Positions 1-64,000 of a stretch of DNA of 64,000 nucleotides are shown piece after piece. Below the pieces are notes generated by a model. That model did not search any database and was not told the origin of the DNA. It saw only the letters and a program-made list of their open reading frames with translations. The DNA comes from Octopus vulgaris (lineage: Eukaryota). The position numbers and the translations under genes were made by a program. Location of the stretch: contig OX597822.1 in NCBI GenBank assembly GCA_951406725.2, positions 90,830,001-90,894,000 of the forward strand, in the 5' to 3' direction. Each line of letters begins with the position of its first letter. Within the stretch, counting starts at the first letter, position 1.

Positions 1-304
1 TTCAATTCGGTTTCAATTTCGCTTGCCCCAACATGTCTTCACAAGCAGAGGGGGTTGGCATGGGTGTCTGTCGTCGGATGAGGTTCTATATCGACTTCGC
101 TTGCCTCAACAGGTCTTTGTGTCCAAGGGAGGAAAGGCATTTATAAGTGGGCTGGGCTCACTTGTCCTGCCTGGTCTTCTCACGTACAGAATATTTCCAA
201 AGGTCTCGGTCGCTGGTCATTTCCTCAGTGAGGCCTAAAGTTCGAAGGTCGTGCTTCACCACCTCGTCCCAGGTTTTCCTGGGTCTACCTCTTCCACGGG
301 TTCC

Positions 305-308
<4 letters not shown>
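1..308 (-). mobile_element. RTE LINE 3' fragment (end of ORF plus start of 3'UTR)
   Basis: Reverse complement matches 41780-41930 ([26 protein letters not shown]); abuts (TA)n. Confidence 0.85.
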
Positions 309-356
<48 letters not shown>

Positions 357-382
357 CATATTATATAATATATATATATATT

Positions 383-457
<75 letters not shown>
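309..457. repeat. Compound (TA)n-(GA)n microsatellite
   Basis: Seen directly; similar (TA)n/(CA)n tracts near 14546, 17350, 37770-38330, 39380, 44466, 45660, 57120 and 63590. Confidence 0.95.
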
Positions 458-459
<2 letters not shown>

Positions 460-673
460 AATCGAAACATGAAAACACAAAGAGAAAACACAACAACGCG
501 AGGACGTGGAACAAGTATAGTGTTATTAGACGCTCAGGAAAGAAAAGAAAGAAAGAGGATTTAACGTTTCAAGCGGAGCTCTTCATCAGAAACATAGGCA
601 AAGGAAAGATCCAACGAAGGGAAGACGGAGGAAAAGAAATCGCCAACGATACACACGCAGTCACATTTTGAAT
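458..673 (-). mobile_element. Short non-coding hammerhead-bearing repeat, family H1 (Penelope pLTR/retrozyme-like)
   Basis: Reverse complement of 37983-38186; microsatellites on both sides. Confidence 0.7.
559..593 (-). ncRNA. Minimal type I hammerhead ribozyme motif
   Basis: Minus strand gttt-CTGATGA-A-GAGC-TCC-GCTT-GAAAC-GTT-aaat: canonical core, stems I and II, palindromic ACGU stem III. Confidence 0.75.
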
Positions 674-689
674 ATATATATATATAATC

Positions 690-1370
690 TTCTCTCTTTG
701 CTCCTTTACGCCATTTGGGCTCAACTCTCCTCCCCTCTTCATCTAACCTCCTCCGCTTGCCTCTCTCCCCCCTCCTACTTCCTCCCACCCAACTCTCCTC
801 TCTTGCCCCGACTCCTACTTCTCTTCACTCCTACTTCTCTTCACTCCTACTTCTCTTCACTCCTACTTCTCTTCACCCCTACACTCTTTCCTTCTTCTCT
901 CTTACTGTCTTTCTATCTTCTCTTTCCCTCTTCTCTCTTACTCTCTTCCCTCTTTCTCTCTTCTCCCTTACTCTCTTTCTCTCTTCTCTCCTCCCCTCTC
1001 TCCTCACATACCCACCTTTCCCTCCCCCATAAGCCCACCCACCCCCCCACACATTCCTACTCCACCTTGCCTATCATTCCCATCCCCACCCTATCCCACA
1101 TACCCCACCTCTACCCCCACCCTCTTCCTACCCACAAACCCCAACTCTACCCCAAGCCTCAGTCGAACCCCCACCCCACCTTCCCCACTCTTGCCTCCCC
1201 CACCTCCCAACAACATCACACCACACCACACTACACATGCAACATTACACATCACAACACACCACCCACACCCCCATCCCCACATTTTCACACCTACACA
1301 TACACACACACACACACACGTCCATACCACCAGCCCTCTTTCACACACACATACATACTCTCTTATACAC
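690..1370. repeat. Pyrimidine-rich low-complexity tract with 16-nt tandem unit (CTCCTACTTCTCTTCA)
   Basis: About four tandem units at ~812-880, followed by C/A-rich sequence. Confidence 0.8.
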
Positions 1371-1646
1371 ACATGCACCTTCGTGTTGGGGGTCATCTTT
1401 ACTTTGTTATCTCTCCTACTTCTGGCCTCTCGTGTGTGACCCTTCTGTCCGAAGTCAGTCGCCATGATAGATCGTTAGCCACTACACACATTTTTTCTCT
1501 CCTTGTTTTTTCTGTGTCCCTTTCTGTAGAAGAGCGTAGGCTCGAAACGTAAAAGACTTTTTCTATTCCTGAGCATTATACTAATACATCTGTTTGTTTT
1601 GTACACCACCTGTCTTCGTCTTTTGTTTTTTTCATAAACTCTCCTT
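1370..1646 (+). mobile_element. Short hammerhead-bearing repeat, family H2, copy 1
   Basis: Inverted homology to 1662-1996; ends in (TA)n. Confidence 0.65.
1520..1555 (+). ncRNA. Hammerhead-like motif, core variant CUGUAGA
   Basis: cttt-CTGTAGA-A-GAGC-GTAG-GCTC-GAAAC-GTA-aaag. Confidence 0.6.
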
Positions 1647-1661
1647 ATATATATATATATA

Positions 1662-1996
1662 ACGGGAAGCTTTATGAAAATAGACAAAAGACGAAGGCAG
1701 GTTTACGGAAATAAACAAAAGACAAAGGCAGGTGGAATACAAACAAACAATTGTATTAGTATGGCGCTCAGGAAATATAAATAAAACAAGTCTTTAACGT
1801 TTCGAGCCTACGCTCTTCAACAGAAAGATACACAGAGAAGAAACACAGAAAGGAGAGAAAAAAAATGCGTGCAGAGGCTAGCGAATCAACACGGCGATCT
1901 GATTTGGCCAGAAGTCAAAGATCAAACGTGAGACGCAAGAGCGAAATTAGGGGAGATAATAGGGTTAAATGACCTCGCTCCAACATAAGAGTGTGT
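1662..1996 (-). mobile_element. Short hammerhead-bearing repeat, family H2, copy 2
   Basis: Inverted homology to 1370-1646 across the (TA)n at 1647-1661. Confidence 0.65.
1791..1828 (-). ncRNA. Hammerhead-like motif, core variant CUGUUGA
   Basis: Minus strand tcttt-CTGTTGA-A-GAGC-GTAG-GCTC-GAAAC-GTT-aaaga. Confidence 0.6.
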
Positions 1997-2019
1997 ATAT
2001 GTATATATTTATATATATA

Positions 2020-2276
2020 TGTAGTGTGATGGATGAAGAGGACAACAGAACGAGAAGGAGGGGAAATACAAACAGGTCTCACCTCGGCGAAGATTCAGGT
2101 CTCTTCGGAACTCGTCATGTCGAGTCGCTTCTTCGTCTCAGCTCCAACTGCCGGCTTCGTTGATCGCCACACGTGCGTGCTGCTTGACCGCTTCCCCGCC
2201 GCACATGCGTCCTGCAAGCCCTACTTCCACCCTCCCTTATCTGTCGTCCTCTCCACCGACACCACAATACTCTACA
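2020..2276. mobile_element. Probable solo LTR
   Basis: GC/CpG-rich island bounded by TGTAGTGT...ACTCTACA inverted termini; no TSD seen. Confidence 0.45.
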
Positions 2277-2394
2277 TTGAATGCATGTTTTATATGGTGG
2301 AAATTAAATTCTAAATTGCATTGAAGAAATTATTATTCCTGTCTGAAAAAAGAATTTTCTTGTTCTTAACATTATAAATTTTGTTGTTTTCAAG

Positions 2395-2550
2395 AAAAAC
2401 CTTGCACACTCACAAGACAAGTCTTTTCGACGTATATCTGAATTAAAAGAGCAGATTAATCTCGATCAGTTGGCTAAACGAGATCTTGAAGAAAATTACC
2501 GCCTTATGCTTGATGAGAAAGATGAACAAGTGAATGTCTTAAAAACGCAG
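2395..2550 (+). CDS. GOLGA4: Golgin A4 (golgin-245)-like coiled-coil protein, internal exon 1 in window
   Basis: ttttcaag|AAA...CAG|gtaagt; 52 codons KNLAHSQDKSFRRISELKEQINLDQLAKRDLEENYRLMLDEKDEQVNVLKTQ, resembling (from memory) the GOLGA4 N-terminal SQDKSLRRIAELREE...EKDQYISVLQTQ block. Confidence 0.88.
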
Positions 2551-3524
2551 GTAAGTATTAATAATAATGGGTATTTATTTTTTCAGATTAAGATGGGATT
2601 CTGTTTATTGTATTTTTAAAAAAGTCTTGTGTTTGCAAGACATAAATAAGGTTGCTCTTAACGCAAGATGCAATCGGCAACAGAATATTCAAACTTTGGG
2701 TTGTAGGAATCAGCAAAACTCAACAGTACCCACACATGTACTCTTCCTGAGTTTCTGACCAGAAAGAACTACTTTTCTAAAACAATCCCCCACAACACAT
2801 CTGTCACATTTGATGCCCCAGTGAAGAAAGAGGCTGTTCGAAGACACCGCTTCCTGATGTGATGTCACTTCCCCTCACTTCTGGTTCCATCGTCATTTTT
2901 CCCTTGTGACCTCCCGTCATACCTCCACACATTGGTTTTAAAATTTTCTATGAATTTAGAAATTTCTTGGAGATGTAGGAGCTTGTATTTTTATTGCTAT
3001 AAATTGTTTTTATGAGTAGAAATCAGACCTGATCAAGTGAACTACATTCTTTTTTAAAATGGTAAAGTGTAGTTTGAGAGAGATTTAGCTGCTATTTCTC
3101 TTTTAGATCCTGTTTAAAATGGTAGTGTGGTATTGGGGAAGATTTAGTTGCTATTTCTAGCCTTTTTAGTAACCAAATAGAGGCTCACTTCTTGGCTTAT
3201 GTGCAGAAATAGTTCCAATATTTTAATGAATAAGTTACAATTTATTCTAATACTGATATTTTTTTTTTAATAAATGTAAGTTAATTTTTTAGTGGATTAG
3301 ATCCTGTGTGTCTGATGAAAAGGGAGCAGGAATTAAGTCAGAATGTAGTGTGTCTAGACTAAATTCTGTGCACTAACATTTTTATCTACTCATCAACTTT
3401 ATTTTTATTCCAATTTTCTTTTTTCAAGTTTTTGAATATGGTAGACTATTTTAGTAGTAATGTGTTGGAATTTATACGTTGAGGTACAGAATTAAATCTA
3501 TCAATTACTGACTATAAACAGTTT

Positions 3525-5400
3525 CATCATCATCATCATACGTCTGTTTTCTATGCTAGTCTGGGTTGGATGGTTTGACTGAAAACTGGTTAGCTGGGGA
3601 ACTGCATCAGGTTCCAAGCTGATTTGGCATGATTTCTACAGCTGGATGCCCTTCCTAATGCCAATCACTCCAAGAGTGTAGTGGGTGCTCTTTATGTGCC
3701 ACTGGCAGTTACGCAATACCGGCATTGGCCATGATTATGATCTCACTTGGTTTGATGGATCTTCTCAAGCATGGTATATTGCCAAAGGTTTCGGTCATTT
3801 GTCACCCAATGTTCCAATGGTGTTTTTTACATGCCACTGGCATGGATGCCAGTTATGTGACACTGTCATCAGCCACTACTATGATTTCATTTGGCTTGAC
3901 AGATCTTCTCAAGCATGGCATATCACCAAAGGTCTTGGTCACTTCTCATTGCCTCCATAAGACCCAACATTCGAAGATCATGCTTCACCACCTCATGACT
4001 TCCTGGGTCTACCTCTTCCACAGGTTCCCTTCACTGTCCTTGTCCATATCCACCACATAACTATATCAGTGCAGTTGTCTCTCTTGCACACTACATCTGA
4101 TGCTTCTTATACCCAACTTTTCTTTCAAGACGCTTACACTCTGTTGTGCATGCACACTCACATTACACATCCAGCAAAGCATACTAGCTTCATTTCTTTC
4201 ATGCCTACACATGTCCTTAGTGGTCACATCCCATGTTTCTCTGCCATGTAGCATGGCTGTTTGTACATAGGCATCATACGATCTACCTTTCACTCTGAGA
4301 GAGAGGCCCTTTGTTACCAACAGAGGTAGGAGCTCTCTGAACGTGGCCCAGCTTATTTTTATTCTAGCAGCTACCTTCTCAGAGCATCCACCTACACTAC
4401 TGACTTGGTTACCTTGGTAACAAAAGCTGTCAACTACTTCTAGTTTTCCCTCTTGGCATTTGATGGAGTTTATTTTCTGTACATTTTTAGTGTTACTAGT
4501 ACCTGTGAACCTTCCACATACAAAAATTATTTTCCCTGTCAACCTCCCTCTGATTTTGCTGCACCATTTGTGTGGCCATAACTTACACTGGGTACATCTT
4601 ATGGAGTTTCTATCTATGCCTTTTACAGATCGAGCACGGCTATCTACCTGAAGGGATTTGTGATTTGTCTGCTTTCCTACTTACTAAGACTTTGGTTTTG
4701 CTAGATTAACTCTGAGGCCCTTTGATTCTAGACCTTTCGAAGGTCATTAGCATAGAAGTGTTCTCAGGGGCAACTTGTCTTAATTTCCTCTGTTATTGCC
4801 TGGAAGACTATGATGAACAAGCAGGGTTTGAAAACTGATCCTTGCTGAACCCCTGCTTGTACCCAAAATTCATTGCTATACTCCTTGCTGATCTTCGCCC
4901 TTCTAACAGCATCCCTGTACATGGCTTGTACAACTGTTGCAAACTACTTGTTTATCCCTAGCTGCCACATTGACCACCAGATAAGGGAGTGGGAGACTCT
5001 GAAAAGCTTTCTCCATGTCGACAAAAGCCAGGTACAGGGGTTTATTTTTGGCCAGATATTTCTCCTGTAGTTGCCTAACCAGGAATATAGCATTAGTTGT
5101 GCTATATCATTTTTCCACAAGAAGTATACCCACGCCCCCAACCCCGTCAGTGTTCCCTGCTCAGAAAATCTTACACCTATGTTCTTTGCCTGTGAGGAAC
5201 CTAGCAGAACTTCCTCTCCACTTTACTTCTTGGATGCTGCACAAATCTACACATCTCCATTCAAGCATCTCAACAATCTCACCAGACCTACCTTTCAGTG
5301 TACCAACATTGTGTGCCAACTTTGAGGGTGTGGGAGGTGTGGGCCCATGAGACCCTGGGATAGGGGACAGCAGCGTCATGTACCTGAAAAGAAAGCTTGC
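3525..5400 (-). mobile_element. RTE LINE, internally deleted copy keeping the N-terminal endonuclease start, part of RT and the (GAT)n tail
   Basis: HNVGTLKGRSGEIVEMLEWRCVDLCSIQEVKWRG (APE endonuclease) joined to RT pieces homologous to 40620-41900; (CAT)n at 3525. Confidence 0.85.
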
Positions 5401-5884
5401 ATTTGGCAGAACTCATGAACATACAATAGCCTTCAACCTGCATACACTACACTATCAGTTTATATGCTACATAATCACTACATTACATAGGAAATAAACC
5501 CTAAGTAGGGATGGGGGAACATTAAGCCTTTGGAGGTGTTCATGGGAGAGACATCCGATAGAGGTCAGAGGATAAAGACTTCCAGTAGAGATGGTGGGTG
5601 GGTGCACTGCGAAACAGCAAAAACTCAGGCTCCCGGTGTGAAAGAATAGTAATAATAATGAGATAGAATTGGGCATTTGCATTCTTAACTAGAGCTATAA
5701 CCAAGAGTTTTGGTTGGCAAAACTGTGACAAAATTAGATAAATGAGTGAATAAATGACAATAATAAATCAGTGTGAAAGAGAGGGAGAAGGGAGAAAGAA
5801 GGAGTGTTGGATTGGGTGTAGGGATCTTAAGTTTTTTTCTCTAAACATACAGCATGGAAGACGAAACTGTGTTTACATAGATAG

Positions 5885-6322
5885 ATAATGAAGTCACTTC
5901 CTAAGTAATCAAGCTATGGCCCATTCTGTGACATGGTCCACCAATTTGATGCCTCTGTAATTATTTCTGTCTAAGACGTCACCTTTACCTTTATAGCAGT
6001 TGACTATAATGCTGCTACACCAATCCTTGGGTATGACTCTTGTGGACAACCCGATTAACTATATGGGAGACAAGTCTATATCCTACTCTGCCAGATTATT
6101 TTAAGCATTTCAGCAGTAATTCCTGACAGGCGGTGGGGGGGGGAGTTTTCCCTGTCTTCATATACTTGATTGCTTTATCTATCAAAATATTGTTGATTCA
6201 GATAGCTGGTCCTTCATTTGGGTCAACATTTGGCAGACTCTCTTCCCTTTCATTCTCCGCATTTAGCAGCCTTTCATAATGGCATTTCCAAGCCTCTTTC
6301 TTTGCTGTATCATTAAATGCGA
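5885..6322 (-). mobile_element. RTE LINE internal fragment
   Basis: AKKEAWKCHYERLLNAENE...LPNVDPNEGPAI and DWCSSIIVNCYKGKGD, matching 40150-40570. Confidence 0.8.
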
Positions 6323-6641
6323 AAATGCGTAAATTGCATGAAAAATCAAAAATCAAGATATAAAAACGAATTGCTGTAAACATTGTAGAAATTTGGCAAA
6401 GAAATGAATTTTTGGGATGTAGCCTGGAGGGCTTTTTCGTATTAATCGTTTGGACTTTGTGAACACATACCAATTGTTTTCATAACATTTTTAATGCTTT
6501 GAATTAAATGTGACCATTTTGTGTTGAGTCTGCAGTTTGAATCACTTTAACCAAATTTTAGCAGGCCGATTTTTGATCATCACGATACATCGCCAGCGAC
6601 TCCCTGAAATCTCCCCTGAAATCCCCGTTGAGAAATACTAA

Positions 6642-6868
6642 TCTATAAGAATAATTCAACAATGCAATTATTTGATCAACAAAAATTTATGAAACGCTAC
6701 TGCGTACTTCCTATTGAGGAAATGGAACACATAAGCACAAAAATAGAGGGCATTAAATGCTTGATTTTAAAACCAAAATAATTGAATTTTGATTGAACTT
6801 CATCCAAGTTTAACTTAATTCGCACGTGCATAGAACGCACAAGTGCACGAGTCGGGCAATACTGCTAG
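6642..6868 (+). mobile_element. Possible non-autonomous Helitron
   Basis: A|TCTATA start; 3' GC-rich hairpin (cgtgca...tgcacg) followed by gggcaatactgCTAG|T. Confidence 0.35.
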
Positions 6869-7579
6869 TAGTTGATAAACATTTACATTCTCTTTCATTA
6901 CTATGCAGCAATATATCTCATTCTCTCTTTCTGTCATACACATTTGCACAGCCACATGAACATAATCTTATAGTGTTTTAATTTATTTTTAACATGAAAT
7001 TACATTGAAGATGAGTTCTGAACATTTTTATATTTACATATTATTTCCATTTTTGCTATTGAATTTTGGTATTATTGCTAACTACTTAACAAGAAGTAGG
7101 CTTGCCAGTCTGTCAAATTAAGGTATTTAGCTATATCTCTAAACAATTTTTACAATATAGAAATTGAATTAATGATTATATAGCAGTAAAGTTGTTGTCA
7201 AAAAAGCTTCCTGGCTTTATCTTCCAATAGAAGTTGGTAGATAATGTCAGAAAACTTCTTTTGGCAACAGCCAGACCACCTTCAGTATGTAAATTGATTC
7301 TTTGGATCATGTGAATAGGATACTCACAGCTGGAATACCTTTAGCTATGCTTAAACTGGAAGGAACAAAAGCAATACAGCATAGATATTATCACTCTAGT
7401 AATAGTTATTTATTATTTCTGTCAACCTATTATGATTTATTTTTGTAGAGTGGACTGTTAAATATGTCATTTCTGTAATTTCTTTACAAGAGATCTGTGT
7501 AATTGATGGTGGTGATATACTAGTACAACTACAGTGTATGGAACCATAAAAAGAGTAATTACTGTGTTTTTCACAACAG

Positions 7580-7699
7580 GTCAGGCTTCTTAAAGAAGGA
7601 AAAGATATCTCTGTAGAAAATTACAACCAAAGCAAAGAAACTGCTTCTGCTGTAGGTAATGAAAAACCAGTAGAAAGTATTTCAGCACTTCATGAGAAG
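7580..7699 (+). CDS. GOLGA4: GOLGA4-like exon 2 in window
   Basis: caacag|GTC...AAG|gtaata; 120 nt, phase 0-0; VRLLKEGKDISVENY...SALHEK continues exon 1 (cf. TQVSLLK). Confidence 0.8.
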
Positions 7700-8289
7700 G
7701 TAATATTTTTAATTCGTTACACTGTAATTTAACATTTATTTGACATTTTGTTGCAATTTTTAAAGATTTCGCAGCATTTTTTCTCCTGTTAGTATGTGGC
7801 TTTGGTGGTTCTAGATGTGCAGATAGTTATATGTGCTGCTTATTTGCTGCTCTAATGTGGAATGTTAAACATCTGATGCTAATTTGACTTGATACAATAT
7901 AACAAAGTTTCAGTTATCTTGTCGTTTCAATTATTTATGGTTACAACTGTTGTGCTGATTATTGACATTACAAACATTCAGAAACATCTCAGTCAAAAAA
8001 AACCTTTTTGTCATCATTACTCATAATAATTTTGTTTCTCTCTATTAAGAACAAATTATGTCTCAATAATGTCATCACTGGTCTATAAACTATATTGTAG
8101 TAAACTTGTTAAAGTATTTAGATGTTTTGAATATCATGCATTAATTATTATCATCATCTTTTGTGGTTTTTTTTATTTGTCTGATTTGTATAATTTTATA
8201 CTTAAATGTGTGGCTTATTAATGCGAATGGAATAACTTTTCAGATTAGTAATTAAAAAGTTTTTCAAGTTTAAGAAACAAATTAATATG

Positions 8290-8892
8290 GCACTTAATGT
8301 TGAAAAATACTGTAGAGAGAGGAGACATCCTTGTTGAAAACCTGCTGTTCTCCTCAAGAATTCCCTGATGTAGTTGTTCAGGAGAACTGCACTGTTTGAG
8401 TTTCCATACAGTATTTGAATTACTTTGATGGAGTTGTTGTTGAAGTTGTTATTCTTCTTTACCTGCCACAACCCATCATGCCAAACTTGGGCAAAGGCCT
8501 TTTTGAAGTTGATGATGTTGTGATAGAGGTCACATTGATGCTGTAGATGTTTCTTAGCTAGTAACCTGATGTTAAATATCTGCTTCACAATACTCCTTTT
8601 CAGCTTCAATATTTCCTGTTCTTTTGCAAGGATTTTTTTCTACCTTCCCCTTAAGTCTGTTTAGCAGAATTCTTGGTATTTCTTTGCTGGGGTGATTAAT
8701 TAGACCCATTGTTTTATATATATTGCGTGTTCGATAAGGATGTCTAATTTTGCCAATGTTTTTCAACATCATTCTGGAGAACATCATGCAGGAGGCACTC
8801 TGAGACTTCCATCTTTCTGTTTCCATTGGAGGATGGCCCATTTCCAACCTGCACTTTGCTGATGATATTGATCTGTTAGGAAGTAGTGAAGC
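8290..8892. mobile_element. RTE-BovB-type RT fragments with internal inversion
   Basis: Minus 8710->8290 encodes RILLNRLK...DLYHNIINFKKAF...QGCLLS; plus 8729-8890 encodes VR*GCLILPMFFNIILE...ISNLHFADDIDL. Confidence 0.7.
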
Positions 8893-8894
8893 AT

Positions 8895-9242
8895 AGTATA
8901 TTCCATAAATGTCATTTAGTACCACATACCTATGTGAATCGAGTTTTTCAGCTTTAACCCTTATTAAAACCAAATATTGTTCAACGCTGAGAAATGTGGA
9001 AGATGCTTTACATCCAACAGTGTCAAATATTACACCAAGCACATCTGTCACAAACAAATCCTATAACTACTTTTATTCTGACAAACAATATAACTACATT
9101 TTTATATGTATATTGTTCAGTAAAAAAATAAATGAGTTGTGTATTTATTTGTATGTTTTATTTCATATTTAATACTTGGGGGTCACGAAAAATCTCATAA
9201 TGAAAAATGGGGTCATGAATGAAAAAAGTTTTAGAAGCACTG
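8895..9242 (+). mobile_element. hAT (Charlie/Buster-like) transposon 3' end
   Basis: FSTTYLCESSFSALTLIKTKY dimerisation-domain motif; terminus ggggtca...aagttttagaagcactg. Confidence 0.7.
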
Positions 9243-9410
9243 CTCTGATACAGCTATTCTTTGAAACCTACTAAGAAGGAATTTAGTTTTTTCAAATATT
9301 GAAATCAATTCATTTTAAATATCATTAATTTTCTTCATTGGATGTAAGCAGTTTTAGTTATGTTGGCTAAAATAAAATACTAATTTCTATATCTTTATGA
9401 ATATCTTCAG

Positions 9411-9545
9411 GTTAAACGCCTTGAAAATTTGCTGGGTAAATGCCGTGAAACCATAAAAAATAACAAAGAACGTACTATTGTACTCTGCGAAGAGAATGAC
9501 AATTTGAAAACACAGTTGAAAAAGATTGAAGAAGCCCATTTGACG
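9411..9545 (+). CDS. GOLGA4: GOLGA4-like exon 3 in window
   Basis: cttcag|GTT...ACG|gtaat; VKRLENLLGKCRETIKNNKERT, resembling GOLGA4 VKRQENLLKRCKETI. Confidence 0.88.
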
Positions 9546-10432
9546 GTAATAGATATCTCTAAAAAATATTTGTCTTGCTTGGGTAAATCTATGTAAATAT
9601 TAAATTAAGATGTGCTGTTTATAACAGGGAGTGAAAATGTGTAGATTAGCAACAATAACCAACCATCATTTACTTATCTGTTTTAAGGAAAATATAGATG
9701 GAAAAATTTTCATTTTATTTACTTATTTGTTAGTTAGAACTTATCAAAATCCTTATGAGCAAGGAGCTTGCTTTTCTTAATATATTCATTTGAGATAGGA
9801 AATATAAAGGGCACTCTGAACTTTTACTAGGACAGTTGGATACTCTTGCTCAACTGTGTTGGCTCAATGCAAAGATCAATTATTTGGTCGTTTTGCCTTC
9901 AACTGTTATCTAACTTACACAAATTTTAATTATTCAGCAGTGTTTATTTCTGTTATTCTTTGATCTGTTTCTGCTTCAATTAGCATTCTTTACATAATTG
10001 AGAACAATTGACAAACAGGATGCTAAACTTTTGTGGTTATAGATTTATATTTTACTACTGTTATGCTGTTTGCTTTATTTTTTTTACAACACCAAGATAC
10101 CAATGAATGAGCATCAAGATTGAACATATGTAAGAAAACACTGTCAGAAGTGCTACAATAATTTTATCAACTTAGTACATTTTTTTGTAGGGGCTATTTT
10201 TTTGTTTGATTAAAATACTATTATTTACTAAGGATAGAAATTACCAACAGACTTTATTTTTCTGGTTCACTTTGTAATTACGGCCCAAAAAGTGAGAAAA
10301 TAATTTAGCTCCAATCAGCTGACTCTCTACAAAGTTTAAGTATTGACTTACATTGAAATACTTCTCAAAGAAGAGGAATAGATCTTCCTTTTTCTTTGCC
10401 TAATGTTTAAGATTGTATTTCCATTCTGCTTT

Positions 10433-10684
10433 CATCATCATCATCGTCGTTTAGCATCCGCTTTCCATGCTAGCATGGGTTGGACGGTTCAACTGGGGTC
10501 TGGGAGGCCAGAAGGCTGCACCAGGCCCAGTCTGATCTGGCAATGTTTCTACGGCTTGATGCCCTTCCTAACGCCAACCACTCCGTGAGTGTAGTGGGTG
10601 CTTTTTACGTGCCACCGCGACAGGTACCAGACGAGGCTGGCAAATGGCCACGATCGGATGGTGCTTTTTATGTACCACCGGCAC
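10433..10684 (-). mobile_element. RTE 3'UTR fragment
   Basis: Matches 42290-42540 in reverse; (CAT)n. Confidence 0.85.
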
Positions 10685-10949
10685 ATTCTCAATTTTCAGA
10701 TAATAATTGCCTTAGCCACACAACATAACAATTGTACATAATCTCATTTATTAATCATCAGTGCACAAATTTCAAAGTTCCAAACTTAAGTGTTTGAGAT
10801 TTATTGATTGTTTTCGTAAATGTATTTTAATGAGCTCTGTTTTCTTTAGATAGTTCCCAGTTGTTAGTTTGAAATATTTCCTTGATAGAATGCATTTTTA
10901 TCTTTTGAAGATATATCTTGCTCTACTGGTCGATTTATGTTCTCTGAAT

Positions 10950-11167
10950 ATTCTTTTCTACTCTAGGTACAAGGCCCGAAAGTTTGGGGTAGGGGGGAAG
11001 TTGATTAGATTGACCCCAGTACACAACTGGTACTTAATTTATCGACTCCGAAAGGATGAAAGGCAAAGTTGACCATGGCAGAATTTGAACTCAGAACACA
11101 AAGACAGATGAAATACCGCTAAGCATTTCGTCTGGTGTGTTAACGTTTCTGCCAGCTTGTCGCCTTT
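10950..11167 (-). mobile_element. tRNA-derived SINE family B (Meta/MESC-like central domain)
   Basis: Minus strand has a tRNA-like head with B box gagttcaaatt, then gcctttcatcctttcggagtcgataaattaagtacc; 5' half repeated at 36448-36551. Confidence 0.65.
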
Positions 11168-11519
11168 ATGTTCTCTGAATATTAAAAAAACGACTGTGTT
11201 TAGTTCTAAACAGTGCTTCATTTTGTTTTTAGTTCATTTAAGGTTAATTCACCTCACCATTTAAGATCATGTCACCTTACTGTATGAGTTTATAGAATAT
11301 TTTTAAATTGATACATTCTGTTTTTATCATTGATAAGTTTAGTATTCTTCATGTTTATCTTTTTTATTTTATTTTATTTTTATCTAGTGCTTTTACTAAC
11401 TTGCAAAAAAAAAAAATCAGTAAAATTTGTTAAATTCTTTTCATGAATTTCTAAAAATTGTTTCAAATTCATTAGTTATCTTTAAAATATTTTTCTTAAT
11501 ATAAACTTCATGGAGGTAA

Positions 11520-11833
11520 TGACTGAGACCTTTCGCGTTATGTCATGCTTGAGAAGAAGAGCCATCAAGTCAAGCAAAATCACAGTTGTGACAGATACTA
11601 GTGTCATGCTAATTGTACTTGTGCCGGTGGCACATAAAAGCACCCCAGTGTCACGCAAATGACACCCATTACACTCTTGGAGTGGTTGGCATTAGGAAGG
11701 GCAACCAGCCATAGAAAACCATGCCAAATCAGACTGGAGTCTGGTGCAGCCTTCCAACATGCCAGCTCAGTCAAACTGTCCAACCCATGCTAGAATGGAC
11801 AACGGATGTTAAATGATGATGATGGTGATGATG
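11520..11833 (+). mobile_element. RTE 3'UTR fragment
   Basis: ggagtggttggcattaggaaggg...gtccaacccatgctag...(GAT)n. Confidence 0.8.
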
Positions 11834-11887
11834 ATATATATATATATATATATCTTTTTAGCAAACATTTTCTTTTTTATTATATAG

Positions 11888-12119
11888 TCCAATAGCAGCA
11901 CTGAAATAAATAGGCTTCAGAACCAAATCAAACAAGCCAGAGAAGTTATTGAGCAGCTAGAGAAGGACCGAGAGCTGGCAATAGCAGAGGGCAAGAAATC
12001 TGTGTATGAAGCTATTGAAGAAAAGGACAAAGAAATAAGTGAAATTCGGGCATCATTTCAAGTTTTACAAGGGCAATTCGATGACCTTGCACAGTCTAAG
12101 AAAGAAGTAGACAGGCAAG
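11888..12119 (+). CDS. GOLGA4: GOLGA4-like exon 4 in window
   Basis: tatatag|TCC...CAAG|gtaact; phase 0-1; QIKQAREVIEQLEKDRELAIAEGKKSVYEAIEEKDKEI, resembling GOLGA4 AKNLIEQLEQDKGMVIAETKRQMHETLE. Confidence 0.85.
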
Positions 12120-12430
12120 GTAACTATACATCTCATTTTCACCTCCACCTCTATTTTGACAGTAACAATCTTTTTCTGCTTTGATTATAATTATATTACT
12201 AATATTCATATTTTGCCACTTTCGACTAATGTACAAATATATTTTGATTTAGAATGTCCCAACAAGGGTACTGGCAAGAGTACCAACAGAGCAAAGAAAT
12301 GAAGATGAAATTAAAATACATACAAGCAAACATGCATACATTCATATATACATAGATACACACGTGTGTGTGTGTATACAAACACGTTGAAAATGAATGG
12401 ACATCCCTCATTTCATATATATATATATAT

Positions 12431-14299
12431 GTAATATTGATAATAAAGAGAATGAAGAATTTGAACATTCAAACTTTATGTTTATTTCCAGTTAGTTTAT
12501 TCATAATAATAGTCCAACACATGTTTTGACTGTACCAGGTGTTAAAGTCATTGTTACAGCTCTTTACATTATTAGAACGTTGTATTTTGTTATCAATCTT
12601 TAGATTGTTGTGGTTTGACATCAGTCTTCCCTTATTAGGGTTATAGTTTTTATTTATATGTTTGTTACAATCATTAACCATATCCTTATTTCTAATTTTC
12701 CTATCCACTTTAGTTTCATTTCCATGGACTTTAGTTTTGTTATCAGAACTAACCATCCTATTATTATTGTTGGCTCCTGAGTTAATTTGGGCTGTATTAT
12801 GTTTATCGTCAATGTTATTAGTTTTACAAAATTTCCTATACCCAGCTTTTTCTAGACCTGTATTGTAATAATCTATATTTAGTTTTAAAATTTCTTCATT
12901 AGCAGAGAGATTAGAGATACAGGTTTAAATATTTTCCACTAGTTTGTCATTATGCTAGCTGAGTGGTTACTACTTATATTTATATATTTGAGGTTTTTGT
13001 TGGATTTGTGGTATGGTCAGTGAAAATTTGATTTAAGATCCAGTGTTATATCTACGAAGTTTACTGAATTATGTTCCTCTTCAATCGATATGCTAAGATC
13101 TAAATTTTTGAAGAATTTTTTCTGTATTTTTCTATATCTCTATTTGAAGGGTTAGTCAGTGTGAAAAGCACAAAAGCACATCATTTCTATATATAGTTCT
13201 CCTCCAACTCGAGCGAATTCCCTATTAATGCATGCTAGTATATAGATTTTGACTAAATCTGTTACTTGCACTGAATCTATTGAACCCACCGTTATGTCCA
13301 ACATATCTGGCCGATCTTCCTTAATCCAATATTTATCTTCAAATTTAATGATTGACTTTCTAGCTGTTAAGATAACATCTACCACATTTCTATTTCGCCC
13401 TGAGTTATCCATTGCATAAATTAGTGCTTTATTAAGTTGAATAGGGTTAATTGAAATGTAATAATTCAAGATATCTATTTGCAGCAATTCATTAGGAATA
13501 TTATTGAATCATTTAATTACTTCTAATGAACTAGACCATAGTTTTAATCTAATGGTATTCTTAAGAGTATGAATATACTTATCGATGATGTATTTACTAA
13601 CTTTACCTAAACTTAATTTGGAGGGGCAAATGTGTCTAACTGTGGGGTTTGTTGTGAAATTAGGTTTATAATCTTTAAGGTTAATGTATGCAGTTCTTGT
13701 ACATATGGTTCAGTTCTGTCAATTAATTCATATTTATCCATAATATCTTTTGCTTGCAGGTTAAGTTTCTTGAGGTTGTTAGAATTAGTAATCTTATAGT
13801 TCTTGATTATTTCTTTTAACCACGTGGTTCTTACTGCTTAGTAATTATCCACTACTTCTATTAATGCAAATAATACAATCAAATCTGAAATCCATCAAAT
13901 GGCCTTGTAACTATAAAGTATGTAGAATCAATCAAAAATACATATTCTATAAGTAACCACTCCCTGTCTAGCCAAGAACAGTTGCTAACTTTAACAAACT
14001 TTGCTGCTACTGCTACTGAATTTTCCCCAAACAATCAGTTGAGAAAAACATCTCACAGAAGAAAGTCAAGGTGTACTACAACCAAGTCTAATTCAAACTA
14101 ACAGCAGAAGAAAATTGCTCTTCGAATAATGTCATACCCTGAAGAAATTGTACTAATAATTCATAAATTGTTGCATATGAACATGCAACAATATGCAGTT
14201 GGTGCAACCAAAACACATGTCAGACTATTATTATGAATAAACTAACTGGAAATAAGCATAAAGTTTGAATGTTCAAATTCTTTATTCTCCTTATTATCA
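12431..14299 (-). mobile_element. Degenerate Penelope-like element with inverted terminal pLTR segment
   Basis: DITVGSIDSVQVTDLV and NLSANEEI...YNTGLEKAGY parallel the 42749 ORF; 12439-12537 is inverted at 14201-14299. Confidence 0.7.
14131..14225 (+). ncRNA. Degenerate type I hammerhead motif
   Basis: CTGAAGA-long stem II (ttgtactaat/gttggtgcaa)-AAAAC-ACAT-GTC; G12 is mutated to A. Confidence 0.5.
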
Positions 14300-14543
14300 G
14301 TAGCCAAGAAATAAACTGGAACATCAGATGAGAGCTAAAGAAAGGTTACTAAAAATGCACCATCAGAAGGAACCAGCCTTGGCATTTTTCCTCAGCAAGA
14401 TATCCTCTGTCTGGATATTGTATCCCTCCTCGTATTATATACAGATATATATATATATGCATATAAACACACACACACACACACATGCACAAACTGTCTA
14501 ACCCATGCCAGCATGGAAAACAGATGTTAAATGATGATGATGA

Positions 14544-14632
<89 letters not shown>

Positions 14633-16273
14633 AATTGCATACATACATTCACACATACGTATATATAAACACACACACACATGAAACGAAAATGAGCTAA
14701 GGACAATGACATACATTTGAACAACAATGACAATTAAGAATATATTAAATAACATAAAGGATGAATTCTTTATTTGTTGAAACTGCCTCTTTTTCCTGAG
14801 AAGGTAAAGCTCAGTTGCAATTTGTATGAACTCCAAATGAGCAGGGGAGATAATCTCAAGAATCAATAATTCACCAAAATTGACATACCATTAAGGAAAA
14901 ACCAATATGGTATCTGAAGACAAAAGGACAAATATGGATACATGTTTCTTCTTTAATAGATATCCTCAGCACAGTGATTGTGCTATCTTATCTTCATTCA
15001 GCAGATGAAACATTCGGGTACAAAAATAGTAGAACAAGTTATCACCTAAGTAAACTGCAGAAATGCAATAAAAATGAGCTAAGAAAAATAACTTAGAGTG
15101 ACCAAAGGTATGCATTTGAACAGTACTGTCAAATAAAGATATATTAAATAATATGCAAGATAAATTCTTGATTTATTGAAACATTCAACCCTTCCAGAGA
15201 GGGTTGACCAAACATTTAGTGGTAATTGGTACCAACTTCAGATAAGGGAAAATAATTTCAAGAGTCAGAAATTATTCAAAACTGACATGCTGTTAAAGAC
15301 AGTCTGTTTGTTTGAAGACAAGAGCACTGATGTAGACTCTGCCACTAATCAGAATTCTCAACACACCAGTAGCCATTCTCTGATATACTGTTAAATACAC
15401 TGGCTCCTCTGATTAAACGCACTTGTTGTAACTATAAAATCTCTATTGGTTTGTCTTCTGGATAGGAATAATATGAATAAAAATGTATATAGATATATGG
15501 TAAAAAGTATTACATAGATTCAACTCCTAACTTTGTGAAGGGATGCATCTCTGTGTGTCATCATGTAATAATGATAGACTTAATTGCCTGTTTCATTAGC
15601 TGAGGTGATATTCAAATTCCAATGATCTTTTGTTGATTCTGCTATTCCTAATCAAAATCGCAGGTTACAATTTTCAGCTATATATATGTCAAGCAGTGGC
15701 TGTTATTATGAATGATAACCAGCATCTACTTAGCAAGTGTAAAAATTTGTTGTCAGTTGTAGGCATGCTTATTTTATAGAATTGACACATGTCGCTTTCA
15801 CTGAATGTAGAGTGAGAATATGTACTAATAGGTAATCTACCAGTATAGATCTTATTTTCATGTATACTTAGGAACATCCAATATTTATTTTTGGATATAA
15901 CTCCATTATCCTATCCATGAACTCCTTGCCCAACATCTAGTGTTTGAATTGTGTTTATTATTTAAATTACATCTACTACCCATTATAACTGCTCCTCTTA
16001 TTACATATCTTATTTGTTCTTTTTCTTATTACAATATAGTTTATTATAACTATTTTTATTGTTATCATCATTATAATCATTATTATTGTCTTTGTAAACA
16101 TTTTGCTATCATTTTAATTTTACAATTTCAGTAATTTATTCATGTTAAGTTGATATTTGTCATCTTCGGTCCTCCCCGTACACATTTAATATATATATTT
16201 AAATATACTTCATGTCAAAAAAATATTCTGTATCATTTAGAGAGATCAAATAGTTTCAAAATGTTCTTCTATC

Positions 16274-16635
16274 TTATTACCTCCACCTTAGCGGTATTGT
16301 TTTCAGTTGTGTTTGTTTGTTTGTCTGTCTGTGGACAAGATATCTCAAGAACTGCTGGATGGATTTAGATGAAACTTTCAGGGATGTTTGGTTTTGTGAC
16401 TGGCATGAAATGATTAGATCTTGGGATCGATTTGGTGCCGGACAAGGATTCTGGATTATTTTTCCATTTTTTTTTACTTAATTTTTGAGATTGGTCGAGT
16501 TCATTTTTAGTATTCTCGTTTGTGAGAGCAGTTGAGTTTATTTCAGATATTCTCGTTTTAAAAATCGTCTCTGGCTAATCGTTGCGAGAACGTTGGTATT
16601 GCTTTGGCGGAGGTTTGTGCTCTCTGAGTGCTTTT
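16274..16635 (+). mobile_element. Helentron-associated (DINE-1/HINE-like) non-autonomous element
   Basis: ttattacctccacc...(GTYT)n microsatellite...ggcggaggt subterminal inverted repeat, 3' hairpin gtgctctctgagtgc and a T run. Confidence 0.65.
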
Positions 16636-17109
16636 GTTCATATTTAATATTACCCTTGATTGTTGCTGCAACTGTTAAATACTAGGATGGTACTCACTGC
16701 CCTTATATTTTAGTTGGATAATTTTTCTTCCGATATTGACCCATACATTCTAGTATATATTTTTTTGCATTTTGTACTGAATATTATATTGTACTCTGGC
16801 ACTCTGGACTTTTCCATTATTTTCTTGTTATAGTTCTGTAGTCACTACTACTATTAGTAATATTTATGCCATTATGGTTTGACATGTGTATGTATGTGTA
16901 TGCATGACTGTACATATGGGTATATGTATGAGCATAGATGTGTGTGTATATGTTTATATGTACTTGAATATGGATTTAGGAACTTTACTATTTCAAACTA
17001 ACTGCAAGAAATTGGTATGAGAATATGAAAGATCTTTAATAAAAAGTGTAAAATGGAATATAGTTGTATCTTTAATGTAACATATATTTTTTAAACTTTT
17101 TTTTTTAGT

Positions 17110-17320
17110 CTCTACTTGTTTCAGTCATTTGACTGTGGCCATGCTGGAGCACTGTCTTGAAGGGTTTTAGTTGAACAAATTGACTCCAGGACTTTTTTTT
17201 ATTTAAGCCTAGTATTCTACTGGTGTCTTTTGCTGAACTGCTAAGTTATGGGGATACAAATACATCAACATCAGTTGTCAAGCAGTGATTGGGGGACAAA
17301 CATAGACACAAAGACACATA
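17110..17320 (-). mobile_element. SINE family A, 3' half
   Basis: Matches 52240-52450 in reverse. Confidence 0.75.
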
Positions 17321-17344
17321 CATAGATATATACATGTATGTATA

Positions 17345-17399
<55 letters not shown>

Positions 17400-17443
17400 T
17401 TAAAGAGAATGACAGAACATGGAAGATATGAGAATTTTTATTA

Positions 17444-17549
17444 ATCACTACAATTGTTTCAATCTGTCTTGCATCGATCCCTCATGGATGGGATACTTAA
17501 CAACTGGTTTAGAAACATTCATTGATGTAGATGTGTCTCTTCAGGTGAT
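17444..17549 (-). ncRNA. Type I hammerhead with canonical core and extended stem II
   Basis: Minus strand atcac-CTGAAGA-~77 nt-GAAAC-AATT-GTA-gtgat; palindromic loop III; base of stem II imperfect. Confidence 0.72.
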
Positions 17550-18628
17550 AATTAGATATAACTTGTTAAAATAAACGCCTGTTCCACAAGGTATCTTCTC
17601 AGTTTGTGTAAAGGAAAGCAGCAAATTAAAAGATATAACTTCATTTAAATAGAAGATCAGTAATAAAAAAATAACATGCAAAAATGAACTGAATACACAA
17701 TACAGCTAAAAAAGTATTAAATATAACCGTTAGCATATATGGATGTATAAATGCCCTTATGTAGGTTGTATGGCACATACAAACATCCACAAAGATATAA
17801 GCATATGCACATGTGTGGTTTATGCACATATGTTCACACAGTGTATTAAGTAGCTACTTGGTGTTTATAAGAATGGGGAGGTTAGAGCTAAATTTAATTT
17901 GTCTGTACTTTAATTTGTGAATTATGATTATTAATTAGGTTAACAGATACTCAAATTCATTCCCACTGCATTGTGTGAAAGTGCATTCATATGCATGTGA
18001 GCATCTTAAAAGTCTCTCAGAAATTATATTAATGATCTTCTCATTGGTCCACAGAATACACAGGGATTCTTCAGAACAGAGTCGGCATCTCCTGAAAATG
18101 ATTGTAGTTGTGTAGCAATTTTCAGTTTCATAAATACAGGAGGCTGAAAAGATTGGCCGTAAATAGGCTTTAATCTTCTAAGAATGAGAGCACAGTATCT
18201 GTCAGTAGTAGCTTTAGTCATGAACCTGGTTGGTCAGCAGACAGCCATCTTTAAATACCATTTCTATACCTTGTTCTTATTCTAAAGTCTCATTTATATT
18301 CCAAAGTCTTGTTTATTTTCAAGTGGCTTTAATAACATTAACAGTAGTAAATGTAACGTGTATAGTGATACTAATAACATCAGTAATTATTACCTCATTC
18401 TTCCCTGCTGAAGAATCTGAGTACTACCAGGTGAGTTCATAAAGTTCTTAGGTATGAAAATATAACATGGGGCATTATACTATTCCAGATAGTTTACATC
18501 TTTCAACTTTGCAAGTTGTATGAGTGTAGATGTTGTTGACCAGCCTTTTGGCTTCTAAAGTTGTATCAGTGTAGACACTGTTGACCTGCTTTTGATTGCT
18601 CGGGATTATCAACTTTTGAGCTTCTCAG

Positions 18629-18819
18629 GCCGGTGGCACGTAAAAAGCACCCACTACACTCTCGGAGTGGTTGGCATTAGGAAGGGCATCCACCTGTAGA
18701 AACTCTGCCAAATCAAGATTGGAGACTGGTGCAACCATCTGGTTCACCAGCCCTCAGTCAAAATCGTCCAACCCATGCTAGCATGGAAAGCGGACGTTAA
18801 ACGATGATGATGATGATGA
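18629..18819 (+). mobile_element. RTE 3'UTR fragment
   Basis: Matches 42350-42540; (GAT)n tail. Confidence 0.85.
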
Positions 18820-18829
18820 GCTGTTGGCT

Positions 18830-19650
18830 TCTTCAGGATCAATACCACTTCCGGTTTCAACTGCCAGTGTTTCTGCTTTGAGATCGTTCACAAGTTCCTG
18901 GTTGCATGATGAGGTATTAAGCTCAGCTGGTGTATCGGAGAATTGTGTATCTCCCCTTGGAGCCAGATGATTCAACAAAACCATTTTCTCCTTGCTACTC
19001 AATAAACATACATGGGTGCACTGTGGATTGCATTCTGTAATTCAACTTTTTCTATTGCTGGATTGTATTTTGAGAATTGCTGTTGTGTCTTCAGGAGCGC
19101 AGGTCTAACCTTCACTAGCCATTCTGGAAGTGAGGTCCCAGAAGTTGAGCAGCAGTGAAAACTGAACAGCTTCTTGTGAGGCATAATGTTAATGACCATA
19201 CTGAGGAGGTCATCCTGCAGAGCATCAAGGAGTATGTGCTGCCAGTGACTTGCACTAAATCCCTTAGACTTCAGTGCCAAAGTAATGGCTTTCCATAAAG
19301 TTGAATTGAGCCTTTTGACCTGGTCATTCCCCACTGGATTGTATAGGGTTATCCTGCTGGTCACTATGCCTTTATCATGGAGGAATTGTCTCAGTTCAGC
19401 TGACATGAAGGCTGCACCACAATCAGAATGGATGAAAGAACGGAGTCCAAAAATCGAAAATAGCTGGCTGAGACAATGAATGACTGTAGTGGCTGATATA
19501 TCTGAACATGTGAATGCAAATGGAAAGCGAGAAAATTCATTGGTAACTGTGAGTAGATATTTGTTGTGATTAGTGAATGGGAGTGGACCCTTGAAGTTTC
19601 AGTGGCCTTCACACGTTTGGCTGTCAGTGGCACAAAAAATCTAGGCAACA
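18830..19650 (-). mobile_element. Gypsy-type LTR retrotransposon integrase remnant
   Basis: IHSDCGAAFMSAELRQFL...YNPVGNDQVKRLNSTLWK (DDE core). Confidence 0.75.
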
Positions 19651-19924
19651 GTAGTAAATATAACATGTATAGTTATAGTAATAATATCAGTAATTATTAC
19701 CACAATGATATAATATGGTTTTGCATGCCTTAATATGGACCAAGTTATGTTATACTTAATTTAATCTTCCTTAAGTCACCACACAAAATCAACCAAAGAT
19801 GTTGAATGATTTTCTTGAAGCTGGTGACATGGTTGCAATAATGATTCTTGAATGAATCAGCTGTTACCCTAATGTAAACATACTGTCCTTCCCTTGTGTG
19901 TAGAGAACATTTAAATATGATGGG

Positions 19925-20071
19925 TTTCTTTCAGTATCTGTCTACCAAATCCACTTACAAGGTTTGGTCAGCCTGAGGCTATAGTAGAAGACACTTGCCC
20001 AAAGTGTCATGCAGTGGGACTGAACCCGGAACCATGTGGTTGGGAAGCAAGCTTCTTACCACACAACCACC
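19925..20071 (-). mobile_element. SINE family A, 5' half
   Basis: Reverse of the tRNA-like head at 52025-52170. Confidence 0.75.
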
Positions 20072-20655
20072 TTTCTGAATAGGATACGAAGGATGTATAT
20101 AGGCCTGTAATAGGGCATGTAAACATGGAACTTCATTCCTCTATGTGTATGCATCAACAGAAATGCTATTAGGTGGAATCATTTTATGGATATCGCAGTG
20201 GATAATTACAGAATTGCTGTAGCTCTTTGTTAAGTAAACTTACTAGTTGTTAGTAGGGGGAGTTACTTTGTATATCTAGATTATTTACGGAACAGGAAAG
20301 AGCAGATAATTATCACATTTAGTTGTTGGAGAAATTTATAGATTCGAAACATCTTGGTTTTAAAGATTTTATGCTTGCAGGAAAATACTAACACAGAGTT
20401 GCAGTTCAATATTTGGGTCTTAAGAAAGAGAATTTGGTAGTATTCAGTGGTACAGAGTTGTCAAGGTTTGTTGTTTACTTGGTTGTGCATGGGACAATAA
20501 ATTCCAGTTAATACTAAATAGAATATTTTTGAACTTGTATGGTTTACCTATGTATATCTAGATTGTGAAGTGTCATTTTTCCCTTGGATTGTCAAAAGTT
20601 TGTGTATGTTGGTAATATCATATTTTAAACTGATTAGAAGTTGAATATATGTATA

Positions 20656-21806
20656 CAGGGTGCTTGGGCTAAATTTGACATTTTTTATGCCTCCTTTTTT
20701 TAGAAACAGCCTGATGTATTAGTGAACATTCAACAGTGCTAGAGAGCATAAGGATTAAAGTTGTAGTTGAGAAAAAGTTAGCTGGCACCGAGGGCTGGAA
20801 GCCATCTGAATATTGGAAAAAAGTTACCATTATCATCATGATTCACACTGAATATCAAAATGCCAACATCATGACTGCTGCTCAATACTCTGTGACCACT
20901 GCAAAAGCTGTGAGATGTGACATGAACAGCTGCAACAAAGACTTCAAAGCCATGGCCAGCAGGAAGGGATACTGTAGTCATTTTGATTGCGTTCACATGC
21001 TGGAATTCATCCCCACATCTTTGAACAGGATCTAAGGTTCAATTCAGATGACTGTGAAGCTGCTGGAGACTGAGGTCAATCCCTTTTTGGAGAGGGTTGC
21101 TGTTGAAAGGCCACTATATGTGGCAACAGAATTTGGTTCCTTGCCATACCTCCAGAAAGAGACAGAAGTGGTTGTCAGAGAATTTCTATGACTTCACCTG
21201 CCCCAATGTCTGCCCTTCTAATTTTCCTAATTGTAATTTTCCGGTGGCACGTAAAAGCACCATCCGTTCGTGGCTGTTTGCCAGCTCCGTCTGGCACCTG
21301 TGCAGGTGGCACGTAAAAAGCACCCACTACACTCACGGAGTGGTTGGCATTAGGAAGGGCATCCAGCAGTAGAAACACTGCCAGTTCAGACTGGGCCTGA
21401 TGCAGCCTTCTGGCTTCACAGACCCTAATTGAACCGTCCAACCCATGCTAGCATGGAAAGCGGACGCTAAATGATGATGATGATGATGATGATGATGATG
21501 TAATCCTAAGGGTTTACTTTGTGTAGAGCATGGTTGAGAAAGGCATCAACTACTCTGCCTGCAACAACAGGCCATGCTGTTTGGCCAAAATCAAGGAGGT
21601 GTATGAAGATCTTCCCAAGGACACAATGAGGAATGCATATACCAGATTCCAGAGCCATCTTGAGAGTGGCTACTATGAGTAAACTGTTATCTCCCAAACA
21701 TAATCTTGTTGAAATTTTTTGATTTTTTATAAAACTTCTGTTTTTGGAGGAGATAGTGTGTTTTCTTGTCCCTGTATGCAAACTGTCAGATTTAGCCCAG
21801 GTATCT
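20656..21806 (+). mobile_element. Tc1/mariner (maT/DD37D-like) transposon relic with nested RTE 3' fragment
   Basis: TIRs tgggctaaatttgaca / tgtcagatttagccca; WQQNLVPCHTSRKRQKWL...PSNFPNCN resembles WQQDxAPxH...PPNSPDxNP. Confidence 0.7.
21241..21501 (+). mobile_element. RTE 3'UTR fragment nested in the transposase
   Basis: Close match to 42286-42540; (GAT)n tail; tgtaat on both flanks (possible TSD). Confidence 0.85.
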
Positions 21807-21964
21807 TCTCTGTGACTGTGGATGGTGTCATGTTTATGGTTCCTGTTCTGCTATAATGTTACTCATGAGGTAATTTCTATTTAGAGACCTGATTGAGGGA
21901 TGTTGCAATTGAAATTGCTAGGACTATGATTACAGTTTTTCTTTTCAGACAGGATTCTACCACT

Positions 21965-22680
21965 TTGAGGAAAATGTCTTGGCTCAATATGTAGAAAAGG
22001 TGTAGATAGAAATTCCATGTGGAGTACTCAGTGCAAGCTATGGACGTACAAAATGTGCAGTGGGATTAAAGGAAGGTTAACAGAAAGTGGTCACTATGTG
22101 TGGAAGATATGGGAATTAAATTTTCTTGAATGTCTAGGATGATCCTTAGAAGTAGTTGATAGTTTTTGTTACTTAGGTTGCATAATTAGCAGTGATGGAG
22201 GATGTTCTGAAAGTATTGTTACTAGAAGAACAGGATGGAGAAAATTGTGAGAGCAGTTTCCTCTGATGGTAACAAAAGGTTTCTCTCAGAGCAGTGCTAA
22301 ATGGTGGTGGGACATGGGCCACAAATAAGAAGGGTATGTGAAGACTAGAAAGAAATGAAACTTGTTTGGATGTGTAATATCAGTGTGTATGTATGACAAA
22401 GTACAGCTGTGTTCAGAGAAAGCTAGGCATAAGAGGAATCAGATGTAGTGTGCAAGAGAAAAGATTGCACTGGTATTGTCATGTGATGTGTATGGATAAG
22501 AACAGCTGTATAAAGTGCCAGTCCCTATATGTAGATGAAACTTGTGGAAGAGAAGGACTCAAGGAAATGTAGAATGAAGTAGTGAAGTATCTTAAGATAC
22601 TGAGCCTCATGGTGGAGATAACGATGGACCAAAAGGATTGGCAACTCAATGTGCTTGAGAACACCCATCTATTTTGCTGA
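21965..22680 (+). mobile_element. Old RTE LINE fragment (zinc finger to C-terminus)
   Basis: Degenerate homology to 41130-41910. Confidence 0.7.
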
Positions 22681-23683
22681 AAGTGAGGTCCTAAAAGCAT
22701 TATGTTTATGTTTATACACTCACTGAACCCTACTCCTGCACCTAGTCTGTCCCATCCAGCTTTCTTCACCCTTTATCTTCATAACACCCATTCCTCCACT
22801 CATCTTACTATAGCACAATTCAGCTGCCATAATCATATAAAAGCAGAATATGCTTATATTTCATCCCCCTTTGTGCAGCCAGTTACCTTCCATTTTCCTG
22901 GAACTGCTTTCTTTTAAAATCTGTCTCTCATTCTCAACATCATCCTTTCCTTCTTTATTTTCTAACACTTACCATTTTCTATACCTCCCATGAGCTACAC
23001 CTTAGGACTGCCTTTACCTTGTCTTTAACATCTGCTCTTATCTGTTATCATTCTCACTACCCTGGAATATTTACCATTGCTGGTTCCCCACCTTTGACTC
23101 CCACTTTCCATTGCCACCCCTTTGTACCCCTGACATCCATCTCAGTCACTGTACATCTCTCCCTCATGACCTTCACTCACCCCTGCATGCACATCATGTA
23201 CACATTTTCTGATCTTCCTACAGGTTGGTTATACTGCTATTTATATCCTTCTCCTTCCTGAGCCACTCTTATTCCTTCATCTCCTTCTGCTATACTGATA
23301 TTTACCATTGATCATACCTCCACCCTTGTCCCATTCACTACATTCACCTCTACACTCATTTCTAACCATCTGTCCATCTCCTCTCACACTTTGATGAACA
23401 TATCCACTCACCCTTCCCAATTCTTTGTTCATATTCTTTCTTATACTAACATTCTTGTTTCTTGTGAGTATGCTTTTGATGCCTTGTCATCCCTATCAGT
23501 GTCATCTTTCCAGCTACTTCCTCTCTCTTTTATATAATGCAGGATAGTCATGTATTTCTTCTATCCAAGATACCCATGCCCTTCCCTCTATCATATTTTA
23601 GCTTCTCAATACCTGGCATAAAGCCACCCACTTTGTCATGGGTCTTCTTTTTGTTTCGTAAGTTATTTGATGACCTTATTAGT

Positions 23684-23873
23684 GATGGTGTCACAAAAAA
23701 GTGCCCAGTACAGTCTAAAGTATTTGGCATTAGGAAGGGCACCCAGCCATAGAAACCATACCAAAACAGACCTCAATTTAGTCTTTTGGCTTGTTGGATC
23801 ATGTCAAACCCTCTGCTGTCAACCCATGCCAGTAGAGAAGATGGACGTTAAATGTGATGGTGATCATGATGAT
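23684..23873 (+). mobile_element. Old RTE 3'UTR fragment
   Basis: ttggcattaggaagggc...caacccatgcc...gacgttaaa, degenerate (GAT)n. Confidence 0.65.
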
Positions 23874-25329
23874 TTAGTTTTGGTGGTTGCAATTGGCTTC
23901 AGTTTGTTCAAAGTTGTTGGCTGTGAAGTATATTTTTATGTTGTGTTTGTTTATGTTTGTGGTACTTGTGATTGGGCTGCAAGTTTTTTTGAAGAACAGG
24001 CTTTGCTATTGGTGTAAGACTTGCATGATGAAAATTGTTCTTTTCCTGTTTTTATGTTTCTTGTTTATTGTAATCTGGTATTATTTATGTATTGGGTTAT
24101 TTCTGTCTCTTTATATTCCCCTTAGGTGTATTCGTCAACAATCCTTTCACTCATATGCACACACAGCTTTACATACTGTAAGGCTAAGGATACACATGTA
24201 TGCTAAAAATCTATAAGTGTTTGGGTACATCTGGGTGTTTGTTGCTGTATATGTATATTTTTTTGTCTTTACAGATAAATATATATATAAGATCTTATGA
24301 GTGCATGTTTGATTCATGCATTTTTACTTGCACGCACGCACACACACGCACACATATGTAAAATAAATAAGGGTCTATAGAAAACTAGGCATTACAGAAA
24401 AAATTTCAAATATATTGGAATTGCATTTATTGTTTGGTTATGATTATTTCAATAACTGGTGGGATAGATAAATTAATTAATATGCTGGAACATACAAGTT
24501 CATGCAATATTAAAGTATGTAAGTATGGATATGCATTTACACAGATATATATATACATCTCTATGTATTTATAATAGCCATGCTAGAAACATTAGAATAC
24601 TCCTGTACATAATTCATAGTAATTTAATCCATATCAATCTGACCTTTTTATAAAAATACCCAGTTTAAAATTTCTTTAAAAACAGCTTCTAACACCAACA
24701 CTGAGTTGTTGTCGTGATGGTGGTGGTGGTGGGAGTATTGTTCTTGTACATAGTGAATTATTATTACTGACCATTTCATACTCTTTAATAACCAGTGCTA
24801 TATAAACAGTAAAACAACACAAAATATGACATTATATAATAACAATATGATAACAATATAAGTATTGTTATCTTCACATTTAACATTCTATTAAAATCAT
24901 TCTTAGCAGTTGAACTACTTTTTATAATATTTTACATGAAAGACCTAAGCTGACCTTGATTGCTTTGAGAAGCAGGACAATTGCAATAAAAGAGGATTTA
25001 AAATGTAGGTAAAGTGTAACAATATCATAAAGGTTGATAGTTGTTGAAAGCCCTGATTATTTGTGCTTCAGATGACTTTTGATACAGAGATAGTTAGTTC
25101 TAAAAACCATTAAGTAAGTCATTTAGCCATAATCCCTTTGTTTATATTAATTTCCAGAGGCTTTACTGCTGCATTGTACTGATAAGGTGGCAACTCAAAA
25201 TTTCTTAAATGTGAAAGAAAGTTTTCTTTTTGATCTGTTTGCAAATATTTACAGATAAGTAGAATAGTTGCTCAAAAATAGTTCAGTTCTGGAGTACTTT
25301 TTCCTTCTTGGAGATCCAATATTCAATAT

Positions 25330-25880
25330 CCAGAGATTCATTGCTCCTGAAGGAGGAACCCCTCCCTGGACTTCTTCCACCACTGTTAGTCTCTGGCCAG
25401 TCATGAGCATGTAGGCCCCAGGTGGCAGGTGAGATCATCTCACTATCTTGTTTTTGGTTGGCCTCTGGATCTTGTCCATTGTTTTCATGTCCATTACATC
25501 ACTCTAATTGTCCACTTGTTGTCCTTCAATCACGTGATGTGGCCAGCCCATTTGCTCTCCTTGATGGTTCTTATGATGTTGTTGACTCTAATGTGCTATT
25601 GAATCCAGGTGTTGGTTTTCTTTCTTGCAAACTGATCTGAGCATGATTCATTCCATCTTCCATTGGGCTACAATTGGGACGTTCGTGACGGTTGTGTTGA
25701 GAGCCCATGTGTCACTGTTTTAAATCATCACTGGCTGGATGTACTCATTAAAGATCTTTCTTTTAATTTTTGTAGAAGCATTGGGACTTCTCATGAAGTT
25801 TTTCACCTTCCTAAAGGCTTCCCAACCAATTTTTTGTTTTTAAACTTCTCAAAGATAGGTGAAGAATAATCTGAGTGAAG
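25330..25880 (-). mobile_element. RTE-BovB-like LINE 3' fragment
   Basis: Minus strand remnants resembling K..WAGHI.R..DNKW in the RT C-terminal region. Confidence 0.55.
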
Positions 25881-26340
25881 TTCTCAGATGGGACTATAGA
25901 AAACTAGGCATTACAGAAAAAATTTCAAATTATAGGGAATTAATAGAAAGAGACTTTTGTCTAGCATTTGTTATCTCAGATTAGATATTTGTTGATGAGA
26001 ATTTGTGAACAGGAAAGAAAGTTTGTTGCTAATAGAAATCAGATACAACCCAAATGATATAGATGTAAAAAAATTAGCACTACTTATAGCCCTTGGACTA
26101 ATGTTTTGAAAAATATAAATAAAAATACATAGAAACTTTCAAATTATCTACTGAATTAAGCTTGAGATTCAAAGAAACAGATGACATAGAATATTGATGA
26201 TTACTTCTGCTGCTACTACTAATGCTAATATTAAAACTTATTAGTTGACTAACTTTGAATATCTTAATTCTTCCTGTTCTTTTTGCAAAAATAAATGTGA
26301 AAGGCTAAATGTAATGAATTATTTCTTTGGATTATTTTAG

Positions 26341-26519
26341 CTGCTGAACAGTTGGAAAAATCTCGTGAGATCATTAAGCAACTAAAAGAGGAGAAAAAAC
26401 AGGCTATTATTCAGTTAGAAGACAAACTAAAACATGCAGAGAAAACAATGGAAGAAGAGAAAGAAAATCTTGTACAAGAACTTTCAAGAGGAAAAGCATT
26501 AGCCATTTCACTTGTCCAG
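26341..26519 (+). CDS. GOLGA4: GOLGA4-like exon 5 in window
   Basis: attttag|CT...CAG|gtagaa; phase 1-0 matches previous exon; AEKTMEEEKENLVQELSRGK, resembling GOLGA4 EKTSEEERISLQQELSRVK. Confidence 0.85.
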
Positions 26520-26986
26520 GTAGAACAGCTGTTCATATTCTTCATTATTGTAGTTTTTTAACAAGTAATTCAAAGGAAATGGAAACTATCTATAATCTTA
26601 TAGTCTGAAGGAGAAGAATTGATTGATAAATTTAATAAAATTAGTACGTTTAAATATTTGTTGTGCAAGATTTTTTTTATGTGAAGTTTATTTAAACATT
26701 GATGAATTAGTATTTAGATGGGAAAATATGAGCAGTACAAGAGTTTCAGAGAGAAGATTGAATAGTAAGGTACCATACAGTAGGTGTTAATACAAGAGGA
26801 AGGAAGTGGTCCTTATTGAATTGGTTTTGGTTATAGATAGAAAATACATAATGAGGACACAGAGTCATTGCTTGTACTTGCTGAGATAAAGTATATTCTA
26901 GTCCTAAATATGAAGCCTTTGTGATATCATCATAGCCAAGTTATATATGTTTGGCTACCCTATAAGCTTTCAAATATTGTAAGCAT

Positions 26987-27565
26987 ATCATCATCATCAT
27001 TGTTTAATGTCCACTTTCCATGCTAGCATGGGTTGGACGATTTTGACTGAGGGCTGGCGAACCAGATGGTTGCACCAGTCTCCAGTCTTGATTTGGCAGA
27101 GTTTCTACAGCTGGATGCCCTTCCTAATGCCAACCACTCCGAGAGTGTAGTGGGTGCTTTTTACATACCACCGGTACAGAGGCCAGTCAGGCAGTACTGG
27201 CAATGACCTCGCTCGAATCCTTTTACACATGTCACCAGCACAGGTGCCAGTAAGGCGACGTCGGTAATGAGCACGCTCGAATGGTGCCCTTTTACGTGCC
27301 ACTGGAATGGAAGCCAGTTGGCTGCTCTGGCAACAATCACACTCGGATGGTGCTCTTGGCACCCTATTAGCACGGGCACAAGTGCCAGTAAGGCGACGCT
27401 GGTAACGATCACACTCGAATGGTGCCCTTTAAATTCCACTGGCACAGAAGCCGGTTAGCCGCTCTGTCAATGATCATGCTCGTATGGTGCTCTTTGCACC
27501 CTGCCAGCATGGACGCCAGTCATCGAATTTGATTTTGCTTTTGATTGATTTGATATGATTTGATT
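26987..27565 (-). mobile_element. RTE 3'UTR fragment with internal ~60-nt tandem units
   Basis: (CAT)n, then the shared tail, then repeated ctcgaatggtgc.cttttacgtgccactgg units. Confidence 0.8.
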
Positions 27566-28813
27566 TAGTGTACATCATATGTAGTGTACAAAGGCTTCAC
27601 TTGTGAGTTGTTTTATGAGCATCATTGCTTATAAGCATGTAATTTTGTGAGTCTTTTTGTTCGATATTGTAGCAACTCTATTTTGATTATGTGTGGATGA
27701 GGTATCTGCACCAAAAATTGTGAAGGAGTGACAGATGGTGTCATGTACATAAGATTGTGTAAACAGGATATTGATACAGACTAGAAAGTTACATTTAACT
27801 AATATAGTTGAAGAGAAAAGTACTTGACAAAGTTTGAGATACAGTTCTATATTTAAGTTTGAGATGTCCTTTTGTAGAAGAGTAAACTGTTATAACTTGG
27901 GAAACACACCTGTAGACACAGCTAGTTCAACAATTTGGTAAGACATACAGAGAGTTAAGTTGGGGGAAATGAACAATAACTGTGTTTGGTGGGTGTATTG
28001 TTCAAAGTTACAGGAGGACAAAAGAGTGTAAAGTACAGACCCATCTCTTTGATATGTACAGTTCTTTTTGGTGGAAGTTAGTAGAGAGAAAGCAATGGCT
28101 ATGACCTTTGTAGGTCCTTTCAGACTAGTTTAGCCTTGGCTTCAATATCTGTAGGTTAATATCTATTGGAAAAACAAAGAACATGTGAGGAATTCCAGTG
28201 GGTTTTATTTCTGGATTAGAAAAAGCATTTAGTGTAGAGTCTGAGCCATGATACATGTAAACAGGAAGACAAGTGGAGCTGATGAAGCTAGCTAGTTCAG
28301 AGAAGCAGAGTCCAATATAGTTATGGCAGTAGAGGTAAAGAGAAGAAACAGTACATCATTAAGCTGGTGGGTGAAGTCTGTTGGTGATTGGATCTTTGCT
28401 TATCAGTTGAATGGTTTTTCTTTTGGATTCATTCTAAGCATATTAGTCTGTGTGTGAAGCAATGCTATTCCATAAATGTAAATAGTATTCCAGTAGAGGT
28501 TTTACTTGAGCTTTGTAAATGGTTAGCAAATGACCAAGGCTGAAGTATTTCTTGGCTTTAAAGAAGAATCCAAGTTTTTTGAGATACAGTTTTAATAATG
28601 TTGTGTGTGTGTGATAACATTTCTTTGCAGTTTAGAAAGTTTTAATTGACTGCTACTCATAAACGAGTGTGAGATACAAGACTGTTTTATTTGATATGTA
28701 CTGTAATTAATTCTCCATGCCTTTAAAAGAAACAATATTGTCATGTCCCTATTGAAAGATACTGTTGAAGTTCCTGTTCATGGATTCAGTATACGTTAGG
28801 TGATTTAGTTGTA

Positions 28814-29191
28814 CACTTGCGTCAGAAATTAATTAGCACTTCTCAAATTTCTACATTAAATAGGTTAAATCAATTAACCTTATGAGCTGTTCAAAACGTC
28901 TTACGCGATGAGAAAACTTAGTATGGTGTGATTTCGGTCCTTGCGAGGCGCTACCTATATCTATTAAACAAAGGAAGATTTGTCTGCATCCGCACTCCAA
29001 GTTGTTGCACTGCTATGTCAACATCATAAGGCTGTAGACTCTCAAACTGCTCTGCAAACAAAGTCACGTCATCGTTCTGCGCAACAGTGAACTCGCAACA
29101 AAGCAATAGTTCGAGATATGGCCACTAGGTGACAGCACATACCTTGAGTGAAGAGCAAATCAAGGGTGCTAATTAATTTCTGACGGTAGTG
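28814..29191. mobile_element. Tc1/mariner-type MITE
   Basis: TA|cacttgcgtcagaaattaattagcac ... gtgctaattaatttctgacggtagtg|TA TIRs with TA TSD. Confidence 0.85.
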
Positions 29192-30651
29192 TATATGGAT
29201 GACAATTGTGTATAGAAGAGTAAGGAGAACTGAAGCATAGTATCATCTAAATAGGAGGGTATGTTGCTTGAAGTGATAGTTGTTGGCCACTAATGTAAAA
29301 AAAGGAAAGCGTGAGAAAAATATAACTGTATCTTGAGATAAATTAGAACTAAGAAAATGTGGGCCAGAGAGAGTTTCATTTGTACAAGCTGAAATGATGC
29401 TGTTTAATTGACAGTTTCTGGCTTGAAAAATAAGAGATAGATATATAATATTGGCACGTAATTTAGCTGCTGGTTTTCTTGCCTAATACAATCAGAACCT
29501 TGGTATTGTCATGTACAGTTGTAAATTGGAAGAGTTAGAGCATCAGATAGCATACCATGTGGTATTTATCTCCAGTATGCACTCGAGATCAACCTCACGT
29601 TTCATCCTTCCAAGGCCAATGAAAAATTATCAGCCCATGATATTGAATTGGTAGACCTGTAAGAATGTTGGACTGAGTTTTGTTTCAGTTTTTTGAGCTC
29701 TTTCTGTCTCACTCTTTGCCTTATCATCTTTTCCTCTCTCCTCTCTTTCCCTTCAGCTAATCACTTGAAAGCATTACTATTACATTCTCACTACCTCACA
29801 TCATGAACACTTCTCTTTCCCTCTTTTTCTCTTTCCTTTTCTTTCTTCCTCTTTTTCTCTAATCATGTGATTAGCTAAGTAACAGGCTTAGTAACTCAGT
29901 AACAAGCAGAATTATTATAAGATATTGAAAGAGACACACAGAGAGAAACAAAGCAGAAACTGTCTCTGGAGTGCACTGTTTGAAAGCGATAGAAGAGTTG
30001 TAATGGGCGATCCTCTGACTCTTCATTGAATCTGAAAGAGGAAAATCTCCTACATGAATAGACTCACAGTTATGTCTAATTAGAAAAATATCCCTTATTT
30101 ACATAATTAATTCTGAACATTCAGTCATTATTGATGGTCAAAGTTAGCTGTCTTTGAACATAGCACTGTTCAAGTAGAGACGACTTAGAGATTAAGTAAG
30201 GACACAACAACTATAAATATTAATTCAAAGTAAAGTGAAAATGAAAGAAGTAAAAGTGAAAATATTACATAAATCTAAATGGCTGGGAAAAGTAATTTGC
30301 TACCAATGAATGCATTAAAATTCCTCTTTCCAAGCTAGTCTATTGCCTGGAATTGGAGGTACAAGAAGTACTTTTTGTTATTTATTATATTCAGTATTTC
30401 TGTTTAAATTATAACTCTACTATCATCTCACTCCTTCTCCTCTTCCTCGCTTTATAATAATTTCCTCTAAATATACATGAAAATGTAAATGCCATCTTGT
30501 TGATGCTACCAGGAAAAACAGAATGAAAATTATGACTTGTTAACAAAATTTTGGGTCTAGACATTATTATAAACTTGAAGGATGTTCTCTCTGTATCTCC
30601 AACATACTGCCGTATTTGTTATTCTTTTACTTTTGTGTATTCATTTTCCAG

Positions 30652-30771
30652 GAAGAACACGAGAAAGCTCTAGAAGAAAAAGTAAAAACTGCTATTCAAG
30701 AACAAGAAAATATATGGAAAGAAAAACTTGGCAAAATTGAAACTAGCCATCAGGATGCTTTAACCTCTAAG
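30652..30771 (+). CDS. GOLGA4: GOLGA4-like exon 6 in window
   Basis: ttttccag|GAA...AAG|gtatat; 40 stop-free codons of E/K-rich coiled coil EEHEKALEEKVKTAIQEQENIWKEK. Confidence 0.78.
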
Positions 30772-30971
30772 GTATATTTTTAATTAATACCACCACTAAT
30801 GCTATATAGTGACTAACAATTTCTTTCTTTATGATGGGATGGTTATGCAATCTTAGTTACAAAAGCAATTGTTGATAAACATTGATCTTGCATTATATAT
30901 TTCTATAAAACATTAATCACTTAAACACTCATTAATGCTTTATCTCAGGCAAATTTAAAGCACTCTTTAAA

Positions 30972-31862
30972 TATGAAGTGCATTCAAAAAGTATCTGACT
31001 TTATTTTTTCTCTCCAAAAACTAATGCTGTGTGCACAAGAGCCTTTAGAAGACACCACCCTTCTTGCACGTGCATGAGAATTTTTGCATCAGTAGGTTGC
31101 ACCTATCCATGGCTGCTATGCCTAGAGTACAAATGTGTAGTGCACACTTATCAGATTTTTGTTTTCAGTGAACAAATCGAGCAGAGATATTGCATCAAGT
31201 TTTGCCAAAAGTTTGGTAATACTCAAGCTCAAATCATCCAGAAGATTCAGCAGCCCTTTGGCAACAATGCCATGAGCAAAACTTAGATTAAGAAGTGGTA
31301 CAACCACTTCAAACATGGCCATACTTCAGTGGAGAGTGAAGCATGCTCAGGAAGGCCATCCACAAGCTGAAATGAGGAACCAATTGAGAAGGTTTGATGA
31401 ATAGTCATGGAAGACCATCATGTAACAAATCAGAAAATTGCTCACAAAGTGGGAATAAGCACAGGATCAGTGCATTCCATTTTAACAGAGGATTTGTGCA
31501 TGCAGAGATTGTTGGTGAAGTTCACCCGCAAAGTGCTGGCAGAGCAGTAGGAGCAACTCTGCATGGAAATTGCTCAAAACATACTTGACTGGGCAAACAG
31601 CAACCCAGACTTCATGAAGGCACTCATCACTAGTGATGACACATAGGTTTATGGTCTCTGCTCAATGCTTTTGGTCATCTTGCATAAAAACGAAAATTCA
31701 ACAAGCATGCACTACATGTCTGTACTCTAGGCATAAAAGCCAGGAATTGATGTCGCCTACTGTCATGTAAATATTCATGCATGCACAAGAAGGATGACAT
31801 CACTTCCCACCCAAAGGATTTTGTCAATGCTGCATTAGTCTTGGCAGGGAAAAATAAAGTCG
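30972..31862 (+). mobile_element. Mariner deletion derivative with long (~170-190 bp) TIRs
   Basis: EQRYCIKFC...SGRPST...ITSDDT*VYG transposase N-half; 30987-31150 inverted at 31702-31861. Confidence 0.8.
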
Positions 31863-32954
31863 TTTAACTAGGGACTATTTTTTTTCATTGGTAAATTCAG
31901 TATTATCAAAAAAAAATTGTACCAACTAATTTCTTGTCTCTCCATAGAATAATTATTGGTACACATTTTAGGTCTAAGGTTTATCCAACTATTGTACTGT
32001 ATGCTTTCATTATTTTATGGGACCTGTCTTTCATCAGAAAAAAAAATTGGTTTTACAATGTTTTGTTACAATGGCATAAATGTAATCTGCTTAAAATATA
32101 TTTACATCTCATTTTGTTTTTGATAGTTACTCTGAAAGTACCAAACTGTTCGAGATTTTGGTTTTCTAAATTTTTTTAAATACAGCATGGCACTTGAATG
32201 AGTGATTCCAGATAATTCGAGAGTGATCTATATCAGAATTCCCTCTGTTGTCTAAAGTCCAAAACTAGAACATCTCAAACTAGCATTAAATTGTGCATTT
32301 CTCAATATTGCTGTTCTCAAATACTATATTTATATTGATTGATGAATTACAGTTATTTGCTCTCTAGTTTGAATTTATCATGTATAAGAAAGCTATTCAT
32401 TTGCTGGAGATGACCGTAATTTTAACACTGTATAATATTAAGATATGAAGAAATGCAGATACCAGAAATTAATAGTATATATATGGTAGATTTTATGTAA
32501 AACTTATTTATTGACCAGTATCACAGTATAAGTGCACCAAACTAATATACATAATTTACCAAGCTTCTCTTTACCCTCTCAACATTATTTTCATATCAGT
32601 GTTCCATGTTATAATATTTCTGATGAGCCCACAGAAAAGAGTTTTCATTCATCTCAATTTCATGTCATTTCATCGTTAAGATCTGGTATTCTCATATCTG
32701 ATGTAACCACTTCACAAGTCTACTTCTATTATGAGTTATATTTCACTCCATTCACAGAGCACTTTAATACTCAGCATGTCCAGTCTGTTCACTTTTCATG
32801 CTTACAATTTTTTTTACTAATTTTTCAACTTTTCCTACAAGGGTACATTGCACAATCAATGAAACTATACTCAACCTATTTCTATCTAATTACTGTGAAT
32901 CATCTGCATCGTTTACATGTTTTACTGTCATATAGTATCCTATACATATCTCAT

Positions 32955-32992
<38 letters not shown>

Positions 32993-33069
32993 TTTATTTT
33001 TGGCAAGTACCCAGTATATTGCACACTGCACATTTTTAATCTATTATTTGTACTTACCAATCTTCAAGA

Positions 33070-35780
33070 AAAAGTAAAAATAAACATCCTTTGAATTTCG
33101 GTTGTTGGAATGTGCACACACTTCTTGATGATAATTTCAACAAGAGGCCAGAAAGGCGTACTGCACTTATTGCATGTGAGCTCAATAAATATTCCCTTGA
33201 TATAGTTGCACTCTCTGAAACTCATCTCTCTGGTGAGGGTCAAGTAAATGAACTTACTTATGGATATACTATCTTTTGGAGAGGCCTACCTAAAGGTCAG
33301 CATAGAGAATATGGTGTTGGATTTGCTCTCAAGAATACATTAGTATCCTCCATTGCAGAGCTTCCAAGTGGTATATCTGAACAGATCATGTCATGCCGTA
33401 TTAAACTGACAAATGGTAGGTTTCTTACCGTTGTCAGTATTTATGCACCAACAATGTCCCATTCTGATGAAACAGTAGGACAGTTTTATGATGATCAAGC
33501 ATGATTATTGAGGAAAGTGCTGATTTCTGACAAGCAGGTCATATTGGGAGATTTCAATTCAAGTGTTGGAAAGGACTATGCTTCATGGCCTGTTTTAGGT
33601 CGACATGGGATTGGAAAATGCAATAAAAATGGAGTAGCTCTTTTGATGTTTTGTACTGAGAATAATCTGGTTGTCACCAACACTCTGTTTAAGTAGAAAA
33701 ATAAATATAAAACCACCTGGATGCACTCAAGATCTAAGCACTGGCATCTTATAGATTATATTCTGATCAGGAAACGTGATATGAAAGATGTTTCTAGCAT
33801 TCGGGTCATGAGAGGGGCAGAGAGCTGGACTGACCATCATCTAGTGCGTAGAAAAACAGATTTTGCGGTAATGCCTAAAAATCGACAGTCGTGTCCTAAT
33901 GTATTCAAAAAGTTAAATGTTGCAGACTTTAAATTATCAAGCAACTTATAAAGATTCCACAGTGCTATAGAAAGTATCAATCTTAACCCAAACAATCTAT
34001 GGGAAGGTTTCAAAACAAAAGTATTTCAGGCTGCAAGTTCATCAGTGGGATTTAAATCTCATAAATCCAGTGCCTGGTTCTCAGATAGATCAGCAGAAAT
34101 TCATGATTTACTTTTAGAAAAACATAACTTAGGCAATACACTTCTTTCTCAGTCCTTGAACCCCAACTCAAATGAAACTTACATAAAGCTGAAAAGGAAA
34201 GTACAGACTGCTCTAAGGAAAATTAAACAAGAATGGTGGAATGATAGAGCAAAAGGGGCACAAGAAGCAGCTGATAGAAATGATGCCAAGGGTTTGTACT
34301 CTTATGTTAAGGAGGTATATGGCCCAAAATCTTCCTCAATATCTCCAGTGAGAACAGTAAATAGACATTTTCTTCTGATTGATACCGCTTCTTTTCATAA
34401 GTGTTGGGTAGAACATTTTTCTGCACTTTTGAATAGACGATCATCCGTTGACATGAGGACAATAGAAAAAATTGAACACTTTCCAGTTATAGAAGAGATG
34501 GTATTTGAACCAACTCTAAATGATATTTCTTTAGCTGTGAATAAGCTGAATAACAATAAGTCTCCAGGGTCTGAGGGAATCTGTGCAGAAGTCTTGAAAT
34601 ATGGGGATGACAAAATGTTTGAACTCTTAAATATATTAATTTCTCACTGCTGGAGAACTGAGAAAGTGCCTCAAGACTGGATTGATGCCATTTTAGTCTC
34701 CTTGTATAAATCAGGGCCAAATGATCTGTGTGGCAATTTTCATGGGATTTTGCTTTTGTCTGTGGTTGGAAAGGTACTTGCCCACATTTTGTTGGAACAT
34801 TTAAATACCTTTATAGTTCCAAATATAATGTCTGAGTCTCAGCGTTGTTTTCATTCCTCCAAGGCCACAGCTGATTGTATCTTTACTGTCAGATAATTAC
34901 AAAAAAAGTACATTGAACAGAATCTTGCTCTATACCATTACTTTGTTGATTTGAGCAAAGCATTCAATACTGTTAATCGAAATGTCAGTCATTCTGAAAC
35001 AGGTCTGCAATCTCTTGTATCTGCATTTGACCCAGCTTGTGATGATTTTCGTTTGACCATCAACTTGAAAAAAACAGTTGTAATGCATCAACCTGTGTGT
35101 GGTGGTGTTTGTAAACCCAATAAAATTTTTGTTAAGGGAAAGTTACTTAAGGTTGTTGATTCGTTTGTCTACCTTGGAAGCTCTGTTCAAAATTATGGAA
35201 ATCTTGATACAGAAATACAGCTGCAAATTCAAAGGGCAGCAAAAGCATTTGGTGGCTTGGAGTCATGCGTTTGGTGCCAGCAACATATAAATAAGAGTAT
35301 AAAGCTGGTTCTTTACAAATCATTTGTCTTACCATTCTGTTGTATTCCTGTGAATCTTGGACTTGTTATGAAAGGCATTTTAAACTGTTAGAACAATTCC
35401 ACCAAAAATGCCTTCATCGCATTTTAAAAATTAAATGGAGTTCTTTTACTCCAAACACAGATGTCCTTGCATCTGCAGGCATCACCTCAATTAAAGCTAT
35501 GATTTTGAGGAAATAATTGAGATGGTGTGGCCATATTACTCGAATGACAGATGAACACATGACCAAATAGCTGTTTTATGGTGAGCTTGCAGAGGGAAAA
35601 TGCTATCAGCGTAAACCTTTAAAGGTTTAAAGACGGCATAAGGACTACTATGAAGTTACTTGGTTCCAGAATATATATGTACACTTGCTTTGGATCAAGT
35701 TGGATGGTGAACAAAGGTGCAGAGCGGAGTAAAAGCATTTGAAGAGGCCAGGATAATGCACCTTTGTTCGCCATCCAACT
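33070..35780 (+). mobile_element. Degenerate RTE-BovB LINE (endonuclease plus RT, with stops and an RT deletion)
   Basis: GCWNVHTLLD...RPERRTALIA...ILGDFNS...LIDYIL...WTDH; RT jumps from LSKAFNTVNR to SHSETGLQ, so the YADD region is lost. Confidence 0.88.
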
Positions 35781-36447
35781 CGAATTTTAAAACAAGGCAA
35801 ATATCTCAAGCCATATACATTATTATTATTGGAAAAAAAATTCAAAGTCTTACAGCTGTTTCTGGGCTTGAGATGTATGCCTTGTCTTAACATTTGTTGT
35901 CCTCTTTAACAATTATATATTTATATATGTATGTACATATACATATGTATATGTATGTATATGTGTGTGTGTGTGTATGTATTTATGTATATATATATCA
36001 TTCAATATATTCTTAAGTCCACCATTTCATCAATTGCAGCAGCTTACAAGCTTCACCACTAATTCAGTTCTCAACTAAATTGTGAACTGTTAATAGTTTT
36101 AAAGGGGACACTTCCTCAGCTACACTTTGGCATAAATAGTTTGAGTTTGGTTCAGTAGAAAAAGAGTTACATCAAAATATCTGCGACATCAAGGGCAGTA
36201 AGGCAGAAATTCATCTTCAATTAACATAATTTTTAAAATTTTAAATTAAAAGTATACTTTTCTTAAGCTTAAATGATAGGAAAATGCATGAGGTATTCAG
36301 AATAATTAGCCACATTGAACAAAAATTAGTAGAAAAAGAGTTATGAGGTAAAACATGAAACTTCATGTCAGTAAGTAAGGAAGTAAGGGAGTAATGCATC
36401 AGCAATAAGAATAAAGAATGTATTTCTAAAATGAATGTTTACTTTCT

Positions 36448-36551
36448 AAGGTGGTGAGCTGGTAGAAACATTAGTGTGCCGGGTGAAATGCTTAATGGTA
36501 TTTCATCTGTCTTTACGTTTTTGAGTTCAAATTTCGCTGAGGTCGACTTTG
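36448..36551 (+). mobile_element. SINE family B head
   Basis: aaggtggtgagctggtagaaacattag...gagttcaaatttcgctgaggtcgacttt, matching 11067-11167 in reverse. Confidence 0.65.
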
Positions 36552-37240
36552 ACGTACAGATTATTTCATTAATTTTTTTTTAACTAAACACTTTCAAACT
36601 TCCAATACTGGTAGATGTGTCACATAGAACAGGGTTTACTCTTAACGTTTTTGACAAAATTGTGTATTTTAGTTATTCTATTAGAAGTTACAGAGTAACA
36701 ATGGACAAATTCATGTTTGATATGTGCCAATACACGAAATTCTCAGCTTTTGACTTACTTTCTAACTTCTGCCAATGATATATATACATATTACATATAT
36801 GTGTAAAAAAATCTTATCACGCAATTAAACCAATGAAAGAGCCTTTACCTAGTCTCCTTCTCCAATCCTGGAATCATTGGAAATTTTTTTTTACCATTGA
36901 ATGAATTCCTGTGACCTCCTAATATTGCAAAATTAGGTTACTTAATGTAAGCCTGGTAACTGATGGTTTTGGGGTCTTGCTCTTTGTAACTTTTGGTGAG
37001 CCATGTTGCAACCAGCATCATGGTAAAAATTTCTACCATTAATTTGGTGTGGATGGGTAATATCAAATAATTCAATCACACCATATATTTGAATTAAACG
37101 CGAAAAAAATTGAAATATTATCATCACTTACATGGAAAAATTTAAATATTATCTTTCAGTATTTTATAAGGTAAAATCTTAAATTAATAATTGACACATT
37201 ATTAATTATCTTATAATAGCAATGCCTGGAAAAATCATGA

Positions 37241-37756
37241 ATTACATGGAAAAATGCAAGCATGGAAAGTCATATTCTTAAGATTATAAACATGGAAAAG
37301 TACAGGACAAGTTATTAGATCTGTAAAAGTATAGGGCAAGCTATAACTTCTAGTAAAGTAAAGAATAAGAAACTTTTTACTTAGAATATTGCAGCTAAAA
37401 TAAAAATTTGAATATCAAAGCTTATTTTATAATAGTTTACAAATAACACTATACATATTTTAAGTAGAATTTGCCTAATTTACTACCTTAAATACAGAAA
37501 AATGTGACTAATTAGACAAACTTACAAATTAGCTGAACGATTTTGTACAATAAATTTAAATGATGAGAACTGTAAAAGTGATAAATTAGAAGAACTGGCA
37601 TTCTTTGCTGCAATATTTTAACTAAAAAGTTTCTTATTCTTTACTTGAAGTTATAGCTTGTCCTATACTTTTACAGGTGTAATAAATTGTCCTGTACTTT
37701 TCCATGTTTATAATCTTAAGAATATGACTTTTCATGCTCACATTTTTCCATGTAAT
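37241..37756. repeat. Long inverted repeat (foldback/MITE-like), ~150-bp arms
   Basis: 37241-37395 is the near reverse complement of 37607-37756. Confidence 0.85.
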
Positions 37757-37817
37757 ATATAAGTATGCATGTGTGTATATATATATATATATATGTATGT
37801 CTATATTTATATAGATT

Positions 37818-37848
<31 letters not shown>

Positions 37849-37931
37849 GGTATTTGAGTACTCTTTTTTCCACCTTGTTTCACATTTATGTGCTTACTCT
37901 GGTATATATTTATACATATTTTTATATATAC

Positions 37932-37982
<51 letters not shown>

Positions 37983-37984
<2 letters not shown>

Positions 37985-38184
37985 TCAAAATGTGACCGCG
38001 TGTGTACCGTTGGCTATTCATTTCCTCTGTTTTCCCTTCTCTGGATCTTTCCTTCTCCTATGTTTCCGACGAAGAGCTCCGCTCGAAACGTTAAACCCTC
38101 CTTCTTTTCTGAGCGTCCAATAATACTATATTTGTTCCACGTCCTCATGTTGTTGTGTTTTTTTGTGCTTTCATGTTTGTAATA

Positions 38185-38186
<2 letters not shown>
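37983..38186 (+). mobile_element. Hammerhead-bearing repeat family H1, copy 2
   Basis: Homologous to 458-673; embedded in long (TA)n. Confidence 0.7.
38062..38096 (+). ncRNA. Minimal hammerhead motif, variant CCGACGA
   Basis: gttt-CCGACGA-A-GAGC-TCC-GCTC-GAAAC-GTT-aaac. Confidence 0.65.
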
Positions 38187-38222
<36 letters not shown>

Positions 38223-38253
38223 CATATATATATACATAAAATATATATATATA

Positions 38254-38330
<77 letters not shown>

Positions 38331-38332
<2 letters not shown>

Positions 38333-39308
38333 AATTGAGATAGGGGTTGTAAATGCAACCCTCCATGGGATAACATATATCCAATATACTTCTAGTGAAG
38401 TACCCAACAAAGTTAATACATAAATGTTAATGATTGCGATGCAATCAATTCATTTACTGTATTATATGGGCAAAGGTAAAATGATTTACCACAAATTACT
38501 AATACAAGATAAGAAAATGGAGAAATACATCTAAATCAAATATCAATTACCAGATAATACTCAATCACGTACTTTATTAAACCACCACATAAGAGACTGT
38601 AGGGTTAAATATAAAAAGCAGAACAAATCAGTGTACATAAAGGAATGTACATAAAAAAGTGTACGTAAAAGAGTAATGTTGTATAATAAGTAGAATATAT
38701 ATAAAAGAGAATATAAATATAAGTAAATATAAATATAAGTATAGATTACATCTTACAGCTGTTTCGGCCATGTATATAAGAATGTCTCATTTTACCAATA
38801 TTAGCCTTTTATGGTAGGTCAAATGAGACATCTACAAAAATATCATAAGGCCTCTTCGGAGATTATGTAATATAAATCAGTCTACATATATACCCACATG
38901 GGTGTGGGTACATACCCATAATACAACATATACATATACATATGAGTGCATATACTCACACTCCTATACATATAAAAATATACATATACATAATGATATA
39001 AATAAATAATATAATTTAGTAAACATATATGTGTGTTCCACATTCAATGTCTCAGTTTTTCGACTTAATATTGTGATAATAAACATACAGAAATTAGTAC
39101 CTAGATGCAAACATACATAGTCAATAGTACATTATATTACTTCATACTAATTTCTAAAGTGTCATTAAAGTTAGCATCATTATCGTTGTCAATACCATTA
39201 ATGTTACCATTATTATCATTCATAATATTATTAATAACGCTTGTGATTGAGTATTATCTGGTAATTGATATTTGATTTAGATGTATTTCTCTATTTTCTT
39301 ATCTTGTA
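38331..39308 (-). mobile_element. Non-coding Penelope pLTR-like remnant with 66-bp inverted repeat
   Basis: 38503-38568 inverted at 39243-39308; contains a hammerhead; (TA)n on both sides. Confidence 0.55.
38750..38863 (-). ncRNA. Type I hammerhead with long stem II, variant CCGAAGA
   Basis: Minus strand atct-CCGAAGA-GGCC...(atgtctcattt/aaatgagacat)...GGCC-GAAAC-AGCT-GTA-agat. Confidence 0.72.
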
Positions 39309-39379
39309 TATATATATATATACACACACAGTTGTACCTCGATTTTCAAACAACTCTGATCACAAATAAATCATGCCTT

Positions 39380-39430
<51 letters not shown>

Positions 39431-39504
39431 TAAAGCATGATTTTTTTCATGATCAGAGTTGTTTGAAAACGAGGGATTACTGTATATTCTTTTTCAGTCG
39501 TATT

Positions 39505-39867
39505 TTTTTTATTTGTTTCAGTTGTTTGACTGTGGCCATGCTGGACCATTGCCTTTAGTTGAACAAATCGACCCCAGGACTTACTCTTTGTAAGCCTAAT
39601 ACTTATTCAATTGGTCTATTTTGCCGAACCACTAAGTTGCTGGAATGTAAACACACCAACCTCGGTTATCAAGCAATAGTGGGGGGATACAGACACACAC
39701 ACATATGCGACAGGCTTCTTTCAGTTTCCATCTACCAAATCTATTCTCAAGGCTTTGGTCAGCCCAAGGGTACAGTAGAAAACATTTGCCCAAGGTGGTA
39801 TGCAGTGGAACTGAACCCGGAACCATGTAGTTGGGAAGCAAGCTTCTTACCACACAGCCACTCCTGC
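39505..39867 (-). mobile_element. SINE family A, near full length
   Basis: Reverse of 52017-52451. Confidence 0.8.
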
Positions 39868-39909
39868 ACGCTGATGTATATCTATATGTATGTATGTATG
39901 TGTGTGTGC

Positions 39910-39947
<38 letters not shown>

Positions 39948-39956
39948 CATGTATAT

Positions 39957-41927
39957 ATGACTGCCAAAAGAGAAGCTAGGAGACAGGTTTATTTAGCCAG
40001 AGGGGAAGCGGATAAGAAAAAATTTGCCAATGTTCTGCGCCGTGAGGACCAAAGACTGGAGGTGTTTCGTGTTGCAAGACAGTGTGTGAGAGAGAATCGT
40101 GATGTGGTAGGAGAGAAGTGTGTTCGCATGGAAGATGGTTCACTTGCGCTAAATGAGGATGCAAAGAGAGAGGTTTGGAGATGCCACTATGAAAGATTGC
40201 TGAATGAAGAATATGAATGGGATAAAGAGAGTCTGCCGAATGTTGACCCAACAGAGGGACCAGCTATCCGAGTTGATAGTTCCGTGGTAGCTAAGGCAAT
40301 TAGAAGCATGAAGACAGGGAAAGCCCCAGGCCCATCAGGAATCACTGCAGAGATGCTCAAAATGTCTGGTAGTGTCGGCTATAGCCTAGTCACCCGTATA
40401 GTTAATCAGGTGATACACAAAGGGGTCATACCCAATGACTGGTGTAGCAGTATAATAGTCAACTGCTACAAAGGTAAAGGTGATGCCCTAGATACAAATA
40501 ACTACAGAGGTATCAAGCTGTTGGACCAGGTGATGAAGGTTACGGAGAGGGTCATAGCCCAACTAATTAGAGAGAGAGTTAGTTTAGATGAGATGCAGTT
40601 TGGGTTTGTGTCAGGGAAAAGTACTACTGATGCTATATTCCTGGTAAGGCAGCTGCAGGAGAAATACCTAGCCAAAGATAAGCCCCTGTACCTGGCTTTT
40701 GTTGACATGGAGAAAGCCTTCGACAGGGTCCCCCGATCCCTTATCTGGTGGGCAATGAGGAAACTAGGGATAGATGAATGGTTAGTGAGAGCTGTGCGGG
40801 CCATGTATAGGGACGCCGCTAGTAGGGTGAGGGTTGGAAATGTGTACAGTGAAGAATTCCGGGTAGAGGTAGGAGTCCACCAAGGCTCAGTACTCAGCCC
40901 CCTCCTATTTATCATAGTCCTCCAGGCAATAACGGAGGAATTCAAGACAGGATGCCCTTGGGAGCTCCTCTATGCTGATGACCTTGCTCTAATTGCTGAG
41001 TTGCTATCAGAACTGGAGGAGAAGTTTCAGGTGTGGAAACAAGGATTAGAATCGAAGGGCCTCAGAGTCAATCTAGCTAAAACCAAAGTCGTAATCAGTA
41101 GGAAGGTAGACAAATCACAAACACCTTCAGGTAGATGGCCCTGCTCGATCTGTAGAAAAGGTGTAGGTAGAAACTCTATAAGATGCACCAAGTGTAAGCT
41201 ATGGACACATAAGAGATGCAGCAATGTCAAAGGAAGGCTAACTAGGAAGATGGTTTTTGTATGTGGCAGATGCTCAGGAACAATAAACACTGAAAATGCT
41301 CTGAGACCAACTTCCGTCACTTTCCAGGGAGAAAAACTAGAAATAGTTGATAGTTTCCGTTACCTAGGTGACCAAGTCAGCAGCGGGGGCGGGTGTGCTG
41401 AAAGTGTAACTGCTAGAGTAAGAATAGCTTGGGCAAAGTTCAGAGAGCTCTTACCTCTGCTGGTGACAAAAGGCCTCTCGCACAGAGTGAAAGGCAGACT
41501 GTATGATGCGTGTGTACAAACAGCCATGCTACATGGCAGTGAAACATGGGCCGTGACTGCTGAGGATATGCGTAAGCTCGCTAGAAATGAAGCCAGTATG
41601 CTCCGATGGATGTGTAATGCCGGTACTCACACTCGGCAGAGTGTAAGTACCTTGAGAGAAAAGCTGGACCTAAGAAGCATCAGTTGTGGTGTGCAAGAGA
41701 GACGTTTGCGCTGGTATGGTCATGTGGCGAGAATGGATGAAGATAGTTGTGTGAAAAAGTGCCACACCCTAGCGGTTGAGGGAACCTGTGGAAGAGGCAG
41801 ACCCAGGAAAACCTGGGACGAGGTGGTGAAGCACGACCTTCGAACTTTAGGTCTCACTGAGGAAATGACTAGAGACCAAGACCTCTGGAAGTGTGCTGTG
41901 CGCGAGAAGACCCGGCAGGACAAGTGA
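39957..41927 (+). CDS. RTE reverse transcriptase (endonuclease truncated away) with inserted PHD-type zinc finger
   Basis: NYRGIKLL, QFGF, DMEKAFD, GVHQGSVLSP, YADD, RYLG motifs; CSIC..CTKC..H..C..CGRC; the listed ATG sits at the truncation junction. Confidence 0.85.
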   Translation: MTAKREARRQVYLARGEADKKKFANVLRREDQRLEVFRVARQCVRENRDVVGEKCVRMEDGSLALNEDAKREVWRCHYERLLNEEYEWDKESLPNVDPTEGPAIRVDSSVVAKAIRSMKTGKAPGPSGITAEMLKMSGSVGYSLVTRIVNQVIHKGVIPNDWCSSIIVNCYKGKGDALDTNNYRGIKLLDQVMKVTERVIAQLIRERVSLDEMQFGFVSGKSTTDAIFLVRQLQEKYLAKDKPLYLAFVDMEKAFDRVPRSLIWWAMRKLGIDEWLVRAVRAMYRDAASRVRVGNVYSEEFRVEVGVHQGSVLSPLLFIIVLQAITEEFKTGCPWELLYADDLALIAELLSELEEKFQVWKQGLESKGLRVNLAKTKVVISRKVDKSQTPSGRWPCSICRKGVGRNSIRCTKCKLWTHKRCSNVKGRLTRKMVFVCGRCSGTINTENALRPTSVTFQGEKLEIVDSFRYLGDQVSSGGGCAESVTARVRIAWAKFRELLPLLVTKGLSHRVKGRLYDACVQTAMLHGSETWAVTAEDMRKLARNEASMLRWMCNAGTHTRQSVSTLREKLDLRSISCGVQERRLRWYGHVARMDEDSCVKKCHTLAVEGTCGRGRPRKTWDEVVKHDLRTLGLTEEMTRDQDLWKCAVREKTRQDK

Positions 41928-42540
41928 GTCCATAACCCATGGCCTTCTACATGGGATGGAGCCGGCCTACGTATGCATACCTTCCCTTCTTGGGACACAA
42001 AACTCTACTTGTGAAGACGTGTTGAGGCAAGTGAGGATCAGAATCGAAATCGATCAATGGAAATTGCGGATGTGCTACCAGTGCCGGTGGCATGTCAAAA
42101 CTCTGCTTGTGAAGACCCGTTGAGGCAAGTGAGAATCAGAATCGAAATCGATCAATGGAAATCCATCAATGGAAATTGCAGATGTGTTACCAGTGCCGGT
42201 GGCATGTAAGAGAACTTTCCGTTTCGCGACCGTTGCCAGCACCGCCCCGTTTCGTGTCCGTTGCCAGCCTCGCCTGGCCCTCGTGCCGGTGGCACATAAA
42301 AAGCACCATCCGTTCGTGGCCGTTTGCCAGCTCTGTCTGGCACCAGTGCGGGTGGCACGTAAGAAGCACCCACTACACTCACGGAGTGGTTGGCGTTAGG
42401 AAGGGCATCCAGCCGTAGAAACACTGCCAGATTTGACTGGGCCTGATGAAACCTTCTGGCTTCACAGACCCCAGTAGAACCGTCCAACCCATGCTACCAT
42501 GGAAAACGGACGCTAAACGATGATGATGATGATGATGATA
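39957..42540 (+). mobile_element. Young 5'-truncated RTE-clade LINE with 3'UTR and (GAT)n tail
   Basis: Uninterrupted ORF 39957-41927; 3'UTR has a ~100-nt tandem duplication (42001-42209); tail 42519-42540. Confidence 0.95.
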
Positions 42541-42607
42541 TATATAGAAATACAAAATGGCTGACGGTTAGTAAGGAGAGACACAAATAAGTAAGAAGAA
42601 AGCAAAG

Positions 42608-42651
42608 GACCACTGATGCGGTCACAGGAGTGTGACGAAAGAACTCTGGCC
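42608..42651 (+). ncRNA. Degenerate hammerhead-like motif upstream of the Penelope ORF
   Basis: gacca-CTGATGC-G-GTCAC-AGGAGT-GTGAC-GAAA-GAAC-TC-tggcc; A9 replaced by C. Confidence 0.5.
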
Positions 42652-42748
42652 GAAATAAGATTAAGATTAATGTAAAAAAATAAATAACACTGAAGCAAAG
42701 TAACACCAAATATATAGTGCGTGTGTTTTTATTGGCTAAACTGGCAAA

Positions 42749-44107
42749 ATGACTATTCCTAAAGAACTGCTAGATAAAGCCCTAATCTTCGCTAGTGACT
42801 TCATAGAAATTAGTACCAATGATAAGGATATAATCTTCCATGCTAGAAAGACATTACTTTTCAGTGAGAATGCAAAGTGGGTAAAAAACACCGACACGGA
42901 GGGCGCTTTCGATGTGAGCATGGGTTCATATGATGGGGCAGGCATCTGTGATCTAATTGGACTCTTTCTCCTAGATACCTTCGGTAAGACATTCCCTAAC
43001 GTACATTTCGCCATCTACAAAGATGATGCCCTCGCCTTAACAGCTAATACAAATGGACCAGCACAAGATCGTTTTAGGAAGGATATTATCCAGTTAATGA
43101 AACACTTCGGACTTAGTATAACTATAGACACTAACCTGACGGTTGTCAATTTCTTAGACGTTTCCTTAGATCTTAATAATAATATTTATAAGCCTTATAG
43201 GAAGCCCAATGATAGACTAAGTTATATTAATGTAGGTTCATGCCATCCCCCTATAGTATTCAAAAATTTAGTTAAAAATATTAGTAAGAGGATTTCTAGC
43301 CTCTCATCTAATGAGGACATCTTCAATAGCGTTGCCCCAGTTTATAATAAAGCTTTAAAAGATAGTGGTTTTAGCGAAAAAATAAAATATACACCTATCA
43401 CCAGCCCAACAATAAGGAAAAGGAATAATAGAAATAGGAAGGTCATCTGGTTTACGCCCCCTTACTCACCCGAGGTGGCCTTCAATATAGGTAAATATTT
43501 CCTAGCACTGATAGATAGACATTTTCCAGTTAACCATGCTTATAGGAAACTCTTCAATAGACACAATTTAAAAATTAGTTTTAGTTCAACTACCAATTTT
43601 AAAAACATAATCAATCATAACATACAAAAAACACAAGAAGAAAACAGCTGTTCATGCAGGAATAAAGAATTGTGCCCGCTAAATGGAGCTTGCATGTCCA
43701 AGACCATCATATATGAAGCTACCGTAAACTCTATAACCACTAAAGACACCGTTTCGACGAAGAAATACGTGGGCCTGACAGAGGGTAATTTCAAGGCCAG
43801 GTTCAATAACCACACTTTGAGCTTTAGGCACTGGAACAAAAGAAAAGCAACACAATTATCCAATCATATTTGGTCTTTAAGAGATAAAGGTGTCGATTAT
43901 AACATACAATGGAAGATTTTGGCCAGATGTAAGCCCTATACTAACGGCAGCGGAAGGTGCGGTTTATGCGACATGGAGAGATGGCTTATCTGGAAAAGCA
44001 GCTTAGACCCTACCACATGTCTAAATACAAGGACAGAGCTTTTCGGATCATGCCCACATGTGACTAAATTTCTGTTACGTTTTTGGTCCCCTAAAGAAAA
44101 CGGATAG
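42749..44107 (+). CDS. Penelope-like element ORF (RT C-half plus GIY-YIG endonuclease), 5'-truncated
   Basis: FDVSMGSYDGA, IYKDD, NFLD, CSC..CPLNGAC, IIYEA...KYVGLTEGNFKARFNNH, CGLC..E, LNTRTE..CPH. Confidence 0.9.
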   Translation: MTIPKELLDKALIFASDFIEISTNDKDIIFHARKTLLFSENAKWVKNTDTEGAFDVSMGSYDGAGICDLIGLFLLDTFGKTFPNVHFAIYKDDALALTANTNGPAQDRFRKDIIQLMKHFGLSITIDTNLTVVNFLDVSLDLNNNIYKPYRKPNDRLSYINVGSCHPPIVFKNLVKNISKRISSLSSNEDIFNSVAPVYNKALKDSGFSEKIKYTPITSPTIRKRNNRNRKVIWFTPPYSPEVAFNIGKYFLALIDRHFPVNHAYRKLFNRHNLKISFSSTTNFKNIINHNIQKTQEENSCSCRNKELCPLNGACMSKTIIYEATVNSITTKDTVSTKKYVGLTEGNFKARFNNHTLSFRHWNKRKATQLSNHIWSLRDKGVDYNIQWKILARCKPYTNGSGRCGLCDMERWLIWKSSLDPTTCLNTRTELFGSCPHVTKFLLRFWSPKENG

Positions 44108-44303
44108 AACATGCTTTCTGTGTTATGTCCCAAGAAGATTTTATATATTTTTATATATTTTTATATATTTTTTTATGTATTTTTATATAATTTTTATGAC
44201 GAAAAATGCGAGCGATGTATAAGTACGCAGGCAAAGCAGAGTTATAACAGAGTAATTTCCCTTCATTTTTAACGGTATTTTTTCATAACGTTTTCAAATA
44301 GCC

Positions 44304-44366
44304 AGATAACCGAAGAGATGGTGTTGTGGATTTCCACTTCGGCATCTGAAACTCAGAGTTTTATCT
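44304..44366 (+). ncRNA. Hammerhead motif in the Penelope 3' pLTR, variant CCGAAGA
   Basis: agataa-CCGAAGA-GATG...CATC-T-GAAACT-CAG-AGTT-ttatct; 6-bp stem I. Confidence 0.65.
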
Positions 44367-44462
44367 TGACTACCGAGTAATGTAACATATTGTATAGATA
44401 AATTTCCTCTATTTACATAATATTGAGGTCTCTTTCTTTCTTTTGTTATCTTACCGTTTTAT

Positions 44463-44504
<42 letters not shown>

Positions 44505-44754
44505 ACATACACACACATATATATACACACATATATATGTATGTATGTGTATATATATATATGTGTGTGTATGTATATATATTTGTGTGTGTGTGTATGT
44601 GTGTGTATGTATATATATATGTGTACATATGTATATATATTTGTGTGTGTGTGTGTGTTTGTATGTGTTATATATGTGTGTTTATATAGATATGATTACC
44701 AAAAACTGATGAATTATAATTTTACACAACTTGTTTTTCTTGTATTCTTTTACT

Positions 44755-45108
44755 GGGGCCATGCTGGAGCACCATTTTTAGTGAAAGAAATCACTCCATG
44801 GACTTTGTCTTTGTAAGCTTGGTACCCATTCTACTGGGGACTTCTGCTGAATCGCTAAGTTGTGGGGACACAAATACACCGACATCAGTTGTCAAGTGAT
44901 GGAGTGGGGATAAACACAGATATGAAGACACACACATAAATATATATACATGACAGGCTTCTTTCAGTTTCCACCTACAAATTCGCTCACAAATTGGTCA
45001 GTCTGAAGCTATAGTAGACAACACTTGCCCAAGTTTCTACGCAGTGGGACTGAACCCAGAACCATATGATTGTGAATCAAGCTTCTTACCACACAGTCAC
45101 ACCTGCAC
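44755..45108 (-). mobile_element. SINE family A
   Basis: Reverse of 52017-52420. Confidence 0.8.
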
Positions 45109-45673
45109 TTATGCTTACACATTTTGCAAAAAACATTAGTAACTGTACCCACATTATACGATGGTTTGTATACAAAATTGATGAATTAATTAATCAAAGC
45201 TTGTAGCAGTCTTTGTAAAATCTAATAGAATAGTTTTAAGTGACAAGAGAAGTTACTGCATGATTACTGTTCCATTACTCGATTGATTAATTCATCTGTC
45301 AGTTATTCACAAATACATTTGTATAATGTGTATTTATACAAATGTATAATTTGTATAATTGTATACAGTTGATCAAGCTTTTTGAAACATATGTAAGTAA
45401 ATATAGTTATGTAATAATATAATTTGTTCTTTGTCCCATTGCCGTTACCTTCCTTAATTAATAAACCAACCGACCAATTGGGTGAATAACTTCAGGTTTA
45501 CAGTATATACCTATTGCAGTATGTACCCTCATTGGACTTTCATCCAGGCTTAACACATGGTGTGCTGAGGTATTTGCCTGGGTCTTTTCAATTCCTGGTT
45601 TCCTTCTTTGTATATGTGCATACATGAGCGTGTGTGTATGTGCATTTGTGTGTGTATATATATATACACATAC

Positions 45674-45718
<45 letters not shown>

Positions 45719-45722
45719 TATA

Positions 45723-47361
45723 TCATCATCATCATTTCATGTCCATTGTCCATGCTGGCATGGGCTGGGCAGTTTAACTGGGCTGGTAGGCTGCACCAGA
45801 TTCCAGTCTGATTTGGCATGGTTTTCTATGGCTGGATGCCCTTCCTAATGCCAACCACTCTAAGAGTGTAATGGATGCTTTTACATGCGATTTGTGTGAC
45901 CCTGGGTTGTGTTTACATGCCACCTGCATGGGTGCCAATTTGCGTGACACCAGTATCTGCTATGACTGCAATTTTGCTTGGCTTAATGGATCTTTTTTTC
46001 AAGTATGACATAATGCCAAAGGTCTTGGTCATTGCCTCCATGAAGCTCATCACTTGAAAGAAACTCAGCCACTTCGCCTCCGTGAGGCCCCATGCTCAAA
46101 AGGAACTCAACAACTTTGCCTCCATGAGGCCCAACATTCAAAAGATGTTCTTTATATACTACCAGCACAGCACTTCGCCAAAGGTCTCAGTCACCAGTCA
46201 TTGTTTTTGTGAGGCTCAAATTTCAAAGATTATGTTTCAGCACCTCATCCCATGTGTTCCTGGGTCTACTTCTACCACAGATTCTCTCCACAGTTAGAGA
46301 CTAGCACTTCTTTACACAGCTGCCCTTATCCATATGCATCACATGACCATACTAGCACAGTCATCTCTCTTACACACCACATCTGATGTCTTTTATGCCT
46401 AACTTTTCTCTCAATATGCTTACACTCTGTTGAACATGCACACTGACATTGCACATCCAGCGAAGCATACCGGCTTCATTTCTTTCAGCCCTACACATGT
46501 TCTCAGCTGTCATAGCCCATGTTTCACTGCCATGCAGCATATCTGTTTGTATACAGGCATCAAATAATCTGCCTTTCACTCTGAGAGAGAGACCCTTTGT
46601 TGCTAGCTGGAGTAGGAGCTCTCTGAACTTTGCCCATCCTAGTCTTATTCTCACAGCTATGCTCTCAGAGCATTCACCTCCACTACTAACTTGGAAGCTA
46701 TCTACTACCTCTAGCTTACCTCTTCCCCTGGCAGTTGATAGAGTCTATTTTCTGTACATTTTCAACGTTTATTGTATCTGTGTACCTTCTACATACAAAA
46801 GTCAATTTTCCTGTTAACCTTCCTCTGATGTTGCTGCACCTTTTATGTGTCCAAAGCTTACACTGGGTGCATCCTATCGAGTTTCTACCTACACCTTTTC
46901 TACAGATTGAGCAGAGCCATCTGCCTGAAGGGATTTGTGATTTGTCTGCCTTCCTACTTACTAAGACTTTGATTTTTGCTAGGTTAACTTTCAGGCCCTT
47001 TGATTCTAGACCTTGCTTCCATACCTGGAACTTCTCTAGTTCAGGTAGTGATTCAGCTATAAGAGCAAGGTCATCAGCATAGAGGAGCTCTCGGGAGCAG
47101 CCTGTCTTGAATTCCTCTGTTATTACTTGGAGGACTATGATGAACAAGAGAGAGCTGAACACTGATCCTTAGTGAGCCCCTACTTGTACCCTGAATTCTT
47201 CACTGTACTCATTTCCCACCCTCACCTTACTGGTAGCATCCTTATACATGGCTTGTATGGCTCTCAATAACCACTCATCTATCCCTAGTTTCCTCATTCA
47301 CCACCAGATAAGGGATCTGGGGATCCTGTCAAAAGCTTTCTCCAACTCAACAAAAGTCATA
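45723..47361 (-). mobile_element. Degenerate 5'-truncated RTE LINE
   Basis: ITEEFKTGCSRELLYADDLAL...CSICRKGVGRNS; frameshifted; (CAT)n tail. Confidence 0.9.
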
Positions 47362-47865
47362 TATATACTAGAATTGAAAAATGCACACATGCAAAAGGGT
47401 TATAGAATATCATAATAAACCTTAAAAAAGTATGGGAATAGCATTGTTGCTTAAAAATATTGGAATCACTATATGTTGTACATTCTGTGGCATCTGAAAA
47501 CGAAAATAAACCCATGTGTGAATTACGATGTCACAATAATTATTAAACTGAGTTCTTAGTATAAAAATTTGAAAATGTATAAAATATGATCTTTAACTTC
47601 AAATAAGTAAATTCATTATAATACTCTTCATACCAGAGTATATAAAAAAACGTATTTCATACTGCATGCAAATTACCATGATAATAAAAAAAATTGGATT
47701 TATGATGACGTCAAATCTATATAACAGCAAATGTACAAAACTGAAATAATTATAAGCAGAGATAATTTGCATTATGATACACATATTAATGGAATAGTTA
47801 CACAAATTAGACAGATTATTGCTAAATTATTTTTGATTGATTACTTGTAAATTTATAAAAATTTT

Positions 47866-48087
47866 CAGGAGTTTTTAAATCAAAGCTGGACCTCTTCCTG
47901 TCGAGAGTCCCAGATAAGCCTACCTCATGGCAAGAGGTGCAAATGAGGGTAGCTATATCAAACTCCATTCTTCATCAAGTGCCACATATTAGAGGAGGAT
48001 CCTAGTAATAACAGTGTAGCGCAAAACGGCGGTGCATCAGCATGGCCGCACCTCTAAGCTGAAACTTTAAAAAAAAAAAGAAAGAAA
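47866..48087 (+). mobile_element. CR1-clade LINE 3' end
   Basis: FKSKLDLFLSRVPDKP...SNS C-terminus; tail matches 49200-49415. Confidence 0.65.
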
Positions 48088-48479
48088 TTGAATTATTGCC
48101 TAAAATTGTTCTTTTTTAAAATTGAGTATACGATAATTTAACTTGATTAATTTTTAATATAACTTAATTTTGATTAACTAAACAAATTTCTTGTGATAAA
48201 AGGATGCCACTGAATGTACAACATATAGTGATTCCAGTATTTTTGAGCAACAATGCTAGCCCCATATTTTTTATATTCCGTAACCCTTTTGAGGGATTCA
48301 GAATAGATATAGTTAGTATAAGATTTAATATCTAACATTTTATGGAGTGGTCGGGTATAAAATCTTTCTGTGTTGATTGAGTTGAAGGTGGTTCCGTCTC
48401 TAAAACTACTTTTATATATACGAATTAAACATTGAGAGATGTTCATTTTAGTACATCTAATTTGAATGTCTTTTTTCTG

Positions 48480-49416
48480 TGTACTCAGATGCTAATCTTC
48501 TACAGAAAGATCTAGATGCCATATATGAATGGACTGAAGAAAACAAAGTGGAATTTAAATGCAGAAAAATTCCAAGCATCTACTCTCAGCTTATGCCAAT
48601 TCCCTGCAACCAAGAAGGAAAAAAAGCAAACCTAAAGTCAGATTCAGTGCATGACCTGGGGATTGATATGAGCAAGGATGTTTTGTTTCATGTATATATC
48701 ACCAAGATGGTGGCAATGTGCAGGCAAATGGCCAGATGGATTCTGAGAACTTTCAGAACAAGGGACCAGGAAACTACACTGGTTGTATGGAGGACATTTG
48801 CTCTCAGCTGTCAGGACTATTGCACTCACCTATGATCATCCCAATGTCAAATTAATAGCAGAGCTTGAAGTAATTCAACAGTGCTAAACCTAGAAGATTG
48901 CATCAATGAAAAAGATGAGCTACTGGAAGAGGCTGAAAAAGTTACATCTCTATTCCTTGGAGTGAACATGGTAAAAATAAGCTGTGATATGTTTATGAAA
49001 TATCCTGGAGAAGATGGCACTAAACTTTGGTATTGAAAGTCATTCCAGCCCCTAAACATGATGCCACTAAATTGTGCCAGTAGTTCCAACCATCCAATCT
49101 CGAGCAAATACCAGGTACTGCAGTAGCTTGGGATTCAAGGGTCCACAGTTGTTTAACATCTTGCAAAAAATTCTGAGAGATCCACATAATGTGAGGGTAA
49201 ATGTTTTCAAGAAACACCTTGGCCTTATGCTACCTCGATCCCAGATGAGCCTATATCAGAGCAAGAAACTCAAATGAGAGTAGCAATATTGAACTCCCTC
49301 ATTCATCAAAAGCTAATTACATGAGCTTGGCTCTCGCAAAGGTGATGATACTGACAGTGCTTCAGCATGGCCACAGCCCAAAGGCTAAAATACATAAAGA
49401 AAGAAATAAAAGAATA
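48480..49416 (+). mobile_element. CR1-clade LINE 3' part
   Basis: LLQKDLDAIYEWTEEN, DLGI, WILRTF, DYC, GPQLFNIL motifs. Confidence 0.8.
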
Positions 49417-49623
49417 TATCATATTATATAATGTTATATGTATGTACATATATGTCTGTGTATGTGTTTTATTGAACAAAAAAATTCAATAGTATTTTAA
49501 TTTGTTTCCAATAAACTAATATATGACAATAGCTGTTTTGGACTTTTGACTGTTCAAAGCCCTATTTGTTTCTCAGTGTATATTAAGTTTATTATGTATA
49601 TGGATCTTTTCCTGTTATATCAG

Positions 49624-49803
49624 CTCAAAGAACAGGAATTATGGCAGAGACAGAAGGAAGAAGATTTTTATCGGCAACTGGCTGAATATCGAGAAGAAAT
49701 GCGGTTAGCTATTGAAGAACGTGAATTGCAGAAAATGGCTGCATTATCTCAACAAGACAGTTTAAGAGATGCCCTCCAATGTGAAATTGGCGAGCTCAAG
49801 TCT
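49624..49803 (+). CDS. GOLGA4: GOLGA4-like exon 7 in window
   Basis: atatcag|CTC...TCT|gtgagt; 60 codons LKEQELWQRQKEEDFYRQLAEYREEMRLAIEERELQKMAAL. Confidence 0.8.
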
Positions 49804-52016
49804 GTGAGTGGCGCTAATTGTTGTTGTGGTGCTTAGCTGTTGTTGGCATGGATTTTTAAAAATTTATTTTGAGCAATATTATTTGGTGTTATAACTGTCC
49901 AGCTTTTTTTCCTTTCAATGTGGCTACCTCACTTAGGGAAACTATATATATATATATTCCTTGCTTAGATGATATCCTTTTATTCACATATGCTATAAGA
50001 CCTTGCTTATTATACCCGCAGACATTTCAGTTGTAACTTACTTTTGTTTTCCCTAAGGAAACAAAAAAACCACAAATGTATGAGTGGTTTTGATCTAATA
50101 CTTAAGACTGTCAAGTTTTCATTTTTTTTCCATTGTAATCCTCAAAGTTGTTTTTGCAATTAAGTACAGAAAATATGTACTGGGTTGATGCTATCAACTG
50201 AGTTAATGGTATCATCTAATTCAACAGTATTTATTCACCTATTGAACTAATGTCAAATATATTACAATGGATTATGTAAGAGATGCTGAAACAAATAATC
50301 AGGTTCTCAGTTATCCAAGACCCCTATAAATAGAAACCCAGGCTGGCACAAAACAACCTGTACAGTTTTTCACCTAGTATGATGAAAGGTTGGCCATCAG
50401 ATATAATTGCTAGGATACAGTCAATTATAGGAAATGGCAAGTAGTAACCAAGTGAAGCTGTAATTTCAAATGAATAATTTGATATACAAAACATACAAAT
50501 GGTAAACAAGAAAAAACTGTTAAACTAACTGTTTAGATAACAAAGTGAAAGGCTGTTTACAAAGATCTCATGACTTTATATGGGATTTGTAGAATTAGTT
50601 GTTACAGAGCTTATTCTGAGATGTATGATAGGATTTTTGATCTTTCGATAATGCATCCTAGATCATTATGAATTACAATTGAACATTTGAAGTGAACTAC
50701 AAAGTAACTTTTAGATAATTTAGTCCTAATTTGTTGATCTTCAGATTATGGTGTACCAAAACGATGTTCAAAGTAGTAAAATTTTAGATTTGAGTGAATG
50801 AACAATCTTTATTTTATATATTGAATACTTTCGTTTTTGTTTGTATATTTCAATGACTGAGTGCATTGACTTTTAAAATATGAAAATATTGTTATTTGAA
50901 GAAATAATAATTGTTCTGCACCTATATTATAATTAATTAAATATCATTAAATTCATTAAGACAATTGGCTCAGCTTCACCTCTACTTACTCTTCAAAGTA
51001 ATCTTATATAAACTTAGTAGTGTTAAGCCAAATGTTTTAACTGAGATGATAGATAACCATTTGGATACGGCAAGTATTAGAATTCCAATTGACATTTAGG
51101 GCGGACATTTCAATTTCATAGTTTCTGTTTCTGTATTTATTTTCTTGGAAAATGGGCATCACCTTTCTGAAAAAGTAATTTTTCCTTGCAGTATACCTCA
51201 TAATCTAATGGTTAGTGCACTTTACATTTAAAAGTTGTAAGAATACTCAAGTTGGATATTGGGTTTTCAAGAAACTTTTGGTTTGTTCACTTTACTCTCA
51301 AAGAATCTTTATGACATTGTACTCTCTCCAAATTACTCAAAGCAAAGATTTATATCTAATTGTTCTTAAATGTACTTTTGCCTGATATTTATTGCTTTCC
51401 TGCTTTAAAATGGTTCAATGCTTTGCACTGTTCTTTACTCATTAATTTTTCAGTTTACCGTAACACTATCTCTTGACTTTTTCATCTTATTCTATTTATT
51501 TACATTTGATATTTTCTCTCCATATAAAACTGCAGTAAATTTCATTGTTATTTTTAAATAACATGGCATGTTATTAACTAAAAGGTTCACTGTTTATATT
51601 TCATCAATAGGGTTGTGATAATGAATTACAGTAGCTAAAAAAAACAAATTATCTAGCATGTACGTGTGTGTATAACAGCAACAATGTTCCAGATCATAAA
51701 AACCTATTAAATTTAGTCTTGTGTTTCATTCTCAGATGATGATCAAAATAATATATGTAACCCTATTCAAGTAATGTTAGATATAGACATTTTCATTGAA
51801 AGGTTCTATGTTTGAAGATAGTAAGAGATAAATTAGCAAAAAATGCATTATATGTTTTTTTATATTTTTGTTGATGCAAATGTTCCCTAAAAACATTTTA
51901 TTATGTCTATATGTGTCATTTACTTTATCTTTCACTTGTACATGGTATGAGAATGACTACTCATTTTTAGGTGTTATGCATGTGTTATGCACAGTTCCAT
52001 CTGAGGAATAGCAGCA

Positions 52017-52451
52017 GGCACAGATGTGGCTGTGTGGTAAGAAGCTTGCTTCCCAACCATTTGGTTCTGGGTTCAGTCCCAATGTGTGGCATCTTGGACA
52101 AGTGTCTTCTACTATAGCCTCAAGCCGACCAAAGCCTTGTGAGTGGATTTGGCAGATGGAAACTGAAAGAAGCATGTTGTCTATATATATATATATTTAT
52201 TTATTTATGTGTGTGTATATATTTATTTATTTATGTGTGTGTCTATGTTTGTTTCCCCACTATTGCTTGACAACCAGTGTTGGTGTATTTATGTCCCCGT
52301 AACTTAGCAGTTTGGCAAAAGAGACAAAATAAGTACCAGACTTACAAAGAAAATGTCCTGGGGTCAATTTGTTCGTCTAAAAATCCCTTTAAAGCGGTGC
52401 TCCAGCATGACTGCAGTTAAATGACTGAAACAAGTAAAAGAATAAAAGAAT
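52017..52451 (+). mobile_element. tRNA-derived SINE family A, full length
   Basis: A box tggctgtgtgg, B box ggttcagtccc, internal microsatellite, tail gtgctccagcatg...ctgaaacaagtaaaagaataaaagaa. Confidence 0.82.
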
Positions 52452-52659
52452 GTTAGATATTGGCCCAAAAGCTTGATTTTAGAGAAGGATATTTGAGTTA
52501 TGTTATATATTCCTTTACTAATACAAATAGCATAAATGAAATGAAAGGAAGTAAAGCCAAGTTATGTTTTTGGTTTACTAGGAACTTACACCTTATAAGA
52601 CAATTCTAGATATTTTGAGGGAGATTATTGATATAAATCTTTTTTTATTATTATGGCTG

Positions 52660-53022
52660 GATTCCAACCAGGGCCATGACAACAAGGTCCATTTGCCACA
52701 CTTCTTGGTCCATCATCACTGCTTCTAGGTCCTGGATACATTCTAGGCTAGTGTCTGCAATATAGTTGTTGATGTGAGCATATCAACGATTTCCTCTTCT
52801 TACATCACCATGAAGTGGGTTCCCCAAGACTAATTTGGATGCTTCCATTTAAGGGTGGTGCACACAGTGAGCAGATAGTCACAGCTGTCTTTGCCTGATT
52901 AGCCATCTTTACCTGATCAACGGCCTTTGCTTGATTTTCTCAATAACTTTCAGCAGGTCTCCATAAAGGCATTCATTTGTCATATGTTGCTGTCATTTCA
53001 CATTTAGGGCTATTCATAGCAT
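52660..53022 (-). mobile_element. RTE-type LINE C-terminal fragment
   Basis: Minus strand IALNVK*QQHMTNECLYGDL...AHCVHH. Confidence 0.6.
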
Positions 53023-53931
53023 AATATAAACTATTTTCTTTTAAGGTTCCTTACCTTATGCAATGAGAGACCCTTAGTTTTGAAATAATTATTTCTCCCC
53101 ATAATTTAAACCCTAGTTTGAATCAACTCTAACATTATGTACATATCCAGGAATAAACCATCAAGATAAAAAAAAAAATTAGTATTTAAAATAGTAGTCC
53201 CATGATCATTTGTGACCCAGTCTTAATGTATTGAAATAATATGAAAAATGTGACATTAATACCATTTCTTCATTCTGATGATGAGACTGATGTCTTGACA
53301 TATAATAGTCTATTGAGTTTAGTTACACTATTGTTCCAAATAAACATAAAAGACAAATGAAATATGAAAAGTCCTTAATAAAAAAGATCAAACATACTTG
53401 TGTCTCTAATATAACTGGAGTGGAAGGAAAGATGTTCCCTACTTACACAAACATATACACACACACGTTTATTTTTACAAAAATTAAAGTTCTTCAGTGA
53501 CTTCAAAGATTCACCAGTCATCAACTAAACTTCAAAATCACTGTCAACCTTTTCCTTATAAGGACACATTTTATACTCTATTTAAATGTGCCTCCTTCAA
53601 TGAATGTTTGGTTGTTTCTATATATGATTACATGTAAAAAAAAAAATGTATATTGTTTGTATATTACACTTCTAAACAAATTTTATTAAATATTACCATT
53701 TATCCTTTTCTCTAACATGAGAACTAACTTTAATCTTCTTTAAACATTTCTATTAACAAGAGGTATTTGAAAATTTGTCGGTTTTATCAATTTTGTAATA
53801 TCTGCACTTTTGTACCCATTCAATGTTATTCCTTCTTTTGAGTGATTGTAGAAAAAAAAATGTTACATTTTGACTACTTAGTAAAAGTTTTTTTCATTTA
53901 AGATATTCCTCTAATTTAAATCATTTTCCAG

Positions 53932-56760
53932 GAAAAAATTGAAATGCAGCAACGAATAATTCAGCTAGAAGAGGCAAAAAGTAAACTGGAAGAAGAGCAT
54001 GCTGAGTTTATGGATAAGTCACGATTAGCAAATGAAGATCTTGTAAAAGAGCTTACTGAGAGGCACTCAGCTGAACTAACTAAAGCCTTAGAAGAGCAAG
54101 AGTCTCAGTCAATGGAAAAATTGCAAAGTTATATTCAAAAACATTCTGAAGAATTGGAAGTTCTCAGGATCAACCATCAAGAAGAATTTGTAAATTCCAA
54201 TACTGAGCTTTACAACTACTACGAGAGCAAACTTGAAAAGGTACTTTCTGGGTATAAACAAATGTTGTCAGAGAAGAACAATCAACTGGAACAGGCAAAC
54301 CATAATGTTCAAGTTTGTAAAGAAAAAATGTCTGCTATGCAGGTACAATTTGAATCACGCACCCAAGGCTTTGAAACTCGTCTGGCAGAGCTTCAAAAGA
54401 CTCTACAAAGTGAGAAAGACAATTGCATTAAATTACAAAAAGAAATGGAAAACAGCAAAATTCAGTATGAAGAAGGCATCCAGAATCTGAAAGATCAATG
54501 TAATGAAAGATTTAACTATGTGCACCAACTAGAAGAGGAGAAAGGTATTCTCGAAAAGGAGCTGGAATTGACACGCCTTTCTAAAATGGAATTAGAAAAA
54601 CAAGTGACTAAAGAGTTGGACAAACAAGCATCGCATTCTGGTGAAGAACTTTCAAAAATTCAAACACTAGAAAAAGAGCATCAAAAATTTATTGAAACAA
54701 TTACTTTAATGACAGTAAAAGAAGAAACTATGAAAAAAGAAAGTACCTCTTTGGACAAAGAATTGAAGCTTATCAAAGAGAAAAACAATCAACTGTTAGA
54801 CACTATAGATTCTAAAGAAAAAAAATTGTTGGATGTAGAAGCAACATTTGAGAGCCTTTTGAAGACAAATGAAAAAATGAATGAAGAATTAGAAACAAGC
54901 AAACTTCTAGTTAACACTTTAGAACAAGAGAAAGAACAATGTAAAGAAGAAATTCAGTGCTTACAGAGTAATTTAACTCAACAAGGAAATGATATTGAGA
55001 AAATGATGCAGGAAAACGTCTTCTTTAAATCGCACGGTAATGAATTGGAAGAGAAAAATGCAAATCTTGAAAAGGAGTTAAATTTGAAGATAGTAGCATT
55101 TGAAGAAAAAATTATTGAATTGGAAAATTCCCTACAAAAGATTACTGAGCTGAGAGAAGAAAATGATTGCTTGAAGAAGTTAAATGAATCTCTTGAAGAT
55201 GACAAATTTCAGCTTAACACAGAATGGAAAATTAAAATGGATAAATTGCAGGCAGTAAAAGATGCTGAACTAAGTGATGTTTCAGAAGAACATTCCACAA
55301 AGTTGATGAACTCTATATGTGAATACCAAGACAAATTGAAGGATATGGCAAGCATTAAAGAACAATTAACTCTGGAGAAAAATGAAGCTATCAAAGAATC
55401 AAACTTGGTGCAACAACAGCTAGCAAAAAAGTACCAAGAAGCAGAATCTATCATCATTGTCCTTAATGATAAGAATTCAGATTATGAGAAACAAATCAAG
55501 GAATTGTTGATTAAAACTGAATCAGTAGATGAGATCAAGCAAGAATTGATGGAAAATAGATTACTTATGCAACAACAAGTTGACAATCTTCAACAAGAAA
55601 ATAGCCAATTAAAAGAAAAGTATGAGGAAGAAATGAGTGAGAAAGATTCTAAGATGTCTTTGCTACAGACTTCACTAGAGCAGAAATTAGCAGAAAAAAC
55701 TTGTGAAATTGAAGAACTACAAAGTCAGTTGAGTAATAATCAAATAAATGATGCAGAATTACAGGAAAATTTGAAAACTCTTCGGGAGAAATTGTCTGTT
55801 GCTGAAGATAAACTTAGTGATTGTATCCAAAACTATGACAGAGATATTGAAGAACTTAAAGCAAATGTTGAAGCACGTGAAAATGAACTCAGTAAAAAAA
55901 CTCATGAATTTCATCAGAAGGAAAATCAGCTCAAAGCTAAAATTGACGATTTGGATTCTCATTTCAAAGATAATCAGGCTGAAACGAATAATAAAATAAT
56001 GTTGCTAGAATCTCGGATACAAGAAAGTCAAGAGAAACATCTACAAATTGAAGACTTACAGGAAAAAATTGATATTCTAGCAAAAGACAAAGAATCTCTA
56101 ACTGATGAATTAAAAGAAGCTACTTCCAAGTTAGTTGAATATACGAAATCTAATGAGGAGAAACACATTTCAGAAAAAGAAAATGAAAATCTCTTGAAAG
56201 AAGTAGAATCTTTAAGAAATATCAAGGTAAATATAGAATGTCAATTAGATGAAAAAGAAACTTTTTGTCAGGAATATAGTGTCAAAATTAATGAAGTTGA
56301 AGAGAAACTTAGACAAAGTGAAGATAATTTAAAACTAGTTCAAGGAAATTATGAGCAGCTTCAAAAGAAATATGAAATTCTAAACTGTTCTACAAAAAGT
56401 GTTGCTGAAGAAATCCAAGAGAAGCAAGCTGAAGTAGTGTCTGTTTCTCAGAAATTGAGTTTAGCTGTTTCTGAACGAGATCAGTTAAAAGCTGAAATGG
56501 AAAAGAAAATAAACGAACTTCTTGAAGATCATCAATTAAAGTTAACCAAAATGGAGACAGAAGCTAATAATAAGAAAGCAGAATATAAAAAAAAGGCTGA
56601 AATCTATATCTCTCAGCTTAAGAAGCAATCTGAAGAATGTCAGCAGACAGCAATATCTGAACAAAAGAAATCGACAAAAGAAATTGAACACTTGAAAGAA
56701 GAGTTGAAGAAAATAAAAAATGAAAAGAAATTGATGGAAGAAGATTTTGCTCAATGGAAG
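53932..56760 (+). CDS. GOLGA4: GOLGA4-like very large (2829 nt) coiled-coil exon 8 in window
   Basis: ttttccag|GAA; long E/K/Q/L heptad ORF (ORF track 53944-56961); probable donor TGGAAG|gtttgt at 56760/56761, after which composition changes. Confidence 0.85.
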
Positions 56761-56798
56761 GTTTGTACTATATTATACATGTTCAGTTACTATAAAAT

Positions 56799-56925
56799 CA
56801 TTTCAGAAAAACAAAATGAAAATTCAAATCTCTTGAAAGAAATAGAATCTTTAAGAAATATGAAGGCAAATAGAGAATGTCAGTTAGATGAAAAAGAAAC
56901 TTTTTGTCACGAATATAATGTCAAA
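56799..56925 (+). repeat. Diverged in-frame copy of exonic segment 56166-56286
   Basis: ISEKQNENSNLLKEIESLRNMKANRECQLDEKETFCHEYNVK vs ISEKENENLLKEVESLRNIKVNIECQLDEKETFCQEYSVK. Confidence 0.92.
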
Positions 56926-57115
56926 CTCATTCAAGCAGATTGTATATTAAGTTATAGTTAGAATGATCATCACTTTGTTACATGTAATATTCTCATATCC
57001 TTTCTCCCTTATGTCTCTCTCTCTCTTTCTTACACACACACACACACAATTTCTGCTCCTTCCTTTCTCTTTTTCTCCCCCTTTCTTTCCTTATGTATAT
57101 GAGCATGTGTGTATC

Positions 57116-57147
<32 letters not shown>

Positions 57148-57152
57148 GATAC

Positions 57153-57310
57153 TTCAATGTAACCACACACATGCTGTTGGTGATTTCTTTTCCTTCTTTG
57201 GACTTTTCCCATTCTCCTTTCTGACGAAGAGCGATGCTTGAAACATCAAACTCTCTCTTTTCACTGAGCATCAAGCTAATATATTCCCTGTGCATATTCC
57301 TGCTACTGTA
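57153..57310 (+). mobile_element. Hammerhead-bearing repeat family H1, diverged copy 3
   Basis: ttcaatgtaaccacacac...gttggtgattt...ctgagc, homologous to 37983-38150. Confidence 0.6.
57218..57250 (+). ncRNA. Minimal hammerhead motif
   Basis: ttt-CTGACGA-A-GAGC-GAT-GCTT-GAAAC-ATC-aaa; stem III palindrome broken (ACAU). Confidence 0.6.
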
Positions 57311-57399
57311 GGCATCTGTTTTAGTCCCTGCCTAAGCATCCTACCTCTGCCCATCACCTAGGGGTGCTAAATAAAATGCTCTTAATATTGGAGGCTTAT

Positions 57400-60300
57400 A
57401 TAACGAATACACTGCAACTGTGTAATAACAATATAATTGAAACAAATGGCAGTAACCACATGGAACACATCAACAATCTTTTAAGAACCAACAATCCAAC
57501 ACACTAACTTGAATTGTAAACTTTGAACTCCAATTTTGAACTACCAACGCGTGAACTGTGGAACTAGCACAATGATTTTATTGCAACCACAAGGGTTAAA
57601 CAAAGAGGGGACAAATGGGGTCAGAGGCTTATCAAATGATATGACTAAATATATAATTATGAATGAAGACAAAACAAAAAAAATGAATGGATTTGACCCC
57701 ACAAACCACATTCCTGCATTACTCTATTGTGTCCTTTTTTTAGTCCTGCTTAATTTGGCACTTACCCAACATTCGGGCTACTTTCTTCCATCTTCTTTCG
57801 TACTTTTTGGCCGTTAGACATTTCTTCTCCAGACATGCTTTCCTTCTTAGGAGATATAAAAAGAGTTTCTAAAGCATACTTGGAGATGACGATGCCTGAT
57901 GCAATACCTCTTCCACACATCTTTCGTATCACCTCTTTTGCTATAGCTATTACGACTAGAAAACAGAATTTCTCTTCTCCTTTTAGAGGAGACGGTGGAA
58001 CCATCTTAATAATCAGTTTGGCTGACAACTGAACTCTCCCCAGTTGTGACAATACCTGTTTGGTAGAAGCCCACAGGTCCAAGAAACACAGACACTGTAT
58101 GATTGCATGCACAACAGTTTCATATTCTGTCTGCTACGTGGGCATGTAGGCAAAATGGTAATGCCATGCCTCGTGGATTTATCCCAAACTGGCAAGGCAC
58201 TTCAGAATCACAACCAGGCCAGGGACCTCTGGAAGTTGTCCATAAGTCCCAGGCTAAAGTCCTTCAATGTAGGTTGGCAAGCTGACTTTCATTGAAACTC
58301 AGAGTCTCCCCCAGGCTGTCATCACACTTGCTCTCTACCATCCCTCTATAGTATCCCCTCCACAGGCATCACTTGTTTGGGCAAGAAGCACAAGTACCTG
58401 GTGACACTCTGCTTGCCAAGCTTCCAGCCTTGGTCTATGTTTAATCCAGGTTTCCACTTCACCAAAAGAGGTGAACTTAGGAAATATCTTGTCAACAAAT
58501 GGAAACCACACCTGCTCACTGTCCAGACAGAGCCAGAGATGCCTCTCAGCACATGCATGTGCATCTTTAGCCATGGCATCCCTAACCCACCCTTTAGTGA
58601 CTGTTGGCAGCAGGTAGATCGCCTTACAATAAAAAAAATTTCTAAGTACTTAATTTGGGCTAGAAAGAATTTGCATTTTTCTTCACTCAAAGTGAACCTA
58701 AAAACTTCAGTTTTCTTAAACACAGCTTTTATGTGTTCCACATGCTGTTCACAAGAATTACCCTTGATCAAAATATTGTCCAAGTACGGGATTGCAAATT
58801 CACAATCAGATAACATAGTATCCATGATTTGCTGGAATATTGCTGGTGCCACTTTTAAGCCAAAAGGTAATCATGTGCATCTGTAAAATCCTCTGTGTGT
58901 ATTTATTGTCCAATACTTTGAGCATTTTTCATTAAATTTTATCTTTAAATAGGCTTCAGACAGATCTAATTTGGAAAAAAAATTTCCACCATTTAAGTTT
59001 GAAAAAAATGTTCTCTGCAATTGAGAGTGGATGGTGGTATACTTTTAAGCAGTCGTTCAATCTTTTAGAGAAATCGGCACACAGTCTATTCTTCTTTTTT
59101 TTATTACATACTGTGGGTGCCACCCACTTCGAGTAATCCACCTTTTCAATGACTCCACTCTTTTTGAGTCTGTCCAACTCTTCATTTACGGTTTCAATTG
59201 CCATGAACAGTACTTTAGTGTTTGCTTTAAATACAGGTACAGCATTTTCACCTACTTGGAAATAGGCTTCTGTCTTTCTACACAGACCTTTGATAACACT
59301 TGTAGGAACATTTTTTTCAATATTTTCTTCAGTTCTTCCAAAGACTTGTTTTTAACAGGACAACCATTTATGTGATTGCTGTAAAGATTTATGGGGAGGT
59401 GCCATAAATCGAATAGTTCTCACCAACTTGTGCCAAAAAGATTGATTGTGTTATCCACAACAAATAATTTTGCTTCGCATGTCTCTCCTTGAAATGTGAC
59501 ATCAATACATGTTTTGCCTATGAAGTGTGATTTATCACTTATTACACCACACACTATTTTTGCTGTCTTATGTAATCACAGTTTACCAATTTTTTTCCAA
59601 ATATTAACATTTATAATTGAGATGTTATTACCTAACTGTAATTTGGTTTTCACATTATTTATTGTTATGTGCATGAATTTTCTTGTTTTTCTGTTGCAAT
59701 CACTCTCTGCTGAAAATACCTTAGAACTTTTTGTGTTTGAGCCTTGTAGTCTTGTTCTACAATGAGAACTCCTGTGTCTCAGCTTCTGACAGCTAAAGCA
59801 TGCTTTGTTTTTAAACTGACAATCCTTTTTGTAATGTAGGCCTCCACAACCATAACACAGATTGGGGACTGGCACTTGTTTTTGATTGTGGGACAACACA
59901 TTTGAATTTTTGTAGAGTCTTTATCTTGTATTTTTTTCACATCATGTTTAAGATTTACCATAGTCTGACATTCTTCTGCGATGGTCTGTAGAAATAAATC
60001 CTGGTTTGCTTGCTCTATTTTCAAGAAAATCCTTGCCTGAATTTCTCTATCTTCAGGTGCTATAAATCTTTACACAAAGATAAGTGATTTGAGCATATCC
60101 TGAGTGAGATCCTGGAGTTTGAAATTTTCGCACATACAGTTGACTACTCTGGTGTAAGTGAGAAAATCATCCTCCTCACTTTTTGTTAAGTTCCAACATT
60201 CCATTCTGGTGTTGTATAATGAACTTCTATCACAAACAAAATTTTGAAAGCAATTCCTGTTTCTTGGAAACCAGTCTCATTCAACTTTTTGGGTAGAATA

Positions 60301-60970
60301 AGGCTAGAGTAATGCTCATGTTCAGCAGGAGCTACCTTGTGTAGTAAAAGGCTTACTTTCTGCTCCTCCAACCATGACTTGCACTCATTATTAAAAATTT
60401 CCTCATATCTTCTATAATACGCAGGAAACGTAATACCCACCTCCGGCTTATATGTAAATTCAGAAATTGTGTTAGCCATGCTATCTGGCGTAAACGATCT
60501 TACTGGACTTTTAGACTACAACTGTAACTCAATTAATTGTTATTGCTGTTGTTGTAGTATTTGTTTTTGCAACTCCTGTAGTTGCTCCTGTTGCTTCTCT
60601 TGAAGCTTTTCTACTGCGGCTAATAGGTTTTCCATGACGCAGAAATTGTCAAATAGCCAATATGAGTTTCAAATGATCCTCGTCATCAGATGTTGTATCC
60701 TCATGGACGAACAAATACACAGCAACAGTTTAATAACAATATGATTGAAACAAGCGGCAGCAACCACATGGAATTTAAAAACAATCTTTTAAGAACCAAC
60801 AATCCAACATGCTAACTCAAACTGTAAACTTCGAGCTCCAACTTTGAATTATCAACACACGAACTGTGGAACTAGCACAAACTACCTTACTTATTCAGAC
60901 CGCTACTATTTATATTTAGTGGTCCAATCCATTCTTGCCCGGGGGGTGGGGTTAATACTCTCACACAACA
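57400..60970 (-). mobile_element. Gypsy/Ty3 (Mag-like) LTR retrotransposon, degenerate
   Basis: 5' LTR 60691-60970 with TGTTGT...ACAACA termini; PBS-like tgatgacgaggat (cf. tRNA-Ser TGGCGACGAGGAT); gag TFPAYYRRYEEIF, two CCHC knuckles, RT APAIFQQIMD..YLDN; partial 3' LTR 57400-57572. Confidence 0.88.
57573..58630 (-). mobile_element. L1/Tx1-clade LINE 3' fragment inside the Gypsy element
   Basis: CCQQSLKGGLGMP motif; TCPRS...ETVVHAIIQC zinc-knuckle remnant; minus-strand AATAAA near 57580. Confidence 0.6.
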
Positions 60971-61143
60971 GGGGTGCCTATAATTCTGTGTAACATCATT
61001 TTCTCATAGCCTGTCATAAGAGTGTCTATCCTACATAAACTTTTAGTCTTAACTGAGAATATTAAGAGCCTGACAGAGTTTTTTAGTAATCTAATGCTGG
61101 CACAGAACTTTTGTTGGAAGGAGCAAGAGTACTTATGGAATTT

Positions 61144-62196
61144 TAGCCTGGGAATGATGCCCAGAAAGTTTGCCTGAAAGGGCTCAAGTTCCTTGATCTT
61201 GGGTGTGTACTTCCTAGATTTGATTCCATAGGTGTTGCTTTCTGGGGATGGTGTGGCTAGTTTAGAGTAGAAGACTTTCCATCACATTCATCTTATTACG
61301 TCCATTATTTTCTCCAGCAGCATTCAAGTGAAAAGCTCACTAGATGGTGCATGTTCTTAGTGGAGTAGTCGAGGTCAAAACATTCCATATTGTTGGGAGA
61401 CTTAGTAGTTTCCATGAGTATGTAGAAGTGTGGCCTGCCAGACAGCTATTTAACACAAACCATGTGGCTAGGTGCAAAATGGATTGTCAGTAAATCATAA
61501 AGCCAAAAAAAGAAACATACTCTAAGTTATAGGGCAGTATAGTATAAAGATAGATAAGGCTGGTCTATAGGATAACCCTAGGTTTCATGTCCTTAAAGCA
61601 TTTAGCTTTACAGTAAATCATCAGACCCCAAAACCTGTTATCATATGGCCTCTGTAGCAAGAGGCCTCTCCAGAAAATGGAGGAGGAAAAGTCTTCCTTT
61701 GTCTCCCCTTGGCTATTATTTGTAATCAACTCTGTTATTGTGTAGGCTCCTTTTACATAGCAATGGGAGCCTACAACAGCGCTGATGTATACAACCTCAT
61801 CAGGTTGTATATCCTCGACATCCTTAAGAAGATTTATGATTTACCAATGACCCATCTGACACCCAGCCAGAATGTTTTACAAATACCATGTGTTAAATAG
61901 CTGTCTGGCAGGCCACAATTCTACATACTTGCGGAAACTACTTAGTCTTCCAAGAATATGGAATGTTTTGACCTCAGCTACTCCACTAAGAATATGCCTA
62001 CACCATCGAATGAGCTGTACACTTCAATGCTGCTGGAGAAAATAATGGATGCAATAAGGCAAATATGATGGAAAACCTTCTACCATAACCTATCCCTGGA
62101 AAGCAACACCTACAAGATCAAATCTAAGAAGTTCCCACCCAAGGTCAAGGAACTTGAAACCTTCAAGGCAGGCCTATTGGGCATCATTCTCAGGCT
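61144..62196. mobile_element. Head-to-head inverted Penelope 5' ORF fragments with an RT scrap in the spacer
   Basis: 61144-61475 inverted at 61860-62196; FDLSYSTKNMPTPS..WKTFY..KSKKFPPKVKELETF; spacer FYIAMGAYNSADVYNLIRLYIL. Confidence 0.7.
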
Positions 62197-62224
62197 GCTG
62201 AGTCAAATGAAGTCATTGTTGTGG

Positions 62225-62620
62225 CTGATGACAGTACTGCTTGATTGGCACCTGTGCCGGTGTCATGTTAAAAGCACCATTCGAGCGTGGTCGATGCCAG
62301 TGCTGCCTGACCGGTCCAGTGCTGGAGGCATGTAAAAAACACCATTTGAGCATGGTCATTGCCAGTGCCGCCTGACTGGCTTCCATGCTGGTGGCACATA
62401 AAAAGTACCATTCAAGAGTGGTTGTTTCCAGTGCTGCCATCACTGGCCCTCATGCCTGTGGCACATAAAAAGCACCCACTACACTCTCTGAGTGGTTGGC
62501 ATTAGGAAGGGCAGCCATCTGTAGAAACTTTGCCAGATCAGATTGGAGTCTGGTGCAGCCTTCTGGCTTGCCAACCCTCGGTCAAACTGTGCAACCCATG
62601 GCCATTAAACAATGACAACG
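62225..62620 (+). mobile_element. RTE 3'UTR fragment with tandem units
   Basis: Repeated aaaagcaccattcgagcgtggtc units, then the shared RTE tail. Confidence 0.8.
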
Positions 62621-63057
62621 ACTCTTCTGATTTGCCTTGCAGTTGCTTCGCATTGTTCTAGCCTTACCCACAATCTTTTATACAATATATTCTACACAAT
62701 ACTTCATAGTAATTATTCCATTATATATATATATATATACACTCATGCTTAGACATATGCACATAAAAATATATTCACTTATTAGCATTTTCAGTATACA
62801 GAGACATCCATTGACAGGCCAATGTTTGTGTCCAATCCCCACCCCCAGGCATTAAACATGTGTTGTTTACCATTCTTATCCATTTAGTATCTAAATCACC
62901 CCTTTAATTTATTATCTGTTGACATCTGATTTCATCCCATACATTCTTAACCCTTGGTTGATTTATGATTACACACAACCATGGATTCACTCATCCACAA
63001 TCCAGATTCATACATAATATATATGCATGTACACACACACACACTCACATACATATA

Positions 63058-63345
63058 GGCATAGCTGTGCAGTAAGAAGTTTGCCTCCCAACTATTTGAC
63101 TTCATGTTCAGTCCCACTGTTTGGCACCTTGGACAGGTGTTTTCTACTATAGCCTCGGGCTGACTAAAATCTTATGAATGGATTTGGTAGACGAAAACTG
63201 AAAGAAATCCATCATAAATGTGTGTGCGTGTCTTTCTGCCTGTTTTTTTTTAAAAAAAGAAGTACTGAGGTCAATTCATTTAATTAATATTCTTCAAGGC
63301 AGTATCCCATCATTGCCACATTCTAATAACTGAAACAAGTAAAAA
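63058..63345 (+). mobile_element. SINE family A, degenerate
   Basis: Homologous to 52017-52451. Confidence 0.7.
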
Positions 63346-63586
63346 AAAAAAAAATTATATATATAAGAGTATTGTAGTTTGCTTGAATCATTCCCCTTTC
63401 CTACACATTCACACACATCCACACACACACATGTCCACCCTCACAAATCCCCTCAAAACCAAGCCCATGTGTCTACACATATGGACATACACACACATAT
63501 ACATCTGTATGTACATCCAGCCATGTGCACACATACTCACACATATATACCTACACACACATACATACAGAAATTTTACATATATA

Positions 63587-63635
<49 letters not shown>

Positions 63636-64000
63636 ACATCCATGTGGACACATACATGTACACATATCCGCATGCACACGCATACACACAGATGCATGCA
63701 TGCATTCATAAATACGAAAACATATATTCACATACAACACAAAATGCATTCACATATGCACACATCTACAGAGGTGCTCTCAAGTCCACATCCATGTAAA
63801 TACATACACAAACATTTGGAGATGTATACACTCATGTCCCCACATATAGAAACACATGCATGATCATATATGCTTATATACACAAGCACATACACAGATC
63901 TATACATATATCGATATATATTTATTGATGTATATATAGATATACATACATTGATGCATGCATATATCTATACACACACACATACATATATGCATAATGG

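What the first reader, a model, noticed from the sequence alone, without database searches (positions are those of the whole stretch)
458..673. ~200-bp ORF-less elements built around a minimal, dimer-type hammerhead ribozyme (family H1)
Seen: three dispersed copies (458-673 minus, 37983-38186 plus, 57153-57310 plus) lie in or beside (TA)n/(GA)n. Each carries CYGAYGA-A-GAGC-loop-GCUY-GAAAC-NUH with only a 3-4 bp stem I, and stem III is reduced to ACGU in two copies. Established: Penelope-like elements and animal non-LTR retrozymes carry minimal type I hammerheads with short palindromic stem III that cleave as dimers, and an extra A after A9 is tolerated (CChMVd viroid hammerhead). Inference: this is a non-autonomous retrozyme-like or solo-pLTR family mobilised by Penelope enzymes, possibly via small circular RNAs.
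Basis: partly seen in the sequence, partly recalled or inferred. Interest (0 to 1): 0.72.

Follow-up and report, generated by a model that had tools for sequence, protein, structure and literature searches.

The report
Penelope terminal repeats with minimal hammerheads
These 200-base pieces are lone end-repeats of a protein-coding Penelope-type jumping gene, a known arrangement; where thousands of copies start suggests they are likely dead-end copies of the front of its RNA, and that the ribozyme motif inside likely cuts a small share of that RNA in the animal.

Summary
The hammerhead motifs are real (3 in the window, 0 in 200 shuffles), but the unit is not a stand-alone retrozyme. It is the pseudo-LTR (pLTR) of a ~6-kb Neptune-type Penelope-like element. 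It or a sister version lies downstream of the RT/GIY-YIG ORF in 20 of 20 ORF loci, and on both sides in 10. The genome holds at least 13,608 copies, inserted in (TA)n and not in tandem arrays. The third window copy is an older sister family.

Copy ends point to a mechanism. The 3' end is fixed at a short UA-rich site in the parent RNA; 58 of 90 5' ends lie within -10..+20 of an initiator-like motif; long copies mostly ignore that wall (6 of 7 pass it). Starts rise about 7-fold per base just after the predicted cut. A helix enclosing the priming site was predicted for a sister family and its second arm was found there.

Likely cycle: internal priming, then run-off to the mRNA 5' end, gives solo copies; longer or circular RNA gives full elements. 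No cleavage or circle was measured. The scan noted this family and the cut-site excess before on other DNA of this genome.

The parts
458..673 (-). Solo pLTR copy 1 of the H1 Neptune-type Penelope-like element; starts at pLTR position +1, ends at the fixed 3' end beside a (TC)n/(TA)n tract
   Evidence: 92.6% to the 3' pLTR of ORF-bearing locus L061
559..593 (-). Minimal type I hammerhead motif of copy 1 (core CUGAUGA, extra A, stem II GAGC/GCUU, ACGU stem III, predicted cut between 563 and 562)
530..536 (-). Conserved UGAGCGU, predicted 5' arm of a helix whose 3' arm lies only in the parent's 5' UTR
308..457 (.). (AT)n/(AG)n tract at the 3' end of copy 1 (inferred insertion target)
37983..38186 (+). 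Solo pLTR copy 2, from +1 to the fixed 3' end, between two (TA)n tracts
   Evidence: 94.6% and 93.6% to ORF-linked pLTRs L335 and L084
38062..38096 (+). Minimal hammerhead motif of copy 2 (core CCGACGA = U4C variant; predicted cut after 38092)
38110..38116 (+). Conserved UGAGCGU of copy 2
37903..37981 (.). (TA)n tract 5' of copy 2
38189..38330 (.). (TA)n tract 3' of copy 2
57153..57310 (+). Degenerate pLTR of an older sister family; 5' end beside (AT)n, no (TA)n at the 3' side
57217..57251 (+). Decayed minimal hammerhead motif of copy 3 (stem III ACAU, not palindromic; predicted cut after 57247)
1392..1644 (+). pLTR of sister family H2 (hammerhead motif 1520-1555, A6U core); the aligned part is given, the copy may run further upstream
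   Evidence: (86% over 273 nt to ORF-linked L319)
1701..1973 (-). Second H2-type pLTR, tail to tail with the first around a (TA)n (hammerhead motif 1792-1827)

Best explanation
The ~205-bp units are solo pseudo-LTRs of a ~6-kb Penelope-like retrotransposon of Neptune type, and they likely arise as dead-end run-off copies of the front of the element's mRNA. Shown: the parent layout is pLTR, ~0.3-kb 5' UTR, ~950-aa RT/GIY-YIG ORF, CA-rich 3' UTR, pLTR, (TA)n. Inferred steps: (1) transcription starts near pLTR position +1..+5 at a TCA initiator-like motif; (2) the endonuclease nicks (TA)n and the nicked end primes reverse transcription inside the RNA, at the UUUAUAUA just past the upstream pLTR, which sits inside a predicted UGAGCGU:ACGCUCA helix; (3) the RT reaches the RNA 5' end after ~210 nt and the product is joined to the target, giving a solo pLTR; (4) in roughly 1-2% of events the template had been cut by the hammerhead and the copy starts at the cut; (5) full-length copies come mainly from more-than-unit templates, either tandem read-through RNA or a circle made when the two hammerheads of one mRNA pair and cut. 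Solo copies lack the helix's 3' arm and a partner hammerhead and are likely inert.
For: Parent: an H1-type pLTR lies downstream of the ORF in 20 of 20 ORF loci and on both sides in 10 of 20 (two of the loci overlap in one tandem array); ORF motifs DKG, YIDD, C-x4-CxxC linker and a GIY-YIG-type end; Atlas clusters HTH_animal/RVT_1/GIY-YIG at 0.97. Copy number: 13,608 and 8,564 exact matches to two motifs against 49 matches to the pLTR|5'UTR junction. Fixed 3' end in phase with (TA)n: 63 of 74 readable junctions (of 90 copies) are one of two forms. 5' wall: 58 of 90 starts in -10..+20, 3 of 90 beyond -40; in sister family H2 the largest cluster of starts lies at -116..-108 from its cut, beside a TCAGTC motif (small sample, some rows are alignment ends). 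Internal priming: 14 of 48 junction copies end inside the 5' UTR, 11 of them 102-139 nt on, the 'tail' signature of PMC11167929. Long copies: 6 of 7 that reach +20 pass -40, against 3 of 63 solos (Fisher p=4e-6); the two pLTRs of one element are nearly identical (179/185 to 195/195 in 10 loci). Cut-site step: 25 starts at +1..+4 against 8 at -9..-1 (p=1e-7); 15 at +2/+3 against 2 at the matching upstream A positions (p=0.001) (tallied by eye); one mini-element joins exactly at the cut with no (TA)n involved (L366). Helix: the arm predicted in note 3 was found in 38 of 96 rows for H2 and folds in 9 of 12 of those loci examined.
Against: No RNA evidence: the start site, cleavage and circles are all read from DNA ends. 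The wall overlaps a CGGTCA/TGACCG inverted repeat in H1 that could stall RT. Junction positions are shaped by AT microhomology, and a subfamily with ATAC after the cut inflates the +3 class. In the 90-copy sample the step is not visible (3 starts in the 17 nt above the cut, 3 below). The helix is weak: median pairing probability 0.015 over 23 decayed copies, above 0.6 in 5; the MFE preferred other folds for L069/L070; support by compensatory change is one pair in one sister family. The active dimer scores -5.7 kcal/mol against -22.5 for an inactive duplex, and the U4C core lowers activity in vitro (PMC3088659, passage). 4 of 10 long copies start inside the pLTR and 5 of 24 minis leave from upstream of -9, so priming at the downstream pLTR also fits some copies. 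The 90 copies are the first 90 matches on one contig, not a random draw.
Confidence: 0.72

Rival explanations
1. Ordinary 5' truncation: RT primes at the downstream pLTR (3' end of the mRNA) and usually stalls after ~205 nt at a local RNA structure or bound protein, so the wall is a roadblock and not the RNA's end.
For: The standard view that most PLE insertions are 5'-truncated and keep one terminal repeat (bioRxiv 10.64898/2026.07.22.740005 discussion; PMC4209133). H1 has an inverted repeat across the wall; nested 5'-truncated copies reaching over 1.2 kb into the 3' UTR exist.
Against: Long copies pass the same sequence on their second pass 6 of 7 times; tails ending in the 5' UTR show priming on the front of the RNA; by eye, the inverted repeat is not kept in sister subfamilies while TCA is.
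Confidence: 0.17
2. Non-autonomous retrozyme or SINE-like family: the 200-bp units, or the 450-700-bp pLTR-5'UTR-pLTR minis, are themselves transcribed, cut as dimers, circularised and copied in trans.
For: 24 of 48 junction copies are ORF-less minis with two pLTRs; two pairs share a breakpoint (L342/L359, L344/L370), which may be a second round of copying; solo copies keep the putative promoter.
Against: About 22 different breakpoints in 24 minis, only one at the cut site; no arrays of the 200-bp unit; star-like tree, mean terminal branch 0.041 against internal 0.008, solos interleaved with ORF-linked pLTRs (59 rows, only copies long enough to align); unit ends are not the cut site.
Confidence: 0.08
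3. Solo pLTRs are left by recombination or deletion between the two pLTRs of full-length copies, as with solo LTRs.
For: Suggested for some rotifer solo pLTRs (PMC3846280, passage); the two pLTRs of an element are nearly identical.
Against: A solo would inherit the 5' end of an upstream pLTR; those are scattered or lie beyond -40, unlike the peak at -10..+20 in solos; more than 13,000 events from a few dozen junction copies would be needed.
Confidence: 0.03

Closest known systems
Minimal hammerheads (min-HHR) in pLTRs of metazoan Penelope-like elements, Cervera and de la Pena 2014, PMC4209133 (parts 1-2 of 4 read)
   Same: Type I order, nucleotide between 9 and 10.1, G10.1-C11.1, palindromic 15.2-16.2, short stem I, thousands of single copies and few inside full elements, dimer needed.
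   Different: Stem II is only 4 bp (7-8 in the Schistosoma families); the dominant core is U4C, and A6U in sister family H2; the paper calls single motifs 'probably related to truncated PLEs' and, in the parts read, does not map their ends.
Neptune clade of EN+ Penelope-like elements, as described in Craig et al. 2021, PMC8557442 (passages, section 6, supplement rows)
   Same: RT followed by a CX2-5CxxC linker and C-terminal GIY-YIG with CCHH-type residues; microsatellite bias; partial tandems, inverted 5' pLTR and tails.
   Different: 2-3-kb CA-rich 3' UTR; besides ~30-nt tails, a second tail class of ~100-130 nt; clade assigned by motif spacing only, no tree.
Poseidon from Anolis carolinensis (PAc), Frangieh et al. 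2024, PMC11167929 (parts 1-2 of 4 read)
   Same: Internal initiation of reverse transcription downstream of the hammerhead; uncut RNA as the main template; AT-rich target.
   Different: Here the main start lies in the 5' UTR and matches the (TA)n target over 5-8 nt, while PAc starts inside the ORF without homology to the target; PAc RNA-seq showed no ends at the cut, whereas here a small excess of genomic copies starts there.
Animal non-LTR retrozymes, Cervera and de la Pena 2020, PMC7229834 (passages); Li et al. 2026, bioRxiv 10.64898/2026.07.22.740005 (part 1, passages, discussion)
   Same: Short ORF-less hammerhead-bearing repeat related to a PLE pLTR, about the same size.
   Different: Retrozymes are tandem repeats, with canonical type I hammerheads and detected circular RNA in the 2020 paper; H1 is dispersed, carries the minimal motif and is bounded by the pLTR ends, not by cut sites.

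Membership tests
PLE minimal hammerhead (min-HHR) | Core boxes with stems I and II in type I order | tested here: met
   91% of stem I positions paired over 136 distinct motif strings found without a pairing filter (strings are related, most are H1); U4C core in 46 of 81
PLE minimal hammerhead (min-HHR) | Extra nucleotide between 9 and 10.1, G10.1-C11.1, palindromic 15.2-16.2 | tested here: met
   ACGU in 70 of 81 with an intact GAAA box; copy 3 has ACAU
PLE minimal hammerhead (min-HHR) | Located in the pLTR of a PLE | tested here: met
PLE minimal hammerhead (min-HHR) | Self-cleavage as a dimer | not testable with these tools
   Indirect only: step in copy starts at the cut; unfavourable dimer energy
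EN+ Penelope-like element | Single ORF with RT and C-terminal GIY-YIG | tested here: met
   949-aa open frames in two sister-family loci, frameshifted versions in H1 proper; Pfam RVT_1 only below cutoff, E=0.0018, no Pfam GIY-YIG hit; Atlas 0.97; motifs read by eye
EN+ Penelope-like element | pLTRs, partial tandems, inverted 5' copy, tail | tested here: met
Neptune clade | CX2-5CxxC linker with the long spacer before the GIY-YIG (against Nematis) | tested here: met
   sequence compared by eye with two Neptune and two Nematis rows of the PMC8557442 supplement
Neptune clade | RT phylogeny within Neptune | not tested
   No named reference proteins were fetched
Non-LTR retrozyme | Tandem repeats of two or more hammerhead-bearing units | tested here: not met
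   second copy within 1.5 kb in 6, 8 and 2 of 30 in three overlapping samples; the direct neighbours read in sequence (L023, L068, L074) are separated by (TA)n
Non-LTR retrozyme | Independent of a coding element | tested here: not met
Non-LTR retrozyme | Abundant small circular RNA | not testable with these tools
   Only assembled contigs of runs not on record as RNA were available

The most novel reading that the evidence does not exclude
The copy ends record a two-template life cycle for Penelope-like elements: the linear mRNA, primed internally in a structured pocket with a telomerase-like match to the (TA)n target, yields only dead-end strong-stop pLTRs, while the two dimer-only hammerheads of one mRNA pair across 6 kb, cut, and close a circle that is the productive template for full-length and tandem copies. 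This would give both the purpose of the obligate-dimer ribozyme and the way pLTRs are regenerated.
Probability: 0.3. Interest if true: 0.68.

Novelty: new member of a known kind. Interest (0 to 1): 0.36.

Why it matters
As an object it is ordinary: one more Penelope pLTR with a minimal hammerhead. Its value is as a large natural record. What the PLE hammerhead does and how pLTRs are regenerated are stated as open in PMC8557442 and PMC2377424, and PMC11167929 found no RNA ends at the cut. More than 13,000 copies with mappable ends give a predicted start site, a priming site with a predicted helix, a low rate of cleavage in the animal, and a sharp difference between short and long copies. Each can be tested with 5'-end sequencing or with the published in vitro assay.

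Tried and rejected
Rfam scan: no hammerhead family among 60 matches, all microRNA models on microsatellites. Expression: no RNA holder listed; four runs laid were contigs of guessed type and cannot show ends or circles; their back-joint from the 5' UTR to the pLTR start matches the genomic minis, not a cut-site circle. Idea that the downstream GAGCG is an anti-stem-II switch: it folds that way in copy 2 (P=0.84), but families with a GGAC/GUCC stem II do not carry a matching GGAC downstream (L269, L276, L280, L290), so rejected. Idea that the downstream GCGUC is a second cleavage strand giving a monomeric hammerhead: pairing probability at most 0.02 and the triplet is GCC in the young family, rejected. 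Idea that the ORF ends at the unit's 5' end: the ORF stops 1-3 kb upstream. PDB sequence search with the ORF: 0 hits. The pattern was mis-spaced and caught only 86 indel-bearing copies; these 30 loci were read but left out of the 5'-end counts. The regex printed nothing and was redone. Lunse et al. on small PLE hammerheads could not be read; it and its supplement, and the supplements of the bioRxiv preprint, may already describe the ACGU/U4C variants. In one search two of 12 loci could not be folded and one gave a different fold. In one search, 2 of 42 distinct loci were unclassifiable and 7 with imperfect flanks were dropped before the 25-against-8 count (with them: 30 against 10). Searches for a printed strong-stop or cut-site analysis of solo pLTRs listed none by title or abstract; subscription papers and Repbase reports are not covered.

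Full report
Observation. The full descriptor occurs 3 times in the window and never in 200 shuffles. Copies 1 and 2 are 82-83% alike; copy 3 matches only the central 78-91 nt at 73-75% and belongs to an older sister family. Rfam has no matching hammerhead model at E<=1. The genome is 2.8 Gb; earlier notes of the scan call it octopus-like, which I did not test.

Copy number and ends. Exact matches number 8,564 for a 28-nt core pattern and 13,608 for a 16-nt motif just downstream; backward controls gave 0. The 3' end is fixed at GGATTAACT followed by (TA)n in phase: 63 of 74 readable junctions among 90 copies are one of two forms. So the 200-bp unit is real as a size class.

Parent element. A pattern reaching 7 nt further upstream has 215 matches; among 30 of them several share over 0.8 kb of upstream sequence. 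One leads to a frameshifted RT/GIY-YIG ORF. A search with that ORF gave 42 matches; in 20 loci fetched, an H1-type pLTR lies downstream of the ORF in all 20 and on both sides in 10. A young sister family with the same core has 949-aa open frames and a head-to-tail array of period 6.2 kb. [quoted passage not shown] Linker spacing resembles the Neptune rows, not the Nematis rows, of the PMC8557442 supplement. Window copies 1 and 2 are 93-95% identical to ORF-linked pLTRs, and solos sit on long terminal branches among them.

Hammerhead. It has the features listed for PLE min-HHRs in PMC4209133: extra nucleotide after A9, G10.1-C11.1, palindromic 15.2-16.2. Stems covary between sister families, not within H1. 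The usual core is CCGACGA (46 of 81); U4C lowers activity in vitro but supports viroid infectivity (PMC3088659 passage). The active dimer is predicted far less stable than an inactive duplex (-5.7 against -22.5 kcal/mol), in line with the protein-assisted cleavage reported for PAc (PMC11167929).

Where copying starts. In the parent the upstream pLTR continues as TTTATATA-CCGCACGCTCA into the 5' UTR, so the RNA matches the (TA)n target for 5-8 nt exactly where copies end. This junction has 49 matches; 48 were classified (the 49th is L069): 10 long, 24 minis (pLTR, piece of 5' UTR, pLTR) and 14 tails. Tails end inside the 5' UTR, 11 of 14 at 102-139 nt, and several carry an inverted pLTR in front, the known PLE layout (PMC8557442 section 6). 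They show that priming happens on the front of the RNA, as in PAc. Folding suggested that the conserved UGAGCGU of the pLTR pairs with ACGCUCA just past the priming site. I predicted the same arm for sister family H2 and found it: 38 of 96 rows share pLTR end, TATATAT, CACACGCTC (the raw count of 96 is close to the control of 69, the signal is the shared sequence); one of 12 such loci shows the ORF within 1.5 kb and 9 fold the helix. Against this, the helix has low probability in most decayed H1 copies (median 0.015 of 23), and only one compensatory pair was seen.

Where copying stops. The wall near +1 coincides with TCA in H1 subfamilies and with TCAGTC in H2, which resemble the initiator consensus (recalled; Inr-like motifs in rotifer pLTRs are noted in PMC3846280; the Penelope start site and promoter lie in the pLTR, PMC2377424 sections 16 and 18). 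Long copies behave differently: 6 of 10 have upstream pLTRs that begin beyond -40, none of 24 minis does, and 6 of 7 long copies reaching +20 pass the wall against 3 of 63 solos. Their two pLTRs are nearly identical. A linear RNA starting at +1 cannot template this without a jump; a tandem read-through transcript or a circle can. The data do not separate those two.

Did the ribozyme cut? Most templates were uncut: 3 of 90 copies start near the cut. But among copies starting close to it there is a step. In one search, 4 of 30 loci start above the cut and 26 below (p=6e-4). In one search, 25 start at +1..+4 and 8 at -9..-1; leaving out +1, where TA microhomology is longer, 15 against 2. These are by-eye tallies of the first 100 rows, and the two lists share some loci. 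One mini joins the 5' UTR exactly to the first base after the cut (L366). About 5% of copies start within 40 nt of the anchor with a clean (TA)n flank (365 of 6,826 on one strand), and about a quarter of these at +1..+4, hence roughly 1-2%. RT stalling at the hammerhead fold is the alternative; stem I is weak (P at most 0.36).

Retrozyme? The unit is not in tandem arrays, is not bounded by cut sites, and is part of a coding element, so it fails the definitions in PMC7229834 and the 2026 preprint.

Prior work. The arrangement is in print (PMC4209133). A 2026 octopus repeat annotation lists recently active Penelope families and does not mention hammerheads or ribozymes (PMC13282606 passages; PMC6765202 passages were read for background). 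The scan itself noted this family (e1-9585077) and cut-site excesses in PLE families of this genome; I saw those after my own counts, except that preceded. My searches listed no paper on start-site-bounded solo pLTRs or on the priming helix.

Verdict. A real feature and a new member of a known kind. Identity as a Neptune-type pLTR is nearly certain; the run-off mechanism is likely; the circle remains a possibility. Interest 0.36.

Noticed in passing
window 1392-1644 (+) and 1701-1973 (-): Sister family H2, tail to tail around (TA)n; its hammerhead core has U in place of the conserved A6 in nearly all copies seen, including the junction-bearing ones.
   Followed up: partly
window 42740-44464 (+): A 5'-truncated second Penelope-like element with a 455-aa open RT/GIY-YIG-like frame, no tblastn match to the H1 sister protein, ending in (AT)n; a CCGAAGA...GAAAC stretch at about 44310-44355 may be its hammerhead.
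   Followed up: no
window 53920-56961 (+): A 1013-aa open coiled-coil-like frame, probably a large host exon; copy 3 lies about 200 nt downstream, probably in an intron. Only a weak DUF4200 hit.
   Followed up: partly
window 39918-41927 (+), related pieces near 4033-5100 and 46165-47359: LINE-type RT frame of 669 aa with RVT_1 and a weak PHD-finger hit; several decayed copies in the window.
   Followed up: partly
L330 (=L044), L334, L337, L339 and 20 more of L329-L376: Mini-elements pLTR - 5' UTR piece - pLTR with nearly all different breakpoints; likely template switches on one RNA, and possible seeds of retrozymes since most hold two hammerhead motifs a few hundred nt apart.
   Followed up: partly
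L092, L102, L142 and several rows: A recurring deletion of about 16 nt between two direct pyrimidine repeats upstream of the hammerhead; recurrent slippage or a subfamily, not tested.
   Followed up: no
L269, L276, L280, L290, L291; L041, L151: Other minimal-hammerhead families with different stems (GGAC/GUCC; GGCU/AGCC with a 12-nt loop and ACAC/GUGU stem I).
   Followed up: partly
L067 (G000:C5:114149000-114158999): Three H1 copies at 1.2-kb spacing that belong to a tandem duplication including unrelated DNA, not a retrozyme array.
   Followed up: yes
L069, L070, L074, L340: H1-proper ORF starts change frame in homopolymer runs near codons 25-40, while the young sister family is open there; not tested against the programmed-frameshift note e1-10340678.
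   Followed up: no
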